Part shown: piece by piece, positions 1-64,000 of the stretch
How the letters are laid out: each line of letters starts with the position of its first letter
How positions within the stretch are numbered: position 1 is the first letter of the stretch
DNA from: Octopus sinensis
Lineage: Eukaryota
DNA: 64,000 nucleotides
Assembly: GCF_006345805.1 (NCBI RefSeq)
Contig: NC_043004.1
Location: 7,812,001-7,876,000, forward strand
Reading direction: 5' to 3'
Made by a program: the position numbers and the translations under genes
The notes under the pieces: generated by a model
The model's input: the letters and a program-made list of their open reading frames with translations, nothing else
Told to the model about the DNA's origin: nothing
Database searches by the model: none

Positions 1-444
1 ACTTGAAGTATTTCTGTCGAACGAATTGACCCCAGGACTTACTGTTTTAAAGCCTGGTACTTAGTCTATCGGTCTGTTTTAACGAACAACTACGTCATGG
101 ACACGTAAACACATGCCTATGAAATCCACTTATGGGGGACTGAACGCGGAACCATGTGGTTGTGAAGCAAACTTCTTACCACTGAGCCACACTTGCGTCT
201 GAAATTAATTTTCACGAAAATTTGTGCTTTTTAATGCTCTTTTCTACAAATACTTTTCTGATGGTGAAGATTACGATAGTGGCTTTGCACACACACATAC
301 TGACACATTTTTTTCAAAATTTCTTCGTTTTGCGTGTGTGTGTGCACATGCGATGTGGGATCTTTTCGGTTTGAACGTGAGTGTAGTGGGTGTTTTTAAC
401 GTGCCACCGGCACAGGGGCCAGAGCAATGCAATATTCTTGTAAT

Positions 445-1190
445 TCTAAGACGGTGATCTGGCAGAAATGTTAGCACGCTGGGTGAAATGCTTAGTATTT
501 CATCTGTCTTTACATTCTGAGTTCAAATTCTACCGAGGCCGACTTTGTCTTTCATCCTTTGGGGTCGATTAAATAAGTACTAATTACGCACTGGGATCGA
601 TGTAATCGACTTAATCCGTTTGTCTTCTCTGTGTTTAGCCCCTTGTGGGTAGTAAAGAAATAGGTATTTCGTCTGTCTTTATATTCTGAGTTCAAATTCC
701 GCCGAGGTCGACTTTGCCTTTCATCCTTTCGGGGGGCGATAAATTAAGTACCTGTTTCTTTACTACCCACAAGGGGCTAAACACAGAGGGAACAAACAAG
801 GACAGACAAAGGGATTAAGTCGATTACATCGACCCCAGTGTGCAACTGGTATTTATTTAATCGACCCTGAAAGGATGAAAGGCAAAGTCGACCTCGGCGG
901 AATTTGAACTCAGAACGTAACGGCAGACGAAATACGGCTACGCATTTCGCCCGGCGTGCTAACGATTACGCACTGGGGTCGATGTAATCGACTTAATCCG
1001 TGTGTCTGTCCTTGTTTGTGCTCTCTGTGTTTAGCCCCTTGTGGGTAGTAAAGCAATAGGTATTTCATCTGTCTTTACATTCTGAGTTCAAATTCCACTG
1101 AGGTCAATAAATTAAGTACCAGTCGATCTAATCAATTGGCCCTCACCCCAAAAATTCCAGGCCTTGTGCCTAGAGGAGAAAAGATTATTC
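445..1190. mobile_element. Cluster of tandem and inverted tRNA-derived SINE copies (family A)
   Basis: A-box TGGCAGAA and B-box GAGTTCAAATTCC, body TTTCATCCTTTCGGGGTCGATAAA, tail AGCCCCTTGTGGGTAGTAAAGAAA; copies on both strands. Other copies at ~1910-2290, 22980-23200, 24555-24790, 47015-47215, 58495-58720, 62540-62820. Confidence 0.85.
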
Positions 1191-2559
1191 TTATAATTCT
1201 GAAATTGTTCATGGACAGGATCAATGCAAACTGGAATGAATCATTAAAAAAATCTCATGAAAAATTAATTGACAATCTTAAACTCAATAAATATTAACAA
1301 CATTAAATGTGAAATGTCTTTTAAATGCACAGAAAGTGTGCATTGCCTATCAACTGTAGAAACTGTTAAATAGAATCATTGTTTAACGTCCGTTTTCCAT
1401 GCTAGCACAGGTTCGACGATTTGACCAGGGTCTGGGAAGCCAGGAGGCTGCACCAGGCTCCAGTCTGATCTGGCAGTGTTTCTACAGCTGGATGCCCTTC
1501 CTAATGCCAACCACTCTGTGAGTGTAGTGGATGCTTTTTACATGTCACTGGCACAGGTGCCAGGGGAGGCTGGCAGCACTCACAATCAGTTGGTGCTCTT
1601 TACGTGCCACCGGCACAGAAGGCAGTCAAGGTGGTGCTGGCATCGGCAATGAAAATGAGGGAAGTCAAAACTAAAGTCTTCCAGTTTTCTTTGCCTTCAC
1701 TTAAATGACTGAGATTGTACTGAAGACCTTTATGTTAAAAAAACAAAAAAATGTCATATTACAAGGAATTCCAAAGTGGCAAGGTTGCTAGTGTAATAGG
1801 ATTTCTTGTAGAATTGTTTCTAAAGATAGTATTAGGTTGTCAGGCAATCAATCATGACTGGTCTGTGGACATCTTATAAAAATTTACTTTTGTAATATGT
1901 CATAACATTAAGGCTGCGAGCTGGCAGAACCGTTAGCATGCTGGGCGAAATGCTCAGCGGTATTTTGTCTGCCGCTATGTTCTGAGTTCAAATTCAGCCA
2001 AGGTTGACTTTGCCTTTCATCCTTTCAAGGTCAATTAAGTAAGTACTAATTACGTACTGGGGTCGATATAATCGACCTAATCCGTTTGTCCTCTCTGTGT
2101 TTAGCCCCTTGTGGGTAGTAAAGAAATAGGTATTTCGTCTGCCGATACGTTCTCAGTTCAAATTCCGCTGAGGTTGACTCTGCTTTTCATCCTTTCGGGG
2201 TTGATAAATTAAATACCAGTTGCATACTGGGGTTGATCTAATTGACTGCCCCCCACCCCCCAATTTCAGGCCTTGTGCCTAGAGTAGAAAAGAATATGTT
2301 GTAACGTTATTTTCCCAGGGAACCCATTTTTGCTCTTGCATTCCAACGGAGGTGGGGAGGGATGAAGTATGTGCTAATTTCGCTCACTGATGATAACAAC
2401 AGCTGAGAAGCGTCATAGTTCGAAGAGGGATGGGTGTCACGGGAATGAGATGGGCCAGGGCCTAGCATGTATAGGCATAAACAAAATGCCCATTGGACTT
2501 CATTTTCATAACAGTTGGATTTTTCCTGAGCACAGCGAATTGCCAATCATCTCCTCTGT

Positions 2560-3030
2560 GAGGCACAGCATCTTTAGATCAGCTTTTACTACCTTGTCCT
2601 ATTCTCTTCCTGGGTTTCCCACTTTCATAAGTGTCATCCACTTCAAGTAACTGCTACTTCTTTATACAACTGTCCTCATCACACTCTTCTCTCTTGCACA
2701 TTACATCTGATTCCTCTTAGGCATAATTTTCTTTCAACACATTTGTACTCTATTTGTTCTACACTAACATTGCACATCCAATGGAGTAAACCAACTTCAT
2801 TGGTCCTCTGCATTCATGGGCCCATATCTCACAACCATGTAGCATTGCTGTTTGTACACAAGCATCATACAATCTGCTTTTCACTCTAGGAGAGAAAGAG
2901 AGACCTTTTGTTGCCAACAGAGATAATAGTCCTGCAAACTTTCTTCATCATATTCTTATTCTAGCAACCATACTCTCAGTATATCCCCCTCCACTGCAAA
3001 TTAGGCCATCTAGATAACAGAAATTATTTG
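2560..3030 (-). mobile_element. Degenerate RTE LINE fragment (RT C-terminal region)
   Basis: Minus strand homologous to the ARIRI.W..F..LLPL segment seen at 7660-8070 and 45000-45420. Confidence 0.7.
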
Positions 3031-3202
3031 TGTGTGTCCTACTACAAACTGTGATGGCTTCAGCCATACAAAGCTTATAAAATTTACAACTAAAGCACAA
3101 AAACCAAAACGAAGTCCAAAACACGTTCCGTATTCACATGACACAGATCTACAATTGTCCTCACAACAATGACATTTTAGTAACATAAATGTGATTTCAT
3201 CA

Positions 3203-3531
3203 TCTCTCTATATATAAACGGCAGTTTGTCTGTGCGTGTTTCTGTGTGTCTGTTTGCTTGTACCCTCACCCTGACCACAGCTTTCAACCGATTCTGATGA
3301 AACTTGACACACAGATAGCCCAATGTCATAATTCAAAACTAACGCAGCGAAAATTTTGAAAAGTTCCCCCAGTTCTGAAAAAAATCGATAAATTCGACAT
3401 GGGGTCGAGAATCAGAAACACAAACCGGATAATTTACCATCATTTTTTTCCATTTTTTTGCTATAACTCTCTAAAAATGCTTTATAGTTATTTCCCTTAC
3501 AAACCCGAGCAACGCCGGGCGATACTGCTAG
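3203..3531 (+). mobile_element. Non-autonomous Helitron-like element
   Basis: Inserted between A and T; 5' TC(TCTCTATATATAAA); 3' hairpin CCCGAGCAACGCCGGG 8 nt before the terminal CTAG. Confidence 0.8.
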
Positions 3532-4039
3532 TAATGTAATAACTGAACCTGTTTGGGTAACAAAAGATCAAATTCATTCCACTTGTTAATGAATCACCTT
3601 TTATTCAGCAAAGTTGAGACATTTGTATGAATGTACTCACTGTATGGGTTGTAGTAGTAGTAGTAATGTTGTTGATGTGGTTAAAGAAAGGTTTCACTAG
3701 AACACTACTCCTACTATGAGCGTAATCAAATTTGCCGAGTTGAAAATATTCATTCTCTCTCCTTAATGGTTAGGATGTTGCGTTCATCATCACAAAATGG
3801 TTTTGATTCCCAACACTGGGTGGTGCATTGAGTTGTTGAGCAAAACCCTTCATTTAAGCATTGTTCCAGTTCACTCAACTGTGACTGACTGGTGTCCCTT
3901 TCAGAGGGGTAAATGTTGTGATCTCGGTCACTTTTACACCACGGCAACTGGTCCAGTCTTACTCATGATAGAACTTACTGCTCTCTTGGTACTGTCTCCA
4001 CGCCATATACTGCTGATGCTGACTATTCAACATACATCT

Positions 4040-4765
4040 GAATGTGGTCAATGCCAGTGGCACCTGATGGGACCCCATGCCAGTGGAGCATAAAAAACAT
4101 CATTCGAGTGTGGTCGATGCCAGTGCCTCCTGACTGACCCCCGTGCCAGTAGCATGATACCAGTTCCACCTGACTGGCTTCCATGCTGATGACACGTAAA
4201 AAGCAGCATTTCAGTGTGGTTGATGCCAGTGCCCCCTATGCTGGTGGCACATAAAAAGCATGATGCTAGTGCCTCCTGACTGGCATGTAAGAAGCACCAT
4301 TCAAGTGTGGTCAATGCCAGTGACCCCTGACTGGATCCCGTGCTGGTGGCACATAAAAAGCACCATTCGAGTATGGTCATTGCCAGTGCCCCCTGTACTG
4401 ATAGCACATAAAAGGCACCATTCAAGTGTGGCCATTGCCAGTGCTCCATGACTGGTTCCTGTTCCGGGGGCACATAAAAGGCACCATTCGAGTGTGGTCA
4501 GTGCCAGTGCCTCCTGATTCACCCGTGCTGGTGGCACATAAAAAGCACCATTCGAGCATGGTCAATGCCAGTGCCCTCAGATTGGCTCCCATGCTCGTGG
4601 CATGTAAAAAGCACCCACTACACTCTCGGGGTGGTTGGCATTAGGAACGGCATCCAGTTGTAGAAACATTGCCAGATCAGACTGAAGTGTGGTGCAGCCT
4701 CCTGGCATGTCAAACTGTCCAACCCATGCCAGCATGGAAAGCAGATGTTAAACGATGATGATGAT
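4040..4765 (+). mobile_element. RTE LINE 3' end with ~8-10-unit minisatellite and (GAT)n tail
   Basis: 55-66-nt units GGCACATAAAAAGCACCATTCGAGTGTGGTCAATGCCAGTGCC, then the conserved tail GCATGGAAAGC...TTAAACGATGATGAT. More than 25 related tails occur across the window, e.g. 1372-1650, 6645-7195, 23966-24310, 25465-25740, 29939-30188, 30906-31365, 32070-32348, 44082-44880, 45686-46230, 49600-50282, 52075-52395, 53574-53850, 54425-54980, 61480-61975. Confidence 0.85.
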
Positions 4766-4837
4766 TAGCTGATTATGATAAGTGTATTCTATAGTGATGT
4801 CGATTAAATGACATCCAGTAGAGGGACCAGCTGTCCG

Positions 4838-5580
4838 AATAGACAGCTCCCTAGTAGTTAAAACAATTAAGGGTATGTGAAGCCAGGAAAAGCCCCCGGC
4901 CCATCAGGAATCACTGCTGAGATGCTTAAAACATCTGGTGGTGTGGGCTATGGCCTAGTCACCCCCATTGTAAATCAGGTAGTTCATGATGGAGTCATAC
5001 CCAACGACTGGCATAGCAGCACCATAGCCAACTGCTACAAGGGTAAAGGTGATGCTCTAGATAGAAATAACTACAGGGGTATTAAACTGCTGGATCAGGT
5101 GATGAAGGTCATAGTCTATCTCATTAGGGAGAGAGCCTGCTTAGATGAGATGCAGTTCGGTTTTGTTCCGGGTAGAAGCACCACTGATGCCATATTCCTG
5201 GTTTGACAACTGCAAGAGAAATACCTAGCTAAAGAAAAACCCCTCTACTAAGCTTTCTTGTACTTGGAGAAAGCCTTTGACAGGGTCCTCCAATCCCTTA
5301 TCTGGTGGGCAATGCAGAAACTGGAGATTGACAAATGGCTAATAAGGGCTGTAGATGCCCTATACAGAGAGGCCGTTAGTAAGGTTAGGATTGGCAACGA
5401 ATATAGTGAAGAATTCCGGGTAGAAGTAGGGGTCCACCAAGGTTCAGCCCTCAGTCCCATTTTATTCATCGTAGTCCTCCAGGCAATAATAGAATTCAAG
5501 ACGGGTTGCGGGTGGGAGCTCCTCTACCAGAACTAGAAAAGAAATTTCGGGCGTGGAAGCTAGGTTTAGAATCAAAGAGC
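4838..5580 (+). mobile_element. RTE LINE reverse transcriptase fragment (frameshifted, with stops)
   Basis: ORFs 4877-5206 and 5258-5536: KAPGPSGITAEMLK, YRGIKLL, QFGFVPGRSTTDAIF, GVHQGSALSP. Confidence 0.92.
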
Positions 5581-6317
5581 CTTGTGAGAGTGGATTTCAA
5601 AGTACAGAAACTGAAGGAAGCCATGGTGTGTGTGTGTTACTGTCTCCTTGTCTTGGCATCATGTGATGGTTGTTTAGATGTGCTGTGGCAGAACCATCTA
5701 AATAACAGCTCCACTCAGAAGATATTGCTTTGTCAAGAAAGAACACCGTGTGCATTGAACATCTGAGAACCAAGTTGCAGTTTTTTTACTCACGACTCTC
5801 AGATATGTACAAGTAGAATAAGTTATACAAAACATTTACAAGTGAAGACCTTGTTCATCTTTTGTTGAATCCAAGTCAGGGTGGCTTAATGTCTATTTGC
5901 TGTTGCTTGTCCCATGGTTGTGCATCTCTCCAACGTGAGATTAAGAACTGAGGCAGTCATGTCTTGCTCCTGTCAGCCACAGTGGAAAAGAGAAGTCCCG
6001 GAATTCCAAAGTTACAAGCTACTCCACCTAGCTGCAAGCTACTGAGACAGCTACCGTCAGGGGAGGTAACTGCACCTACAGTTGTAAACCAATATCACTG
6101 TTTGGTCAAGGGGAAATGTTACCTTATTTGGAAACAGGTGAAAGTTCATTATAGAAAATTTGCTGTAACAAATTCCATTTGAGAAAAGAAAAAGGGGACA
6201 TTAAAGCAATCATGAACTTTATGTATGAATGAGTCAGAAGTTTCTTTAGCAAACTACCCAACCCTTAAATGTTGTGTACTCTTACTTTTTTTTTTTGATA
6301 TGTCTGGCTGAATTCAA

Positions 6318-6378
6318 AGTAGGACAACGCTGTGCTGATGATACTCTTTGAAGCAGAAACATGTACACAAGTCTTATT
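6318..6378 (+). ncRNA. Type I hammerhead ribozyme motif
   Basis: Stem I TGTG/CACA plus AGTAGGAC/GTCTTATT; core CTGATGA (6335-6341); stem II TACT/AGCA (one mismatch); GAAA; palindromic stem III ACATGT; cleavage triplet GUA. Confidence 0.7.
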
Positions 6379-7199
6379 ATCTCCAGAAAATCAAAGCAAT
6401 GGTATATTCATTCAAAAGATTAATTGTTGATTACTAGAGATTATCTCTCCTTCTTAGTTGTACCTGCAGCTGGGGGTTTGCATACCTTCTCTTGAAGCAT
6501 TATTTCAATAAATCAAGATTCTATCTTGTCAGATGTTTATTACCCCTTTCTTCATCTCTCTTATCTAAATCGAAGACACTGGCCATTCTATTTTTCATAG
6601 TTAATTTTTGCTGTGTGTGTGTGTGTGTGTGTATATATAAATATGCTGTGCTTGAGAAGACCTGGCAAGCCAAGTGAGACCGTAACCTCGTGGCCTATGC
6701 CAGGGGTGTAACCAGCCCACTTATGCGTACCTTTCCTTCATTGGACACTAAACTCTGCTTGTGAAGACCTGTAAGTGAAATCGAAATCAAATTTGATGAT
6801 TGGTATCCGTGCTAGTTGAGCGCTAAGAGCACCATCCGAGCGTAATCGTTCCCAGAGCAGCAAACTGGCTTCCGTGCCAGTAAAGAGTACCATTTGAGCG
6901 TGATTGTTACTAGTGTCACCTTACTGGCACATGAAAAAACATTCAAGCGAGGTCATTGCCAGTGCTGCTGGACTAACTTCTGTGCAGGTGGCATGTAAAA
7001 ATCACCATTTGAGCGTGGCCATTGCCAGCACCCACTACGTTCTCGGAGTGGTTGACATTAGGAAGGGCGTCCAGCTGTAGAAACCCTGCCAGATCAGATT
7101 GGAGCCTGGTGCAGCCATCTGGTTTGCCAGTCCTCAGTCAAATCGTCCAACCCATGCTAGCATGGAAAGCGGATGTTAAACGATGATGATGATATATAC

Positions 7200-7560
7200 A
7201 TTAGATTGACAAGTAATTTTAGTCTGAAAGAAGTCTTTTTTTCCTTCATACAAAGAATGAACTTTAATCAATTACATTTTTTCCACTTTTCTGGGAGCTT
7301 CATGATTCTGCACTCATAGAACTTCTGGTCCTTAGCCAAAAACTGAAGCAAGTGTGATTTCAGGTGATCATCATTGAAAGTTTTACTATTCAAAGAATTT
7401 TTCAAACTCCGAAATAAATGGTAATCTGATGTTGCAAGGCCAGAGTTATGGTGGATGTGAAATCACTTCTGAACCAAGCTCCTATAATTCTTGTGATCAG
7501 CTTTCATTTGCCTTCACGGCCACCAAGAAGGCAATTGTACAATTTTATTCTGAGAAGATA
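7200..7560 (-). mobile_element. Mariner (DD34D) transposase C-terminal relic
   Basis: Minus strand translates, with frameshifts, to HPP..PDLA.SDYHLFRSLKNSLNSKTF...KLPEKW; degenerate TIR ATTAGATTGACAAGTAA at ~7200. Confidence 0.7.
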
Positions 7561-7639
7561 GTTTTTGTGTGTGGCAGAGCACAGGGGCAATAAACACCAA
7601 AAATGTACAGAAAATAGATTCCATTACATGCCAGGGGGA

Positions 7640-8290
7640 GAAATGAAAAGTAGTCGATAGCTTCTGTTACCTAAGTGACCAAGTCTGCAGTGAGTGTGGA
7701 TGCTCAGAGAGCGTTGCCACTAGAATAAGAATAGCCTGGGCAAAGTTTAAAAAGCTCCTACCTCTGCTGGTAATAAAGGGCCTTTCATTCAGAGTGAAAG
7801 GTAGACTGTATGATGCATGTGTGTAAACAATTATGCTACAAGGCAGTGAAACATGGGTCATGACTGCTGAGGATATGCATAGGCCTGGAAGAAATGAAGC
7901 TAGTAAGATTTGCTGGATGTGTAATGTCAGTGTGCATACACGACAGAGTGTAAGCTCTCTCAGAGAAAAGTTGGACATAAGAAGCATCAGATGTAGTGTG
8001 CAAGAGAGATGATTGCATATTGATGAGGACAGCTGTTAAATATCACACCCTAACAGTGGAGAGAACCTGTGGAAGAGGTAGTGAAGTACGATCATCAAAC
8101 GTTGGGCCTCACAGAGGCAATGGCAGGAGACCGAGACCTTTGGAAATATGCTTTGATTGAGAAGACCCAACAAGTGACATTGCAGCTGTGGCCAATACCA
8201 CAGTTGCATAACCAGCCCATATAAAAGTACCCTTGAATCGCCAGGCAACATGCTGTGCATGAGAAGACCTGTTTGAATCAAGTGAAATTG
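7640..8290 (+). mobile_element. RTE LINE fragment (RT C-terminus to 3' UTR)
   Basis: SVATRIRIAWAKFKKLLPLLVIKGL..RVKGRLYDACV; continues the sequence where the 40360-41427 ORF ends. Confidence 0.85.
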
Positions 8291-9940
8291 TGGTCACGGC
8301 TGGCTCCCTGTGCCAGCAGCACATAAAAAGCACCATCCAAATGTGGTCGATGCCCACTGACTGGCAGTTACAACAATGCAATACTACACTTCATACAATT
8401 TATTCTTCTCTCAAAGTGAGAACCCCAGCTGGCTCTTCACCTCTTACTACCAATGAGGTCACCTAAGAAGAGTTACCAACTGTTTCTATGGAACTTCTGA
8501 GCAACTGGTAGCTCTCTTTGTACAAGTGCCTCATGAATTTGTGAACGTCCTGCATTTACATTCAGGCACACTCCATGGATTTATCTACCCCACTTCTGCA
8601 TATCAATCCATTTCACTGATGGTAGCAAGTCTTGTTATACTAAATAAAACATTTCAACTTCAGTCCCATTGCATCTAACCCTACGACCAATATATTATCA
8701 GCAGAATCATCATTTAACATCTGTTGCTCATGGATAGTTTTGAGTCATCTCTATTTGAAGTTTTGCTCCCACATTTGGAAATACTTCTCAAAATCTTCGA
8801 TTCAACAATCATCAGCATGCAGTTCACAGACAACCAATCTTAAGATTCTTCAGTTATGATTATAATAGATATCTACTGAGTATCAAAATGCTGATTGCCC
8901 TGTACATGTTGTAGGTCACATAGAACTTGTTCATCTTTGAGCATAGTTAACACAGTTCTTAAATAATTCATCCAATTTTCTTAAAAGCAACCAGATAGTA
9001 GAGGACAGTGCTGTCACCAAACAGTAGGCAGCACGTATTTATCTCGTCCAAGAACATCTGTCTAAGAGACACATTTGGGGTTTCATTCATTAGAAACCAG
9101 TTAAGTTACATGTGAAGTAACTTAAACTTATCTCAGTTATTCCACTCTTTTCCATCTCAACAATGTAGCTGGGTCAAAGGATAAAGAAATCCAAGATGCT
9201 ACATTAATGCCATAAAGCTAACTAATACAAAACTAAAACATGAAAAGCTTAAAGAACATAGAATGATCTCTTGAACCCAAGTTCCAATGGAAAAGCATTT
9301 TCAGATAAACCAAATTAATGTTCTGAACTATGATTCAACCTGTGGATAAAACTATAAAGCAAAAAGAAAAGGTGCTGCTTCCATGCTAAGACCATTCTGC
9401 TGCTGTAGAATTATATTCCAAAAAGATACTTGCATATTTTCAAAGTGCAGAGAATCAGTTTTCCTTCCTAATGAAAAACACAAACTTCTGTAAAACCAGG
9501 TTCCGGTGGGAGCTGGATGCTTTTTACATTGCACTGGCACCAGACTCTTGAAGACCAGTCATCTTCGCCAGGGGATGAGAGAGATGTTCTTGCTTAATTG
9601 CCATCATCGCAATTCTTCTCACTCAGCAGTGAGAAAGAATGAAATAAATGTAAACAATGCAAAGAAAGGGTTGGGTGGGAAGAGAAGAGTCAATATGTCT
9701 GGTACCAGTGAGGATCTCTTGCATCAAGTACACCTTAACAAAAGTAATAACAGGTAAGACATGCAAAATGTGACCCATGACCCAGTTAGGAATCGAGTAA
9801 CTCTCAACAAGAGTCAATAACAACCCATCAACCCCAAATCAACTATAAAAAGCCAATGCACATCAGTTATTTTTTCGGCAAATTAACGCATTAATGGGCT
9901 AAGCAAGTAACAAACAACAACACAAGAATAAAATTCACCC

Positions 9941-9946
9941 TTTATT
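9941..9946 (-). terminator. Polyadenylation signal of RPS20
   Basis: AATAAA on the minus strand 16 nt after the stop codon, followed by a GU/U-rich tract. Confidence 0.75.
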
Positions 9947-9962
9947 GCAAAATGTCCATGAT

Positions 9963-10019
9963 TTATGCATCTGCAATTGTAACTTCAACTTCAACACCAG
10001 GTTCAATGCTGATAGATGT
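9963..10019 (-). CDS. RPS20: RPS20 coding exon 4 (TSISIEPGVEVEVTIADA*)
   Basis: ttcag acceptor, conserved RPS20 C-terminus, TAA stop; AATAAA follows on the minus strand (9941-9946). Confidence 0.98.
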   Translation of the reverse strand, partial: TSISIEPGVEVEVTIADA

Positions 10020-10873
10020 CTGAAAGATCTTGTTAAGGAAAACCATTATACACAGAAAAGAACAGCAAAAACTCTCTTGATGACAGTAAACCTAGGCTCA
10101 CTTTATCTAATATGTCCCTGAAAGGACACCAGGGTAGCTTGGAGGAAGATTTCACAACTAGTAAGCCAAGCGGGCACATAAAAGGCTCCTTTGCACCAGT
10201 AATTAGCCTAATGTAGCTGCCATCACAGCCAATTTTTGAAGTTGACATTAGAAATAAGATCAAAAAACACTCTTGCAAATTGCACAAACTATTCTAATGA
10301 AATAAATCAATATTAATTAACCGACCAAAACCTTTGTGAGTGGATTTGGTAGACCTGACAAAACAAGTACCTGCAATTAACAAAAAAATTAAGTGCAATG
10401 GTCAATCATTCAACTAAAAACTTCAAAGCAGCATCCCAGCCTAATGAGTGAAACAATGTCACAAAATGATTCTGAGAGATGTGAAAGCTAAAAGCAATTC
10501 TATCAAGCTTTTTCATGAGCAAAAGTGACAGGCAGACTGGGATTGAAGCATTCTCACATACAAGGAGAATTAAAATTGTCAGTAACTGAGAGACAGACGT
10601 GTATAGTATTGTACGAGAAAGGAATAGACACACCTAGAGATCACAATATATTACCAAAGCACAAAGATGGCCAGTGTGAAGCTTACCAAAACTGTCTAAT
10701 TTCACAACATGGCTCTATGCTTGGTAAAACATCACTACAAGGGATGGAGGGAGAGAGAAAGAAAAATTGATAACTTATTTACTATTTACATACATCAAGG
10801 CCAATACAATGTACTAAAATCAATGACTCAATATGTCAGAAACAATAAAATTGTGCTGCCATCAACTAAAGTA

Positions 10874-10976
10874 AGTTGTAAAAACAACCACTGTTTAGTG
10901 ATAGCAAGTTTATATTTGCACCGTATACCACTAAATACTAATTATTAGTACACAGCCGGCTTAGTTAGTGCAGTGA
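10874..10976 (-). ncRNA. Candidate box H/ACA snoRNA, copy A (RPS20 intron 3)
   Basis: 98/101 identity to 12610-12710; 5' hairpin TGCAC/GTGCA with internal pocket; H box ATATAA; ACA 3 nt from the predicted 3' end; sense to the host gene. Confidence 0.65.
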
Positions 10977-11105
10977 TGATTATTGAGTACTTTCTATTTA
11001 AACATTTGCTCCTCATCCCCTTTACCTTGTATGAATAGGAATTTGACGTTCACACCACAACCCAATGTAAATCACAGACACCCAACAATAACTGGCATTC
11101 TTTTG

Positions 11106-11457
11106 TTTTGAATCGAAAAATCATAACATAGAACTTGGTAATTTCCGTGAACACGTGTTATCTTGTTAACTGTTAGTTGACATATTGAAATGGAAAGAGA
11201 AAGCTAATGGGTGCCTGTTTCTGCGTGTGTGCATGCACGTCTATTTCTGTGTTTGAGCGCGCTCTTTTCTTCAAGTTTAAAACACAACATTATCAGTGTA
11301 ATTTCGTTATATCTACACTTCACAACACAGAGGGACAAACACGCATGCACAACCCATTAGCTTTCGCTTTCCATTTCGATACATCAACTGACACATAACA
11401 AGGCAACATGTGCTCATGGAAATTACTGAGTTTTGTTATGATTTTTCAAGTCAAAAC
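11106..11457. mobile_element. Foldback MITE with ~105-bp imperfect terminal inverted repeats (RPS20 intron 3)
   Basis: 11106-11212 pairs with 11352-11457; interior related to the foldback at 16302-16580. Confidence 0.75.
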
Positions 11458-11532
11458 GGAAGAATTCCCAATAATTTAAACCCTTTCACTCCACCAAACA
11501 CTGTTTATAAAACAAAAATACAAAAAGGATAC

Positions 11533-11732
11533 AATCTGTTTTACTATCTCTGATGGACTGTGTAGATCAATAATTCTTTTGTGAATTCTCATCTGGTACC
11601 TGTCCCATGTTTTGGATCCTTCTCCACAAGGGGTCTTTCTTGTAGTGATACGGAGAATCTTAGTAGGCATACGAACAGGACCCTTAACTTTTAGTTGTTT
11701 CTCTTTGGCTCCTCTGATCAGATCAGCACACA
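11533..11732 (-). CDS. RPS20: RPS20 coding exon 3 ([25 protein letters not shown]...[10 protein letters not shown])
   Basis: cttag acceptor, 200 nt, phase consistent with exon 2; near-identical to known RPS20; ends at a GTATCCTTT donor. Confidence 0.98.
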
Positions 11733-11979
11733 CTAAGTTGAAAGAAAAGGTATTTAAAAACATTAACCACCAGGCAACATATTTGATCCAGCAAATCAGA
11801 ATTATGCATATACATCCTCTTTACAGATGACAAAATGTCAATAAACAATTAAACACAAATTCCATCAAAAAACAGAAATCACCTTCAGGCCGTGCTCACT
11901 TTGCATTGTCGTACAATATATTTCTGCTAATATATTCCAATAGGCACCCCCCCCAATCTTAATTTACAGAAATACTCAC

Positions 11980-12082
11980 CCTTTTCTAAGCTTTTTACAT
12001 TCCTACTCGTCAAGGTGATGCGGATTCTGTGAACTGGAACATCTTCAACTGGAGCCTTACCAGTGTCTTTAGCGCAATGAGC
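11980..12082 (-). CDS. RPS20: RPS20 coding exon 2 ([34 protein letters not shown]+G)
   Basis: ttcag acceptor, gtgagt donor, 103 nt; translation matches the uS10 N-terminus ([17 protein letters not shown]). Confidence 0.97.
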
Positions 12083-12607
12083 CTGAATTGAAAAATTTCA
12101 ATCAATTGAATAGAGTGAGAGAACAAAAGCACTAACAATTTGGATGGTGAATTAAAAGGGTTTCAATAAGTAACAGTTTTAGTTCAGCTCAAGTCCAGTG
12201 TTTATTGAACAAAGATACTCCACACACAAACTCCATTCAATCCAAAGTATCAAAGACGGCATGGTGTGTGGATGAAGATCGATTTGACAATTTATAAGCA
12301 AGGGGCTTCATTGTCTCATCGCTGTACTAATGTGAAATGTAAACTGCCCACAAGAGCCAAAGTATGTGGGCAAACATGTAAATACAGACACACATCACTA
12401 ATCCATGAAGGTGATCAGCAGAGCAGACAGAATATTCATTCAGTGCAACAACCATGCGTTTGATATTTTAAAACTCCAATCGTCTACCGTAATTTTATCA
12501 AAACAAAAAAAAATTTCTAAACTAAAACTGTTGTACTTCATTTGAAACAGGGTCAGAAAATAAAAAGGTTAGATCCGACATCAATGTAATGCTGACAGCT
12601 AATTGCA

Positions 12608-12710
12608 AATTGTGAAAACAACCACTGTTTAGTGCCAGCAAGTTTATATTTGCACCGTATACCACTAAATACTAATTATTAGTACACAGCCGGCTTAGTT
12701 AGTGCAGTGA
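12608..12710 (-). ncRNA. Candidate box H/ACA snoRNA, copy B (RPS20 intron 1)
   Basis: Duplicate of copy A with unrelated flanks; H and ACA boxes conserved. Confidence 0.65.
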
Positions 12711-13460
12711 AAACAACAGGTTATGTAGGCAGATATGTACAATATAAACAATGAGGAAACCAAGCACATCATTTCCATATTTTCAGAAAATACAATATCT
12801 ATGTAAATCATTCGTATACTCCTAAATAAAATAAACCAGGTTGATATCACAAAATTATCCTCCAGTTTCTTGACCTACATCAATAATTATGAACAGGCAA
12901 GCACTCTCCCAATAGTTATCAGTTACGGAAATTGGTAACAACAAAGTCGGAGAGAACTCGCGCCAATTATTCTTCGTAGAATTTATAAGCACAAATTGTA
13001 ATCTCGCCACAATTCTAGAAATAAATCCTTGGATAAATCTGTAGGAAACATCAACCTAATCATGTCCTATGATGCCGGGAAATCTTTTAAAGAGTGACAT
13101 ATATATATATATATACTATTTAAGGGATACTGGAGCAGCTGTGAATCATAAAAAGCGATTGACCCTAATTAAATCAGAACCTATATAGACAAAATGCACC
13201 AAAGCTTCCCATAATACATAGCACATAATTAACCACATGTTGACAGAGCAAGCCAGATTGATTTGGCGATCTGGATCTCATCGATCTCGTGACCTAGATC
13301 CGATCAGGATTTACCAGAGTTACACAACAAACAAGAATAACTTCTAATATGGGCAATTATTGAAAAATTAGTAGATTATAATGAAGAGATAAATAATTAT
13401 ATTTCGACAATCGTAATGTTTAACGAATTGGTGGTAAGTGGTAAAATGTGACTGAGATGG

Positions 13461-13653
13461 GTACTACTTGAGAAGTGGTCCCGGTGCGCGCACTCGCTAG
13501 TCATGACTAGTCGATCCTTATTTACTTTGTGTAAAAAAATTATTTATTTTGTGTTTTATTTACTTTGTTAGGTAGTCGTAGGATCGACTAGTCATGACTA
13601 GCTAGCGCGGATGCGCGACTACGCGCACCGGGACCACTGAACTAAAGTAGTAC
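13461..13653. repeat. GC-rich inverted-repeat element (MITE-like) in RPS20 intron 1
   Basis: AGTGGTCCCGGTGCGCG...CTAGTCATGACTAGTCGATCCT pairs with AGGATCGACTAGTCATGACTAG...CGCGCACCGGGACCACT. Confidence 0.7.
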
Positions 13654-14064
13654 TCTGGGATGTTTCCTGTGTAACTCTTCTCCAACGGTATGACCCTTAA
13701 AGGTCCGAGAAACTAATTTCTCGGACCGAATGAAACGTGTACAAATAGTAACTCCCACCCCGACCACAACGAAATAAGTGATTGCTGTGGAGTCAACGTT
13801 GGGACATTTGCTAAAACAGATCATAAAGGTTAAGACGAGAATATGAAGAATGCGGAAAGCGATGAATTGAATCCATTTCAAAAGAGCCAACATCATAAAA
13901 ACCGATGAATTTAATAATAATTTCCTTTAAAGACCGCATGGAGATGAAACATGGCGCCCACATGCTGGAATTTAATTGAGGACTTTTCAAACAGAAATTA
14001 CTCATTAAATATAACAATTGTAAACAAAATGGAAAATATCAACATAAATTTAATTTCTACATAC

Positions 14065-14067
14065 CAT
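14065..14067 (-). CDS. RPS20: 40S ribosomal protein S20 (uS10), coding exon 1 (ATG only)
   Basis: Minus strand reads AAAATG|gtatgt; an ATG-only first coding exon is typical of this gene; joins exon 2 in phase 0; a pyrimidine-tract start lies ~100 nt upstream. Confidence 0.85.
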
Positions 14068-14157
14068 TTTTAAGAATATTCTATGCCGGCCGACTTAATC
14101 AAAGACTTTCTAAGATCAGCGGTGAGCCAGGAAACGTCTTTTACGAGCGAAGCTCAC

Positions 14158-14174
14158 TTGGGAAAGAAAGAATA
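14158..14174 (-). promoter_or_regulatory. TCT/5'TOP transcription start motif of RPS20
   Basis: Minus strand ATTCTTTCTTTCCC about 100 nt upstream of the ATG; typical of ribosomal protein genes. Confidence 0.7.
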
Positions 14175-14590
14175 GTAGCTGCGCAGTTACTAAACTCGGT
14201 ACCAAAAATGGGGGTGAAAGGACGTCAGATTTATTTCTTAGCTTTCAAATATTATAAAATGCATAGATATCACTTATAACATGACAATTAAAACATTTTA
14301 AAAGAAATTTAAATTTCATTCGCTCTTTTTGTATCAAATTTGAAGTATTTATAATATATTTTATTTAACTCTGCACCCTCATGGACGAGTCCATTATGTA
14401 TCCCTTTTGACGTTATATTAAAAAATATTAAATACCCTCAAAAGGATCTAAACTCGAAGGTTTAAACACAGAATTAAAAAAATACACGACGATGATAAAA
14501 TTAAATAAATTTTAACGAACAAAGTGAATAATTTTCTTCCCAAATACCGGTTGTGACGTCATATGTACCACGTTATAGTCAAGATGGCAA
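14175..14590. promoter_or_regulatory. Head-to-head promoter region RPS20/TM9SF4 with CRE (TGACGTCA 14554-14561) and YY1-like motif (CAAGATGGC 14580-14588)
   Basis: Divergent first exons about 400 bp apart; motifs read directly from the sequence. Confidence 0.65.
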
Positions 14591-14595
14591 CCAAG
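14584..14595 (+). CDS. TM9SF4: TM9SF4 coding exon 1 (MATK)
   Basis: CAAGATGGCAACCAAG|gtagg; phase 0 to exon 2; resembles the short MATAM first exon of vertebrate TM9SF4. Confidence 0.7.
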
Positions 14596-16301
14596 GTAGG
14601 AAAAGTATTCGTCAATATATTTCACCCAAATCCGATTGCGTTTATTTTTATTCCACTCTTTCTTCGCTTCCCCGATCATGTTTCTAACTCATCTACGCTA
14701 TCTTTTAATTATTTCTGCTGACAAGCTTGTCTTTTAACTTTGACCTAAAGCTGACAGTTAAACGAAAATCAACAAGAACCAGGCTACAATAAATGTTTGT
14801 AGCTCGTTTCTCTTCCAACTTTTTATTTATGTCCTAATTTTTACCTCTCGCTTTTTATTCCTGTTTCCAATTTCCCAGTTGTTTCATGTTTCTCGTTGAA
14901 TCTCCTCAAATTAGCAAACAGATATACCTTCATACATTCACACATGCATCTTGGAGTCTAATATATTTAATGTGCTAAACATTTAATAATATTCAAAGTC
15001 TTTTATTTTGACAGTTTCCTGATCCATTTTGGGGTTGAGCTTTTAGGGTGGGGACCTGCTCGAATTTTGTATGTTATCACGGCCAAAGTTCACAAAAACT
15101 TAAGGTGCTGAATTTTGCTTGTCTTATGTGAATACCTGTACATTATTTAGATGTTCACTGTTCAAAGTGAAGTATTTAACTTAAAATAAGTAAAAATACA
15201 GGAATTTATTAAAAAAAAATTACAATTTATCTTTTTATTTTTGCTAGAGTTTACCTTTAGGTGGTCCGTATTTTTTTCCTTTATAGATATCATTTTATAG
15301 ACATTTCAGGTAAAAAAAATACACTCCACATAATCATCTGATTTGCCAATGTTGAAGTGAAGTTTTTACTTTAAGTTGCCAACAACTTCGCTTTATTAAA
15401 GAAAAATTAAAAAGTCGAAACGACGTCCGACACATAGACGTCTTTTAATTAATTTCTGCTTTTTTTTTTCAAGTTGTGATGTGGCAGTTTTATTATATGA
15501 ATCGGTTATAAACAATTTAAGTATTAAGTCAAAGGAGACTATTTTAAGCTTTCTCCACTAACGTTCGCAATTTCAACTCGTATGTTCCATATATTTCCCT
15601 CTGATTTGAATGTTTCTTGTTTATTTTATTCGTCTGTGTAAGAACGCATTATACAGCAGACAAACAACAACAACAAAAAAACTTATACGCGCTGCAGTTC
15701 ATTTCAAATTGAAGATGTTTTGGCTTCCTCGTCGAAGGCTCGAATCGAACTTTAAAGTAGTTGTTCCTCGTAGGACAATAACACTTTTGGACAGAAGAGG
15801 CCGTCGGTGCTCTTATAGGTAAACCCGTTCGGATACGTTCCGACCGACCTCAGTAATCGGAGCAGACTACTACTATTACTACATTGTTTCAGTTTTATTT
15901 ACCACCCAGGCTCATTCATTCTTGCATCAAAGCGTCTACAGTGTTACAAAATACATGGGGATACGCAAAAGAAAGTTATAGAAAAACGAGGAACAGTAAA
16001 GACATTATACTAGACAAATTGGCATGTTAAAAAATTAAGGAAGACGTCTCCAAAGAAATTACACTAGTTAAATGATTGTACATATACACAAAAGAGATGG
16101 AATTTAGGAGAGATTCATTCCCTCCTGGGTGGGATCAAGTTTTTCCACATCATTGAGCATCTCCCTTTTGCATTTCTTCTACGTACTGAATACTATTTTC
16201 CATGAAAATACCCGTGTTGGAATAGGCAAGAAAGGGCCTACGTCTCTTGTGATTGTTGTAACCCACAAACGATATTTTTTATGAGCAGCTTATCTTCAAG
16301 T

Positions 16302-16580
16302 TTCGGCATTCTTTCGATATAACTCGACAAAATCAAAACATTTCACTTCGCGTATTTCCGTGGGAGCAAATGACAGTTCGATTCTGTTTTCTGCTTGGAA
16401 ATTTGCGGATTTTACATACACACATGAAACAGGTAACAAATATGCAAGGCTTTTTTTTCTTCAAGTTTAAAATGAGACATTGCTGGCATAATCTCGTTAT
16501 ATCTATACTCCACAACCCACGGAAATACCGAAAGTGAAATGTTTTGATTTTGTCGAGTTCTATCGAAAGAATGCCCAAGT
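16302..16580. mobile_element. Foldback MITE
   Basis: AACTCGACAAAATCAAAACATTTCACTT pairs with AAGTGAAATGTTTTGATTTTGTCGAGTT; arms extend both ways. Confidence 0.75.
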
Positions 16581-19074
16581 TTCCTATCTTCCATATCTGA
16601 GCGTTTTCTTTCCCTAAATGTTCCTGTTATTTAAGTCCTTCATCAGTTCTTCATTTGCTGTGCAAAGAACTGTCTTCATTTATTATACAAAGCCCAGTGA
16701 AAATCCTAGGACATTTTGCCAGTCTTTCCCATAAGTTCACTTACTTTTTTTTGGCGGGGGGAGCGGCGGATTACTTTTTCCCTTCGTCTTTTTATGGTCT
16801 GTGGAAGTTTGCACCACCTGTTCCTAGTCTGTCTTGTTACAAGATGATGGCGTAATACAACTGGAAGCAGACTCCTTGGCTTCTTTATTGCCTTCTGTGA
16901 TTCAAGGCAAGATGAATTTCTTTGGCTATCGTTGGAACTGTGACCAGTGGTGCCCTGGAAGTAGTTTCTAGGATCTGCTCTTCTTGTTGGCTCTATGGCT
17001 GTCCACTACTTTCTCCCTCTCTTCTGGCTTTTGCAGCTCCAGAATAGCACAGTTGTCTTGGTGGGGGGGGGGGGGTGTTATGAATTGTATGGCCATTCAG
17101 GTCTGTCCTGCTGACCATATACTTTTAGTCCTGGTACTCACAACCAGCCCACACAAGGGTGGTGCCGAGTCTAAAATCACCAATGCCCTGAAATATGACC
17201 CTTGTGTTCTGCTGGCCCCTATTTAGGGACACTGGTCTGAAGGGAAATGTGTGGTGCACCAACTCTGCCTGTTACTTGCGTTGTCATGAGAGGGTAAATT
17301 TCAAAGACAGAGGGAAAGAGAAATAAAGGATTATTACTATTTATAGAGACATCATTCAGTAACAACCAAAGGATTATTGTTAACCGTAGAAGGACAGTCA
17401 TTTTCTGAGATTTTATTTTTAACTTTGCTGAATAATATTTTTTCAGTTCAATTATAAAACTGTATTTACATTACAGTTGAATTAATCACAATCACGAGTA
17501 AAGATTAATTGTTGACAAAGGTATGTGATTTCTTTTTACATTTAGATTTACACAAACAGAGGATTAATTCATTCTTTTTCGACATTTCCATGACTAACCA
17601 TAATAGTTCAACCACCACTGACCAATGCCTTAGTTGTAAATTGTAGTACTTTTATATTTCATGGTCTGTCTCTGTGACTTATGTCCTGATGAGGTTCAAT
17701 ACAATGGAGCTATAAGTGTTATGATACTCTGCCTATAGTTAATAAATGTATGACTGCCCACCTTATGTTCTTTTCCTGCTACCAAAATAGAAGTGTTAAC
17801 TGAGTTGATAGTATCTAGAGAATGGCTTGTAGTATTTGTTACAGCATTCAAATATCACCATGGTCAACTATGCCATTATCTTTTATGGTCATCAAACAAA
17901 GAACCAACTTGCCTTTTACTGTGGTAGATTCTTGTCTGTCTGCCCCCCTCTCTCTCTGTACATATATATATATATATAATATATATATATATAAGTTCAG
18001 CAAAATTTAGATTCAAATGAATATGGTACTTAAGTCAGAGGCACCAGAATTTTGTATGGTATTATCCATATAAATCCATGGGGTGATTATAATCAAAATA
18101 AGTATATGTATTGTCCGTTTGATAGAAGACTTCTATAAATGGCTGAAGATTGCTCAACATTTTAAAACTGATGTAATACTTAAAATGTTTAATAAAATGA
18201 AGTAGCATGAAATGATCGTACCAAATTACTGAAGATATACTTGTTGCTTATTTTGATTATATATACTACATGTATGGGAAATTCGGTCTGTGGGTGTGTT
18301 TGTGGAGTTGTTAGCTAACTCCTGCATCATTTTGCCGATTTTGATGAAGCGTGACATGTGAGTAGAACTCGTGTCTGGAAACCACATGTCATACTCAGAT
18401 AGTTGGAAAAAAAAAATCGATAATAGGGCCCCTGGAGGGGATCCTTATATATAGCCAAGGAAAACAACCCATTCATTTTCCTAAATTAATTGAGTATGCT
18501 TATCTCTTAGTATTTGAACTGTTAGTTATTTTCACAATTTATCCAGTATAACACTTAAACAAGTAAATAGCATTTTCCTAAACGATAGATCCACTTATTT
18601 CGGTTAGTGACTTATTCACGAATATACCAACACCAGCGCCCCTGAGGGTAATATTCTCTGGGAATACACAAAAGTCCTTTTCAGAGTTATTTACTTTGAA
18701 TTGTTATTATCTCATATCTGATTAGCCTGTTATTACGTAACATGCTTCACAATTTTTGTATATGTACCTTATTAGTATTCCCTCTTATGTTCTATATACT
18801 CTGGGAACACATTAAAGCCCTTTTCAGGGCTACTTTATTTGAATTCTTACTATCGGGTAACTAATTCCATTTTATTACAGAACTGACTTCACAATCGGGT
18901 AGTCATAACTTATTAGGAATTCCTAAAAACAAGATTCTGTGCAAGACCGTTTGATATTCTCTGTAAATGCACAAAAACCGTTTTAAGAGCTACATACTTT
19001 GTATTGTTGTTATTGGAATAGTGAAACAATTATGAGAATGGAACCAAGAATTACCGGGTACATCAACATATATA

Positions 19075-19381
19075 TATCACCATGATCACTGTGACCGACC
19101 AGGCTATCAGATGTTGCTACACATCGCTGGTCACAATGTTCTTCGCATTGTTTTAGCCTTCAAATGACACCACCCCACTGGCTAAGCGAGCAGGCCAACA
19201 GAAGAAAGAATAAAAGTTGTGGTGAAAGAGTACAGCAGGGATCGCCACCACCCCTGCCAGAGTCTCATGGAGCTTTAAGTGTTTTCGCTTAATAAACACT
19301 CACAATGCCCGGTCTGGGAATTGAAACCGTGATCCTACAACCGCGAGTCCACTGCCCTAACCACTGAGCTATTGCGCCTCC
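19075..19381 (-). mobile_element. tRNA-derived SINE family C
   Basis: Minus-strand head GGAGGCGCAAT...AGTGGTTAGGGCAG...GGTTTCAATTCCC; second copy at 63257-63561. Confidence 0.85.
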
Positions 19382-20086
19382 ACACACACACACACACACA
19401 TATATATGGCAGGTTTACAAAAATAAATAAAAGACGAAGGCAGGTGGAGTACAAACAAACATATATATATATAAATAAATGTAGCTGTGTAAAGAAATAC
19501 CTGCATATGGATGAGGACAGCTGTGTCAAGAAGTGCCAATCTCTGTGGAGGGAACCTGTGGTAGTGGTAGACCTAGGAAGACATGGGATGAAGTGGTGAA
19601 GCATGACCTTTGAACTTTGGGCTTCATAGTAGCAATGACTAGTGACTGAGACCTTTGGCGATATGCTGTTCTTGAGAAGACACGCCAAGCCAAGAAAAAT
19701 TGTAGTGGTGGCTGATGCTGGTATCACATAACTGGCACCCATGCCAGTGGCTCGTAAAAGGCACCTTTTGAGTGTTGGGTGTCACAGAGGCAAGGTGGCT
19801 GATGCTGGTGGCACATAAAAAGCATTTTTTGAGTTGTGGGCCTCACAGAGGCAATGACAAATGACCGAGATCTTTGGCATTTTGCCATGCTTGAGAAGAA
19901 GGTCCATGAAGCCAAGTGAAATTGTAGTCATGGCAGATGCTGGTGTTGGTAGCACGTAAAAGCACCCATTACACTCTTGGTGTGGTTGGTGTTAGAAAGG
20001 GCATCCAGCCATAGAAACCATGTCAATTCAGACAAGAGTTAAACTGGTTAAACTGTCCAACCCATACAGACATTAAATGATGATGA

Positions 20087-20137
<51 letters not shown>

Positions 20138-20556
20138 CTTGTGCCTGGGGAGAGTCATTCTCTTTTAGTGCCTTATTATTTAACACACTCACCGGTAAAA
20201 TTTCCACTTATTTCTTATTTTTATTTTCTAAAATTTTCGTTGCGTGTTGCAATCTTTTCAATAGTCTTGACTCTGTCTGTTATTTACACTGCGTTCCCTT
20301 TTGTTTGTTTGTCCACGTGTGTGTGGGTCATATATATATATGAATGTATGTTTGTGTCTGTGTTTGTTCCCCCCAACATCGCTTGACAACTAATACTGGC
20401 GTGTTTACGTCCCCGTAACTTAGCAGTTTGGCAAAAGAGACCGATAAAATAAGTATTAGACTTACAAAGAATAAGTCCTGGGGTTGATTTGCTTGGCTAA
20501 AGCCGGTGCTCCATCATGGCCATAGTCAAATGACTGAAACAAGTTAAAGAAAAAAG

Positions 20557-21504
20557 GGTTGCGACCGACTTTTTGTGAGCTGGCGTCAAGCAGGCGAGTA
20601 AATCCTTCGTCCCGTCAGATTCTGGAGAGAGTGATGGCTTTTGGGGAGACCTTTGGCCTTGTGCCGGTCAAAGAAAGTTCGAGGAAGCTACCCTATAAAA
20701 AGCGAATGAGCTGTGAGTTTAAAACAGTCGGCCAGCAGTTCTGGCAGAGACGGGAGTGATACGACGGCGGTCAGTTGAGAAAGACAGACAGACAATGTGA
20801 GGGATGACAAGTGAGAGAATGACAGTGAATGTGAAAGAGGAAGACAGGTAGATAGTATTACGGAGCTAAGAGAGAGGGACTACGGTATGAGGGCACTGGC
20901 TATTGTAGTAGCTCGTAACGGTATGTTTATTTATGTTTTGATATGTGTTAACGAAGGAAAAAGAATTGTTGAAATGTAAAAGAATTGATGTATTGAAAAA
21001 AGAGAAAGAAGGAAAGAGGAAAAAGAAAGAACTGTGTAAAGACATTGTGAATTAAGTAAAAGAGTTGTTGAAAAGAAAGAGAGGAGGAGAAAGACTTTAA
21101 AGAACTTTGAACTGTATCGTTAATGTACAACTGATTTGTCTCTGAACTATAATGTGAACGTTATTTGTTTTAAATTGATCTGAGCATTAATTGATCTGAA
21201 CTGTACCTGCATGCTTTGATTTGTTGTTTTCATGTATCACATTTTATTTGATGTAATAATTGTTATAAACTACTGTTGTTAAATGTAGCCAATTGCTTTC
21301 CGCCTTCTCTCTTTGTGTCTCTTCCTGTTGTTGTTGTTATCTCCGGTTGCCGGGTTCGCCGCTGCCACTTTCCCCCACCGAATTCTCTCTCCGGGTCCGT
21401 GGCAAGTTCATCGATCGATCGGGCCGGTCAATCGTCGTCGCTTGACTTGGTAGGGTCCCGGGTTTTCCGAAGAGTTTGAGCGACGGCAGGTGGATTTCGT
21501 AACA
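20557..21504 (+). mobile_element. Probable solo LTR (Gypsy-like)
   Basis: Ends TCGTAACA, starts GGTTGCGA (degenerate TGTTACGA inverted terminus); internal TATAAAAAG; CpG-rich; no TSD seen. Confidence 0.5.
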
Positions 21505-21537
<33 letters not shown>

Positions 21538-21632
21538 ATAACAAAGGGTGAAATTAATTAATTAAGAAATAATTAGTAATTTCACCAAGTAGAATTCTGC
21601 ATGAAAAAGACCATTTTATGGTAAGTTTAAGT

Positions 21633-21830
21633 AATACTATATAATTAAGGTTCAGCAATGATTAGCTTCACCACACACCGAAGTTTAGAAATAGCAGTCA
21701 AAATCTTAGCTATTCCTTCTACTTTAAAGTTTTGGTTTTCTGGGAACTCCCTTTAAAGTAGAAGGAATAGCTAAGATTTTGACTGCTATTTCTAAACTTC
21801 GGTGTGTGGTGAACCTAATTATATAGTATT
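21633..21830. repeat. Foldback with ~70-90-bp near-perfect arms
   Basis: CACCACACACCGAAGTTTAGAAATAGCAGTC...CTTTAAAG and its reverse complement, next to (TA)n. Confidence 0.85.
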
Positions 21831-23214
21831 ACTATAATGGCGTTAGGAAGGGCATCCAGCCGTAGAAACACTGCCAGATCTGACTGGGCCTGACGAAGCC
21901 TTCCAGTTTCACAGACCCCAGTTGACCCGTCCAACCCATGCTAGCATGGAAAGCGGACGCTAAACGATGATGATGATGATGATGATATATATATATATAT
22001 AGATTTGACTTAGACATTAGGTTTCATCTGTTGAAGGTTTGTTGACATAGTTGAATGAATTGCCTTATGAAATCAATATTATCAATAAATTTCAGAGTAG
22101 ATAATACAAAAAGTACCAAAACCAATAGATATTTTTAACAGTCTCTGTATTGATTAACACTGTCAATCACTGCTGTTCTCAATGACCTCCCGTGTCTTTC
22201 ATCATTATCCATTTATTTTAGTCTCTTATGTACCCCTATATCTCCTTCTTCGTGGATTCTACACTTTGCACGTCATTCTATGGCTTTCTCTTTTATTTTC
22301 CTTTCCGATCCACTCCTATATCTCCCCCACCTGACCCTTCTGGTATATCCCGTCATCTGCACGCCCACCCTTGTTCATTACTCACTACATTAACCTCTAA
22401 CTCCCCCTGTTTACTCCTCCCCATTCTTGTGAAAACATTCCCTCCTTCCCTCCCTCCCATGATCCACCATGATCACCTTCTTGTTCCTTGAGACTTTGCT
22501 ACCTTCCTCTTATCTCCTTCAGCCATATATCTCTATTGCAAGACGTATGCACTTGTCTTTCTCTCTCATACTTTTGCCCTTCAACACCTGGCCTACAGCC
22601 ACCACCCTCCAGCTTCTCCCAAATACTTCCTCTTAGTATTTCGGAGCTTTCCCCCCTTTTCCTCCGTTCTGTTCTGTGTTGCAAGTTACCTGGCAACCTC
22701 ATCAGTGCTGGTGACACACTTTGTACAGTGGTTGGTATTAAGAAGGGCAACATCCAGTCATAGAAAGAAACCATGCCAAAGAAGACATTGAAGCTTGGCA
22801 CAGCTTTGCAGCTCCCTGCCAAGTCATCCTACCCCTGTACCAGCAATCTAGAACCTTGAGAAAACAAGATACAGAATGTTTACAGTCAACAAACACATCA
22901 AAAGTGTCCACCATCAGCAAAAATGCTGCTGAGGATTCAACGGAGGCGGGAGTGAAACATTAGCACAATGTGTCCAATATAGGCAGAACCATTAGCACAC
23001 TGGGCGAAATGCTTAGCAGTATTTCGTCTGCCGCTACATTCTGAGTTCAAATTCCGCCGAGGTCGACTTTGCCTTTCATCCTTTCGGGGTCAATAAATTA
23101 AGTACCAGTTATGCACTGGGGTCGATATAATCAACTTAATCCCTTTGTCTGTCTTTGTTTATCCTCTCTGTGTTTAGCCGCTTGTGGGCAATAAAGAAAT
23201 AACAATATGTCCAA

Positions 23215-23830
23215 TATGTCTGCACGACTGCAGTGGGCTTCACAGCACCAACATTGCAGGAAGTCAGTGGTCTTCTATGATGAGAGTCGGTACTGTGTTT
23301 CCATCTTGGATGGCAGTGAGGGTGTGGTGTAGGAGGGGTGAATTGTACAGAGACGCATGTGTCCTAGAGAGAGAGACATGAAGTGGCCAAAGCATCATGG
23401 TTTAGGGTGCTATAGACCTGAATCAGGGAATTGGGCCCCACGTGTTCCAAAGTGTTGGTGCAGGCAGAGGGAATGGCATCACAGAGCAGCACATTGTTGA
23501 CCAGATCCTAAGATCTTATACTGTGCCCTTCTTCGTGCATCACCATAGTCACGAGTTTCAGCAGGACATGCTCCCTCCCACACAGCCAGGGGCACCATGG
23601 ACTTCCTGCATCAGCACATCATCAGAACCATGCCATGGCCAGCTCTCAGCCCTGATTTGAACCCAATTGAACACCTGTGGGATGAAATCCAGAGATGGCT
23701 GAACCAGGTGGTCCCAAGGCTGACAATTCGAGTGGAACTGGAGGCAGCTTTCCTCAGGGTGTGGGCACAGGTACCAGTGGCTTTTGTGAACCACCTCATG
23801 CACTCCATGTACCGATGGTGTATGGCCGTT
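23215..23830 (+). mobile_element. Tc1-family (DD34E) transposase relic
   Basis: VVFYDESR, FQQD and WPALSPDLNPIEHLWDEI motifs across frameshifts. Confidence 0.85.
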
Positions 23831-26812
23831 TTGAACATCCAGTGAATTCATACATGATATTGAACATCATGCCCTACAATCTCGATGACAACGACCCGTA
23901 GACTGTGCTCAAAGTGCATCCAAGAAATTGACTTCATCAGACTTATCAAAATTTATCTCTGACATAATCATCATCGTCATTTAATGTCCACTTTCCATGC
24001 TAGCATGGGTTGGATGATTTGACTGAGGTCTGGCAAACCAGACTCCAATCTGATCTGACAGAGTTTCTACAGCTGGATGCCCTTCCTAACGCCAGCCACT
24101 CCGAGAGTGTGGTGGGTGCTTTTACGTGCCACCGACACAAGGGCCAGTTTGGTGGTACTGGCAATGGCCATGCCCAAATGGTGCTTTTTACGTGCCACCT
24201 GCACAGGAGCCAGTCCAGTGGTACTGGCAACGACCTCGGTCGAATGTTTCACGTGCCACCAGCAGAAGTGCTAGTAAGGCGACGCGGTAACGATCACGCT
24301 CGAATGGTGTGCTTAACATGCCATAATGAAATTAAAATGTATTTCACAGTCACACACGTCTCGCATTTCTTTTGCAGTTCAGTGTACAAATGAATAAAAC
24401 CTGATGAGTTCTTTAATACTGCAGATCCACACAGGAAACAGGCAACAGTTGCTTGCAACTTAGCAACAGTTTGCCAGTTAGGCTTTTAAAGATGTGCAAG
24501 AATCTTTCCCCAAATTTCCTTGTATCTGGAAAACTTACAGAACTGTTAAAAGAATACCTATTTCTTTACTACCCACAAGGGGCTAAACACAGAGGGGACA
24601 GACAAGGACAGACAGATGGATTAAGTCGATTATATCGACCCCAGTGCGTAACTGGTACTTATTTAATCGACCCTGAAAGGATGAAAGGCAAAGTCGACCT
24701 CAGCAGAATTTGAGCTTAGAACGTAATGGCAGACGAAATACGGCTACGCATTTCGCCCAGCGTGCTAATGGTTCTGCCAGCTTGCCGCATTACTCAAGGT
24801 GCTGCATAATGAAACTGGACTTGAAACCATGTGGCCAAGAAGCAAGCTTCTTCTCAGCCATTGTCATGTCTGAGAAAGAAATACCTGAAGAGTAATCACC
24901 ATTTATATAGCACAACTTGCTTTGACAATGATTCCAACCCTCTTGATTCTGTCTTCTGGTCTTATTGCATCAATGAGAGAAAAATGCTGTTTAGTTTGTT
25001 TATGGTTTGTCAGCTTGCAGTTTCTATTCTTGGTCTGGGCTTTTTACTTCATCTTAGAACAAGATATGTTTGTCTCTCTCTGTGTCATCTGAAAGCAATT
25101 CTCAAAAGAAATTGCCTATGCTGTCTTGTAAGCAACATTGGTGAATTGATTTGTTATAAGAACTATTTTACAAGGAAAATGTTGTATTTTGCGAGACAGC
25201 TTGCTGTTTGTGGTGGTAACAGTGGTAAGTCTAGCACTTGATCCAGTACATGCCTTGGTATTTAGGATATGTTCTTTTATGTGTTGTTTATTACTGTAGT
25301 ATATCAGCTCATATGGGGGGGTTAATGTCATCTGCATTTTCTTTGTTGCCATGATTTAGACAGATTCTGACAGCAGCAGATGGTTGTCCCGATGCAGGTC
25401 TTGTCATTATTTTTCTATGTATCATTACATCTTTGTTTTGACTGCAATTGAAAGCTGCTAAGTCATCATCATCATCATCATCGTTTAACGTCTGCTTTCC
25501 ATGCTGGCATGGGCTAGATGATTTGACTGAGAACTGGTGAACCAGATGACTGCACCAGGTTCCAGTCTGATCTGGCAGAGTTTCTACAGCTGGATGCCCT
25601 TCCTAACGCCAACCACTCCGAGAGTGTAGTGGGTGCTTTTACGTGCCACCGGTATGAGGGCCAGTCAGGTGGTACTGGCAACGACCTTGCTCAAATGTTT
25701 TTTTTCATGTACCACCAGCACAAGTGTTTGTAAGGCAATGTAAGCTGACTTGCAGGCCCCTGCTACATAGTTTCGCACTTGTCATGTGTGGATTATTTTA
25801 AAGAATACAAGAGTCTGGAATATCACTGACATTATAATTCAATGAGTTGGTAGTTCAGTTGATTGAGCAACTGGATTCCCTTCACCAAATCTATCATGGG
25901 ATTCATTTACTTTTATTATTCTGTGTGTGTGTAGCACGTATATCAGTGAAGTATACTTAAGGTGTACTTGGTGTATTCCTTTAAAAATAAAAATCATGAA
26001 ATAAATCATTTACGGAATTTTTATAAATCTTCTGTTTGCAACTTGTTACTGTATCATTTTACGTTCACTTTTTATGATGTTTTGGGGGTAGGCCATCATG
26101 GTTCAAGGCAGTTCTTAACTGCTCTCTCTGAGAGACATTGAAAATAACTACCCTCCTAGAGGATCAGGGGGCCACATCTTGCTTGTGTATTCTATTTTGG
26201 TATAGTTTCTATAGCTGGATACTCTTCCTAACACTAACTGTATCAAATTGGGTTCTGGGTGTGTTTTACTGCAATACCAGGGTCATTCCCGTGGTAAGAT
26301 CAAGTTCTTTTCTATCCTGTATTATCTCTGATTGTCAATCTCTACATTTCAATTGCCCTAGTATTATCCGAGTTAAGCTGTAATCACCAGATAATCTGCA
26401 CAACTTTTACTTAAAATAGAAGTGTGTGACATTGCATATAGTGAGGAGGGAAGCATGAAATTAGAAGTGGCAACTTATAACCGATAACTGCGCTTGCTGG
26501 GTCTTGAATTCATTTATAATACTTGACAAGTCACAACCAGCTAATTAATAGAGATCGTTAAGATGGTTAGTAGCTTGGCATCATAAAGACAATATTTGTG
26601 GTTGATTGTTAAAGAAGAAATGAGGAAGATTAATCTTAAACTGTTTTTGAGTTTTTGTCTGACTATTCATAATCTGCAGCATTCATCAATGAGTGATTAA
26701 AGCTTGAGTGATTAAAGCTTGTTGAGTTTTGAAGACAGACGTAAAAGTGTATCATGGTATTTGTTTTTCCTCAAGTGTAATAATGCTATATTTGAAGTTA
26801 ACCAAAGTAATA

Positions 26813-27677
26813 TGAGGTCTGATCAATTAGTATCCGGACTGTTGCCATAGTAATGAAGCTAAAGCATGCAGAGTGAAGCCACTTGGTCCAGGTTGACCAT
26901 GACCTCTGCTGTGCATGTGCACTAAGTTTTAACATTCTAGCTCACTTCTGCTGTTTACAGCAGTGCTTGGAAGGAACGTGTGTAGCGTGTGACCATCGCA
27001 TTGACTACAACAAAGTTATCATAGCGATACCTGCTCAGGGGCCTATGCAGAGTTGCAGGAAGTGTATAGAGAGAAGTGTATGGGCTGCACACAAGTGTAC
27101 GAGTGGTTCAGATGTTTCCAAGATGGCCGAAAAAATGTCGATAGTGATGAACGTTCTGGAAGACCCGCAACCAGCAGAACTGAGATAAACATCGCAGCTG
27201 TGAGGGGAAATCGTTGAATCACCATCCGTGAGTTATCAGAGGATGTGCAGATTAGTTACGGTTCAGTTCAATCCATTATCACTGAAAGTTTGGGTATGAG
27301 AGGCGTGTCTGTCAAGTTTGTGCCAAAACTGCTTTCAGCTGACCAAAAGGACACTCAGGTTTTAGTTGCACAAGATCTTGATTGTGTCGAGAAGGGTGAA
27401 AACTTTGCGCAGACCCCTGAGTAGGTATCACCAAGCTTTTGGCAAAATTTGATGCAGATTTTCTGCTCAACTTTCTCTGTCATGGTCAATGCGATGAACA
27501 CACGCTACACACCGTCCTTCCAAGCACTACTGTAAACAGTGAAAGTGAGCTAGAACATTAAATCATAGTGCGCATGCACAGCAGAGTTCAAGGTCAATCT
27601 GTGCCAAGCGGTTTTACTCTGCTTGCTTTAGCTTCTTTACTATGGCAGCAGTCTGAATACTTATTGATCAAGCCTCG
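26813..27677 (+). mobile_element. Internally deleted mariner element with ~55-bp TIRs
   Basis: TA|TGAGGTCTGATCAATTAGTATCCGGACTG at the left end and its reverse complement ending 27677; interior encodes VYEWF..F.DGR..V.SDERSGRP and ITIRELSEDVQISYGSVQSII..LGM..V..KFVPKLL; catalytic domain missing. Confidence 0.85.
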
Positions 27678-28465
27678 TGTATATAGCTGGGAATTGAAAC
27701 TGGGTTGTAAGATTTAGCTCTCAGCATTTTACCTTTATGGTTTTATATATCTTTGCATTTCCAAAAGAGTAGAGTACAGCTGAAGCTTCAATTTGTAACA
27801 ATAGAGAGTTTCTTGTTTTTATTATTTTTATTGTGCATTTGTGAAGGTGAAGAACAAGCTCTGGAAAACTTTAAGATAAAAGACTGCAAAATCAGCTTAA
27901 ATTTATATCAGCATGGCTGTGTTTAACAAGCTTACTTCTCAACCATTTTGTCTTGGGTTCAGTCCCGCTGCATGGCACCTTGGGCAGGTGTCTTCTGCTG
28001 TAGACTTGAACCAACCAAATATATATACAACGGGCTTCTTTCAGTTTCTGTCTACTAAATCCATTCACAAGGCTTTGGTCAGCCTGAGGCTATAGTAGAA
28101 AACACTTGCCCAAGGTGTCACGCAGTGGGACTGAACCCGGAACTATGTGGCTGGGAAGCAAGTTTCTTACCACACAGCCAGGCCTGTTGTATATTTATGA
28201 TTTGTCTGTTTTGTTGCGTCCATCCTTTCCGTGGTTCTCCATAGATGTTCGAACCAGCACTGTAAGCTCTCCAACCAAGATTCATACTTCTGGCTCGTCA
28301 CTAATTCCTTTGAGAAGACATAACACAGTGTTGATTTAACCTGTTTCGTTAATCTCTGAAATCAATAAGGGTCATTATGCTTTGATAGTTGTGTTGGTTT
28401 GGTTCACAGAAAAGTCAGATTGTTTCCTTTCTTTGTTGTGTTTGTAGAAGTAGAATAAATATTAG

Positions 28466-28497
<32 letters not shown>

Positions 28498-28609
28498 TTG
28501 TGTGTTTGTGTGCATGCGTGTAATCTTTTACTTTGTGTGTGTTCATTCTTATAAATTTTTTTCTTGATGATTGTAACATACAGAAAAATGCTCGTGTGTG
28601 CATACATGG

Positions 28610-28645
<36 letters not shown>

Positions 28646-28670
28646 GTATGTATATGTATATATATGTATG

Positions 28671-28701
<31 letters not shown>

Positions 28702-29039
28702 GTATGTGTGTATGTTTTTATTTATAGTTGTTGAAGAGAAATTTGAACCAACTGAAAAGAATAAATCTTTAAAAAAAATTCAAATTAAGTGAATAATAAA
28801 AATACTTGTAACCTTCACTGAGGTTTTGTTTATACAATCAATAAGTTGACATCTGTTACTCTGCATATATTTTCCTCTGACATTCAACTATAGCATATCG
28901 ACACAAAAATGTATGTGTGTGTGTGGAGAGAAGTGAAACTTTTTTTTCTTGTCTGTGTAGATATGGAGATTTGAGGCAGAGGCATGAATATCTAACCTGA
29001 TCAAGATTTTCAAGTTTATAATTTAATAAATTCTGACCA

Positions 29040-29395
29040 ACTAATCCTCAGCCACTCGGTCTTTATGGATAAACTGCTGGCATTCTGTTGGTTATGATGA
29101 CGAGCGTTCTAGTTGACTTGATCACTGGAATAGCCTGCTCATGAAATTAACATACAGGTGGCTGAGTACTCCACAAACATGTGTACCCTCAATATAGTTC
29201 TCAGGGAGATTCAGCTTAATACTGAATGTAACAAGGCTGGCCCCTTTGAAAACCAAGTGTAACTTTTGCCAGCTGAGTGGAGTAATGTGAAATAAAGTGT
29301 CTTGCTCAAGGAATCAATGTGCTGCCTAAAATTGAACTCACAACCTTACAATTGGGAACCAAGTACTCTAACTACTAAACTATGTGCCTTCACAA
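29040..29395 (-). mobile_element. Older tRNA-derived SINE (family D, superfamily unassigned)
   Basis: Minus-strand tRNA-like head (TAGTGGTTAGAG...GAGTTCAATT-like) and TTGAGCAAGACACTT body; degenerate. Confidence 0.55.
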
Positions 29396-30226
29396 CAAAT
29401 AAAATATAAGATTAAAACAAACCACATGGTTCCGGGTTCAGTCTCACTGCGTGGCACCTTGGGCAAGTGTCTTCTATAGCCTTGGGCTGACCAAAGCCTT
29501 GTGAGTGGATTTGGTAGAGGGAAACTGAAAGAAGCCCGGCGTATATATTAATATATATGTGTTTGTGTGTCTGTGTGTCCACCCCACCATCGCTTGACAA
29601 CCGATGCTGGTGTATATATGTCCCTGTAACTTAGAGGTTCGGCAAAAGTGAATGATAGAATAAGTACTAGGCTTACAAAGAATAAGTCCTGGGGGTCGAT
29701 TTGTTTGACTAAAGGCGTAAACTAAAGACTGAAACAAGTAAAAGAATAAAAAAGAAAGAATAAAGAATTAAACCAAAGCAAAGTTCTGTGGATATTAGAA
29801 TGTGATCATTCGAATTGTTGCAGAAGTTAAGATGTAGTTTGTTTCTATTTGAAGTGTGTTTAGTGCTGTTGCATGTTTGTCAAGGTCATTCAGGCATTGA
29901 AACAAAAGACGAAGATGTTTTGCTCTTGTTGCCTTCTTTCATCATCATCATCATCGTTTAACGTCCTCTTTCCATGCTAGCATGGGTTGGATGATTTGAC
30001 TGAGGTCTGGCGAACCAGACTCCTATCTGATCTGGCAGAGTTTCTACAGCTGGATGCCTTCCTAATGTCACCCACTCTGAGAGTGTAGTGGGTGCTTTTA
30101 CGTGCCACTGGCATGAGGGCCAGTTTGGTGGTACTGGCAACGGCCATGTTCAAATGGTGCTTTTTATGTGCCACCTGCACAGGAGCCATAGTTGTTTGTT
30201 TTCTATTATTTATCCCCCGCCCACAA

Positions 30227-30452
30227 TAGAAGTTGCTATGTTTAAATTTAGTTTAGCTTCACCTGCTAGAATTAGCAGTCAAATCTCTTTCCAATCATAC
30301 CCTTCGTTCATTTATTCGATTCTCGTTGTGCCTTGTCACCCCAATTCCACAAGACAACGAGAACTGAATGTATAAACGAAGGGTATGATTGGAAAGAAGA
30401 TTCGATTGCCAATTCTGGCAGGTGAAGCTAAACTAAATCTAAACATAGCAAA
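30227..30452. repeat. Foldback MITE
   Basis: GTTGCTATGTTTAAATTTAGTTTAGCTTCACCTGC...ATCATACCCTTCGTT paired with its reverse complement; a single-arm relative lies at ~31700-31780. Confidence 0.75.
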
Positions 30453-32751
30453 CTGTCCTAAAAATAAATCCCCAAAAAACGGTGGAGTCAGTGTCCTAGA
30501 TATTGTGCATGAACAAACAAAATAAATGGATTATCACTGGTGAAATGTGTTCGGTAAGTCTGCTTTATCAAGCATGACAGGAGACTCAACAACAAGTTTT
30601 AAAAGCTCAAACTCCTTCCCATTCTCCTCCCCCTTATCATCATCATCGTTCAATGTCCGTTTTCCATGCTGGCATGGGTTGGATCGTTGGACTCCAGAGC
30701 TGGCAAGATGGAGGGCTGCACTAAGCTCCAGTTTGTCTGTTTTGGCTTGGTTTCTACTGATGGATGCCCTTCCTAATGCCAGGGTGGCACTGGGTGCTTT
30801 TAATATGGCACCCCTGCCTCCTTTGCTTGCTATGTGGCTCCTTTCTTATTCATTATTATCTTTTTAAGTTCATAGGAATGGTTAAGGCAGGATGACTTTG
30901 TGGTATTCATCATCATCATCATCATCATCATTGTTTAGCGTCCGTTTTCCATGCTAGCATGGGTTGGACGGGTCAACTGGGGTCTGTGAAGCTGGAAGGC
31001 TTCGTCAGGCCCAGTCAGATCTGGCAGTGTTTCTACGGCTGGATGCCCTTCCTAACGCCAACCACTCCGCGAGTGTAGTGGGTGTTTTTTACGTGCCACC
31101 TGCACAGGTGCCAGACAGAGCTGGTGAACGGCCACGAACGGATGGTGCTTTTATGTGTCACCGGCTCGGGGCCAGGCGATGCTGGCAACGGACACGAACG
31201 GATGGTGCTTTTACGTGCCACCGACACGGGGCCAGACAGAGCTGGCAACCGGCCACAAACGGACGGTGCTTTTACGTGTCACCGGCACGGGGGCCAGCCG
31301 AGGCTGGCAACGGATGCGAACGGATGGTGCTTTTACGTGCCACCGACACGGTTGCCAGACATGGCCTATTGAATTCTTTGTTTGATTTGAGCATGAGAAC
31401 TAGGTTGTTTGACCATCAGACTTCTAGCAGACAGCTAGTTTTGAACTTCTGGTTTGACCCAGAGAACTATAAAATCAGAACACAGTTGGGGGTTGAACCT
31501 TGGTGGACACTTACCTGCATACTGAGAAAATTGCAAATTTCAGAAGGAAATGAAGTGAAATGTCTTAACCAGGAATTGAACTTGCATCATATACTTTTAC
31601 CTGTCGTGGCATTTATACTGAGTGACATGGTGTAACAGTAAATTATCGACATTTTGTTCATGCGTAATATTGGGGACATTATCTAACCCTATTTCAAGAC
31701 ATAAAGGTATGATTGGAAAGAGATTTGACTGTTAATTCTAGCAGGTCAAGCTAGACTAAATTTAAACATAGAAAACTGCTGCTGTGGGGGAAAGCAATTG
31801 ATATTTCAAACAAGCATTTCATTTATAGTTCACATCAAATTTTCCCATTTCAGAATGGTTGACAGGGATAATTTCTTGTTGTAAATTTAGACATGTTGTA
31901 GTAGTTGTTTTATGTAGACAGGTGCCCCTCTAATAACTGCTAATTATTTGGGTATATAAAGTAGGAATGAATGATGCGAAAACGGTTATATACATTCCTG
32001 CCAGTACCATATTAGTGACTGTTGTAAAGATCAAACTCATGTCTATAGATTAAATTTGTTCCACACCTTAATATCGAGCGTGGTCGTCGCCAGTGCCGCT
32101 GGACTGGCTCATGTGCAGGTGGCACATAAAAAGCATCATTTGGGCGTGGCCATTGCCAGTACCACCAAGCTGGCCCTCGTACCGGTGGCACGTAAAAGCA
32201 CCCACTACACTCTTGGAGTGGTTGGCATTAGGAAGGGCATCCAGCTGTAGAAACTCTGCCTGATCAGATTGGAGTCTGGTTCGCCAGACCTCAGTCAAAT
32301 CGTCCAACCCATGCTAGCATGGAAAGTGGATGTTAAATGATGATGATGGTTGCATTTAAGGTCTAGATTATCACTGAGTACCTGTTACGATTTTAAAAAT
32401 GTGTTGGAAAATTATCGAAGTTTAATACTTTAAAAGTTTTTTTTTTTTATAAATAATTAACTGTTATTAAATCTTTATGAATGACTCTTGAAAATTGATG
32501 CTTTTTTGTGCATTGGGAGGGATAAAGTGAATTGAATTGACTCAGATACACATGTTTGCTGCTTATTTTATTGAGTCTAGAACAAATAAATGAAAGTTTA
32601 ACCGAATCTCCATGGAATTTGAACTCAGGACAGCTGAAAGTTAACCGTGCCAAGTGCTGGAGTCTGATAATCCACTTGTCCTATCATTTTATTGATATTA
32701 ATGAATATTAAGTTTTACTCAGCATTTTTTTTTCTTTCTTTTTAATTATAG

Positions 32752-32874
32752 ATGATTACCATATATATACTATGGAGTTTTGTTGCTTGTTCATTCTTCT
32801 ACGTAGCCCAGGCTTTCTATGTACCTGGAGTGGCTCCAGTTGAGTTTCACAGGGGTCAACCTGTAGAGGTCAAG
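32752..32874 (+). CDS. TM9SF4: TM9SF4 exon 2 (signal peptide, AFYVPGVAPVEFHRGQPVEVK)
   Basis: tatag/gtaagt boundaries; AFYVPGVAP is diagnostic of TM9SF4. Confidence 0.95.
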
Positions 32875-33559
32875 GTAAGTTTTCTATAGTTCTTGTCTTT
32901 GCTACAAACCTTTGTCACAAAGGTTTTGTCTTTCTTGTCTTTGAGATGTTGGTATGATATGTTTTATTGATTTCAAGAAATACCATCCAGTCATACCTTT
33001 TCTTTTAATGCAGCACTCATTTTATAGGATAGTGATTCTATGGCAGTAAGGTTAGGGTGGTGACATACTTACCACATGGTCCTATGTTCACATTGCACCC
33101 TCAGTTGTTGTTGTTGTTGTGTTGTCCCCTTGAGCAAGGCACATTGTTTTGCCCCCCCCCCTCTTTCCAATTTGCTTGATATGTAGGTTTAATTCCTCTT
33201 TTATTGTCAAGTAATTTTAGTGGTAGAAAGGACATGTGCGCTGTCTTTTTAAAGAGACCTGAAGGAAAGCATCCCTCAACATAGACACTTTAACTTGGTA
33301 TCTTCCAGAAGTACCAAGATACTCTTTGTCTTACATATCAAAGAAACCTCTCTCTCTGTATCAGGAGTCCCCAAACTTTTTAGAACATTGACCTCTTCAT
33401 AGAATCCTTGACTCCTTATTGACCTCCCCCCCCCGCCGCCAGGCATGTACAAGAAAATGAATAAATAATACTAATATCGACCACTTTGGAGACCCTTGTT
33501 CTATATAAAAAGCTCACAATTAAAGCCTTCAAATTTGTTGCAAATGATAAACCTTACAA

Positions 33560-33880
33560 TCTTTGATGCTTCCTCATGTCAACCTTACATGGATCACCTT
33601 GCCAAGGCTATGTGCAAAAGATTATATTTCCTTTTCTGGGTTAGGAAATATTTAAACTCTAATAAGTTTCTAACATTCTACAAAGTGTGACCCACTTGCT
33701 GGGGCTTCTTCTAGAAGGTTGTTCACATATTTTGGACACTTCAGCAATTAAACAAATACTTGAGAGCTGTGTTTAAAGGAAGGTCTTCTGAGCTTAATTC
33801 ACCAATATGTGGGTTCAAATCTGCTGTGAGTGTGCTGTTGCTTCTGGGCACAAAGCATTCTACATTGTTTCAACCATTTA
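33560..33880 (+). mobile_element. Degenerate CR1/L2-type LINE RT C-terminal fragment
   Basis: H...MCKRLYFLFWVRKYL...LTFYK motif; a similar relic lies at ~51050-51420. Confidence 0.5.
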
Positions 33881-34213
33881 ATATGCAACAGCTTATCTCG
33901 AAATGCGTCCAGGAAGAGATTTCATGGTGATGGAACCGGAGAGCCAAGCACTTAGCTCTCATTAATCTCACAAAAGATAATGAGTTATTTACATCTTGAG
34001 ACATGCTGAAGAAGCCATAAGGTACAGAAAGCTCTCACGATAGCTCCTCTAATTCTGCTGGCACTTAGAATAATTGTCTTTGAAAAGGTTAGCAAGCAGC
34101 CAGCCATAGAAAACCCTGCCTGTAGATGTCTTGAAACAGTGTTGGGAATGACAGCAAAGGAAAGTATTCTCATTGTTTCATTCAATTATTTTTATTGTAT
34201 CTTTTTTTTTCAG

Positions 34214-34316
34214 GCTGTGAAAATGACAAGTGTAAAGACACAGTTACCTTATGAATATTATTCTTTACCATTCTGTAAACCTCAAGGTGGAGTGGTTTAT
34301 AAAACAGAAAACCTTG
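34214..34316 (+). CDS. TM9SF4: TM9SF4 exon 3 ([23 protein letters not shown]...KTENL+G)
   Basis: cag/gtgagt; conserved [12 protein letters not shown]. Confidence 0.96.
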
Positions 34317-34751
34317 GTGAGTACAGATGACAGATATATTTAAAATAACTCAGCAAAGTTGTGATAGTTTTGTTGTTGTTATAATTGTGTTTAAAGAGGT
34401 GAGATAATGGTGTTGTGGCCTATATATATAAGTTCAGCAAAATTTAGATTCAGATGAATATGGTACTTAAGTTAAAGGTACCAGAATTTTGTATGGTATT
34501 ATCCATATAAATCAAATGGGGTGATTATAGTCAAAATAAGCAACAAGGATATCCAAGGTAGAGTAGTAAAATAGTTTCATGCTACTTCATTTTATTAAAC
34601 ACTGTATTACATCAGTTTTAAAATGTCGGGCAATCTTCAGCCACTTATGGAATTTTCCAATTAAACGGACAATGCACATTCTTATCCCTATTTCATTTGC
34701 CAACATTATAAAGAGGGTAGATATATAGACAGAGAGGTTGATTTCATTCTT

Positions 34752-36000
34752 AATATATATACTGGGTGCAGTGGGTAAATTGTTGTCATATTTTTAATTT
34801 TGTGCATGTGCATCTTTTGTTTTTGATTTTGTTGACTACACAGTATAGTCGAATCAGTTGGACACCGTCTGTGAGAAAAACAGCACCATGATGCAATTCA
34901 CTCTGCCAGAAATTTGGTAACAACATGCTGTACTGCTTGGCATTTGCACTGGAAGCTCCAATATGAACATTCTAGTGCTTGGGTGTCAGCCTGAAGTCAG
35001 TGCTGAGGATTCAGAAAGAGTCGGATGAGTCTAATGTTGATTATGAAGGTACAGCAGCTTTGAAACTCACTCTAATTGTTCTGATAAGAAAAGAACTCTT
35101 GAATTTGTTGGTGAGATCCAGGCCATGATTGACTACAATCCCTCCAAGTCAATCAGGTCCATTGCCAGGGACATAGGAGTGTCTGAGTTTCTTATCAGGC
35201 AGGTAATGCATGAAGACATTTGATGGTCTTCATACAAGATGAAAAAGGGTCAATTTTTATCCCAAGCCATCAAAGACAAGAGGAAAGACTGCGGTATGAA
35301 GCTTTTGAACAAACTCAAGCATCCTCTCCAACCAAACATGCTTTGGTTTTTCTCAGATGAGAAAAATTTTTGCCAGGATCAGATGGCGAACGCACAGAAC
35401 AACCTTTGGTTTGCCGTGTCCCCAAAACATGTACCAAGTGTGATAAAAATCAAACATCCAGTCAACATCATGGTGTTTAGAGTGATCACTAGTGATGGCA
35501 ACATTAAGATTCCATTCATTTTCCCACATGGCTACAGACTCAACTCAGAGGCCTACATCAAGTGCCTAGAGGAGGTAGTGCTGTCCTGGGTGAAGAGGGT
35601 GGCTGCTGAAAGACCCTATGTCTGGCAACAGGACTCTGCACCAATGCCATACAAGCAGGAGAACCCAGTCATGGCTGTCAGACAATTTTTGCAATCACAT
35701 CACCCTAACGTCTGGCCACGTAACTCCCTTGATTATTATGTGTGGGGCACAGTTGAGAAAGAGACCAACAAAACTCTTTGTAACACCAAAGATGAACTGA
35801 AGGTAAGGATTATAACAGCATTCACCAACTTAATCAAGGAGATCGTCCAGAAGAGTTGCAGGAGATTCTGAAGTCGTCTGAAGGCTGTGGTTGAAGCCAA
35901 TGGTGATTTTATTGAATAAATTTAAACATTAGTTTTTCAAATTATTTCTACGTAAGTTTGGTAAATATATCTGTTAAAATGAGATGTCATTGTTATTTCC
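34752..36000 (+). mobile_element. IS630/Tc1/mariner element, probably maT (DD37D) family, degenerate
   Basis: 210-aa ORF 35239-35871 with WFFSDEKNF, VWQQDSAP and WP..LDYYVWG motifs; upstream stops; TA-CTGGGTG start. Confidence 0.85.
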
Positions 36001-36071
36001 ATGTTAATTCCTGTTAACTTGATTTCCACGTTTCAACACACTGTGTATTTATAGTGAAATATATATATATT

Positions 36072-36267
36072 ATATAGAGGGCACTATTATACATAGATGC
36101 CACACGCTGGAAGGGACTCTTAAAGTCAAAACTACTAAAATAAATAAACACATCGTACCGAAACCAATTCTTGAAGCAGGTCATTTTTAAATGTGTTTAT
36201 TTTAGTAGTTTTGACTTTAAGAGTCCCTCCCAGCATGTGGCATCTATGTGTAATAGTGCCCTCTATG
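36072..36267. repeat. Foldback with ~75-bp arms
   Basis: TAGAGGGCACTATTA..CATAGATGCCAC..GACTCTTAAAGTCAAAACTACTAAAATAAA and its reverse complement. Confidence 0.8.
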
Positions 36268-36379
36268 TAATATAAATAAATAAATTTAAAGGGAAAAAAT
36301 TGATGGCATTTTTTCTTTTATGAGGTTTTTCACTCTAACTACTTGATAAATTCTTATGAAGATTTTATCCTATTTTAAA

Positions 36380-36418
<39 letters not shown>

Positions 36419-36497
36419 CAATTGCAGCGTGGAAGGTGTTTGTAAGCCATTCAAGAAACACACAAAAGCTATTTGATTCACTTCAACATTTAAGTTT

Positions 36498-36555
36498 AAT
36501 TTGTCAAAAAAATATTTTCGGCGCTTTAAGACCGCGACCTGTTCACTGACAAAAA
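36498..36555 (-). ncRNA. Variant type I hammerhead motif (G3-C8 core) in an inverted, Penelope-like repeat
   Basis: Minus strand TTTGTCA-GTGAACA-GGTCGC..GCGCC-GAAA-ATATT-T..TGACAAA; an expanded T run disturbs the stem I register. Confidence 0.5.
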
Positions 36556-36592
36556 TCTGTGGTGCATTTTTGTCAGTGAACAGGTCGCGGTC

Positions 36593-37215
36593 TTAACCCT
36601 TTCGTTACCAAACTGCCCGAAAAAAATTTTGGTTAATGTGACCAAACCGCCCAAACCCGCCCGTATTTACCTATTCATATTTAAATGAGAATATCAGAGC
36701 AAATCTCTATAGTACATTCGTGAAAACATGTGATTATACTTCGTAAACAGTTCATCTACAGTTTTGTACAATGATCGAAGTGTAATTTTAATTCCGTGAA
36801 TTTTGGGAGATTTTTTTCCGAAATTTGTTCCTATTGTGTTTTCAAAATTTGTAATTCTGACAAAAAATGGATACGAATTTCATTATATCAAGCAGCGAGT
36901 CAGAATTCGAAGGCTTTTCTACTGAAGACCTTGATAAATCTAACTCTATGACTGAAAAAAAAAGCACGAGGTATTTGATAATGAATCCGATGTTTCATTT
37001 TCCGAAAGTGAAAACAGTGAATCCGAGAGCTCCGACAGCGATAAAGAAAATGAATTGGCACCTGAATGGAGTGAAAATTTAAAAACTGTTTCTTTCGGTG
37101 ATTTTTCTGAAGAAACTAGACCAAGCCACAGTCTTTCCCAGGAGAGTAAAGCCTTAGACTATTTCTATTTACTTTTTCAAATGAGCCTATTTGAAATCAT
37201 TATGGCGGAAACCCC
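36593..37215 (+). mobile_element. piggyBac-like transposon left end with N-terminal transposase fragment
   Basis: TTAA|CCCTTT terminus; frameshifted acidic N-terminus (SSSESEFEGFSTEDL...) followed by ALDYFYLLF..LFEIIMAET, typical of piggyBac transposases; no matching right TIR found. Confidence 0.7.
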
Positions 37216-37995
37216 TCATTCTGTGTGTGTGTGTGTGTGTGACAACCTAAGTGCTGTGTCCTGGATCAGTTAGCGATTATATTATTTATTTAGAAATTCA
37301 TATATTCTGGTGCACTTATTGTTTCTTAGTTATGATGGGGAAGCATCCAGGGTTTTAAGTCAGTTCTGTCAACCCCACTATGTCTGGGACTTATTAAAGG
37401 GTTATGTTTATCTTGAATTCTATCCATTTTAAGGATATAAATACCTCAAAGAATTGATACCAGTATACGCAGACGCTCGTATATAATCATCATCATTACA
37501 TTGCTCAGTTGCCCTTGCTTTCAAGGGTCACACAGAGTTTGTTGAAGCAGATTTTGTACAGCTGGATGCCCTTCCTGTCTCCAGCCCTCATCTGTTGCTA
37601 AGCAACGCAATATCTCTCCATGGTTTGATATTTTTTGGTGGAAGACTGGAAACAAACAACATCACTTGTATGGTGGTGATGCTTGTTTACAACCATGACA
37701 TGATATCAAGACAAGGGCACACACACACACACACACACAATGGGCTTTTGCCAGTTTCTGTCTACCAAATCCACTCACAAGGCTTTGCTCATTCTGGAGC
37801 TATTAATGTAGACACTTATCAAAGGTGCCATACAATAAGATTGAACTCAAGACCCCATGGGTAGAGAGCAAGTTTCTTCATCACAGCTACTTATTTCGTA
37901 TATTTCTTTTAAAAATATGATGTTCTCAATGTTAAAATTAACTCTTGCAAATATTGGGTAAAGTTTGTAATTATTTTTGTTGTTGTTGTTTCCAG

Positions 37996-38039
37996 GTGAA
38001 GTCTTACGCGGTGATCGGATTACTAACACACCCTATGAA
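37996..38039 (+). CDS. TM9SF4: TM9SF4 exon 4 (GEVLRGDRITNTPYE)
   Basis: ccag/gtaagg; conserved GEVLRGDRI motif; phase consistent. Confidence 0.95.
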
Positions 38040-38154
38040 GTAAGGAAATGTTCTTCTCTTCTTTTCTCACTTTCAGCTGATTGACTTCAAACCTTTGGCA
38101 GGATTATCCTGTTTCTAACTACTCAAAGACACTGTTATAAAATCCAAAAATGTA

Positions 38155-38337
38155 GGCGTAGGAGTGGCTGTGTGGTAAGTAACTTGCTTACGAACCACAT
38201 GGTTCCGGGTTCAGTCCCACTGCGTGGCACCTTGGGCAAGTGTCTTCTACTATAGCCTCGGGCCAACCAAAACCTTGTGAGTGGATTTGGTAGATGGAAA
38301 CTGAAAGAAGCCCGTCGTGTATATATATATATATATG

Positions 38338-38388
<51 letters not shown>

Positions 38389-38640
38389 GTATGTATATAT
38401 GTATGTTTGTATGTGTATGTATATATTTGTATCTGTGTTTGCCCCCCCCAACATCGCCTGACAACCGATGCTGGTGTGTTTACATCTCTGTAACTTAATG
38501 GTTCGGCAAAAGAGACTGATAAAATAAGTACTAAGCTTACAAAGAATAAGTCCTGCCTGGGGTCAATTTGCTTGACTAAAGGCTGTGCTCCAGTGTGGCC
38601 ACAGTCAAATGACTGAAACAAGTAAAAGAGAGAAAAAGAG
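38155..38640 (+). mobile_element. tRNA-derived SINE family B (CORE-like body, internal TA/TG microsatellite, LINE-like tail)
   Basis: Head GGCTGTGTGGTAAG...GGTTCAGTCCC, body GGCACCTTGGGCAAGTG, tail ...CAGTCAAATGACTGAAACAAGTAAAAG. Related pieces at 1-205, 20100-20555, 27910-28190, 29410-29760, 45420-45665, 48145-48330, 49250-49590, 57310-57480. Confidence 0.85.
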
Positions 38641-39424
38641 AGTCTTATAAGCTCTTGATTTGCAATCATTTGTTCTACTCTGACTTGCACCCCCTCCCTC
38701 CACTCGTCTGTTTTTCCTCTGAAATTATTCCGTTGCTTTAAGTGATGAGGGATACTTAGTTGCTCTGATTTGTTGAAGCCTCTTCTAGACCGGTGAGGTT
38801 GTTGATATTCAAAACAATGCCATGTGAATGAAACTTGGTAAACGTAGACACTGTGGAACCCTGTTGTGTGTATGTGTGTGTGTGTAAATATATAATCATC
38901 ATTGTTTAACGTCCGTTTTCCATGCTAGCATGGGTTGGACGGTTTGACCGAGGTATGGGAAGCTCGGAGGCTGCACCAGGCTCCAATCTGATCTGGCAGT
39001 GTTTCTACAGCTGGATGCCCTTCCTAACGCCAATCACTCCGTGAGTGTAGTGGGTGCTTCTTACGTGCCACCTGCACAGGTGCAGATTGGAGTCTGGTGC
39101 AGCCACTAGCTTTCCAGACCTCAGTCAAATTGTCCAACCCATGCCAGCATAGAAAACGGACATTAAACGACGATGATGATGATATCATCATTTAATATCT
39201 TTTCTATATTAGTATGGGTTGGAAAGTTTGACAAGAGCTGGCAGCAAGCCAGGGAGCTATGCCAAGTTCTGTTGTCTGTTTTTGGTGGTTTCTGTGGCTG
39301 GATGTCCTTAACACCAACCACTCTACAGGGTGGACTGGATGCTTCACACCAGTGGGGTTACCAAGTAACTTGTAAGACAAGACAGGATAAAGTCCCCTAG
39401 ACTGGGGAGATTAGTAGGGATCTT

Positions 39425-39845
39425 GTTGTAGAAAAGATACAAGGGTATGTATGTAAGGGTCTTCCTATGATGCTGACATGCAGTATCTGTGCAAGATCCT
39501 GCCTCAGTAAAGCTGGACTCAAGAGTCATCTTCATAGTCATAAAGCGAGACAGATGAGTGACAACCTGGCCACTAGTGGTGGTGTTACACACCATACTAA
39601 TCATATCTGCTAGGCATGTGGAAGAGAGTGTAATTCGGCAGGAGGACTTAAACAACATGCAAAGGTACATGAAGCCCAGTTACAACTACAGCCGGCTACT
39701 GCCGGTAATGGTTTTAGCTGCCAGTTCTGTACAAGACATTGTAGATCTTTAGCTGGGCTAAAAAGTCACATTCAATCACAGCACCAATAACAGTTAAGCT
39801 TCGTGCAATGGCCGTACTCGATAACGAGGGAGCAGCCATCATCAT
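39425..39845 (+). mobile_element. LINE (RTE/BovB-like) 3' end encoding three C2H2 zinc fingers
   Basis: Frame from 39467: CSICARSCLSKAGLKSHLHSH, C*ACGRECNSAGGLKQHAKVH, CQFCTRHCRSLAGLKSHIQSQH, stop 39788-39790; short 3' UTR ending GCAGCCATCATCAT. Confidence 0.75.
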
Positions 39846-39879
39846 GTATAACGTGATGGTGGAACAATGTTGTAGGCAG

Positions 39880-41427
39880 GGCTATTAGAAAAAAGAGACA
39901 GGCTTGGAAGGACTGGAAGAATGGTGGTAGCAGGGAATCGTATCAGACTGCCAAAAGAGAAGCTAGGAGACAGGTTTGTTTAGCCAGAGCGGAAGCAGAT
40001 AAGAAAAAAAATTGCCAATGTTCTGCGCCGTGAGGACCAAAGACTTGAGGTATTTCATGTTGCAAGACAGTGTATGAGAGAGAATCGTGATGTGGTAGGA
40101 GAGAAATGTGTCCACATGGATGATGGTTCACTTGCACTAAATGAGGCTGCAAGGAGAGAGGTTTGGAGATGCCACTATGAAAGGCTGCTGAACAAAGAAA
40201 ATGAATGGGAGAAAGAGAGTCTGACGATTGTCGTCCCAACAGAGGGACCAGCTATCCGAGTTGACTGTACCTTGGTAGTTAAAGCAATTAAGAGTATGAA
40301 GACAGGGAAAGCCCCCGACCCATCAGAAATTACTTCAGAGATGCTCAAAATATCTGGCAGTGTCGGCATTAGCCTGTATAGTTAACCAGGTGATACACGA
40401 AGGAGTCATACCCAATGATTGGTATAGCAGCACTATAGTCAACTGCTACAAAGGTAAAGGTGACACTTTAAATACAAATAATTACAGAGGTATCAAGCTC
40501 TTGGATCAGGTAATGAAGGTCACGGAGAGGGTCATAGCCCAACTAATTAGGGAAAGAGTCAGTTTGGATGAGATGCAGTTTGGTTTCGTGCCAGGGAAAA
40601 GCATCACTGATGCTATATTTCTGGTTAGACAGCTGCAGGAGAAATACCTAGCCAAAGTTAAGCCCCTGTACCTAGCTTTGGTTGACATGGAGAAAGCCTT
40701 TGGCAGGGTCCCCCGATCTCTTATCTGGTGGTCAATGAGGAAACTAGGGATAGATGAATGGTTAGTGAGAGCCGTGCAAGCCATGTACAGGGACACTGTC
40801 AGTAAGGTGAGGGTTGGCAACGAGTACAGTGAAGAATTCCGGGTAGAGGTAGGAGTCCACCAAGGTTCAGTCCTCAGCCCCCTCCTATTTATCATAGTCC
40901 TCCAGGCAATAATGGAGGAATTCAAGACAGGATGTCCCTGGGAGCTCCTCTATGCTGATGACCTTGCTCTAATTGCTGAGTCACTAACAGAACTAGAGGA
41001 GACGTTTCAAGTGTGGAAACAAGGATTAGAATCGAAGGGCCTTAAAGTCAACCTAGCTAAAACCAAAGTCCTAATAAGTAGGAAGGCATGCAAACCACAA
41101 ATCCCTTCAGGTAGATGGCCTTGTTCGATCTGTAGAAAAGGTGTAGGTAGAAACTATATAAGATGTACCCAGTGTAAGCTATGGACACATAAGAGGTGCA
41201 ACAATATCAAAGGAAGGCTAACTGGGAGGATAGTTTTTGTATGTGGCAGAAGCTCGGGCACTCTAAATAACACTGAAAATATCCAGAGAACAACTTCCAC
41301 CACATTCCAGGGAGAAAAACTTGAAGTAGTTAATAGCTTCCGTTACCTAGGTGACCAAGTCAGTAGTGGGGGAGGGTTCACTGAAAGTGTAGCTACTAGA
41401 ATAAGAATAGCCTGGGCTAAGTTTTAA
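39880..41427 (+). mobile_element. RTE LINE ORF fragment with an open 355-codon RT region
   Basis: ORFs 40074-40385 and 40360-41427: QFGF, GVHQGSVLSP, YADD, Cys/His-rich WPCSICRKG...CTQCKLWTHKRC, F.YLG; truncated at both ends. Confidence 0.95.
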
Positions 41428-41592
41428 GATGGGGATTTCTAACCTAGCCCACTGGCATCCTCACCTCATTTTACATGTCCCTGTAAATTTTGGAGTCAAT
41501 CCGATGGGATCTAGTGGCCTTTAACCCGTTCTCAATGCCAAAACCAGACAAACAAACAAACTTTTCGCATTTCAGATTTATAATATAGAGAT
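41428..41592 (-). mobile_element. Helitron-like 5' terminus abutting the truncated RTE
   Basis: Minus strand starts A|TCTCTATATTATAAA followed by (GTTT)n, like the 5' end at 3203. Confidence 0.55.
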
Positions 41593-42622
41593 ATATATAT
41601 ATATATACATAGAGAGAGAGCTATTAGTGAAGGATTATCAATCTGTTATGTTCTCTGTTAGTTAAACCTGGCTAACAATATTGTTTAGATTAGTAAATAA
41701 CTGTGTGTTCTTGTTGAAGGGTCCCAGATTATAGTTCATCACCTTGCTGTATTGTCAATCCAAGGTTGTGTTCCAGTTATGCTGGTTTTTACAGAGTGTG
41801 ATGTACAAGACAAGGTATAAAGAACAGTCATTACATACCTCTATATTGTAAATGACAAAAGTAGCATTGGTTTTTTTGTTTTTGGGTCATTCAATTTTTC
41901 TCAACTGATCAATGGGCCAATTGATTAAACCTCTCAGTAAAAAACCTATAATGACTACTGGAAACAGCTGTAAGTCAAATTTACTACAATAAAGACATAC
42001 ACACACATATGCATACACATACTTACTCCTACACATTCACATATACTTATGTATGTCTATAACTTTGGCTGATGTATTTCAGTAAAAAATGCAAATATCA
42101 TCAACAAAATATACTGGTGTTTTCAAACAAAACTAACTTGTATTTGTTCTGCCCAAGTTGCACAGATACTCCTTTGACAGTGTCTCCATGCTAAATCCAG
42201 TGAACCATTGATTGGTTGTTGGAAGCCTTTAACTTGTGATATTATTGTTTGGTCTACAAACTGTGATATCAGATGAATAATCCAAATAGTTATCTGGCTT
42301 TTAGTTCAGTTGTGGTCCCTGAAATTCCTATATTATTTCATTAAATAGAACTGATGGGAAATAAAAATACTTTATTTACGAGATTGAAAAATCTCTTATG
42401 TCACTGAAAAAAATTACTTATGTGTTAGTTGCTTATGGCTTTAAAATTAAAAAGGTAAAAATCGAATTAATATGTAAGGGGAAGTAAATATTAATTATAT
42501 AGACAAAAAGTTTACACCTATACTTATATATGTGAAATATACATAGACACATATGTATAATTATATCAAAGGAGCGAGGGTGAAAATGACCTCTCTCCAG
42601 CTTGTTTGAAGTGCCAATACCT

Positions 42623-42865
42623 ATTTCTTTACTACCCACAAGGGGCTAAACACAGAGAGACAAACAAGGACAGACAAACGGATTAAGCCAATTACATCTA
42701 TCCTAGTGTGTAACTGGTACTTAATTTATCGACCCCGAAAGGATGAAAGGCAAAGTCGACCTCGGCGGAATTTGAACTCAGAACGCAGCGGCAGACGAAA
42801 TACTGCTAAGCATTTCGCCCGGCGTGCTAACGATTCTGCCAGCTTGCCGCCATTTAGGGTTAAGG
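42623..42865 (-). mobile_element. Family A SINE with 17-bp target-site duplication
   Basis: TTGAAGTGCCAATACCT at 42606-42622 and 42866-42882 flanks the copy. Confidence 0.9.
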
Positions 42866-43314
42866 TTGAAGTGCCAATACCTTAAAAATACCTTAAAAAG
42901 AAACTACCAAAAACTCCAGCTAAATATACACATAGCTGAAAGTGGGCTAGTGAGAGAAAATTCAAAAGACCTCATGTTAATTGTGAATTGGTTTCAATTT
43001 CTGGATTAAAGCAAAAAATAAGCTTTCTTCCTTGGTCAACACAATACATGGTGGGAAAATATATGCTCAAATAATTGTACATACAGTCCAAAGCAAGTTC
43101 ACATGTCTACATACAAATATTTGCACATATAGATCCAAGGAAAGTCAATTTTTAAATCCCCTCACGGCAGCCAAAGTGTATATTATAGGAATAGTCAAGC
43201 AGTAAATGCTCTTCCGGTCAGGAGTAAAAACAATTAAATTATTTATTAATTCATTCTTTAATACACATGTGTTTATAATCTAAAAACTTACTCATCAAAA
43301 TACAGGATCAGATA

Positions 43315-43610
43315 CACAACAGCTTGGGTTTCAGGGGACCACAGCTCTTCAGTATCCTTCCTAAATGCCTGAGAGACCTGCATGTTGTGGATGTGGGTTT
43401 CTTTAAAACTAAACTGGATCTCTTCTTGTCAGGGATTCCAGATGAACCTACCTCTTGGCATGAGACACAGACGCGGGCAGCGGCGTCGAACTACCTTGTT
43501 GATCAAATGCCACGTATCAGAGGTGGTTTCACATACTAGTGTAGCTCATTCAACAGTGGTGCCCCAGCATGGCCGCAGCCTTCGGGCTGAAATATTTTTA
43601 AGGATTTAGG
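43315..43610 (+). mobile_element. CR1/L2-type LINE 3' end
   Basis: GFRGPQLFSILPKCLRDL...FKTKLDLFLSGIPDEP...RAAASN.LVDQ, stop 43539; 3' UTR hairpin CAGCC-TTCG-GGCTG. Confidence 0.8.
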
Positions 43611-44315
43611 ATTTAGTTTATACTCAAATGAACATAAACATATGTACCCATATTTACATAGTCTCCTTTGGCTCCTGTGCCGGTGGCACGTAAAAAGCAC
43701 CATTCGTGTGTGGTTGTTGTCAGGGCTGCCTGACTGGCCCTCATGCTGGTGGTATGTAAAAAGCACCCACTACACTCTTGGAGTAGATGGCATTAGGAAG
43801 GGCATCAAGCTGTAGAAACCTTGCCAGATCAGATTGGAGCCTTCCTTAGTGATCTATCACCCCTTCCTCTCATTCATAAACACAAGAGTATTATTATAGT
43901 AGATTATCTCAGTAACCATGGGTGCTATAAAAAAAGTACAAAGCCCAGCAACACCACCAGATCGTTCTATACATCTGCGTAATTTTTCGCTCAATATTAC
44001 CCAGCTGTTTGACTATGAATCCCAAGACAAGAAAGATATATATATATATCATCATCATCAGAAAGATATATATATATATATCATCATCATCGTCGTCGTT
44101 TAACGTCCGTTTTCCATGCTAGCATGGGTTGGATGGTTCGACCGGGGTCTGGGAAGCTATGAGGCTGCACCAGGCCCCAGTCTGATCCGGCAGTGTTTCT
44201 ACAGCTGGATGCCCTTCCTAATGCCAACCACTCTGTGAGTGTAGTGGGTGCTTTTTACGTGCCACAGGCACGGAAACCAGTTAGCCGCTCTGGCAACGAT
44301 CATGCTCGGATGGTG

Positions 44316-44318
<3 letters not shown>

Positions 44319-44398
<80 letters not shown>

Positions 44399-44410
44399 CA
44401 TCATCATCAT
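44319..44410. repeat. Compound microsatellite (TA)n(CA)n(CAT)n
   Basis: Read directly; similar (TA)n/(TG)n tracts at 20091-20135, 28608-28712, 36385-36417, 38320-38425, 48103-48150, 57546-57652. Confidence 0.95.
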
Positions 44411-44879
44411 TGTTTAACATCTGTTTTCCATGCTGGCATGGGTTGGATGGTTTGACTGACAGCTGGCAAGCCAGAAGTCTGCACCAGGCTCCAATCTGAA
44501 CTGGCAAGGTTTCTACACCTGGATGCCCTTCCTAATGCCAACCACTCTGAGAGTGTAGTGGGTGCTTTTTACATGCCACTGCCATGCGAGCCAATCAGGG
44601 GACACTGGTGTTGACCATGTTTAGATGTTTTTTTTTACATGCCACTGGTAAAGGAGCCAGTCAGGGGGCACTAGCATCGACCCACACTCAGATGGTGCTT
44701 ATTATGTGCCAGTAGCATGCGTGCCTGTCAGGTGGCACTGGCCATGACTACAATTTGATTTTACTTGCCTCAACAGGTCTTCTCAAGCACATCATATCAC
44801 CCGACACTTCAAGGGTACTTTTAAATGGGTCGGTCACGTAACACTGGCATCAGTGAACTCACTTCACTTGCCAGGTCTT

Positions 44880-45420
44880 CTCAATCACTGCATATCTCCA
44901 AAGGTCCCAGTCTTACCCAACGTTCGTAAGTCGTGCTTCACCACCTCATCCCATTTCTTCCTGGGTCTCCCTCTTCCATGGGTTCCCTCCACTGTTAGGG
45001 TGTAACACTTCTTCACACAGCTTTCCTCATCCATATGCAGCACATAACCATACCAGCACGGTCATCTCTCTTGCACACCACTTCTTATGTTCAATATTTG
45101 TCTCAGGGCGCCTACACCCTGTCATGTGTGCACACTGACATTACACATCCAGTGGATCATACTAGCTTCATTTCTTTCAAGCCTACATATGTCCTCAACA
45201 GTCACAGCCCATGTTTCACTGCCATGTAGCATGGCTGTTCACACACATGCATCATACAGTCTACTTTTCACTCTGAGTGAGAGGCCCTTTGTCACCAGCA
45301 GAGGTAGGAGCTTTCTGAACTTTGCCCAGGCTATTCTTATTCTCACAGCTACGCCCACTACAGACTTGGTTGCCGAAGTAGCAGAAGCTACCAACTACTT
45401 CTAGTCTTTCCCCTTGGCAT
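44880..45420 (-). mobile_element. RTE LINE RT C-terminal fragment
   Basis: Minus strand VRIRIAWAKFRKLLPLLVTKGLSLRVKSRLYDACV. Confidence 0.85.
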
Positions 45421-46850
45421 GTCATGGAATCTGTGTGTGTGTGTGTGCATGTTTATATTTGTTTCCTTGCCACCATTTGACAACTAGTGTTGGTTTGTTT
45501 ACATCCCTGTAACTTAGTGGTTTGGCAAAAAGACCAATAGAATAAGTACCAGGCTTTAAAAAAATAACTATTGGGGTCAGTTTATTTGACTAAAACCCTT
45601 CAAGGCAGTGCCACAGCATGGCCACAGCCCAATGACTGAAACAAGTAAAAGATTATAAAAAAAGGTATTTTGTCCAGTACCATAGATCATCATCATTGTT
45701 TAATGTCCGCTTTCCATGCTAGCATGGGTTGGACGATTTTGACTGAGGGCTGGTGAGCCAGATGGCTGCACCAGGCTCCAATCTTGATCTGGCAGAGTTT
45801 CTACAGCTGGATGCCCTTCCTAATGCCAATCACTCCAAGAGTGTAGTGGATGCTTTTTATGTGCCACCAGCATGGGGGCCAGTCAGGCGGTACTGGCAAT
45901 GACCTTGCTGAAATCTTTTACACATGCCACCGGCACAGGTGCCAGTAAGGTGATGCTGGTAACGATCACGCTTGAATGGTGTCTTTTATGTGCCACCGGC
46001 ACAGTGGCCAGATAGCTGCTCTGGCAATGATCACGCTCGGATGGAGCTCTTAGTACTCTACTACCATGGGGCTCGAGTGCCAGTAAAGTGATGCTGGTAA
46101 CAATCACGCTTGAATGGTGCCTTGTAAGTGCCACTGGCATGGAAGCTGGTTAGCCGCTCTGTCAATGATCACACTCGTATGGTGCTCTTTACACTCTGCT
46201 AGCACAGACGCCAGTCATCGAATTTGATTTTGATTTTGATTAAAAACACTTTTCAAATCTCTTGAACATTTTCTCTGTGATGTAGAAACTTACTAAGCTT
46301 AATTAATCCCAACATTTTATATAGCAATGTTGTAAGTCACCACATGTCCAGTTCTCTGTGGGCTTCCTTTTAGTTTCCCCTTTTCTGACTCTTCCCTTCC
46401 AATACTTGTTCTCTCCCTTTTTTCTCTGATTATAATGATTTTTCCTTCCTTTTATTAATCTCATTACTGTTTTAACCCTCTCAGACCTGGGCCCCTATGT
46501 CTAGCTTTACTCACCACCTGGGCTTCTGAGCTTCAAAATAAATAGTTGCACACACAGCTCATGAATGGACAGAATCGGCAGCTGACCAACGGACATAATC
46601 GGCTGCTGCTTCTTCTATTTCTATATGTTGCTCATTACTTCTTTACCAAGATTCCAGCAGAGATAATGTTTAACCTCTTCCTGCTATAGCAGGAATATGG
46701 TGTGACAGTGAGAATGTCTCCAATTTCTTTGGATTCCACTGTTTTTACTGTAAATGAAATAATTTCAACTTCTTTTCTAATCCTTTATAACAACAGTTGA
46801 CTTAAATGCTATTTTTTCTTTTGTTTTGCTTTTTTCCCCTCAACTTTTAG

Positions 46851-46972
46851 GTTACTATGGCTGATAGTAAAGGCTGTGAAATTCTTTGCCATAATGAGAA
46901 AGCTGTTACTATGATGATAGAGGATAGTAAACTCATGGCAGAAAGGATCAGACATGCATATTATGTCCATTT
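46851..46972 (+). CDS. TM9SF4: TM9SF4 exon 5 (VTMADSKGCEILC...AERIRHAYYVH+TT)
   Basis: tttag/gtaagt; homologous to CEVLC...AERITEDYYVHL. Confidence 0.93.
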
Positions 46973-47752
46973 GTAAGTAAAAACTGAATCTCTACTATTG
47001 TTGTTGTTAATTAAACTGGCCGAGTGGTTACTGTGCCAGGCAAATGCTCTGCAGTATTTTGTCTGTCTTTATGATCTGAGTTCAGATTCTGCTAAAGCTG
47101 ACCTTACCTTCCATTCTTTCAGGCTTGATAAAATAAGTACTAGTTAAATACTGGGGGGGGGGTGGGGGGGTCGATTATACCCTTCCCCCAAAATTGTTGG
47201 CCTTGCGCAAAAACTCTACATCATCATCATTAGTGTCTGGGTTGGACAGTTCAGCAAGAGCTGGTAAGCTAGGGGACTGTTACTAAACTTCAAGGTCTGC
47301 TGCTTTGGTGTGGTTTCTGTGGCTGGATGCCCTTCCTAATGCTAACCAGTTTACACTACTGGATGCTTTCTACATGCTGCATAGTGACCATTGAGGTCAT
47401 CAAATAACTTGAGTAAAACAACAAATGGAGTGGCAGTCAGAGGCAGCTAACTGCAGGCAAACTGTGGTCAGCTCTGAATTCACCAGTATTTCGATGGAAA
47501 TGAAATAAAATTTTTATTGTAAATTATATTTATCAATTTCACACACACACATACACAAAAGAGCATATATGTTACATACAATAAAATGATTTCATCAATC
47601 TAAAAAATGTAAACAAACATGTGGATGCACTTACACACATGTATGTATGTATGTACATAAATAGAGATATGAATGTATGAGTGTATATACATACATACAT
47701 ATATAGACACACACACATATACATACACACACACATTTTTATTTTATTATAT

Positions 47753-47787
<35 letters not shown>

Positions 47788-47860
47788 GAGAGATGTGGGA
47801 AAGATATGTCTACAAAATAAGAATGTATGTATGTGTGTGTATGTGTATCTATCTATATAG

Positions 47861-48012
47861 ATACAAAATTTAGAGGACTGACCACTAAAAATGGACAGCC
47901 TGTATGCTAGATATAGATGTCAAAATCGCCATTTTCCACGAAGGCGATTTTGACGTCTATATCTAGCATACAGGCTGTCCATTTTTAGTGGTCAGTCCTC
48001 TAAATTTTGTAT
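47861..48012. repeat. Near-perfect foldback (70-bp arms, 12-nt loop)
   Basis: 47861-47930 versus 47943-48012, one mismatch that is G-U compatible. Confidence 0.92.
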
Positions 48013-48099
48013 GTAAAAAAATTTTTAATCTTTGGATTTAAAAAAAAAAATGCTAGGCCACTGGTTTTAATTGATTAATATCAATTTCTACCCTTATTT

Positions 48100-48152
<53 letters not shown>

Positions 48153-48662
48153 TATCTTCTGTAAAAGCCTTGGGTCAACCAAAGCCTTGTGAGTTGATTT
48201 GGTTGAGAGAAATTGGAAGAAGCCTGTTGTGTGTGTGTGTGTCCTTGTTTTGACATTGTGTGACAGATGTAAATGAGTGTCACTGTTCATACAAGCAGTG
48301 TTGTTCACGTCCAATTTCCTGTTGAAAATGTCTGACCCTGGAGAAGTATTGCAGGGATTGGAAAATAGGTGAGGGTTGGTGACAGGAAGGGCATCCAGCT
48401 ATAGAAAAATCTGCCTTAAATGAACTCTGTCCAACCCATGCAAGCATAGGAAAGCGGATGTTAGAAGATGATGATGATGATGGAAGCCTAAAATTTAAAA
48501 AAGTACCTCAGAAAATATAAGAGGAATTGGCCACTTGTAATTGATTTAATTGATGTAGTGGCTTAGATCAGGTTAAGAATTATTTCTGTTATAAGAAGCT
48601 GAGAGGAGAATGTTGGTGTTGAGTCATTCATTCATCTGTTTCGTTTGTTTATATATTTCTAG

Positions 48663-48765
48663 GTTGGTTGATAACTTACCGTGTGCTACTAAATTTGAAA
48701 TGTTAGGGACTCGAGAAATACAATATGAACATGGATATAAGCTAGGTTTTGTCAAAAATAATGAG
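48663..48765 (+). CDS. TM9SF4: TM9SF4 exon 6 (LVDNLPCATK...YEHGYKLGFVKNNE)
   Basis: ctag/gtaagt; DNLP and EHGY.LG motifs. Confidence 0.94.
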
Positions 48766-51700
48766 GTAAGTAGAAAGTACACCTATTAAAAAGTCTTTTT
48801 TTTTACATTTTATGAACCAGTGTCTGAAATTTAAATATATTTTCAATACATTTATTTTGAAACAGTATCTGATATATTAATGCTTTTGTGTCTTGTTTAA
48901 TTTTATGATAAAAGTCCTCAAATTTTCTTATTTGCTACCCCTCCCCCATCAGATTTACTCTTGGGATGTTTTATGCCACCTTTTGTCTTCTTAGTCATGA
49001 TTGATCATTTGTTTTTTTATTCCATTACTGGTTTCAGTCATTGGACTATGGTCCTACTGATGCCCTCAATTCCTATATAGAGATGGTGACTAGAATGTCG
49101 AAGGGCATCCCCAAATAATATAAGGGGCTTTTGTTAAATGCCATGCTGATTCTACCACCCTTCACCTATATCCATCATCATCATCATATCATCCACTTCT
49201 TCATGCTTGCATGGGTCAGACAAAATTTGTTGAGACAGATTTTCTACTACTGGATGTGCTTCCTGTCACCAACCTTCATCTCTTTCCAATCAAGATAATA
49301 TTTCCCTGTGGCTGGGCATGTTTTTCATGAAACACTGGAAACGAACAACATCAAACATATGACAGTGATGCTTATTTACAACACCATCATGTGATGCCAA
49401 GACAGTTGTAAATATAAACACATACGTTTACAACAGGCTTCTTATAGTTTCCATCTGCCAAATCCACTTACATTTTGGTTGGCCTGGAGCTATAGTAAAA
49501 GACACTTGCCCAAGTTGCCACACACTGAGATGGAACCCAAGACCACATAGTTGGGAAGCAAGCTTCTTAACTACACAGCCATTGCCTCACTGGTCATGTG
49601 ATGTGTATGGATGAAAATAGCTGTGTAAAGAAGTGCTGATCTCTAACTGTGGCAGGAACCAGTGGAAGATGTAGACCCAGGAAGACATGGAACAAGGTGG
49701 TGAAGCATGATCTTTGAATGTTAGGCCTCACGGAAGCGATGACTAGTGACTGAGACCTTTGGCAATATGCTGTTCTTGAGAAGACATGCCAAGCCAAATG
49801 GAATCATAGTCGTAGCCAATGCTGGTATCCTGTCTCTGGCACTTGTGTCTGTGCCACATAAAAGCACCTTTGAGCGTTGGGCCTCATGAAGGCAATGTGG
49901 CTGATGCTGGTGTTGTATAAATAGCACCTGTGCTGGTGGCATGTAAAAAGCACTTTTCGAGTGTTGGGCCTCACGAAAGCAATGACAAATGACGGAGACC
50001 TTTGGCAATATACCATCTTTGAGAAGAAGACCCATCAAACCCAGTAAAATTGTAGTTGTGGAAGATACTGGCGCCATGCAACTGGTACCCATGCTGGTGG
50101 CACATAAAAGCACCCGCTACACTCTTGGAGTAGTTGGCATTAAGAAGGGCATCCAGCTGTAGAAACTCTGCCAGATCAAGATTGGAGCCTGGTGCAGCCC
50201 TTCAACTTACCAGCCCTGGTCAAGCTATCCAACCCATGCCAGCATGGACAACTGTCATTAGATGATGATGATGATGATGATATATATAGAGATTTATTTA
50301 TATCTCCAGCTTTTCAACAGATTTTGTCTTGCAAATTTCAGTTACAAAGGTTTCATCAAGACCTGTCCCTAAATCTTTTTCATTCTGTGATTTGCTTTTA
50401 GTCCCTTCTACTGATATTCTTAACAGATTCCATTAGTCTTGGAAGACTTTGTTCACAGACTAATTGAGATTCATTCCATCTGAGATAATCTTGTAGTTAT
50501 TTCGTTTTTATTATATCTTCTGGACCCTCATCATCATTTAATGTCCATTGTCCATGCTGGCACGGATTGGCCAGTTTGACCAGGCTGGCAAGCTGGAAGG
50601 CTGCACCAAACTCGTCTGATTTGGCATGGTTTTCTACAGCTGGATGCCCTTCCTAACACCAACCATTGTGAGTGTAATGAGTGCTTTTACATGCCACCGG
50701 CACAGGTGCCAAATATATTTGCTTATAATGTCTTGCCAAAGAATTGCACAGAGGCTACTAAATGATGTAAAATAAAACTCCTTGCCTGTTTTCATTTTCC
50801 TTACCCCATTATCATCATCATCATCATTTTCACGTTGACATAAGAAGGAGGGATCTACAGTCTGGCATCTCAGTGCTGTGTCTTCTCATCTGTCGTTAAT
50901 TCCAATTCTTCATTGATTAAAACCAATCACGTTATCGATGCATTCTTAGGATTATCTCAGCCTCACCTTATAAATATCATCTCATGCCATTTTTGCCTCC
51001 CAGTGTGTATTGTCTGTCTGTGTTATGCCTCATATACATAATATAGCTTAAGCTACATCTCAGAGATTAGCTTTTAAGACTGGATAGCAGAAATTATTCC
51101 CGTTCTGGTCAGCTCTGACAAAGCTCAAGTGAAACCCACTATAGAGTACTGCTTCCACATCTGGGATTAGTAGTACTCTATTTTGGTGCTACTATGACCA
51201 TAATTGTTGTTCACCTTTTTCAAAAATTAGGTATTCAACTGTTGTTACAGACATGTCACCTCCTCACATTGTCTTTAACTATTACAACTTCAGCTTGTCA
51301 AGGCTACCTTGTTTCATAGCATCTCCATTGAAGTGCTCTCAACATCTCTCTTTCATCAGCTACACTGTGGTGTCTCATCCCCCATGACCTCTCCACAAAC
51401 TCTCTACAGTTCCATTGTGAGCCAAGTTCTTCACAAATGACAGCTTACAAATATTAAAATTGAACATTGATTGTATCAATCTCACCAGTCTTTTAATGTC
51501 CGTTGTCCATATTGGCATGGGTTGGACGATTCGACCAGGGCTGATAAGCTGGGAGGCTGCACCAGACTCCATTTGATTTGGCATGGTTTTCTATGGCTGG
51601 ATGCCCTTCCTAACACCAACCACTCTGAGAGTGTAATGGGTGTTTTTATGTGCCGCTGGCATGGGTGCCATGCGAATGGCACCAGTATCTGCCACGACTA

Positions 51701-53126
51701 ATTTCGCTTGGCTTGATGGGTCTTCTTCTCAAGCATGACATGATGCCAAAGGTCTCAGTCATTGCCTCTGTGGGGCCCAACACTCGAAAGGTGCTTCAAA
51801 GATTTTAGTCATTGCCTCCGTGAGGCCCAACGCTTGAAAGGTGCTTCAAAGGTCTTAGTCATTGCCTCTGTGAAGCCCAACACTCGAAACAAGCTACTTC
51901 TTGTATATGCGTCTACTCAATCCATTTTACTAAGAAAAGCTGATATTTCTCAAATATTAGTAATGGAGCTTGTTTAGGTTTTAGGACTTTTAAGAGATTT
52001 AGTGATAATATCAGAATGCGAAGCAAGTGTTTAAAAAAATCAAAACTGAATGCAGTATTGTTTGAGTTATGGCATTATCATCATCATCATCATCGTTTAA
52101 CGTCAGCTTTCCATGTTAGCATGGGTTGGATGATTTTGACTGAGGGCTGGCGAACCAGACGGCTGCACCAGACTCCAATCTTGATCTGGCAGAGTTTCTA
52201 CAGCTGGATGCCTTTCCTAACGCCAACCACTCCGTTTTGTAGTGGGTGCTTTTTATGTGCCACCGGCACGGGGGCCAGTCAGGTGGTACTGGCAATGATC
52301 TTGCTCGAATCTTTTACACATGCCACCAGTACAGGTGCCAGTAAAGCGATGCTGGTAACGATCACGCTCGAATGGTGCCGTTTTATGTGCCACTGAAAGT
52401 AACTATTCAATTGGTGCAGATATAAAGCTGCTTAAGTTTGTAAAGGAATTGGAAGAAGTATTTCCAATGTCTTGAACAGAGTTTTTCTATGGAGAGAAGA
52501 ATAAGGATGGATTTGTCTTTGTTCCATGGGAATTATAGTCAAGGAAATGGCAGGAACTTAGTTATTGGGCGTGGATGGGAGGGAAGTAACTAGGGAGAGA
52601 AAAGTGGTGCGAGATAGAGATGGGGAGAGGTGGGAGGAGAAGATAAGGTGGGAGGTGGAGGATGAAAAAAAGTGAGCAAAATGAGGAAGAGAGCTGAAGA
52701 GGATTGGTAATTTTAAGGCAAGGAAGATATTAAAAAAAAATTTTGTTGGTTATCTCTGCAACAGAGGCAAGAAGTTTGTCAATATCATTCTTCACATGGA
52801 ATCAGGATGCTGGCAAATTGTTCACACATAAATTACTCTTAAGAGTTTGTTTCTTCTTTATTGTGTTGTATCAAGGTATAGGGTTTGTCAATGAGTTCAA
52901 AGTCGTTTGCTTTCCTTTCATCTTTTCTTTCAGAGAAAAAGAAGAAAAAAACCCATATTAGGCTTACCAGACTTGTTTTACAAAATATTCATAATACAGA
53001 CTGCTTGTGTACCTCTTCTAAATATTTTGCATGGTGTTTAGATATAATGCTTTGATTGGGCTTTCTGCACCATACAAGGAAGGAATTTTTACCTACTATT
53101 TATACGATGTTTTTCTTTTTCTACAG

Positions 53127-53179
53127 GCTTTCATCAACAATCATCTTAAAATCATCTTGAAATATCATACCGAAGACGA
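53127..53179 (+). CDS. TM9SF4: TM9SF4 exon 7 (AFINNHLKIILKYHTED+GA)
   Basis: acag/gtaagt; NHL..IL.YH motif. Confidence 0.93.
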
Positions 53180-55744
53180 GTAAGTTATTTTAGTTGGTTT
53201 AAGAATGGTTTTTATTCCTGTCTTTGAGTTTGTCCGAAATATTTATCTTAACAAGTCTCATTTTAAATGAGACAAATGACAAGTCTTCATCCTATGAATG
53301 TAGAAATTATTACAACAGGTCTGAGCAATAACTGGATAACAGAAAATTGTGACTGGACATGATAAATATCATCTTTGTAACTTCTTTTTGAAGGTTTAAA
53401 TATATTCTTGTTTGAATCAGTTTTAATTTTTAGTGACTTTTTCCTTTTCTTGTGATTGAGATTTTATTTTGTTACGGTTATTTCTACAGATATTCTGTAG
53501 AAATTATAACCAGCACTGATTTTTTGCTACAACATTTCGTATCAAGATGTCAGATGTATCACAGACAATGTGATTCATCATCATCATCATTTAACGTCCA
53601 TTTTCCATGCTAGCATGGGTTGGATGGTTCAACCGAGTTCTGGTAAGCCATGGAGGCTGCACCAGGCTCTAGTCTGATTTGGCACTGTTTCTACAGTTGG
53701 ATGCCCTTCCTAATGCCAACCACTCCGTTTTGTAGTGGGTGTTTATTACGTGCCACCGGAACAGGGGCCAGGGCAGGCTGGCAAACGGCCACGATTGGTT
53801 GGTGCTTTTACGTGTCACAGACACGGACGCCAGACAGGTGGCGCTGGCATCTGGACAGACAAAAATAGGTAATGCGTGTATATGCTATATTTTGGTGGGG
53901 GTTTTTGTCCCTTCATCAGCACTCATCCATTCCTGCCTCCAAGCACATTGTTTATATAGCCACCACATACAATGGTGTTGAGTTATTGGATATACCAATT
54001 TACATAATGAAATGCCATGTATCTACAAATGTTTAGTAATTAAGAGAGAAAGAGAGAGAGAGAGAGAGCGTGCATGTGTGAATGTGTGTAAGCTCATTTG
54101 TGTATTTGTATTAGTTTGACAGCAATAGTTGTTAGCAGTGATAATTCAGTGGAATAAAGAAATTAAATAGTTAGATGCTAATAACAAACCAGAAACCAGC
54201 ATTCGTTCCACAATTAGCAAATGTTTTAAGCATATGTATGTGTGTGTATGTATGTACACACACACACACATACATACATACAGGCATACCTCACCCTATG
54301 TCGTTAATTGGTCCCAGGAGACACCACTTAAGTTGTTTTTCGACTTAAGTCTAGGCTAGGCCAGGCTGAATTTACATGTTTCTATGCTAGGCCAATAATA
54401 ACCATTCCTAGTTCTCTACACTATATCATCCTCCTCATCATCATCGTTTAATGTCCGCCTTCCATGCTAGCATGGGTTGGACGATTTTGACTGAGGGCTG
54501 GCGAACCAGACGGCCACACCAGGCTCCAATCTTGATCTGGCGGAGTTTCTACAGCTGGATGACCTTCCTAACGCCAACCACTCCGAGAGTGTAGTGGGTG
54601 CTTTTTATGTGCCACCAGCACAGGGCCAGTCAGGCGGTACTGGCAATGACCTCGCTTGAATCTTTTTACACATGCCACCGGCAGAGGTGCCAGTAAGGCG
54701 ATGTTGGTAACGATCACACTCGAATGGTGCCCTTTTATGTGCCACCGGCATGGAGCCAGTTGGCTGCTCTGGCAGCTATCACGCTCGGATGGTGCCCTTG
54801 GCACCTATACTAGCCTGGGCACAAGTGGCAGTAAGGCGACACTGGTAATGATCACATTCGAATGGTGCCCTTTTATGTGCCACTGACACGGAAACTGGTT
54901 AGCTGCTCTGTCAACGGTCACCCTGGTATGGTGCTCTTTTGGTGCTCTTTGCACCCTGCTAGCACGGATGCCAGCATTTTCAATAATATATGGTTAATAA
55001 AAACTCTGTGTTCTAAAATCTTGTCCTTACTATGTACAATCGTTGATACAGTTGTCCGACTCATCCCAAAATATCATGCAATTACTACGACTTCTTAACC
55101 TTTTCCATGGCGTTTTATCATAGCCAGTTTATCTTCCAGTGTGACGCTTAGCACTTTCATTATGAATTTTCTTAGGAGCCAGGGAATCAAAAAATAAAGT
55201 CACAAATGAATGAGAAAGTAGCTGATAAACAGGAGTAAACAAATCTGAATTCAAAACAATCATGGGAATCACAGTGATGGCTAACGGTAGATATTGGAAC
55301 TACAGTGCAATATGAGCTCTGAAAGACCAATAAATAAGGCAACACAGCTGATTTAATGATTTCATTTACTAAGCTACATTACTTTATGGTGTGTATCTTA
55401 ACATTTACTGTACATATTTTAATATGATTTTATATGCTTTTATTCTTATTTATTGTACAGTAACAAGATTTTATGTGCTTTTAATGGTTTTCTAGGGATT
55501 TTACAACTCCAATATTTGTGGCAAACAGGCATAAAGTCGAGTAAAATGACTTAACTTCATTTTTATCTTTCCATACATTATTTTTGAAAACCGATGTATA
55601 ATAAAAAATGACTTAAATTGAAACAACTTAAGCCATGGTATACCTGTATATATATGTGTGTGTGTTTGTGTGTGTGTTCTCATAAAAAAAAAAAAGAAAT
55701 GTATTTTCTAACATTCATCCCTCAATTCTCCTATTGTTTATCAG

Positions 55745-55786
55745 GTCCAAATACCGAGTGGTTGGTTTTGAAGTGGAAGCTCAAAG
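55745..55786 (+). CDS. TM9SF4: TM9SF4 exon 8 (SKYRVVGFEVEAQ+AG)
   Basis: tcag/gtaaat; YRVVGFEV motif. Confidence 0.93.
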
Positions 55787-57119
55787 GTAAATTTATTTCT
55801 CATTCTTTGAAGTTTCTTGGTCTAAATGCATCCCGATTAAAGCACAATAATTTAACTTTATAAGCTCAGAAAGAGGTTTCCTTCAATCTTTCAATTAGAA
55901 TGAAAATAATGCAGGCTCTATCATAGTTCTGTGGGAAGATATTTGACTGTGTGGCACCTTGGGCAAGAGTCTTCTGCTATAGCCTCGGACTGACCAAATC
56001 CTTGCGAGTGGGTCTGGCAGTTAAAAACTGATGATGCTAATGATATGATTTCTCTCTTTGGCAGCTAAAGTTTCTGAGAGGAATGTTGTCAAATTCTTGT
56101 ATAAAAAAATGTCTTACTTTTCACCTGTGGGTGTGGGGATTGTGGTGGCTGTACTTGTGCCTTAAATCTTTTAGATTTGTACAAATGTAAGAAGTAAGAA
56201 ATTGTGGTGGATTGGTAGAATCTTTCAAGTGGTTTTTGTTCTGGTTTTATATGTTCACAGTTCAAATCTTGGTGAGGTCAATGTTTGCCTTTTGTCCTTA
56301 TAGGGATCATCATCACCATTTAATGTCCATTTTCCATGCTTCATAGGAGCTGGCAAGGCCAGGGTTGACACTGGGTCCAAAGTCTGTTTTGACTTGGGTT
56401 CTATGGCTGGATGTCCTTTCTTATGCCAACCACTTTACAGAATGTTCTGGGTGCTATTTACAAGGAACCAGCACCAGTATATTTTATGTGGCACCATGGT
56501 TTTGAGGAATTTCAACCGTGTTTTGTGGTCTGCTCATTTATAGGATCCAGTTAACTCAAGACATCATCAGGAGGAACCACGTCCAGTTTCGGCCCCTACT
56601 CCTCTACCGTTTTGATGTGGTGCCCCCCTCCTGGAGGTTTCTTCAGCTCTGGTGTTGGGTGCATGTCTTCTTTCTTCTGTTCCCTGGCCTCTTTGATGTA
56701 GCGTCAACAAGTGTCAGCGAGCGACTGACTGCTTTGTGAAGCCAGATTTTCGAGCTTTTGTTCATCGTCGCCTTTGAATTTGGTGGTCATTCTTGCTACC
56801 TTGTTGTAAAATTTTTTATAACTCGCTGCATCATTTGCTTTCGGCCCCTTTGTCCTCTTCACGCATGTCACTCTTTTGGACTGTCTCAATTCAACAGTGG
56901 TGGCCACGTTTTCTTGCGTACAGCAGTTCACCACGTTTTCTGATCCTTTGCCATCTCCTTCATAAGGGCTTCATAAAAATAAATTAGCTGTCAGTGTTCT
57001 CAAGTGACCCCATCCCTTCAGAATTGCTGACTTTGTTCCTAAATTAAGAAATAATTATTTGCAAACAAATTGTTGTTGTTCATTTGAAAATTAATTCTCT
57101 CACTTTTGTTATTGTTTAG

Positions 57120-57205
57120 CATTGATTTCTCCGAACTTACAGTCCAAGCTAAAAAATGCACTGTCAAAAATAAAGAACCAAAACCACAAAAAATAAACGA
57201 GAAAG
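57120..57205 (+). CDS. TM9SF4: TM9SF4 exon 9 (IDFSELTVQAKKCTVKNKEPKPQKINEK+G)
   Basis: tttag/gtaaat; phases bridge exons 8 and 10 exactly; conserved Cys; sequence otherwise divergent. Confidence 0.85.
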
Positions 57206-58109
57206 GTAAATATTTTGCAACTTTGGAATATTTTCTTCAGCATTCTTTGTTGTTTTTGTTTTGCTTTTCTTGTTTTCTTCAAAATTTATTTTTCAAATTT
57301 TAGATTTATTAGGCACAAATGTGGTTGTGTGGAAGAGAAGTTTGATTCCTGACTGCATAGTTTTGGGTTCAGTCCCATTGCATGGTACCTTGAGCAGGTG
57401 TCTTCTACTGTTGTTCCAGGTTGGCTAATGCCTTGTGAGTTGATCTGGTAGATGGAAACTGAAAGAAGCCTGTTGTGTGCGTGTGTGTGTGAGACATTAA
57501 AATTCCATCCACCCTATATCAGCATGGAAAATGGTTGTTAAATGATCACACACACACACACACACACACACATGTGTGTGTGTGTCAGAGAGAGAGAGAG
57601 TGAGTGTATGTGTGTGTGTGTCAGAGACAGAGAGTGAGTGTGTGTGTGTGTATGCTGATGCCTCGTCTTGACATTCCATGCTCATAGTAAACGAGTGCCA
57701 CTGTCGTACAAGCAGTGTCACTCATTTCCAACATTCTGCAAGAACATGTCAGACCATAGGGAAATATTGTCTTGCTTGGAATCAGGTGAGGGTTATCAAC
57801 AGGAAGGGCCCCTGGCTGTTGAAAATAAACTCAGTCTGACCCTTGCTAGCATAGAAAAATGGACATTAAAGCAATGATGATGATTATAGATTATTAGATT
57901 GTTTTTATCAGATAATACTCTTGTAAACATCAGAAATTCTGTGGCTGGGGTGATTTTTTTTTTAAATAAAGAGATTTTATTATATATTGCAGGAAAATGT
58001 TTTTAGCTTTTTCCAAGATTTTGATTTCTATAAGATAGTCCAGAATCGTAAACATTGAACCGTTATATGATGTCAGTTCTTTTCTTGAACTTCTGGATAT
58101 ACATATACA

Positions 58110-58467
58110 TCTATAATATGAATTGGACATGGGTGTTCTTTTGTATTCTTTCTTGTCTTGAGGTTCACAGCCAAACGGCTGGGTGGATTCAAGTGAAAAA
58201 TAGCACACATGTGGAGACGGGGGCATAGATTAGAATCATCATCATCATCATTTAGCGTCCGCTTTCTATGCTAGCATGGGTTGGATGGTTCAACTGGGTC
58301 TGGGAAGCCAGAAGGCTGCACCAGGCCCAGTCTGATCTGGCAATGTTTCTACGGCTGGATGCCCTTCCTAATGCCGGTATGCAGTTTGTATTTTTTTTTT
58401 CCTAAACCGAAAATTATCACAGCCACATCATCCAAACAGACCGGGTGAAACTGGGCTTGGCTGGTAG
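58110..58467 (+). mobile_element. Helitron-like element with nested RTE tail insertion (58237-58378) and internal deletion
   Basis: Colinear with 60551-60916; 5' A|TCTATAAT; 3' CCGGG..hairpin then GTAG|T. Confidence 0.75.
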
Positions 58468-58739
58468 TACATATATATATATATATATATATTTATTGTC
58501 CACAGGGGACTAAATATAATATAGAGGGGACAAACAAGGATAGACAAAGGGGTTAAGTCGATTACATCGACCCCAGTGTGTAACTGGTACTTATTTAATT
58601 GACCCCGAAAGGATGAAAGGCCAATTCGAACTTGGCGGAGTTTGAACTCAGAACGTAACGGCAGATAAAATATCGTTAAGCATTTTGCCTGGTGTGCTAA
58701 CGTTTCTGCCAGCTCGCTGCCCTACAGATATATATATAT

Positions 58740-58895
58740 ATATGAATTTTTTGTGTAATAAGATAAAAAAAACAAGGCTGTATAGATATTAGAGAATTTA
58801 TAGATTTTAGTTGTAAGACCTTCTATCTATAAATGGTCTAATATCTATACAGCCTTGGTTTTTTTTTATCTTATTACACAAAAAAATTCTTATAT
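58740..58895. repeat. AT-rich foldback
   Basis: GAATTTTTTGTGTAATAAGATAAAAAAA..CAAGGCTGTATAGATATTAGA and its reverse complement. Confidence 0.8.
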
Positions 58896-60173
58896 ACACG
58901 CTGACATAGAACCAACATTGAACATTTTATTTACAAAATTACCGAATCTGGAACTTAACTATGGTCTGTCTATAGCACTTATTCAGCATTACCTGACACC
59001 TTTGGGTCTCAGTGACACCAGAGGCAGGTGAATTGAGCAGATTTTGGTGAGGGTGTTGATAGCTTATTGTTTTAGAGGAGTTTAGAGAACTGTTGTTGTA
59101 ATGGTAGGTGGGAGAGAAGCACAGAAGATACAGCATTATGATCATCATCTACATTTTCATGCTTGTATGAGCCATATAGGGTTTATTGAGGCAGACATGT
59201 TTCTCACAAAATCACTGCCATCTCTACATACAGGTTTCTCCTTTCCAGGTGCAGGTGCCACATGAAATGCACTCGTGCCAGTGCTGTGTAAATGCATCCA
59301 TGCTGGTGGCACATAAATAGTACCCAGCACACTCTCTAAAGTGGTTGGAACGGCATCCGATTGTAGAAACCATGCCACAACAGACACTAAGAGTCTGGAC
59401 AGCTCCCTGGCTGGCCAGCTTCTCTCAAACTGTCCAGCCCATGCCAGTATGGAAAACGGACGTTTGATGATAATTGGAAATGAAAGATATTACAACAATG
59501 TGATGTGAGGACAGCCTGTTGGAAGGATAATGGTTTTAGTGTGTTGGGGAGTGAAAGTTTGCTAACCAATTTGGATGTGCTATAAAATGCTTGTGTGTGG
59601 ATGTGTGTCTCATGGCTGCCTTACCTCAGGTTTGTAAGCAGTATTATGTGGGATTCACTTGTCCCTTATTGGGGTCCATTCATCCAATGCTGAATTATTT
59701 ACTGGTTTAAAGAAGGACATAGCCTTTCAGATGAACTTTTGGCTTATCATTGCTATATGGTTGCCATAAAAAGTCTTCAGAAATTAAGGTTAGGTTTAGC
59801 ATTCATGAATTGTGAATGTTTTAGTGTTGTCACTGAAGAAGACAGCTGCCGTGTGTTGTGGTGGTGACTATTTTGTCATGGTTGGTATTATTGGGGTATG
59901 TTTTTATGGTCTCTGTTCATGGAAGTAATGCATGCTGGGAAGATTTGTCTAGCTTGTGAGTGGGTGAATGACTGTTGGAAAGATTATTGAGGACTGAAGC
60001 ATGTAACTAGATCCTTTAAGACAGGTGAGTAGGTGCCATAAGACATATAGCTGGATGCTTTAAAGCCAGGTGAGTGGGTGCCATAAGACATGTAGCTGGA
60101 TGCTTTAAAGTATTCTATTCTGTGGTCTACCATTTTGTTATTCTACTAAAATGAATTTATTTTTTCTTCTTAG

Positions 60174-60326
60174 GAGAAACAAAAGTGATTTTCTCATACT
60201 CTGTGGATTGGCAGAGCAGCCATATCCAGTGGGCTTCCAGATGGGACACGTATTTGGCCATGAGTGATGTACAGATCCATTGGTTTTCTATCATAAATTC
60301 AGTTGTTGTTGTCTTCTTCTTATCAG
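60174..60326 (+). CDS. TM9SF4: TM9SF4 exon 10 (FSYSVDW...[32 protein letters not shown]+G)
   Basis: ttag/gtaagc; near-identical to the TM9SF4 WASRWD/IHWFSI motifs and first TM helix. Confidence 0.97.
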
Positions 60327-60550
60327 GTAAGCACATAACAATTATTCAACACTCAAATAATCCGTTGAGTATTTTAATAAAACCAGTGATTATTGCCATC
60401 TTACTTTCAGCTGCAAAGCATGCAAATAACCCAATGGTTTGTGTTGAAACTGTCCTAAAGGTTGTTTCGCATCATGTTAGTCATTCTCATCTCCTACATT
60501 GACTTGTTTAAATCTAAGAAATTAAGACTCTTTACTTTCTTGCTACTAAA

Positions 60551-60916
60551 TCTATAATATAAATTGGACATAGGCGATTGTTATATTCTTTCTTGTCTTG
60601 AGGTTCACAGCCAAACGACTGGGTGGATTTGCATGAAAAATGGCACACATGTGGAGACGGGTCCATTGATTGGAATGCAGTTTGTATTTTTTTCATAACC
60701 CCCATACTTACTGAAAAATTGATTAAAACTTTTTCTAATAGAATTTCCCTCTTCTGCCATTAAAACAACCAGTTGCCTAGAAGCTGTTTTCTGACGGGGT
60801 GGGGTCAGGAAATTTTCAATGATAAGGTTGACATGCTGTTATAGATTATGCCTGACCGAAAATGATCACAGCCACATCATCCAAACAGACCGGGTAAAAC
60901 CGGGCTTAGCTGCTAG
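60551..60916 (+). mobile_element. Helitron-like element
   Basis: A|TC start, CTAG|T end, subterminal CCGGGTAAAACCGGG. Confidence 0.75.
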
Positions 60917-61012
60917 TATCCTCTAAGTTTGGCATAGATCAGATTTAATTTTCATCAAATACTTTATTGGTCACAACAACATATGCTTCCTTCCCCGTGT
61001 CTGTAAATTAAT

Positions 61013-61240
61013 TTAACCCTTTAGCATTCAAACTGGCCATATCAGGCCAAAATATTTCACTTGTTTTACATTCAAACTGGCCAGGTCTGGTCTCTCACAC
61101 CTACCCCACAATGTCATTCTAAAAATAAACAATCACATTGTCGAAATCACTAAATTACAATATAATGCATGATTAATTCAAAACGATATAAACAAACAAA
61201 CATTACATTTGACAGATTAATCTGAATACTAAAGGGCAAA
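61013..61240. mobile_element. piggyBac-type MITE
   Basis: TTAA|CCCTTTAGCATTCA ... TGAATACTAAAGGG terminal inverted repeats. Confidence 0.75.
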
Positions 61241-62362
61241 TCATAGTGTTATATAGTTATGTTTCATATTTAATGTATATACACCATTGTTAGGCTTGTT
61301 ACTGCTGTATTTGTCCTGAGATAACATCACTTATGGGATGTGCTGCATTAAAAATACAATAGTGTTATATATAATTTTGACTGCAGATGTTGGTATTATG
61401 CTGTCATAAGCAAATATTATATAAAGATTTTGCTTTTCCTAGTTTATATCCATTTTCCATAACTTAGCATATAAGTGAAATCAAAATGGCTGACGTGGTC
61501 GATGACAGTACCACCTGATTGGCACTCATGCCAGTGGAATGTTAAAAGCAACATCTGAGTGTGATCGTTGCCAGGGCCACTGACTGGCTCCCATGCTGGT
61601 GGGACGTAAAAGACACCATTCGAGTGTGATCATTGCCAGCATTGCCTGACTGGCACACGTGCTGGTAGCTTGTGAAAAACAACATTTGAGCGTGGTCATT
61701 GCCAATGCTGCTGGACTGGCTCCCGTGCAAGTGGCACGTAAAAAACACCTTTTGAGCATGGTCATGCCAGTGCCGCCTGACTGGCCCACGTGCTGTTGGC
61801 ATGTAAAAGCATCCTCTACACTCTCGGAGTGGTTGGCATTAGGAAAGGCATCCAGCTGTAGAAACTTTACCGGATCAGATTGGAGCCTGGTGCAGCCTTC
61901 TGGCTTCCCAGACCCCAGTTGAACTGTCCAACCCATGCCAGCATGGAAAGCAGACATTAAACGATGATGATGTTGATATATAATTAGGATAATTTTCTGT
62001 ATTGGAACAGTTGTTTTTCAACTGAACTCTAATCCCACCATTAACAACTCCTCTGATCAGGACCTCCTTTATTTTGCTTGTCATGGGAAATGGTCCAAGC
62101 AGTTAAGTGCCTTGCTCAAGGGTGCAAAATACAATGGTTCTACTAAGATTTGAACCTGTCATCATATGGTCAGAACTTCTTGCTATTGTTCTATTTTTTC
62201 ATATTAAAAGAAAAAAAATTCTTTGTTTATTTTTAGAAGTATTTAATTTCTTTTCTGAGCATTGAAGTAACTTCTTCATAAAATATGCCAAGTTCCTGCC
62301 AGGAACCCTTTTTAAAATTTTTTTTTGCATTTTTACGTCTTTTTTTTTTTTTTTTGCAATAG

Positions 62363-62433
62363 GAATTCTCACAATGATTATGGTTCGTTCATTGCGCCGA
62401 GACATTGCAAGATATAACAAAGATGAAGACATC
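62363..62433 (+). CDS. TM9SF4: TM9SF4 exon 11 (GILTMIMVRSLRRDIARYNKDEDI); gene continues beyond the window
   Basis: atag/gtaaga; conserved LRRDIA.YN motif. Exons 1-11 sum to 912 nt = 304 codons in frame. Confidence 0.96.
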
Positions 62434-63256
62434 GTAAGATATTCCTCATTATTTAAATTGCTTAGTGACATTTCTTTCAGTTTTATTCCAGTAACTCTGA
62501 GGTCAACTTTATCTTTTATCCTTTTTGGGGGTGGGTCTCAATGTAATAAAATACCAGTCAAATACTGGGGTTGATGTAATCAACTTGCCCTCTCTCCTCA
62601 AAATTACTGGTCTTCTGCCAAAATTACGATTAAGGCAGCCAGCTGGCAGGGTCATTAACACACTGAATAAAATGCTAAGCGGCATTCTGAGTTCAAATCC
62701 TGTCAAAGTTGACTTTGCTTTTCGTCCTTCCAGGGTTGATGAAATAAGTATCACTTGAGCCCTAGGATCAATGAAATTAACTGTCCCCTTCCCCACTAAA
62801 TTGCTGGCCTTATCTATATAGTAGAAAGGGTTATTATTATTATCATTATTAATATTGTTGTTGTCGGTGATAAAGGTGCTGATAGCCAAAAATGGTTCAA
62901 GTGTCAGCTCTCTTTACATTCTGAGTTCAAATCCTGCTGGCCTCAGCTTAGTCTTTCAACCCTTCAAGTCAAATACTGGTGTTGATATTTTGGTATCGTA
63001 CCTCCTTAGCAATTGAATTAAATAATTAAAAATGACTTTCGAACAATTTAATTATGATTGAAATCATAACCTTTTAAAACACCCTTTTATTTATTATATT
63101 CACTTTTGTTTTATTTTGGAGAGAATTTTGTAATATAAAGTGTTAAAAGAACTTCATCAAACATCTATGACAAGATCACAGGCACAATTCTACTGTATGC
63201 ATAACTCTTTCAACCCATGCTAGCATGGAAAGCGGACGTTAAACGATGATGATGAT

Positions 63257-63561
63257 GATATCACCGTGACCGACCAGGCTATCAGATGTTGCTACACATC
63301 GCTGATCACAATGCGCTTCACATTGTTTTAGTCTTCAGATGACGCCACCCCACTGGCTAAGCGAGCAGGCCAACAGAAGAAAGAGTGAGAGAAAGTTGTG
63401 GCGAAAGAGTACAGCAGGGGTCGCCACCCCCTCTGCCGGAGCCGTGTGGGGCTTTAGGTTTTTTCGCTCAATAAACACTCACAACGCCTGGTCTGGGAAT
63501 CAAAATCGCGATCCTACGACCATGAGTCCGCTGCCCTAACCACTGGGCCATTGCGCCTCCA
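63257..63561 (-). mobile_element. tRNA-derived SINE family C, second copy
   Basis: Colinear with 19075-19381; head TGGCCCAGTGGTTAGGGCAGCGGACTC; abuts a (CA)n tract. Confidence 0.85.
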
Positions 63562-64000
63562 CACACTCACACACACACACACACACACACACATAAAGCA
63601 TAACAATTGAGGAGATATGAAAGGTGAATGTATTTATTAACGACATACCATTCTTAGGACTAGGGCTGTTTTGCACCCTTCTTCATGTAATGATGATTTC
63701 AGTGTACAATAAATGTGTCTCCTTGTTTTGTCATTGTGTGTTTGTTGGAAACGAGTCATACATGCAGTGTTGTTCATTTTCATTATTTTGTTGGAAACAC
63801 ATCTGATGGTTTCTGTTCATGTTTCAAGTTCAAATATCACCCTGTTCAACTTTGTTTTTCATTCTCCTGGGGGTCATTAAAATATGTACCAGTTATGCAT
63901 TGAGGTTTATTCAGTCAGCGATAACAGCGATACTGATTAGTATGAAGTCATTCTAATTATCATCAATGTTGTGGTTTTTCACAATTAGGATTAATTGTAA

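Follow-up and report, generated by a model that had tools for sequence, protein, structure and literature searches.

The RPS20 locus and its surroundings

The window analysed here, meaning the whole stretch of 64,000 nucleotides given above, lies within Octopus sinensis chromosome CM016866.1 (assembly GCA_006345805.1) and carries on its minus strand the ribosomal protein gene RPS20 (uS10), whose parts are collected in Table 1. The O. sinensis locus fetched with the protein XP_029639898.1 is an exact substring of this minus strand. Conceptual splicing yields a product of 120 aa that ends in VTIADA and is identical at 120/120 positions both to XP_029639898.1 and to CAI9726992.1, the RS20 protein of O. 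vulgaris. We place the 5' end of exon 1 provisionally, by the pyrimidine run CTATTCTTTCTTTCC. The match to the annotated protein, together with the conservation of the C-terminus, whose 18 residues show 94-100% identity across phyla, indirectly indicates that the junction formed by removal of intron 3 is used in the mRNA. Among the RPS20 protein matches, the JGI protein P0001 (199 aa) scored 292 bits, far above the others though just 76% identical; duplication or fusion of the model may be the cause.

Table 1. Features of the RPS20 locus, in positions of the window
Feature	Position	Strand	Remarks
RPS20/uS10 exon 1	14065..14175	-	5' UTR and ATG at 14067..14065; annotated gene range begins 14067
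RPS20 intron 1	12083..14064	-	U2-type, ordinary, 1982 nt, GTATGTAG...TTCAATTCAG
H/ACA-like RNA candidate, copy B	12582..12710	-	in intron 1; H box AUAUAA 12649..12644; ACA 12587..12585
RPS20 exon 2	11980..12082	-	AHCAKDTGK...SLEK
RPS20 intron 2	11733..11979	-	U2-type, ordinary, phase 1, 247 nt, GTGAGTAT...CAACTTAG
RPS20 exon 3	11533..11732	-	VCADLIRG...EIVKQI
RPS20 intron 3	10020..11532	-	predicted U12-type, GT-AG, phase 0, 1513 nt, between Ile102 and Thr103
Predicted U12 5' splice site GTATCCTTT	11524..11532	-	directly 3' of the Ile102 codon; fits /RTATCCTT
Long imperfect inverted repeat	11094..11468	.	in intron 3; arms of 81 and 35 nt, 83-86% complementary
H/ACA-like RNA candidate, copy A	10849..10976	-	in intron 3 (predicted U12-type); about 128 nt
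Copy A, lower stem	10972..10968 with 10921..10917	-
Copy A, guide strands	10967..10957 and 10929..10922	-
Copy A, H box	10915..10910	-
Copy A, ACA	10854..10852	-
Predicted U12 branch-point motif TTCCTTAAC	10032..10040	-	followed by aagatctttcag; ends 12 nt upstream of exon 4
RPS20 exon 4, coding part	9963..10019	-	TSISIEPGVEVEVTIADA, then stop codon
AATAAA 3' of the coding part	9946..9941	-

RPS20 stands head-to-head with a TM9SF/EMP70 gene that extends from 14563 onward on the plus strand, and the same arrangement recurs in Branchiostoma, Ixodes, Lingula and Owenia (seven loci, Octopus included). This microsynteny is conserved across bilaterian phyla, and the two genes probably share a promoter region. 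In the two cnidarians the upstream neighbour of RPS20 is an ankyrin/FAM220 gene. TM9SF motifs, compared with the translated plus strand, gave no match. Between the EMP70 gene and RPS20 of Owenia (locus L012, positions 1493-1734), strong though sub-threshold matches to several models of plant microRNA precursors were obtained on both strands, reaching 101 bits and an E value of 8e-21; the stretch is most likely a long hairpin repeat and not a microRNA.

Repeats of several kinds are found in the window. The long inverted repeat of intron 3 has a partial copy at 16455..16519 and looks like an inserted hairpin-forming repeat that accounts for part of the intron length. In intron 1, nested inverted repeats at 13474-13638, with 30-nt arms that are 93% and 24-nt arms that are 92% complementary, make up a compact palindromic element. 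The open reading frame at 40360-41427 on the plus strand encodes 355 aa with a reverse transcriptase domain (RVT_1, E value 1e-30) and a weak PHD-like zinc finger, and is probably a retrotransposon fragment. Six further frames on both strands (4048-4473, 24010-24393, 30964-31635, 49721-50113, 52016-52396 and 61526-61957) have peptide strings such as LDALPNANHSESV and FTCHRH in common and form one dispersed repeat family; two of the six were compared with Pfam and had no match. The 210-aa frame at 35239-35871 on the plus strand, which looked like a mariner-type transposase remnant, had no Pfam match at E values up to 0.01.

Splice signals and ancestry of the third intron

Exon 3 ends with AAACAGATT at 11533, exon 4 starts with ACATCTATC after the last intron base at 10020, and the termini of the intron between them are GT...AG. 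The original prediction had singled out the donor and the branch sequence of this intron as matching the U12 consensus, and both are present and fit it. The distance of 12 nt which it had given from the branch motif to the 'cag' applies to exon 4, whereas the first base of the 'cag' itself is 9 nt away. It had also described the other introns of the gene as ordinary; introns 1 and 2 indeed have the donors GTATGTAG and GTGAGTAT, and their 3' ends are pyrimidine-rich tracts. U12 introns constitute well under 1% of introns, and phase 0 is the less common phase among them.

Neither of the two motifs is enriched in the window, where 4 sites of RTATCCTT compare with 4.6 expected and 2 sites of TCCTTAAC with 2.0 expected, and therefore their mere presence carries no weight. 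The frames ahead of the remaining three RTATCCTT sites are closed by stops, and neither these sites nor the weaker RTATCCY sites coincide with exon edges. No RTATCCTT was found from the CDS start of TM9SF4, at 14563 on the plus strand, to about 34 kb, the range scanned; the single weaker match in this range, ATATCCCGT at 22345, lies away from any exon edge. In RPS20, the donor and the branch motif both stand exactly at the edges of an intron whose position is set by protein homology, a coincidence which, judged from the sequence, cannot be chance.

The behaviour of these signals over evolutionary time was followed in 17 genomic loci of RPS20, in which exons were mapped with tblastn, with proteins taken from a homology search and a cluster listing. 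In 11 loci, spread over seven phyla, an intron interrupts the gene at the same phase-0 boundary (KQI|TSIS); among them are Branchiostoma floridae and another Branchiostoma assembly, the crinoid Antedon mediterranea, a tick of the genus Ixodes, the snail Physella acuta, the octopuses O. vulgaris and O. sinensis, the brachiopod Lingula anatina, the annelid Owenia fusiformis and the coral Acropora digitifera. The donor GTATCCTT is invariant in all 11, and each of them also has a U12-like branch motif (CCTTAAC, CCTTGAC, TCCGTGAC, TCCTTAAT or TCCATAAC) that ends 9-14 nt from the exon. The length of the intron, from 116 nt in Physella to 2541 nt in Ixodes, varies more than 20-fold. An internal control is provided by the neighbouring phase-1 intron between Lys35 and Val36 (EK/V), which occurs in 17/17 loci with 13 different GT-hexamer donors, none of them with ATCC (GTGGGG, GTAAGA, GTATTG, GTATGT, GTACGT, GTGTGT, GTAGTG, GTGAGT, GTGAAT, GTAAAT, GTAATT, GTATAC and GTAAGT). 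Eight intronic bases that remain invariant in seven phyla, beside a neighbouring intron whose donor varies freely, reveal U12-type constraint.

The position is without an intron in Nematostella, in the clam Mya arenaria, and in the carp Labeo rohita together with four other vertebrate assemblies, where residues 62-120 are encoded uninterrupted by the last exon. This result, obtained with Labeo and the four other assemblies, is consistent with the statement of the original prediction that the main human RPS20 isoform is without an intron here. The intron-losing lineages carry other introns in RPS20, at about codon 61/62 in vertebrates and at about codon 80/81 in Mya arenaria (six loci in all). 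Was the intron, then, inherited or gained, a choice which the original prediction had posed as a comparison across phyla? Its presence in a coral and in bilaterian phyla up to amphioxus, and its disappearance from Nematostella, Mya and vertebrates, argue for an origin before cnidarians and bilaterians diverged and for several later losses. As far as these loci indicate, intron 3 is ancestral to both groups, repeatedly lost and not gained, and is a peculiarity neither of octopuses nor of molluscs. Taking signals and distribution together, we regard it as almost certainly U12-type and ancient in origin.

A duplicated H/ACA-like element

The same intron harbours an element resembling an H/ACA snoRNA, which has a second copy in intron 1. 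A repeat finder reports two 104-nt copies, 96% identical, at 10873..10976 and 12607..12710. These are the only two copies in 64 kb, and both lie in sense orientation within RPS20 introns. When the copies are compared along with their flanks, similarity starts 3-4 nt ahead of the first stem and fades right past the ACA triplet. The hairpin-hinge-hairpin-tail fold is obtained for both copies, the z-scores being -4.3 and -2.6, and 0/200 shuffles fold as well; the hinge AUAUAA fits the H box ANANNA, and the ACA lies 1-2 nt past the second hairpin. The basal stem of this second hairpin is formed by UUGCUAUCA with UGAUGGCAG in copy A and by UGCUGGCA with UGUCAGCA in copy B, so both arms differ between the copies and the pairing is kept.

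When the pocket of the first hairpin is modelled open, it has the lower stem UGCAC/GUGCA, the 5' guide strand UAACUAAGCCG and the 3' guide strand GGUAUACG, and its upper stem is 14 nt from the H box, the canonical spacing. This pocket pairs with the 18S sequence ...GGAGCC-U-G-CGGCUUAAUU..., assumed in octopus from the general eukaryotic conservation of the site; one side forms 7 contiguous pairs plus 2 more, the opposite side 3. The U left unpaired is the equivalent of human 18S U1232, a site that is 98% pseudouridylated in human and conserved in nine vertebrates. In shuffles of the guide strands with fixed geometry, only 2/200000 match the 1232 site equally well. Jorjani et al. (2016) name the 5' stem of SNORA70 as its guide and rate this family as conserved only in vertebrates.

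The snoRNA candidate announced by the original prediction proves a credible one of the H/ACA type. On the sense strand, Rfam searches with the elements alone gave at E values under 1 matches to H/ACA families only: ceN45 (26 bits, E value 0.002), SNORA70, SNORA43, SNORA75 and snoR137. At E values up to 10, weaker matches outside H/ACA, namely to miRNA precursors, appeared on this strand as well. None of the matches of the candidate reached its Rfam gathering score (20-26 bits against 40-60), and a search of the whole 64-kb window at gathering thresholds had no match. The duplicated element of 104-128 nt may alternatively be a repeat fragment or a local duplication that folds by chance and produces no snoRNA. 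Such an origin would agree with the missed gathering scores, with guide pockets that are mostly self-paired in the minimum-energy fold, with a second hairpin for which no target was found, and with a BLASTN comparison against the RPS20 loci of other phyla, which gave only chance-level matches and no homologue. It fits poorly with the restriction of the copies to RPS20 introns in one orientation, with similarity that stops at the predicted boundaries of the RNA, with H and ACA boxes that appear correctly placed, with a basal stem altered on both arms and still paired, and with a guide that suits a known, conserved pseudouridine site at the right spacing.

We lean towards the element being a genuine H/ACA snoRNA. 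On the modelled pocket it is a good candidate, like the 5' domain of SNORA70 in its predicted action, but not a demonstrated member of the SNORA70 family. The distance from the second hairpin to the ACA in copy B is about 20 nt and not 14-16. The second pocket of copy B could pair with 18S close to the position that corresponds to human U1725, but this was rejected: no pseudouridine is known there, the pairing is missing in copy A and the ACA spacing is wrong. A comparison of O. sinensis with O. vulgaris is uninformative about constraint on the snoRNA, as all introns are nearly identical between the two. No box C/D candidate turned up in the three RPS20 introns in a crude scan that looked for a C box, a D box and a terminal stem.

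Splicing, regulation and comparison with known systems

How would this intron be removed, and does its type matter to the gene? By knowledge of the class, the U11/U12 di-snRNP would recognise donor and branch site jointly and U4atac/U6atac.U5 would complete the reaction, joining Ile102 to Thr103; we infer that intron 3 depends on the minor spliceosome in this way. The octopus intron has grown to 1.5 kb, apparently in part via the hairpin-forming repeat. After excision it would be debranched and trimmed to the snoRNP-protected H/ACA RNA, the usual route for intronic snoRNAs, and the first hairpin appears built to guide pseudouridylation at the 18S site equivalent to human U1232. Our overall explanation, to which we give a probability of about 0.9, is an ancient U12-type GT-AG intron that is removed by the minor spliceosome and carries an H/ACA candidate. 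The simplest reading is that its splicing is constitutive and has no special regulatory role.

The regulatory gate which the original prediction proposed appears unlikely to us; under such a gate slow or limited minor splicing would restrain both RPS20 mRNA and the intronic RNA, and retained transcripts would be detained in the nucleus or encode a uS10 with an altered tail. A precedent is the U12 intron of ribosomal protein L1 in Xenopus, which is poorly spliced and regarded as regulatory (Bartschat and Samuelsson 2010). Seven phyla have preserved the U12 type with no conversion to U2. Reading through the donor does remain in frame, as had been claimed, and meets a stop after 18 codons, but the read-through peptides of the different loci share only the residues VS, which are encoded by the splice-site consensus itself. 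The usual nonsense-mediated decay is triggered by a downstream exon junction; with no further intron after intron 3, transcripts that retain it would lack such a junction, and any effect of retention would more likely be exerted through nuclear detention. The outright loss of the intron in vertebrates, Mya and Nematostella speaks against a gate and argues that the intron is dispensable, and its wide range of lengths tells in the same direction. No second GTATCCTT that could act, as a tandem donor, as a U11-binding enhancer was found nearby. Nor can snoRNA hosting explain the retention of the U12 type, because the snoRNA-like element was found in the two octopuses only and the snail intron measures a mere 116 nt. 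Larue and Roy (2023) moreover argue that neutral processes explain much of the persistence of minor introns.

A stronger form of the regulatory idea would hold that the U12 type was kept for more than half a billion years because the production of 40S subunits is tied to minor-spliceosome activity, a link dropped by vertebrates, and that the octopus intron also times the release of a guide RNA directed at a conserved 18S pseudouridine. We find this quite doubtful; were it true, the SNORA70 lineage would predate vertebrates. The weakest alternative, an ordinary U2-type intron whose likeness to the U12 consensus is accidental, could appeal to the chance frequency of each motif taken singly, but is exceedingly improbable against the placement of both at the exact intron edges, a donor (ATT|GTATCC) that fits the U2 consensus poorly, and the invariance of GTATCCTT in 11 orthologous loci next to a freely varying neighbour.

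Under the explanation we prefer, that of an ancient, minor-spliceosome-removed intron, RPS20 intron 3 is a clear new example of a well-described class and offers no new mechanism; the result is solid and neat, but would not surprise a specialist. In full-text searches of the literature, no mention of a U12 intron in RPS20 by name was found. A pan-eukaryotic survey names O. sinensis in its comparison of minor-intron conservation, so the intron is probably present, unremarked, in a genome-wide catalogue already. Few U12 introns are known in ribosomal protein genes, and the RPS20 case is very clean, with a control intron and independent losses, which makes it a convenient marker for the retention and loss of minor introns. 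Since RPS20 needs very high expression, it also lends itself naturally to asking whether gene output is limited by a U12 intron. If the snoRNA is real, a guide thought to be vertebrate-specific (the SNORA70 5' domain, acting on 18S pseudouridine 1232) would extend to molluscs.

Against the U12-type GT-AG class as a whole there is structurally nothing different about this intron: it has the same donor /GTATCCTT, the branch TCCTTAAC near the acceptor, the same lack of a strong pyrimidine tract, and the same deep conservation of position and type. Its particulars are phase 0 and its residence in a ribosomal protein gene whose expression is very high. U12 introns have been reported in the ribosomal protein genes S13 of Rhizopus and Phycomyces, L4 of Physarum, and L31 of Phytophthora sojae, P. 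infestans as well as P. ramorum, for the second of which the summary sentence gives L13 (PMC2846911). They resemble the RPS20 intron in being rare and in ribosomal protein genes, and differ from it in gene, position and lineage, none having been reported in RPS20 or in animals.

The intron of Xenopus L1 hosts the U16 snoRNA, and its regulation and an alternative cleavage route have been shown by experiment, whereas the octopus case is known from sequence. The Xenopus laevis L1 (RPL4) regulatory intron has been described as U12-type (PMC2846911). In both cases a ribosomal protein gene has a U12-type intron that carries a snoRNA (a candidate one in octopus), but the genes are different and U16 belongs to the box C/D class.

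SNORA70 (RF00156) resembles the octopus element in its first hairpin, which is collinear, with AACUAAGCCG against AAUUAAGCCG agreeing at 9/10 positions and with 18S pseudouridine 1232 as the predicted target. The SNORA70 scores of the octopus copies are 20.3 and 20.4 bits against a gathering score of 40, with E values of 0.03 for the element alone and 0.8 over 3.8 kb. The second hairpin remains unaligned, and, with folds read against the 18S sequence, neither strand of its pocket is complementary to the other target of SNORA70, 18S-1692. The host gene is also different, human SNORA70 being carried by an intron of RPL10.

RPS20 itself is a snoRNA host in vertebrates as well, with SNORD54 (U54); this RNA differs from the octopus candidate in being box C/D and in lying in the vertebrate U2-type intron 2. 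In Labeo rohita it was recovered from RPS20 intron 2 (locus L006, 1961..2029) at 52.9 bits, where the gathering score is 35. This fish U54 was the sole Rfam find in nine other RPS20 loci; the octopus locus and eight others, seven from invertebrates and one from a fish, returned no U54. The snoRNA cargo of RPS20, as predicted from these loci, is thus different between lineages.

Follow-up and report, generated by a model that had tools for sequence, protein, structure and literature searches.

The locus examined here raises the question of why two almost identical segments should lie in different introns of one ribosomal protein gene of Octopus sinensis and, if they encode a guide RNA, which nucleotide that RNA would modify. 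A sequence-only reading of the window (the whole 64 kb stretch of DNA that was analysed) had proposed that the segments are two copies of a 101-nt, possibly compact H/ACA-like RNA with a plausible target at U649/U651 of 18S rRNA.

A repeated segment in the introns of RPS20

A repeat search of the window reported one family of direct repeats, with members at 10873-10976 and 12607-12710 (104 nt, 96% identity). In an ungapped comparison, the 101 nt at 10876-10976 and 12610-12710 differed at three positions (AU to GG and U to C), and a fourth difference between the copies is found just past the ACA that had been taken as the end of the RNA. A 40-nt probe with up to three mismatches had two sites in the window, where 0 were expected, and two covariance models, R1 and R2 (R2 run with filters off), found the same two copies only within the 64 kb. 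The repeat search, the probe and the covariance models thus all bear out the presence of a near-identical pair without a third copy in the window. The minus strand contains each of the elements named in the sequence-only reading (TAACTAAG, TATACG, ATATAA and an ACA). The flanks had been described as unrelated, which is true on the 5' side but not on the 3' side, where the next ~25 nt are a part of the RNA: their sequence has diverged between the copies, yet in both they supply the 3' arm of the 3' hairpin.

The host gene is RPS20 (uS10), whose coding range on the minus strand, as read from the sequence, extends over 9963-14067 and agrees with the position to which the gene call maps. The ATG at the end of exon 1 occupies 14065-14067 and is followed by intron 1 (12083-14064), exon 2 (11980-12082), exon 3 (11533-11732), intron 3 (10020-11532) and the coding part of exon 4 (9963-10019). 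The spliced protein is identical to the Octopus vulgaris/sinensis RS20, and the window matches the O. sinensis assembly at 100% identity. The two segments are located in introns 1 and 3, both in the sense orientation, and we refer to them as copies i1 and i3. In vertebrates, RPS20 hosts the C/D snoRNA SNORD54 (U54), as mentioned in the sequence-only reading. The host family is the same, but the class of RNA is different (C/D versus H/ACA). No C/D family was significant in an Rfam E-value scan of the Octopus RPS20 introns. A UGAUGG...CUGA pair noticed by eye in intron 2 was rejected as a C/D RNA, as it has neither a terminal stem nor Rfam support.

Architecture of the RNA

Copy i3 is predicted, from its fold and from its R1 and R2 matches (136 and 82 bits), to be a full-length H/ACA snoRNA of ~129 nt at 10849-10977 of the minus strand, both ends being predicted. 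It folds into a hairpin-hinge-hairpin-tail structure with an energy of -39 kcal/mol (z = -4.35, compared with -0.84 for the opposite strand). In the fold, the 5' hairpin (10917-10972) consists of a lower stem UGCACU/GGUGCA, a pocket, an upper stem and a UAA loop. The 5' strand of the pocket, AACUAAGCCG (10957-10966), can pair with 18S CGGCUUA, and the 3' strand, GGUAUAC (10923-10929), starts 14 nt upstream of the H box. The H box itself, AUAUAA (10910-10915), conforms to ANANNA and is AUAUCA at the aligned position in cuttlefish. It is followed by a 3' hairpin of 52 nt (10856-10907), which is nearly fully paired and has no open pocket, and, 1 nt further, by the true ACA box (10852-10854). The 3' end is predicted 3 nt beyond this box, at ~10849.

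Copy i1, predicted from its fold and R1 (135 bits) to span ~130 nt at 12582-12711 of the minus strand, has the same architecture, with an energy of -35.9 kcal/mol (z = -2.58; opposite strand, z = +0.43), and shows a weak generic H/ACA match (snoR137) across 12585-12708. Its 5' hairpin (12651-12706) and guide strands (12691-12700 and 12657-12663) are identical to those of copy i3, and its H box AUAUAA is at 12644-12649. The 3' arm of its 3' hairpin (12590-12640) is unlike that of copy i3, and the true ACA box (12585-12587) lies 2 nt past this hairpin. Wherever the two Octopus copies differ in the 5' arm of the 3' hairpin, the opposite arm makes up for it: the change from AU to GG is offset there, turning an A-U pair into G-C and a U-A pair into G.U.

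The minimum-energy folds of the two Octopus copies and of two cuttlefish copies (described below) all contain two hairpins with a single-stranded hinge between them, whereas a hairpin-hinge-hairpin-tail fold is not predicted for the antisense strand. The ACA box is 1-2 nt past the 3' hairpin in all copies, and the mature 3' end is a prediction. The fold, the boxes and the identity of the host protein therefore bear out the proposal of an H/ACA-type snoRNA present as two sense intronic copies in a cephalopod RPS20 gene. Judged on these features of the sequence, the RNA is very probably a box H/ACA snoRNA, and it is likely that each copy is a canonical two-hairpin snoRNA of ~129 nt made from an RPS20 intron.

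The call of ATATAA as the H box was correct. Three details of the earlier model, its length, pocket and target, need revision. The RNA is ~129 nt long and not 101 nt, as a complete 3' hairpin of 52 nt and the true ACA box lie outside the near-identical block. The ACA taken to be terminal is located in the top of the 3' hairpin, and the pocket had been drawn too small, its strands being AACUAAGCCG and GGUAUAC, as described above. Since a 3' hairpin of normal length and a true ACA are found beyond the block, and since the cuttlefish copies share this full architecture, the RNA is not a compact variant with an unusually short 3' hairpin. That impression arose because the edges of the block were assumed to be the ends of the RNA. 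A block of near identity between paralogues need not coincide with the RNA ends. The near identity of the first 104 nt of both copies may have been kept by recent duplication or gene conversion.

In no substantial respect does the octopus RNA differ from generic metazoan intronic H/ACA snoRNAs, with which it shares a length of ~130 nt, the hairpin-hinge-hairpin-tail plan, both boxes (ANANNA and ACA), a pocket that starts 14 nt upstream of the H box, a location within introns in the sense orientation and the occurrence of paralogues in neighbouring introns of one host. In the Octopus copies, a guide pocket is evident in one hairpin only, as is often seen in H/ACA RNAs.

Homologues in cuttlefish

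A search of orthologous RPS20 introns, which had been suggested as a check, showed that homologues are present in other cephalopods. Two cuttlefish species each have two of them, one on either side of RPS20 exon 3 (introns 2 and 3), and R1 matches the cuttlefish contigs (L128-L132) with 42-47 bits (E about 1e-7). One of the cuttlefish runs consists of reads from Acanthosepion esculentum (bioRxiv 10.1101/2025.04.22.649952). Only exon 3 (85%) and the 5' domain of the snoRNA (74-82%) can be aligned between octopus and cuttlefish, and the remainder of the introns is unalignable. Conservation extends to the lower stem, the two guide strands and the position of the H box. The guides are not strictly invariant, however: the 5' strand shows one C/U difference, and the 3' strand of the cuttlefish intron-2 copy carries two changes. 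The upper stem varies in a manner compatible with pairing (one compensatory and five one-sided compatible changes). In the octopus and cuttlefish sequences, 95% of the 5'-hairpin pair cells are paired, compared with 27-47% when the partners are slid. Two-sided covariation in the 5' hairpin is limited to one pair in a set of six different sequences that represent two lineages, a result matched by 296 of 500 shuffles.

Both RNAs are identical in O. vulgaris and O. sinensis, which says little because identity across the introns as a whole is 98.5%. In Babylonia, Patella, Mya and Physella, four molluscs outside the cephalopods, the RPS20 loci yielded no homologue with R1, unfiltered R2, the guide pattern or Rfam. 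The same was true of two further contigs with RPS20-like exons, L127, searched with the covariance models, and L133, for which a scan with the guide pattern was combined with a reading of its 804 nt. A 74-aa query from the neighbouring TM9SF gene, used to reach other cephalopods, retrieved only short fragments.

The target in 18S rRNA

Pairing was analysed with the 18S sequence of other eukaryotes, in which the stretch used is the same in 49 of the 49 contigs that contain it. The predicted canonical target of the octopus 5' pocket is 18S GAGCC[UG]CGGCUUAAUU, equivalent to human U1232, with the target uridine in the context GAGCC-U-GCGGCUUAAUU. Here AACUAAGCCG forms 7 bp with CGGCUUA, then an A.C mismatch and then 2 bp, and the GGU of the 3' strand pairs with the GCC immediately 5' of the target U. 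Among 120 eukaryotic rDNA contigs, the sole conserved canonical match was AGGAGUGGAGCC[UG]CGGCUUAAUUUG, at which the Octopus guide forms 3+7 bp and the cuttlefish copies form 5+10 and 3+10 bp. Shuffled guides produced any conserved match of at least 10 bp in 11 of 400 trials, and occasionally reached the 3+7 bp score at non-conserved sites.

The cuttlefish match is the stronger one (13-15 bp), and its 5' pocket strand, AAUUAAGCCG, pairs with 18S at 10 of 10 positions. The Octopus guide has a C (10964 and 12698 on the minus strand, in both copies) where cuttlefish and SNORA70 have a U, which places it opposite an 18S A and leaves only 3+7 contiguous bp. Taking these pairings together, the 5' hairpin probably targets the U1232 equivalent. 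The U1232 equivalent is found 16 nt upstream of the hypermodified m1acp3-Psi1248, as counted by us from that anchor.

The sites proposed earlier could not be sustained. At U649/U651, pairing is confined to the 3' strand (with CGUAUA), the 5' strand being out of register with the AAAGUUG beside the target U. The 11 bp of the alternative match, CUUAGUUGGUG, would use up the lower stem and leave 1 bp opposite. When the 120 rDNA contigs were scanned for canonical bipartite matches (five registers, 0-1 mismatch), neither site was flagged because, as pairing by hand showed, each pairs with one strand only.

Relationship to SNORA70

An Rfam scan, another of the suggested checks, gave no match at the gathering score. 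The best sub-threshold match of both Octopus copies is SNORA70, over the 5' hairpin and H box (20.4 and 20.3 bits, E about 1.2), and SNORA70 also ranks first for the intron-3 copies of the two cuttlefish contigs that were scanned (16.8 and 16.7 bits). The gathering score of SNORA70 (RF00156), 40 bits, is not reached by any octopus or cuttlefish copy. A published catalogue attributes human 18S-1232 to SNORA70, specifically to the 5' stem in this family, and lists the interaction as conserved in 'Vertebrates' only (PMC4914119, Table 2).

Vertebrate SNORA70 (U70) resembles the octopus RNA in that it is of the H/ACA type with two hairpins and resides in an intron of a ribosomal protein gene, and the 5' hairpin guide for 18S U1232 is common to both. 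In SNORA70, octopus and cuttlefish alike, a 5' strand ..AA(U/C)UAAGCCG and a 3' strand starting with GGU are complementary to 18S GCC[UG]CGGCUUAAUU, and the SNORA70 consensus 5' strand, AAUUAAGCCG, is that of cuttlefish. The 3' hairpins differ. That of SNORA70 cannot be aligned to Octopus (50 model positions are deleted), and the hairpin in Octopus and cuttlefish has no guide for 18S U1692, the long-listed target of the SNORA70 3' hairpin. In all registers, the best pairing at this site, CCCUU[UG]UACACACC, was 5 bp for Octopus and 8 bp for cuttlefish. A wobble-rich 7+3 match of the Octopus 3' hairpin, GGUUAA[UU]CCG, was treated as chance, and the cuttlefish 3' hairpins are predicted to target the U in 18S CGUUCUUAGU-U-GGUGGAG. 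The hosts differ too, RPS20 in octopus and RPL10 for human SNORA70 (PMC12152556), which is weak evidence either way because host switches are common. We can suggest only tentatively, at somewhat less than even chances, that the octopus RNA shares ancestry with vertebrate SNORA70 and did not converge on its target, as the parts that are similar are those constrained by the target, which makes the two origins indistinguishable.

Alternative explanations

In a window rich in repeats and transposon reading frames, a dispersed repeat or transposon fragment might have landed by chance in two introns and only look like an H/ACA RNA. This is hardly credible given two copies only in 64 kb, both sense and in one host gene, given cuttlefish homologues in the same gene amid unalignable introns, and given a conservation that follows the functional elements of a snoRNA; a metagenome scan with the guide and lower-stem pattern had 0 matches. 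Scarcely more probable is that the segments act as a cis element in RPS20 splicing or autoregulation, or as a hairpin source of small RNAs, and not as a guide in trans. Stable conserved hairpins within the introns of a ribosomal protein gene would fit such a role. However, octopus carries the element in introns 1 and 3 and cuttlefish in introns 2 and 3, the distance to the splice site ranges from 53 nt to 829 nt, and the H/ACA boxes are in canonical positions around a conserved single-stranded pocket complementary to 18S. No cis role predicts the intron shift, the variable distance, the boxes or the 18S-complementary pocket.

The alternative that deserves more weight accepts a real H/ACA snoRNA and gives it a target in Octopus other than the U1232 equivalent. 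Either the RNA would be an orphan, or it would have acquired a new, lineage-specific target in an rRNA, snRNA or mRNA with a full match to AACUAAGCCG (..CGGCUUAGUU). The C that faces an invariant 18S A in both Octopus copies and in O. vulgaris is in line with this explanation, as is a contiguous pairing of just 3+7 bp at the U1232 equivalent. A bipartite pairing of 3+7 bp is nevertheless of the usual size, the cuttlefish homologues pair over 13-15 bp with exactly this site, and it is both the sole conserved canonical match and the site of the best-matching Rfam family. On balance, we regard a different target as unlikely. Most likely, the octopus snoRNA would direct one 18S pseudouridine, at the site of human SNORA70.

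Proposed function and implications

By analogy with metazoan intronic H/ACA RNAs, the snoRNA would be transcribed inside the RPS20 pre-mRNA, bound by dyskerin/Cbf5-Nop10-Nhp2-Gar1, and released, once the intron has been spliced out, through debranching and trimming by exonucleases, which would leave a 3' end 3 nt past the ACA. The two copies may supply a double dose. In the pocket, the GGU... strand would lie on 18S GCC and AACUAAGCCG on the CGGCUUA.. past the unpaired UG, placing the U1232 equivalent at the pocket top, where we infer that it is converted to pseudouridine. The 3' hairpin of Octopus, an almost closed stem, probably serves only RNP assembly and stability.

The octopus RNA is an ordinary full-size H/ACA guide, and the finding is real but unremarkable. 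We found no paper on snoRNAs in Octopus, and cephalopod genomes gain an unannotated snoRNA gene pair. It is possible, if rather doubtful, that the Psi1232 guide is an old bilaterian module that survives in coleoids in another host and with a different or guide-less 3' hairpin. If true, H/ACA RNAs would evolve hairpin by hairpin, and the Octopus-specific U-to-C change in the guide would either lower modification at the target, which is near the P site, or track a change in the Octopus 18S. The results suggest a greater age for the Psi1232 modification and for its guide than the 'Vertebrates' label of the human snoRNA catalogue implies, and they make a testable prediction, namely that cephalopod 18S rRNA carries a pseudouridine at the equivalent of human U1232.

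Host gene and copy number

Open frames on the minus strand encode ribosomal protein S20 (uS10), and splicing them gives a product of 120 amino acids that does not differ from the RS20 protein of Octopus vulgaris or of O. sinensis. The cephalopod RPS20 gene was correctly recognized as the host in the sequence-only reading. The window matches O. sinensis CM016866.1 at 100% identity and O. vulgaris at 98.5%. As read from the sequence, exon 1 closes with the ATG at 14065-14067 (-), and is followed by exon 2 (11980-12082, -), exon 3 (11533-11732, -) and the last coding exon (9963-10019, -). These coordinates place one copy of the RNA in intron 1 (copy i1) and the other in intron 3 (copy i3), both of them sense relative to RPS20.

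A repeat search of the window returned a single direct-repeat family, 10873-10976 and 12607-12710 (104 nt, 96% identity), with three mismatches inside the 101 nt originally described. No third copy was found in the 64 kb with a 40-nt probe (up to 3 mismatches) or with two covariance models of the Octopus RNA, one of which was run with filters off. All these searches agree with the initial observation of two near-identical copies and none elsewhere in the window.

A TM9SF/EMP70 gene runs from about 14600 onward (+) (1-9505 of the matching Octopus contigs L001 and L002), head-to-head with RPS20 and about 500 bp from it. As the same arrangement is found in the limpet Patella caerulea (L124 1-2430), this is an old molluscan gene pair, and the two genes probably share a bidirectional promoter. 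Large TM9SF introns contain a 375-aa open frame with a reverse-transcriptase-like YADD motif (40300-41424, +) and a 215-aa open frame with a transposase-like look (35224-35868, +); microsatellite-derived open frames are numerous in the window. RPS20 intron 3 carries a long imperfect inverted repeat at 11094-11468 (81-nt arms, 83% complementary, plus 35-nt outer arms), which resembles a MITE or foldback element. Intron 1 has two 30-nt arms at 13489-13609, 93% complementary and spaced by 61 nt, with the palindrome CTAGTCATGACTAG in each.

The full-length RNA

The first hint of a longer RNA came from cuttlefish, in which the alignment with the Octopus block ends far ahead of a basal stem of 5 bp and an ACA. 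Octopus turned out to be arranged likewise. Beyond this identical block, copies i1 and i3 differ in sequence, yet both can still pair with the conserved 5' arm (CUUGCU..CACUAA). The resulting 3' hairpin of 52 nt is followed by C-ACA-AUU in copy i3 (ACA at 10852-10854) and the corresponding hairpin by UU-ACA-UUG in copy i1 (ACA at 12585-12587). The sole two differences in the 5' arm, AU in i3 versus GG in i1, are both matched in the 3' arm, with A-U becoming G-C and U-A becoming G.U from i3 to i1. The predicted full-length RNAs, 10849-10977 (-) for copy i3 and 12582-12711 (-) for copy i1, fold as hairpin-hinge-hairpin-tail with energies of -39.0 kcal/mol (z = -4.35) and -35.9 kcal/mol (z = -2.58), respectively; the antisense strands give z = -0.84 and +0.43. 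A weak Rfam match to the plant H/ACA family snoR137 at 12585-12708 (-) (19.3 bits, E 7.9), which extends over full-length i1 and takes in the whole family model, stops exactly at the ACA that we assign as the true box of this copy.

The fold, the boxes and the conserved pocket bear out the proposed H/ACA class, and at the sequence level both copies qualify in every respect as box H/ACA snoRNAs. The ACA previously taken as terminal (10876-10879) is actually located towards the apex of the 3' hairpin. This hairpin had appeared unusually short, and the RNA a compact variant, because the reading stopped where the identical block ends; the full hairpin extends past it. That the first 104 nt are nearly identical, whereas the 3' arm has diverged yet compensates, may reflect either a partial duplication of recent date or partial gene conversion.

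Conservation in cuttlefish

The octopus and cuttlefish lineages split a few hundred million years ago. A protein query made from the genomic open frame that surrounds exon 3 retrieved exon-plus-intron fragments from raw assemblies. Two of these fragments come from contigs L128-L131 and L132, in each of which the Octopus model matches twice (42-47 bits, E about 1e-7), once in intron 2, 53 nt upstream of exon 3, and once in intron 3. L128, L129 and L131 are 100% identical and L130 is 99.6% identical to them, whereas L132 is only 87.6% identical and was assigned to a second cuttlefish-like species for this reason. The source run of L131, ERR12945500, consists of Acanthosepion esculentum short reads (bioRxiv 10.1101/2025.04.22.649952). 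No homologue was found in the four RPS20 loci of Babylonia, Patella, Mya and Physella (L123-L126).

Between the cuttlefish contigs and the Octopus gene, alignment is possible over exon 3 (85%) and the 5' domain of the snoRNA (74-82%) alone. Within this domain the lower stem, the position of the H box and both pocket strands are kept, except that the 5' strand has one C/U difference and the 3' strand of the cuttlefish intron-2 copy has two changes. Variation is seen in the upper stem and its loop. Among six distinct sequences, 95% of cells are paired over 17 pairs, compared to 27-47% with slid partners; there is one compensatory change (C-G to U-A) and there are five one-sided compatible changes. 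The covariation evidence is modest, and the conservation pattern fits that expected of an H/ACA guide.

At the contig edge (L128 1-30, L132 1-30), upstream of the H/ACA copy, lies the 3' end of a U14/SNORD14-like C/D snoRNA, CCUUCCUUGGAUGUCUGA (23.5 bits, cut by the contig end). There seem, therefore, to be two snoRNAs in intron 2 of cuttlefish RPS20. A search of the Octopus window for this sequence, with up to 3 mismatches allowed, found none.

The probable 18S rRNA target

Targets were sought in 120 eukaryotic rDNA contigs gathered via an 18S 3'-end scan. The pocket drawn initially, TAACTAAG / TATACG, was scanned in five registers, allowing either no mismatch or one, and canonical pairing with a conserved rRNA site was absent in all 120 contigs. 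At either of the two 18S sites proposed for it, U649/U651 and an alternative 11-nt match, one strand alone pairs, and neither target is retained.

The pocket was redrawn by opening the weak CCGG/UGG closing pairs of the minimum-energy fold, so that the upper stem begins with G.U/C-G. Its 5' strand is AACUAAGCCG and its 3' strand is GGUAUAC, which begins 14 nt before the H box. One conserved site then stands out in each contig carrying it, AGGAGUGGAGCC[UG]CGGCUUAAUUUG, where the Octopus guide forms 3+7 bp, the cuttlefish intron-2 copy 5+10 bp and the intron-3 copy 3+10 bp. In a control, 11 of 400 shuffled-guide trials reached some conserved site with at least 10 bp. The predicted target U corresponds to human U1232, counted back from the m1acp3-Psi at human 1248. 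Both copies in O. sinensis and O. vulgaris have a C where cuttlefish and SNORA70, a vertebrate H/ACA RNA, have a U, and this C is opposite an A shared without exception by 49 of 49 contigs, which represent 18S of other eukaryotes and may differ from that of Octopus. Because of this, the Octopus pairing has only 3+7 contiguous bp, then a mismatch, then 2 bp more; Octopus rRNA may carry a matching change. The 18S sequences CGGCUUAAUU and UUCUUAGUU are similar, which explains the earlier 11-nt match to CUUAGUUGGUG.

The Octopus 3' hairpin is nearly all paired in the predicted fold, without an open pocket. A guide for 18S U1692, the long-listed target of SNORA70, was not found in it, as no more than 5 bp pair there. 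Its best conserved match, GGUUAA[UU]CCG (7+3 bp), is wobble-rich and was treated as chance. In each of the two cuttlefish paralogues the 3' hairpin (L128 349-401 and 924-987; L132 equivalents) can form 7+6 bp around 18S CGUUCUUAGU[UG]GUGGAG, and the differences between paralogues (G/A, U/C) keep this pairing through wobble. The cuttlefish 3' hairpins may have a second guide function, which the Octopus copies lack.

Relationship to SNORA70

The Rfam cmscan called for in the sequence-only reading gave no match anywhere in the window at gathering thresholds. For both Octopus copies the top match is to SNORA70 (20.4 bits, E about 1.2), spanning the 5' hairpin and the H box; the consensus 5' strand of SNORA70 is AAUUAAGCCG. 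A catalogue of human snoRNAs attributes the 18S-1232 pseudouridine to the SNORA70 family, specifically to its 5' stem, and lists the conservation as "Vertebrates" (PMC4914119, Table 2). This match and the catalogued assignment are independent support for the target. The Octopus RNA would work like the 5' half of SNORA70. It falls outside the family by its Rfam score (20 versus 40 bits), its 3' hairpin and its host gene, RPS20 as opposed to RPL10 in human (PMC12152556). The common sequence is mostly dictated by the target and may reflect either shared ancestry or convergence.

Proposed function

A literature search on Octopus snoRNAs and pseudouridylation returned only two general RNA-modification reviews, neither dealing with snoRNAs of Octopus. 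The architecture, boxes, sense intronic position, conserved pocket and 18S complementarity are established from the sequence itself. The original reading holds for the class of the RNA, and its 3' boundary, ACA box, compact form and both targets have been replaced. By analogy with metazoan H/ACA RNPs, debranching of the spliced RPS20 introns and trimming by exonucleases would free the RNA, already in complex with dyskerin, Nop10, Nhp2 and Gar1. Its pairing with pre-18S rRNA would leave one U unpaired, and this U would be isomerised. We infer that Octopus RPS20 hosts a real, conserved and hitherto unannotated, but ordinary, pair of H/ACA snoRNAs.
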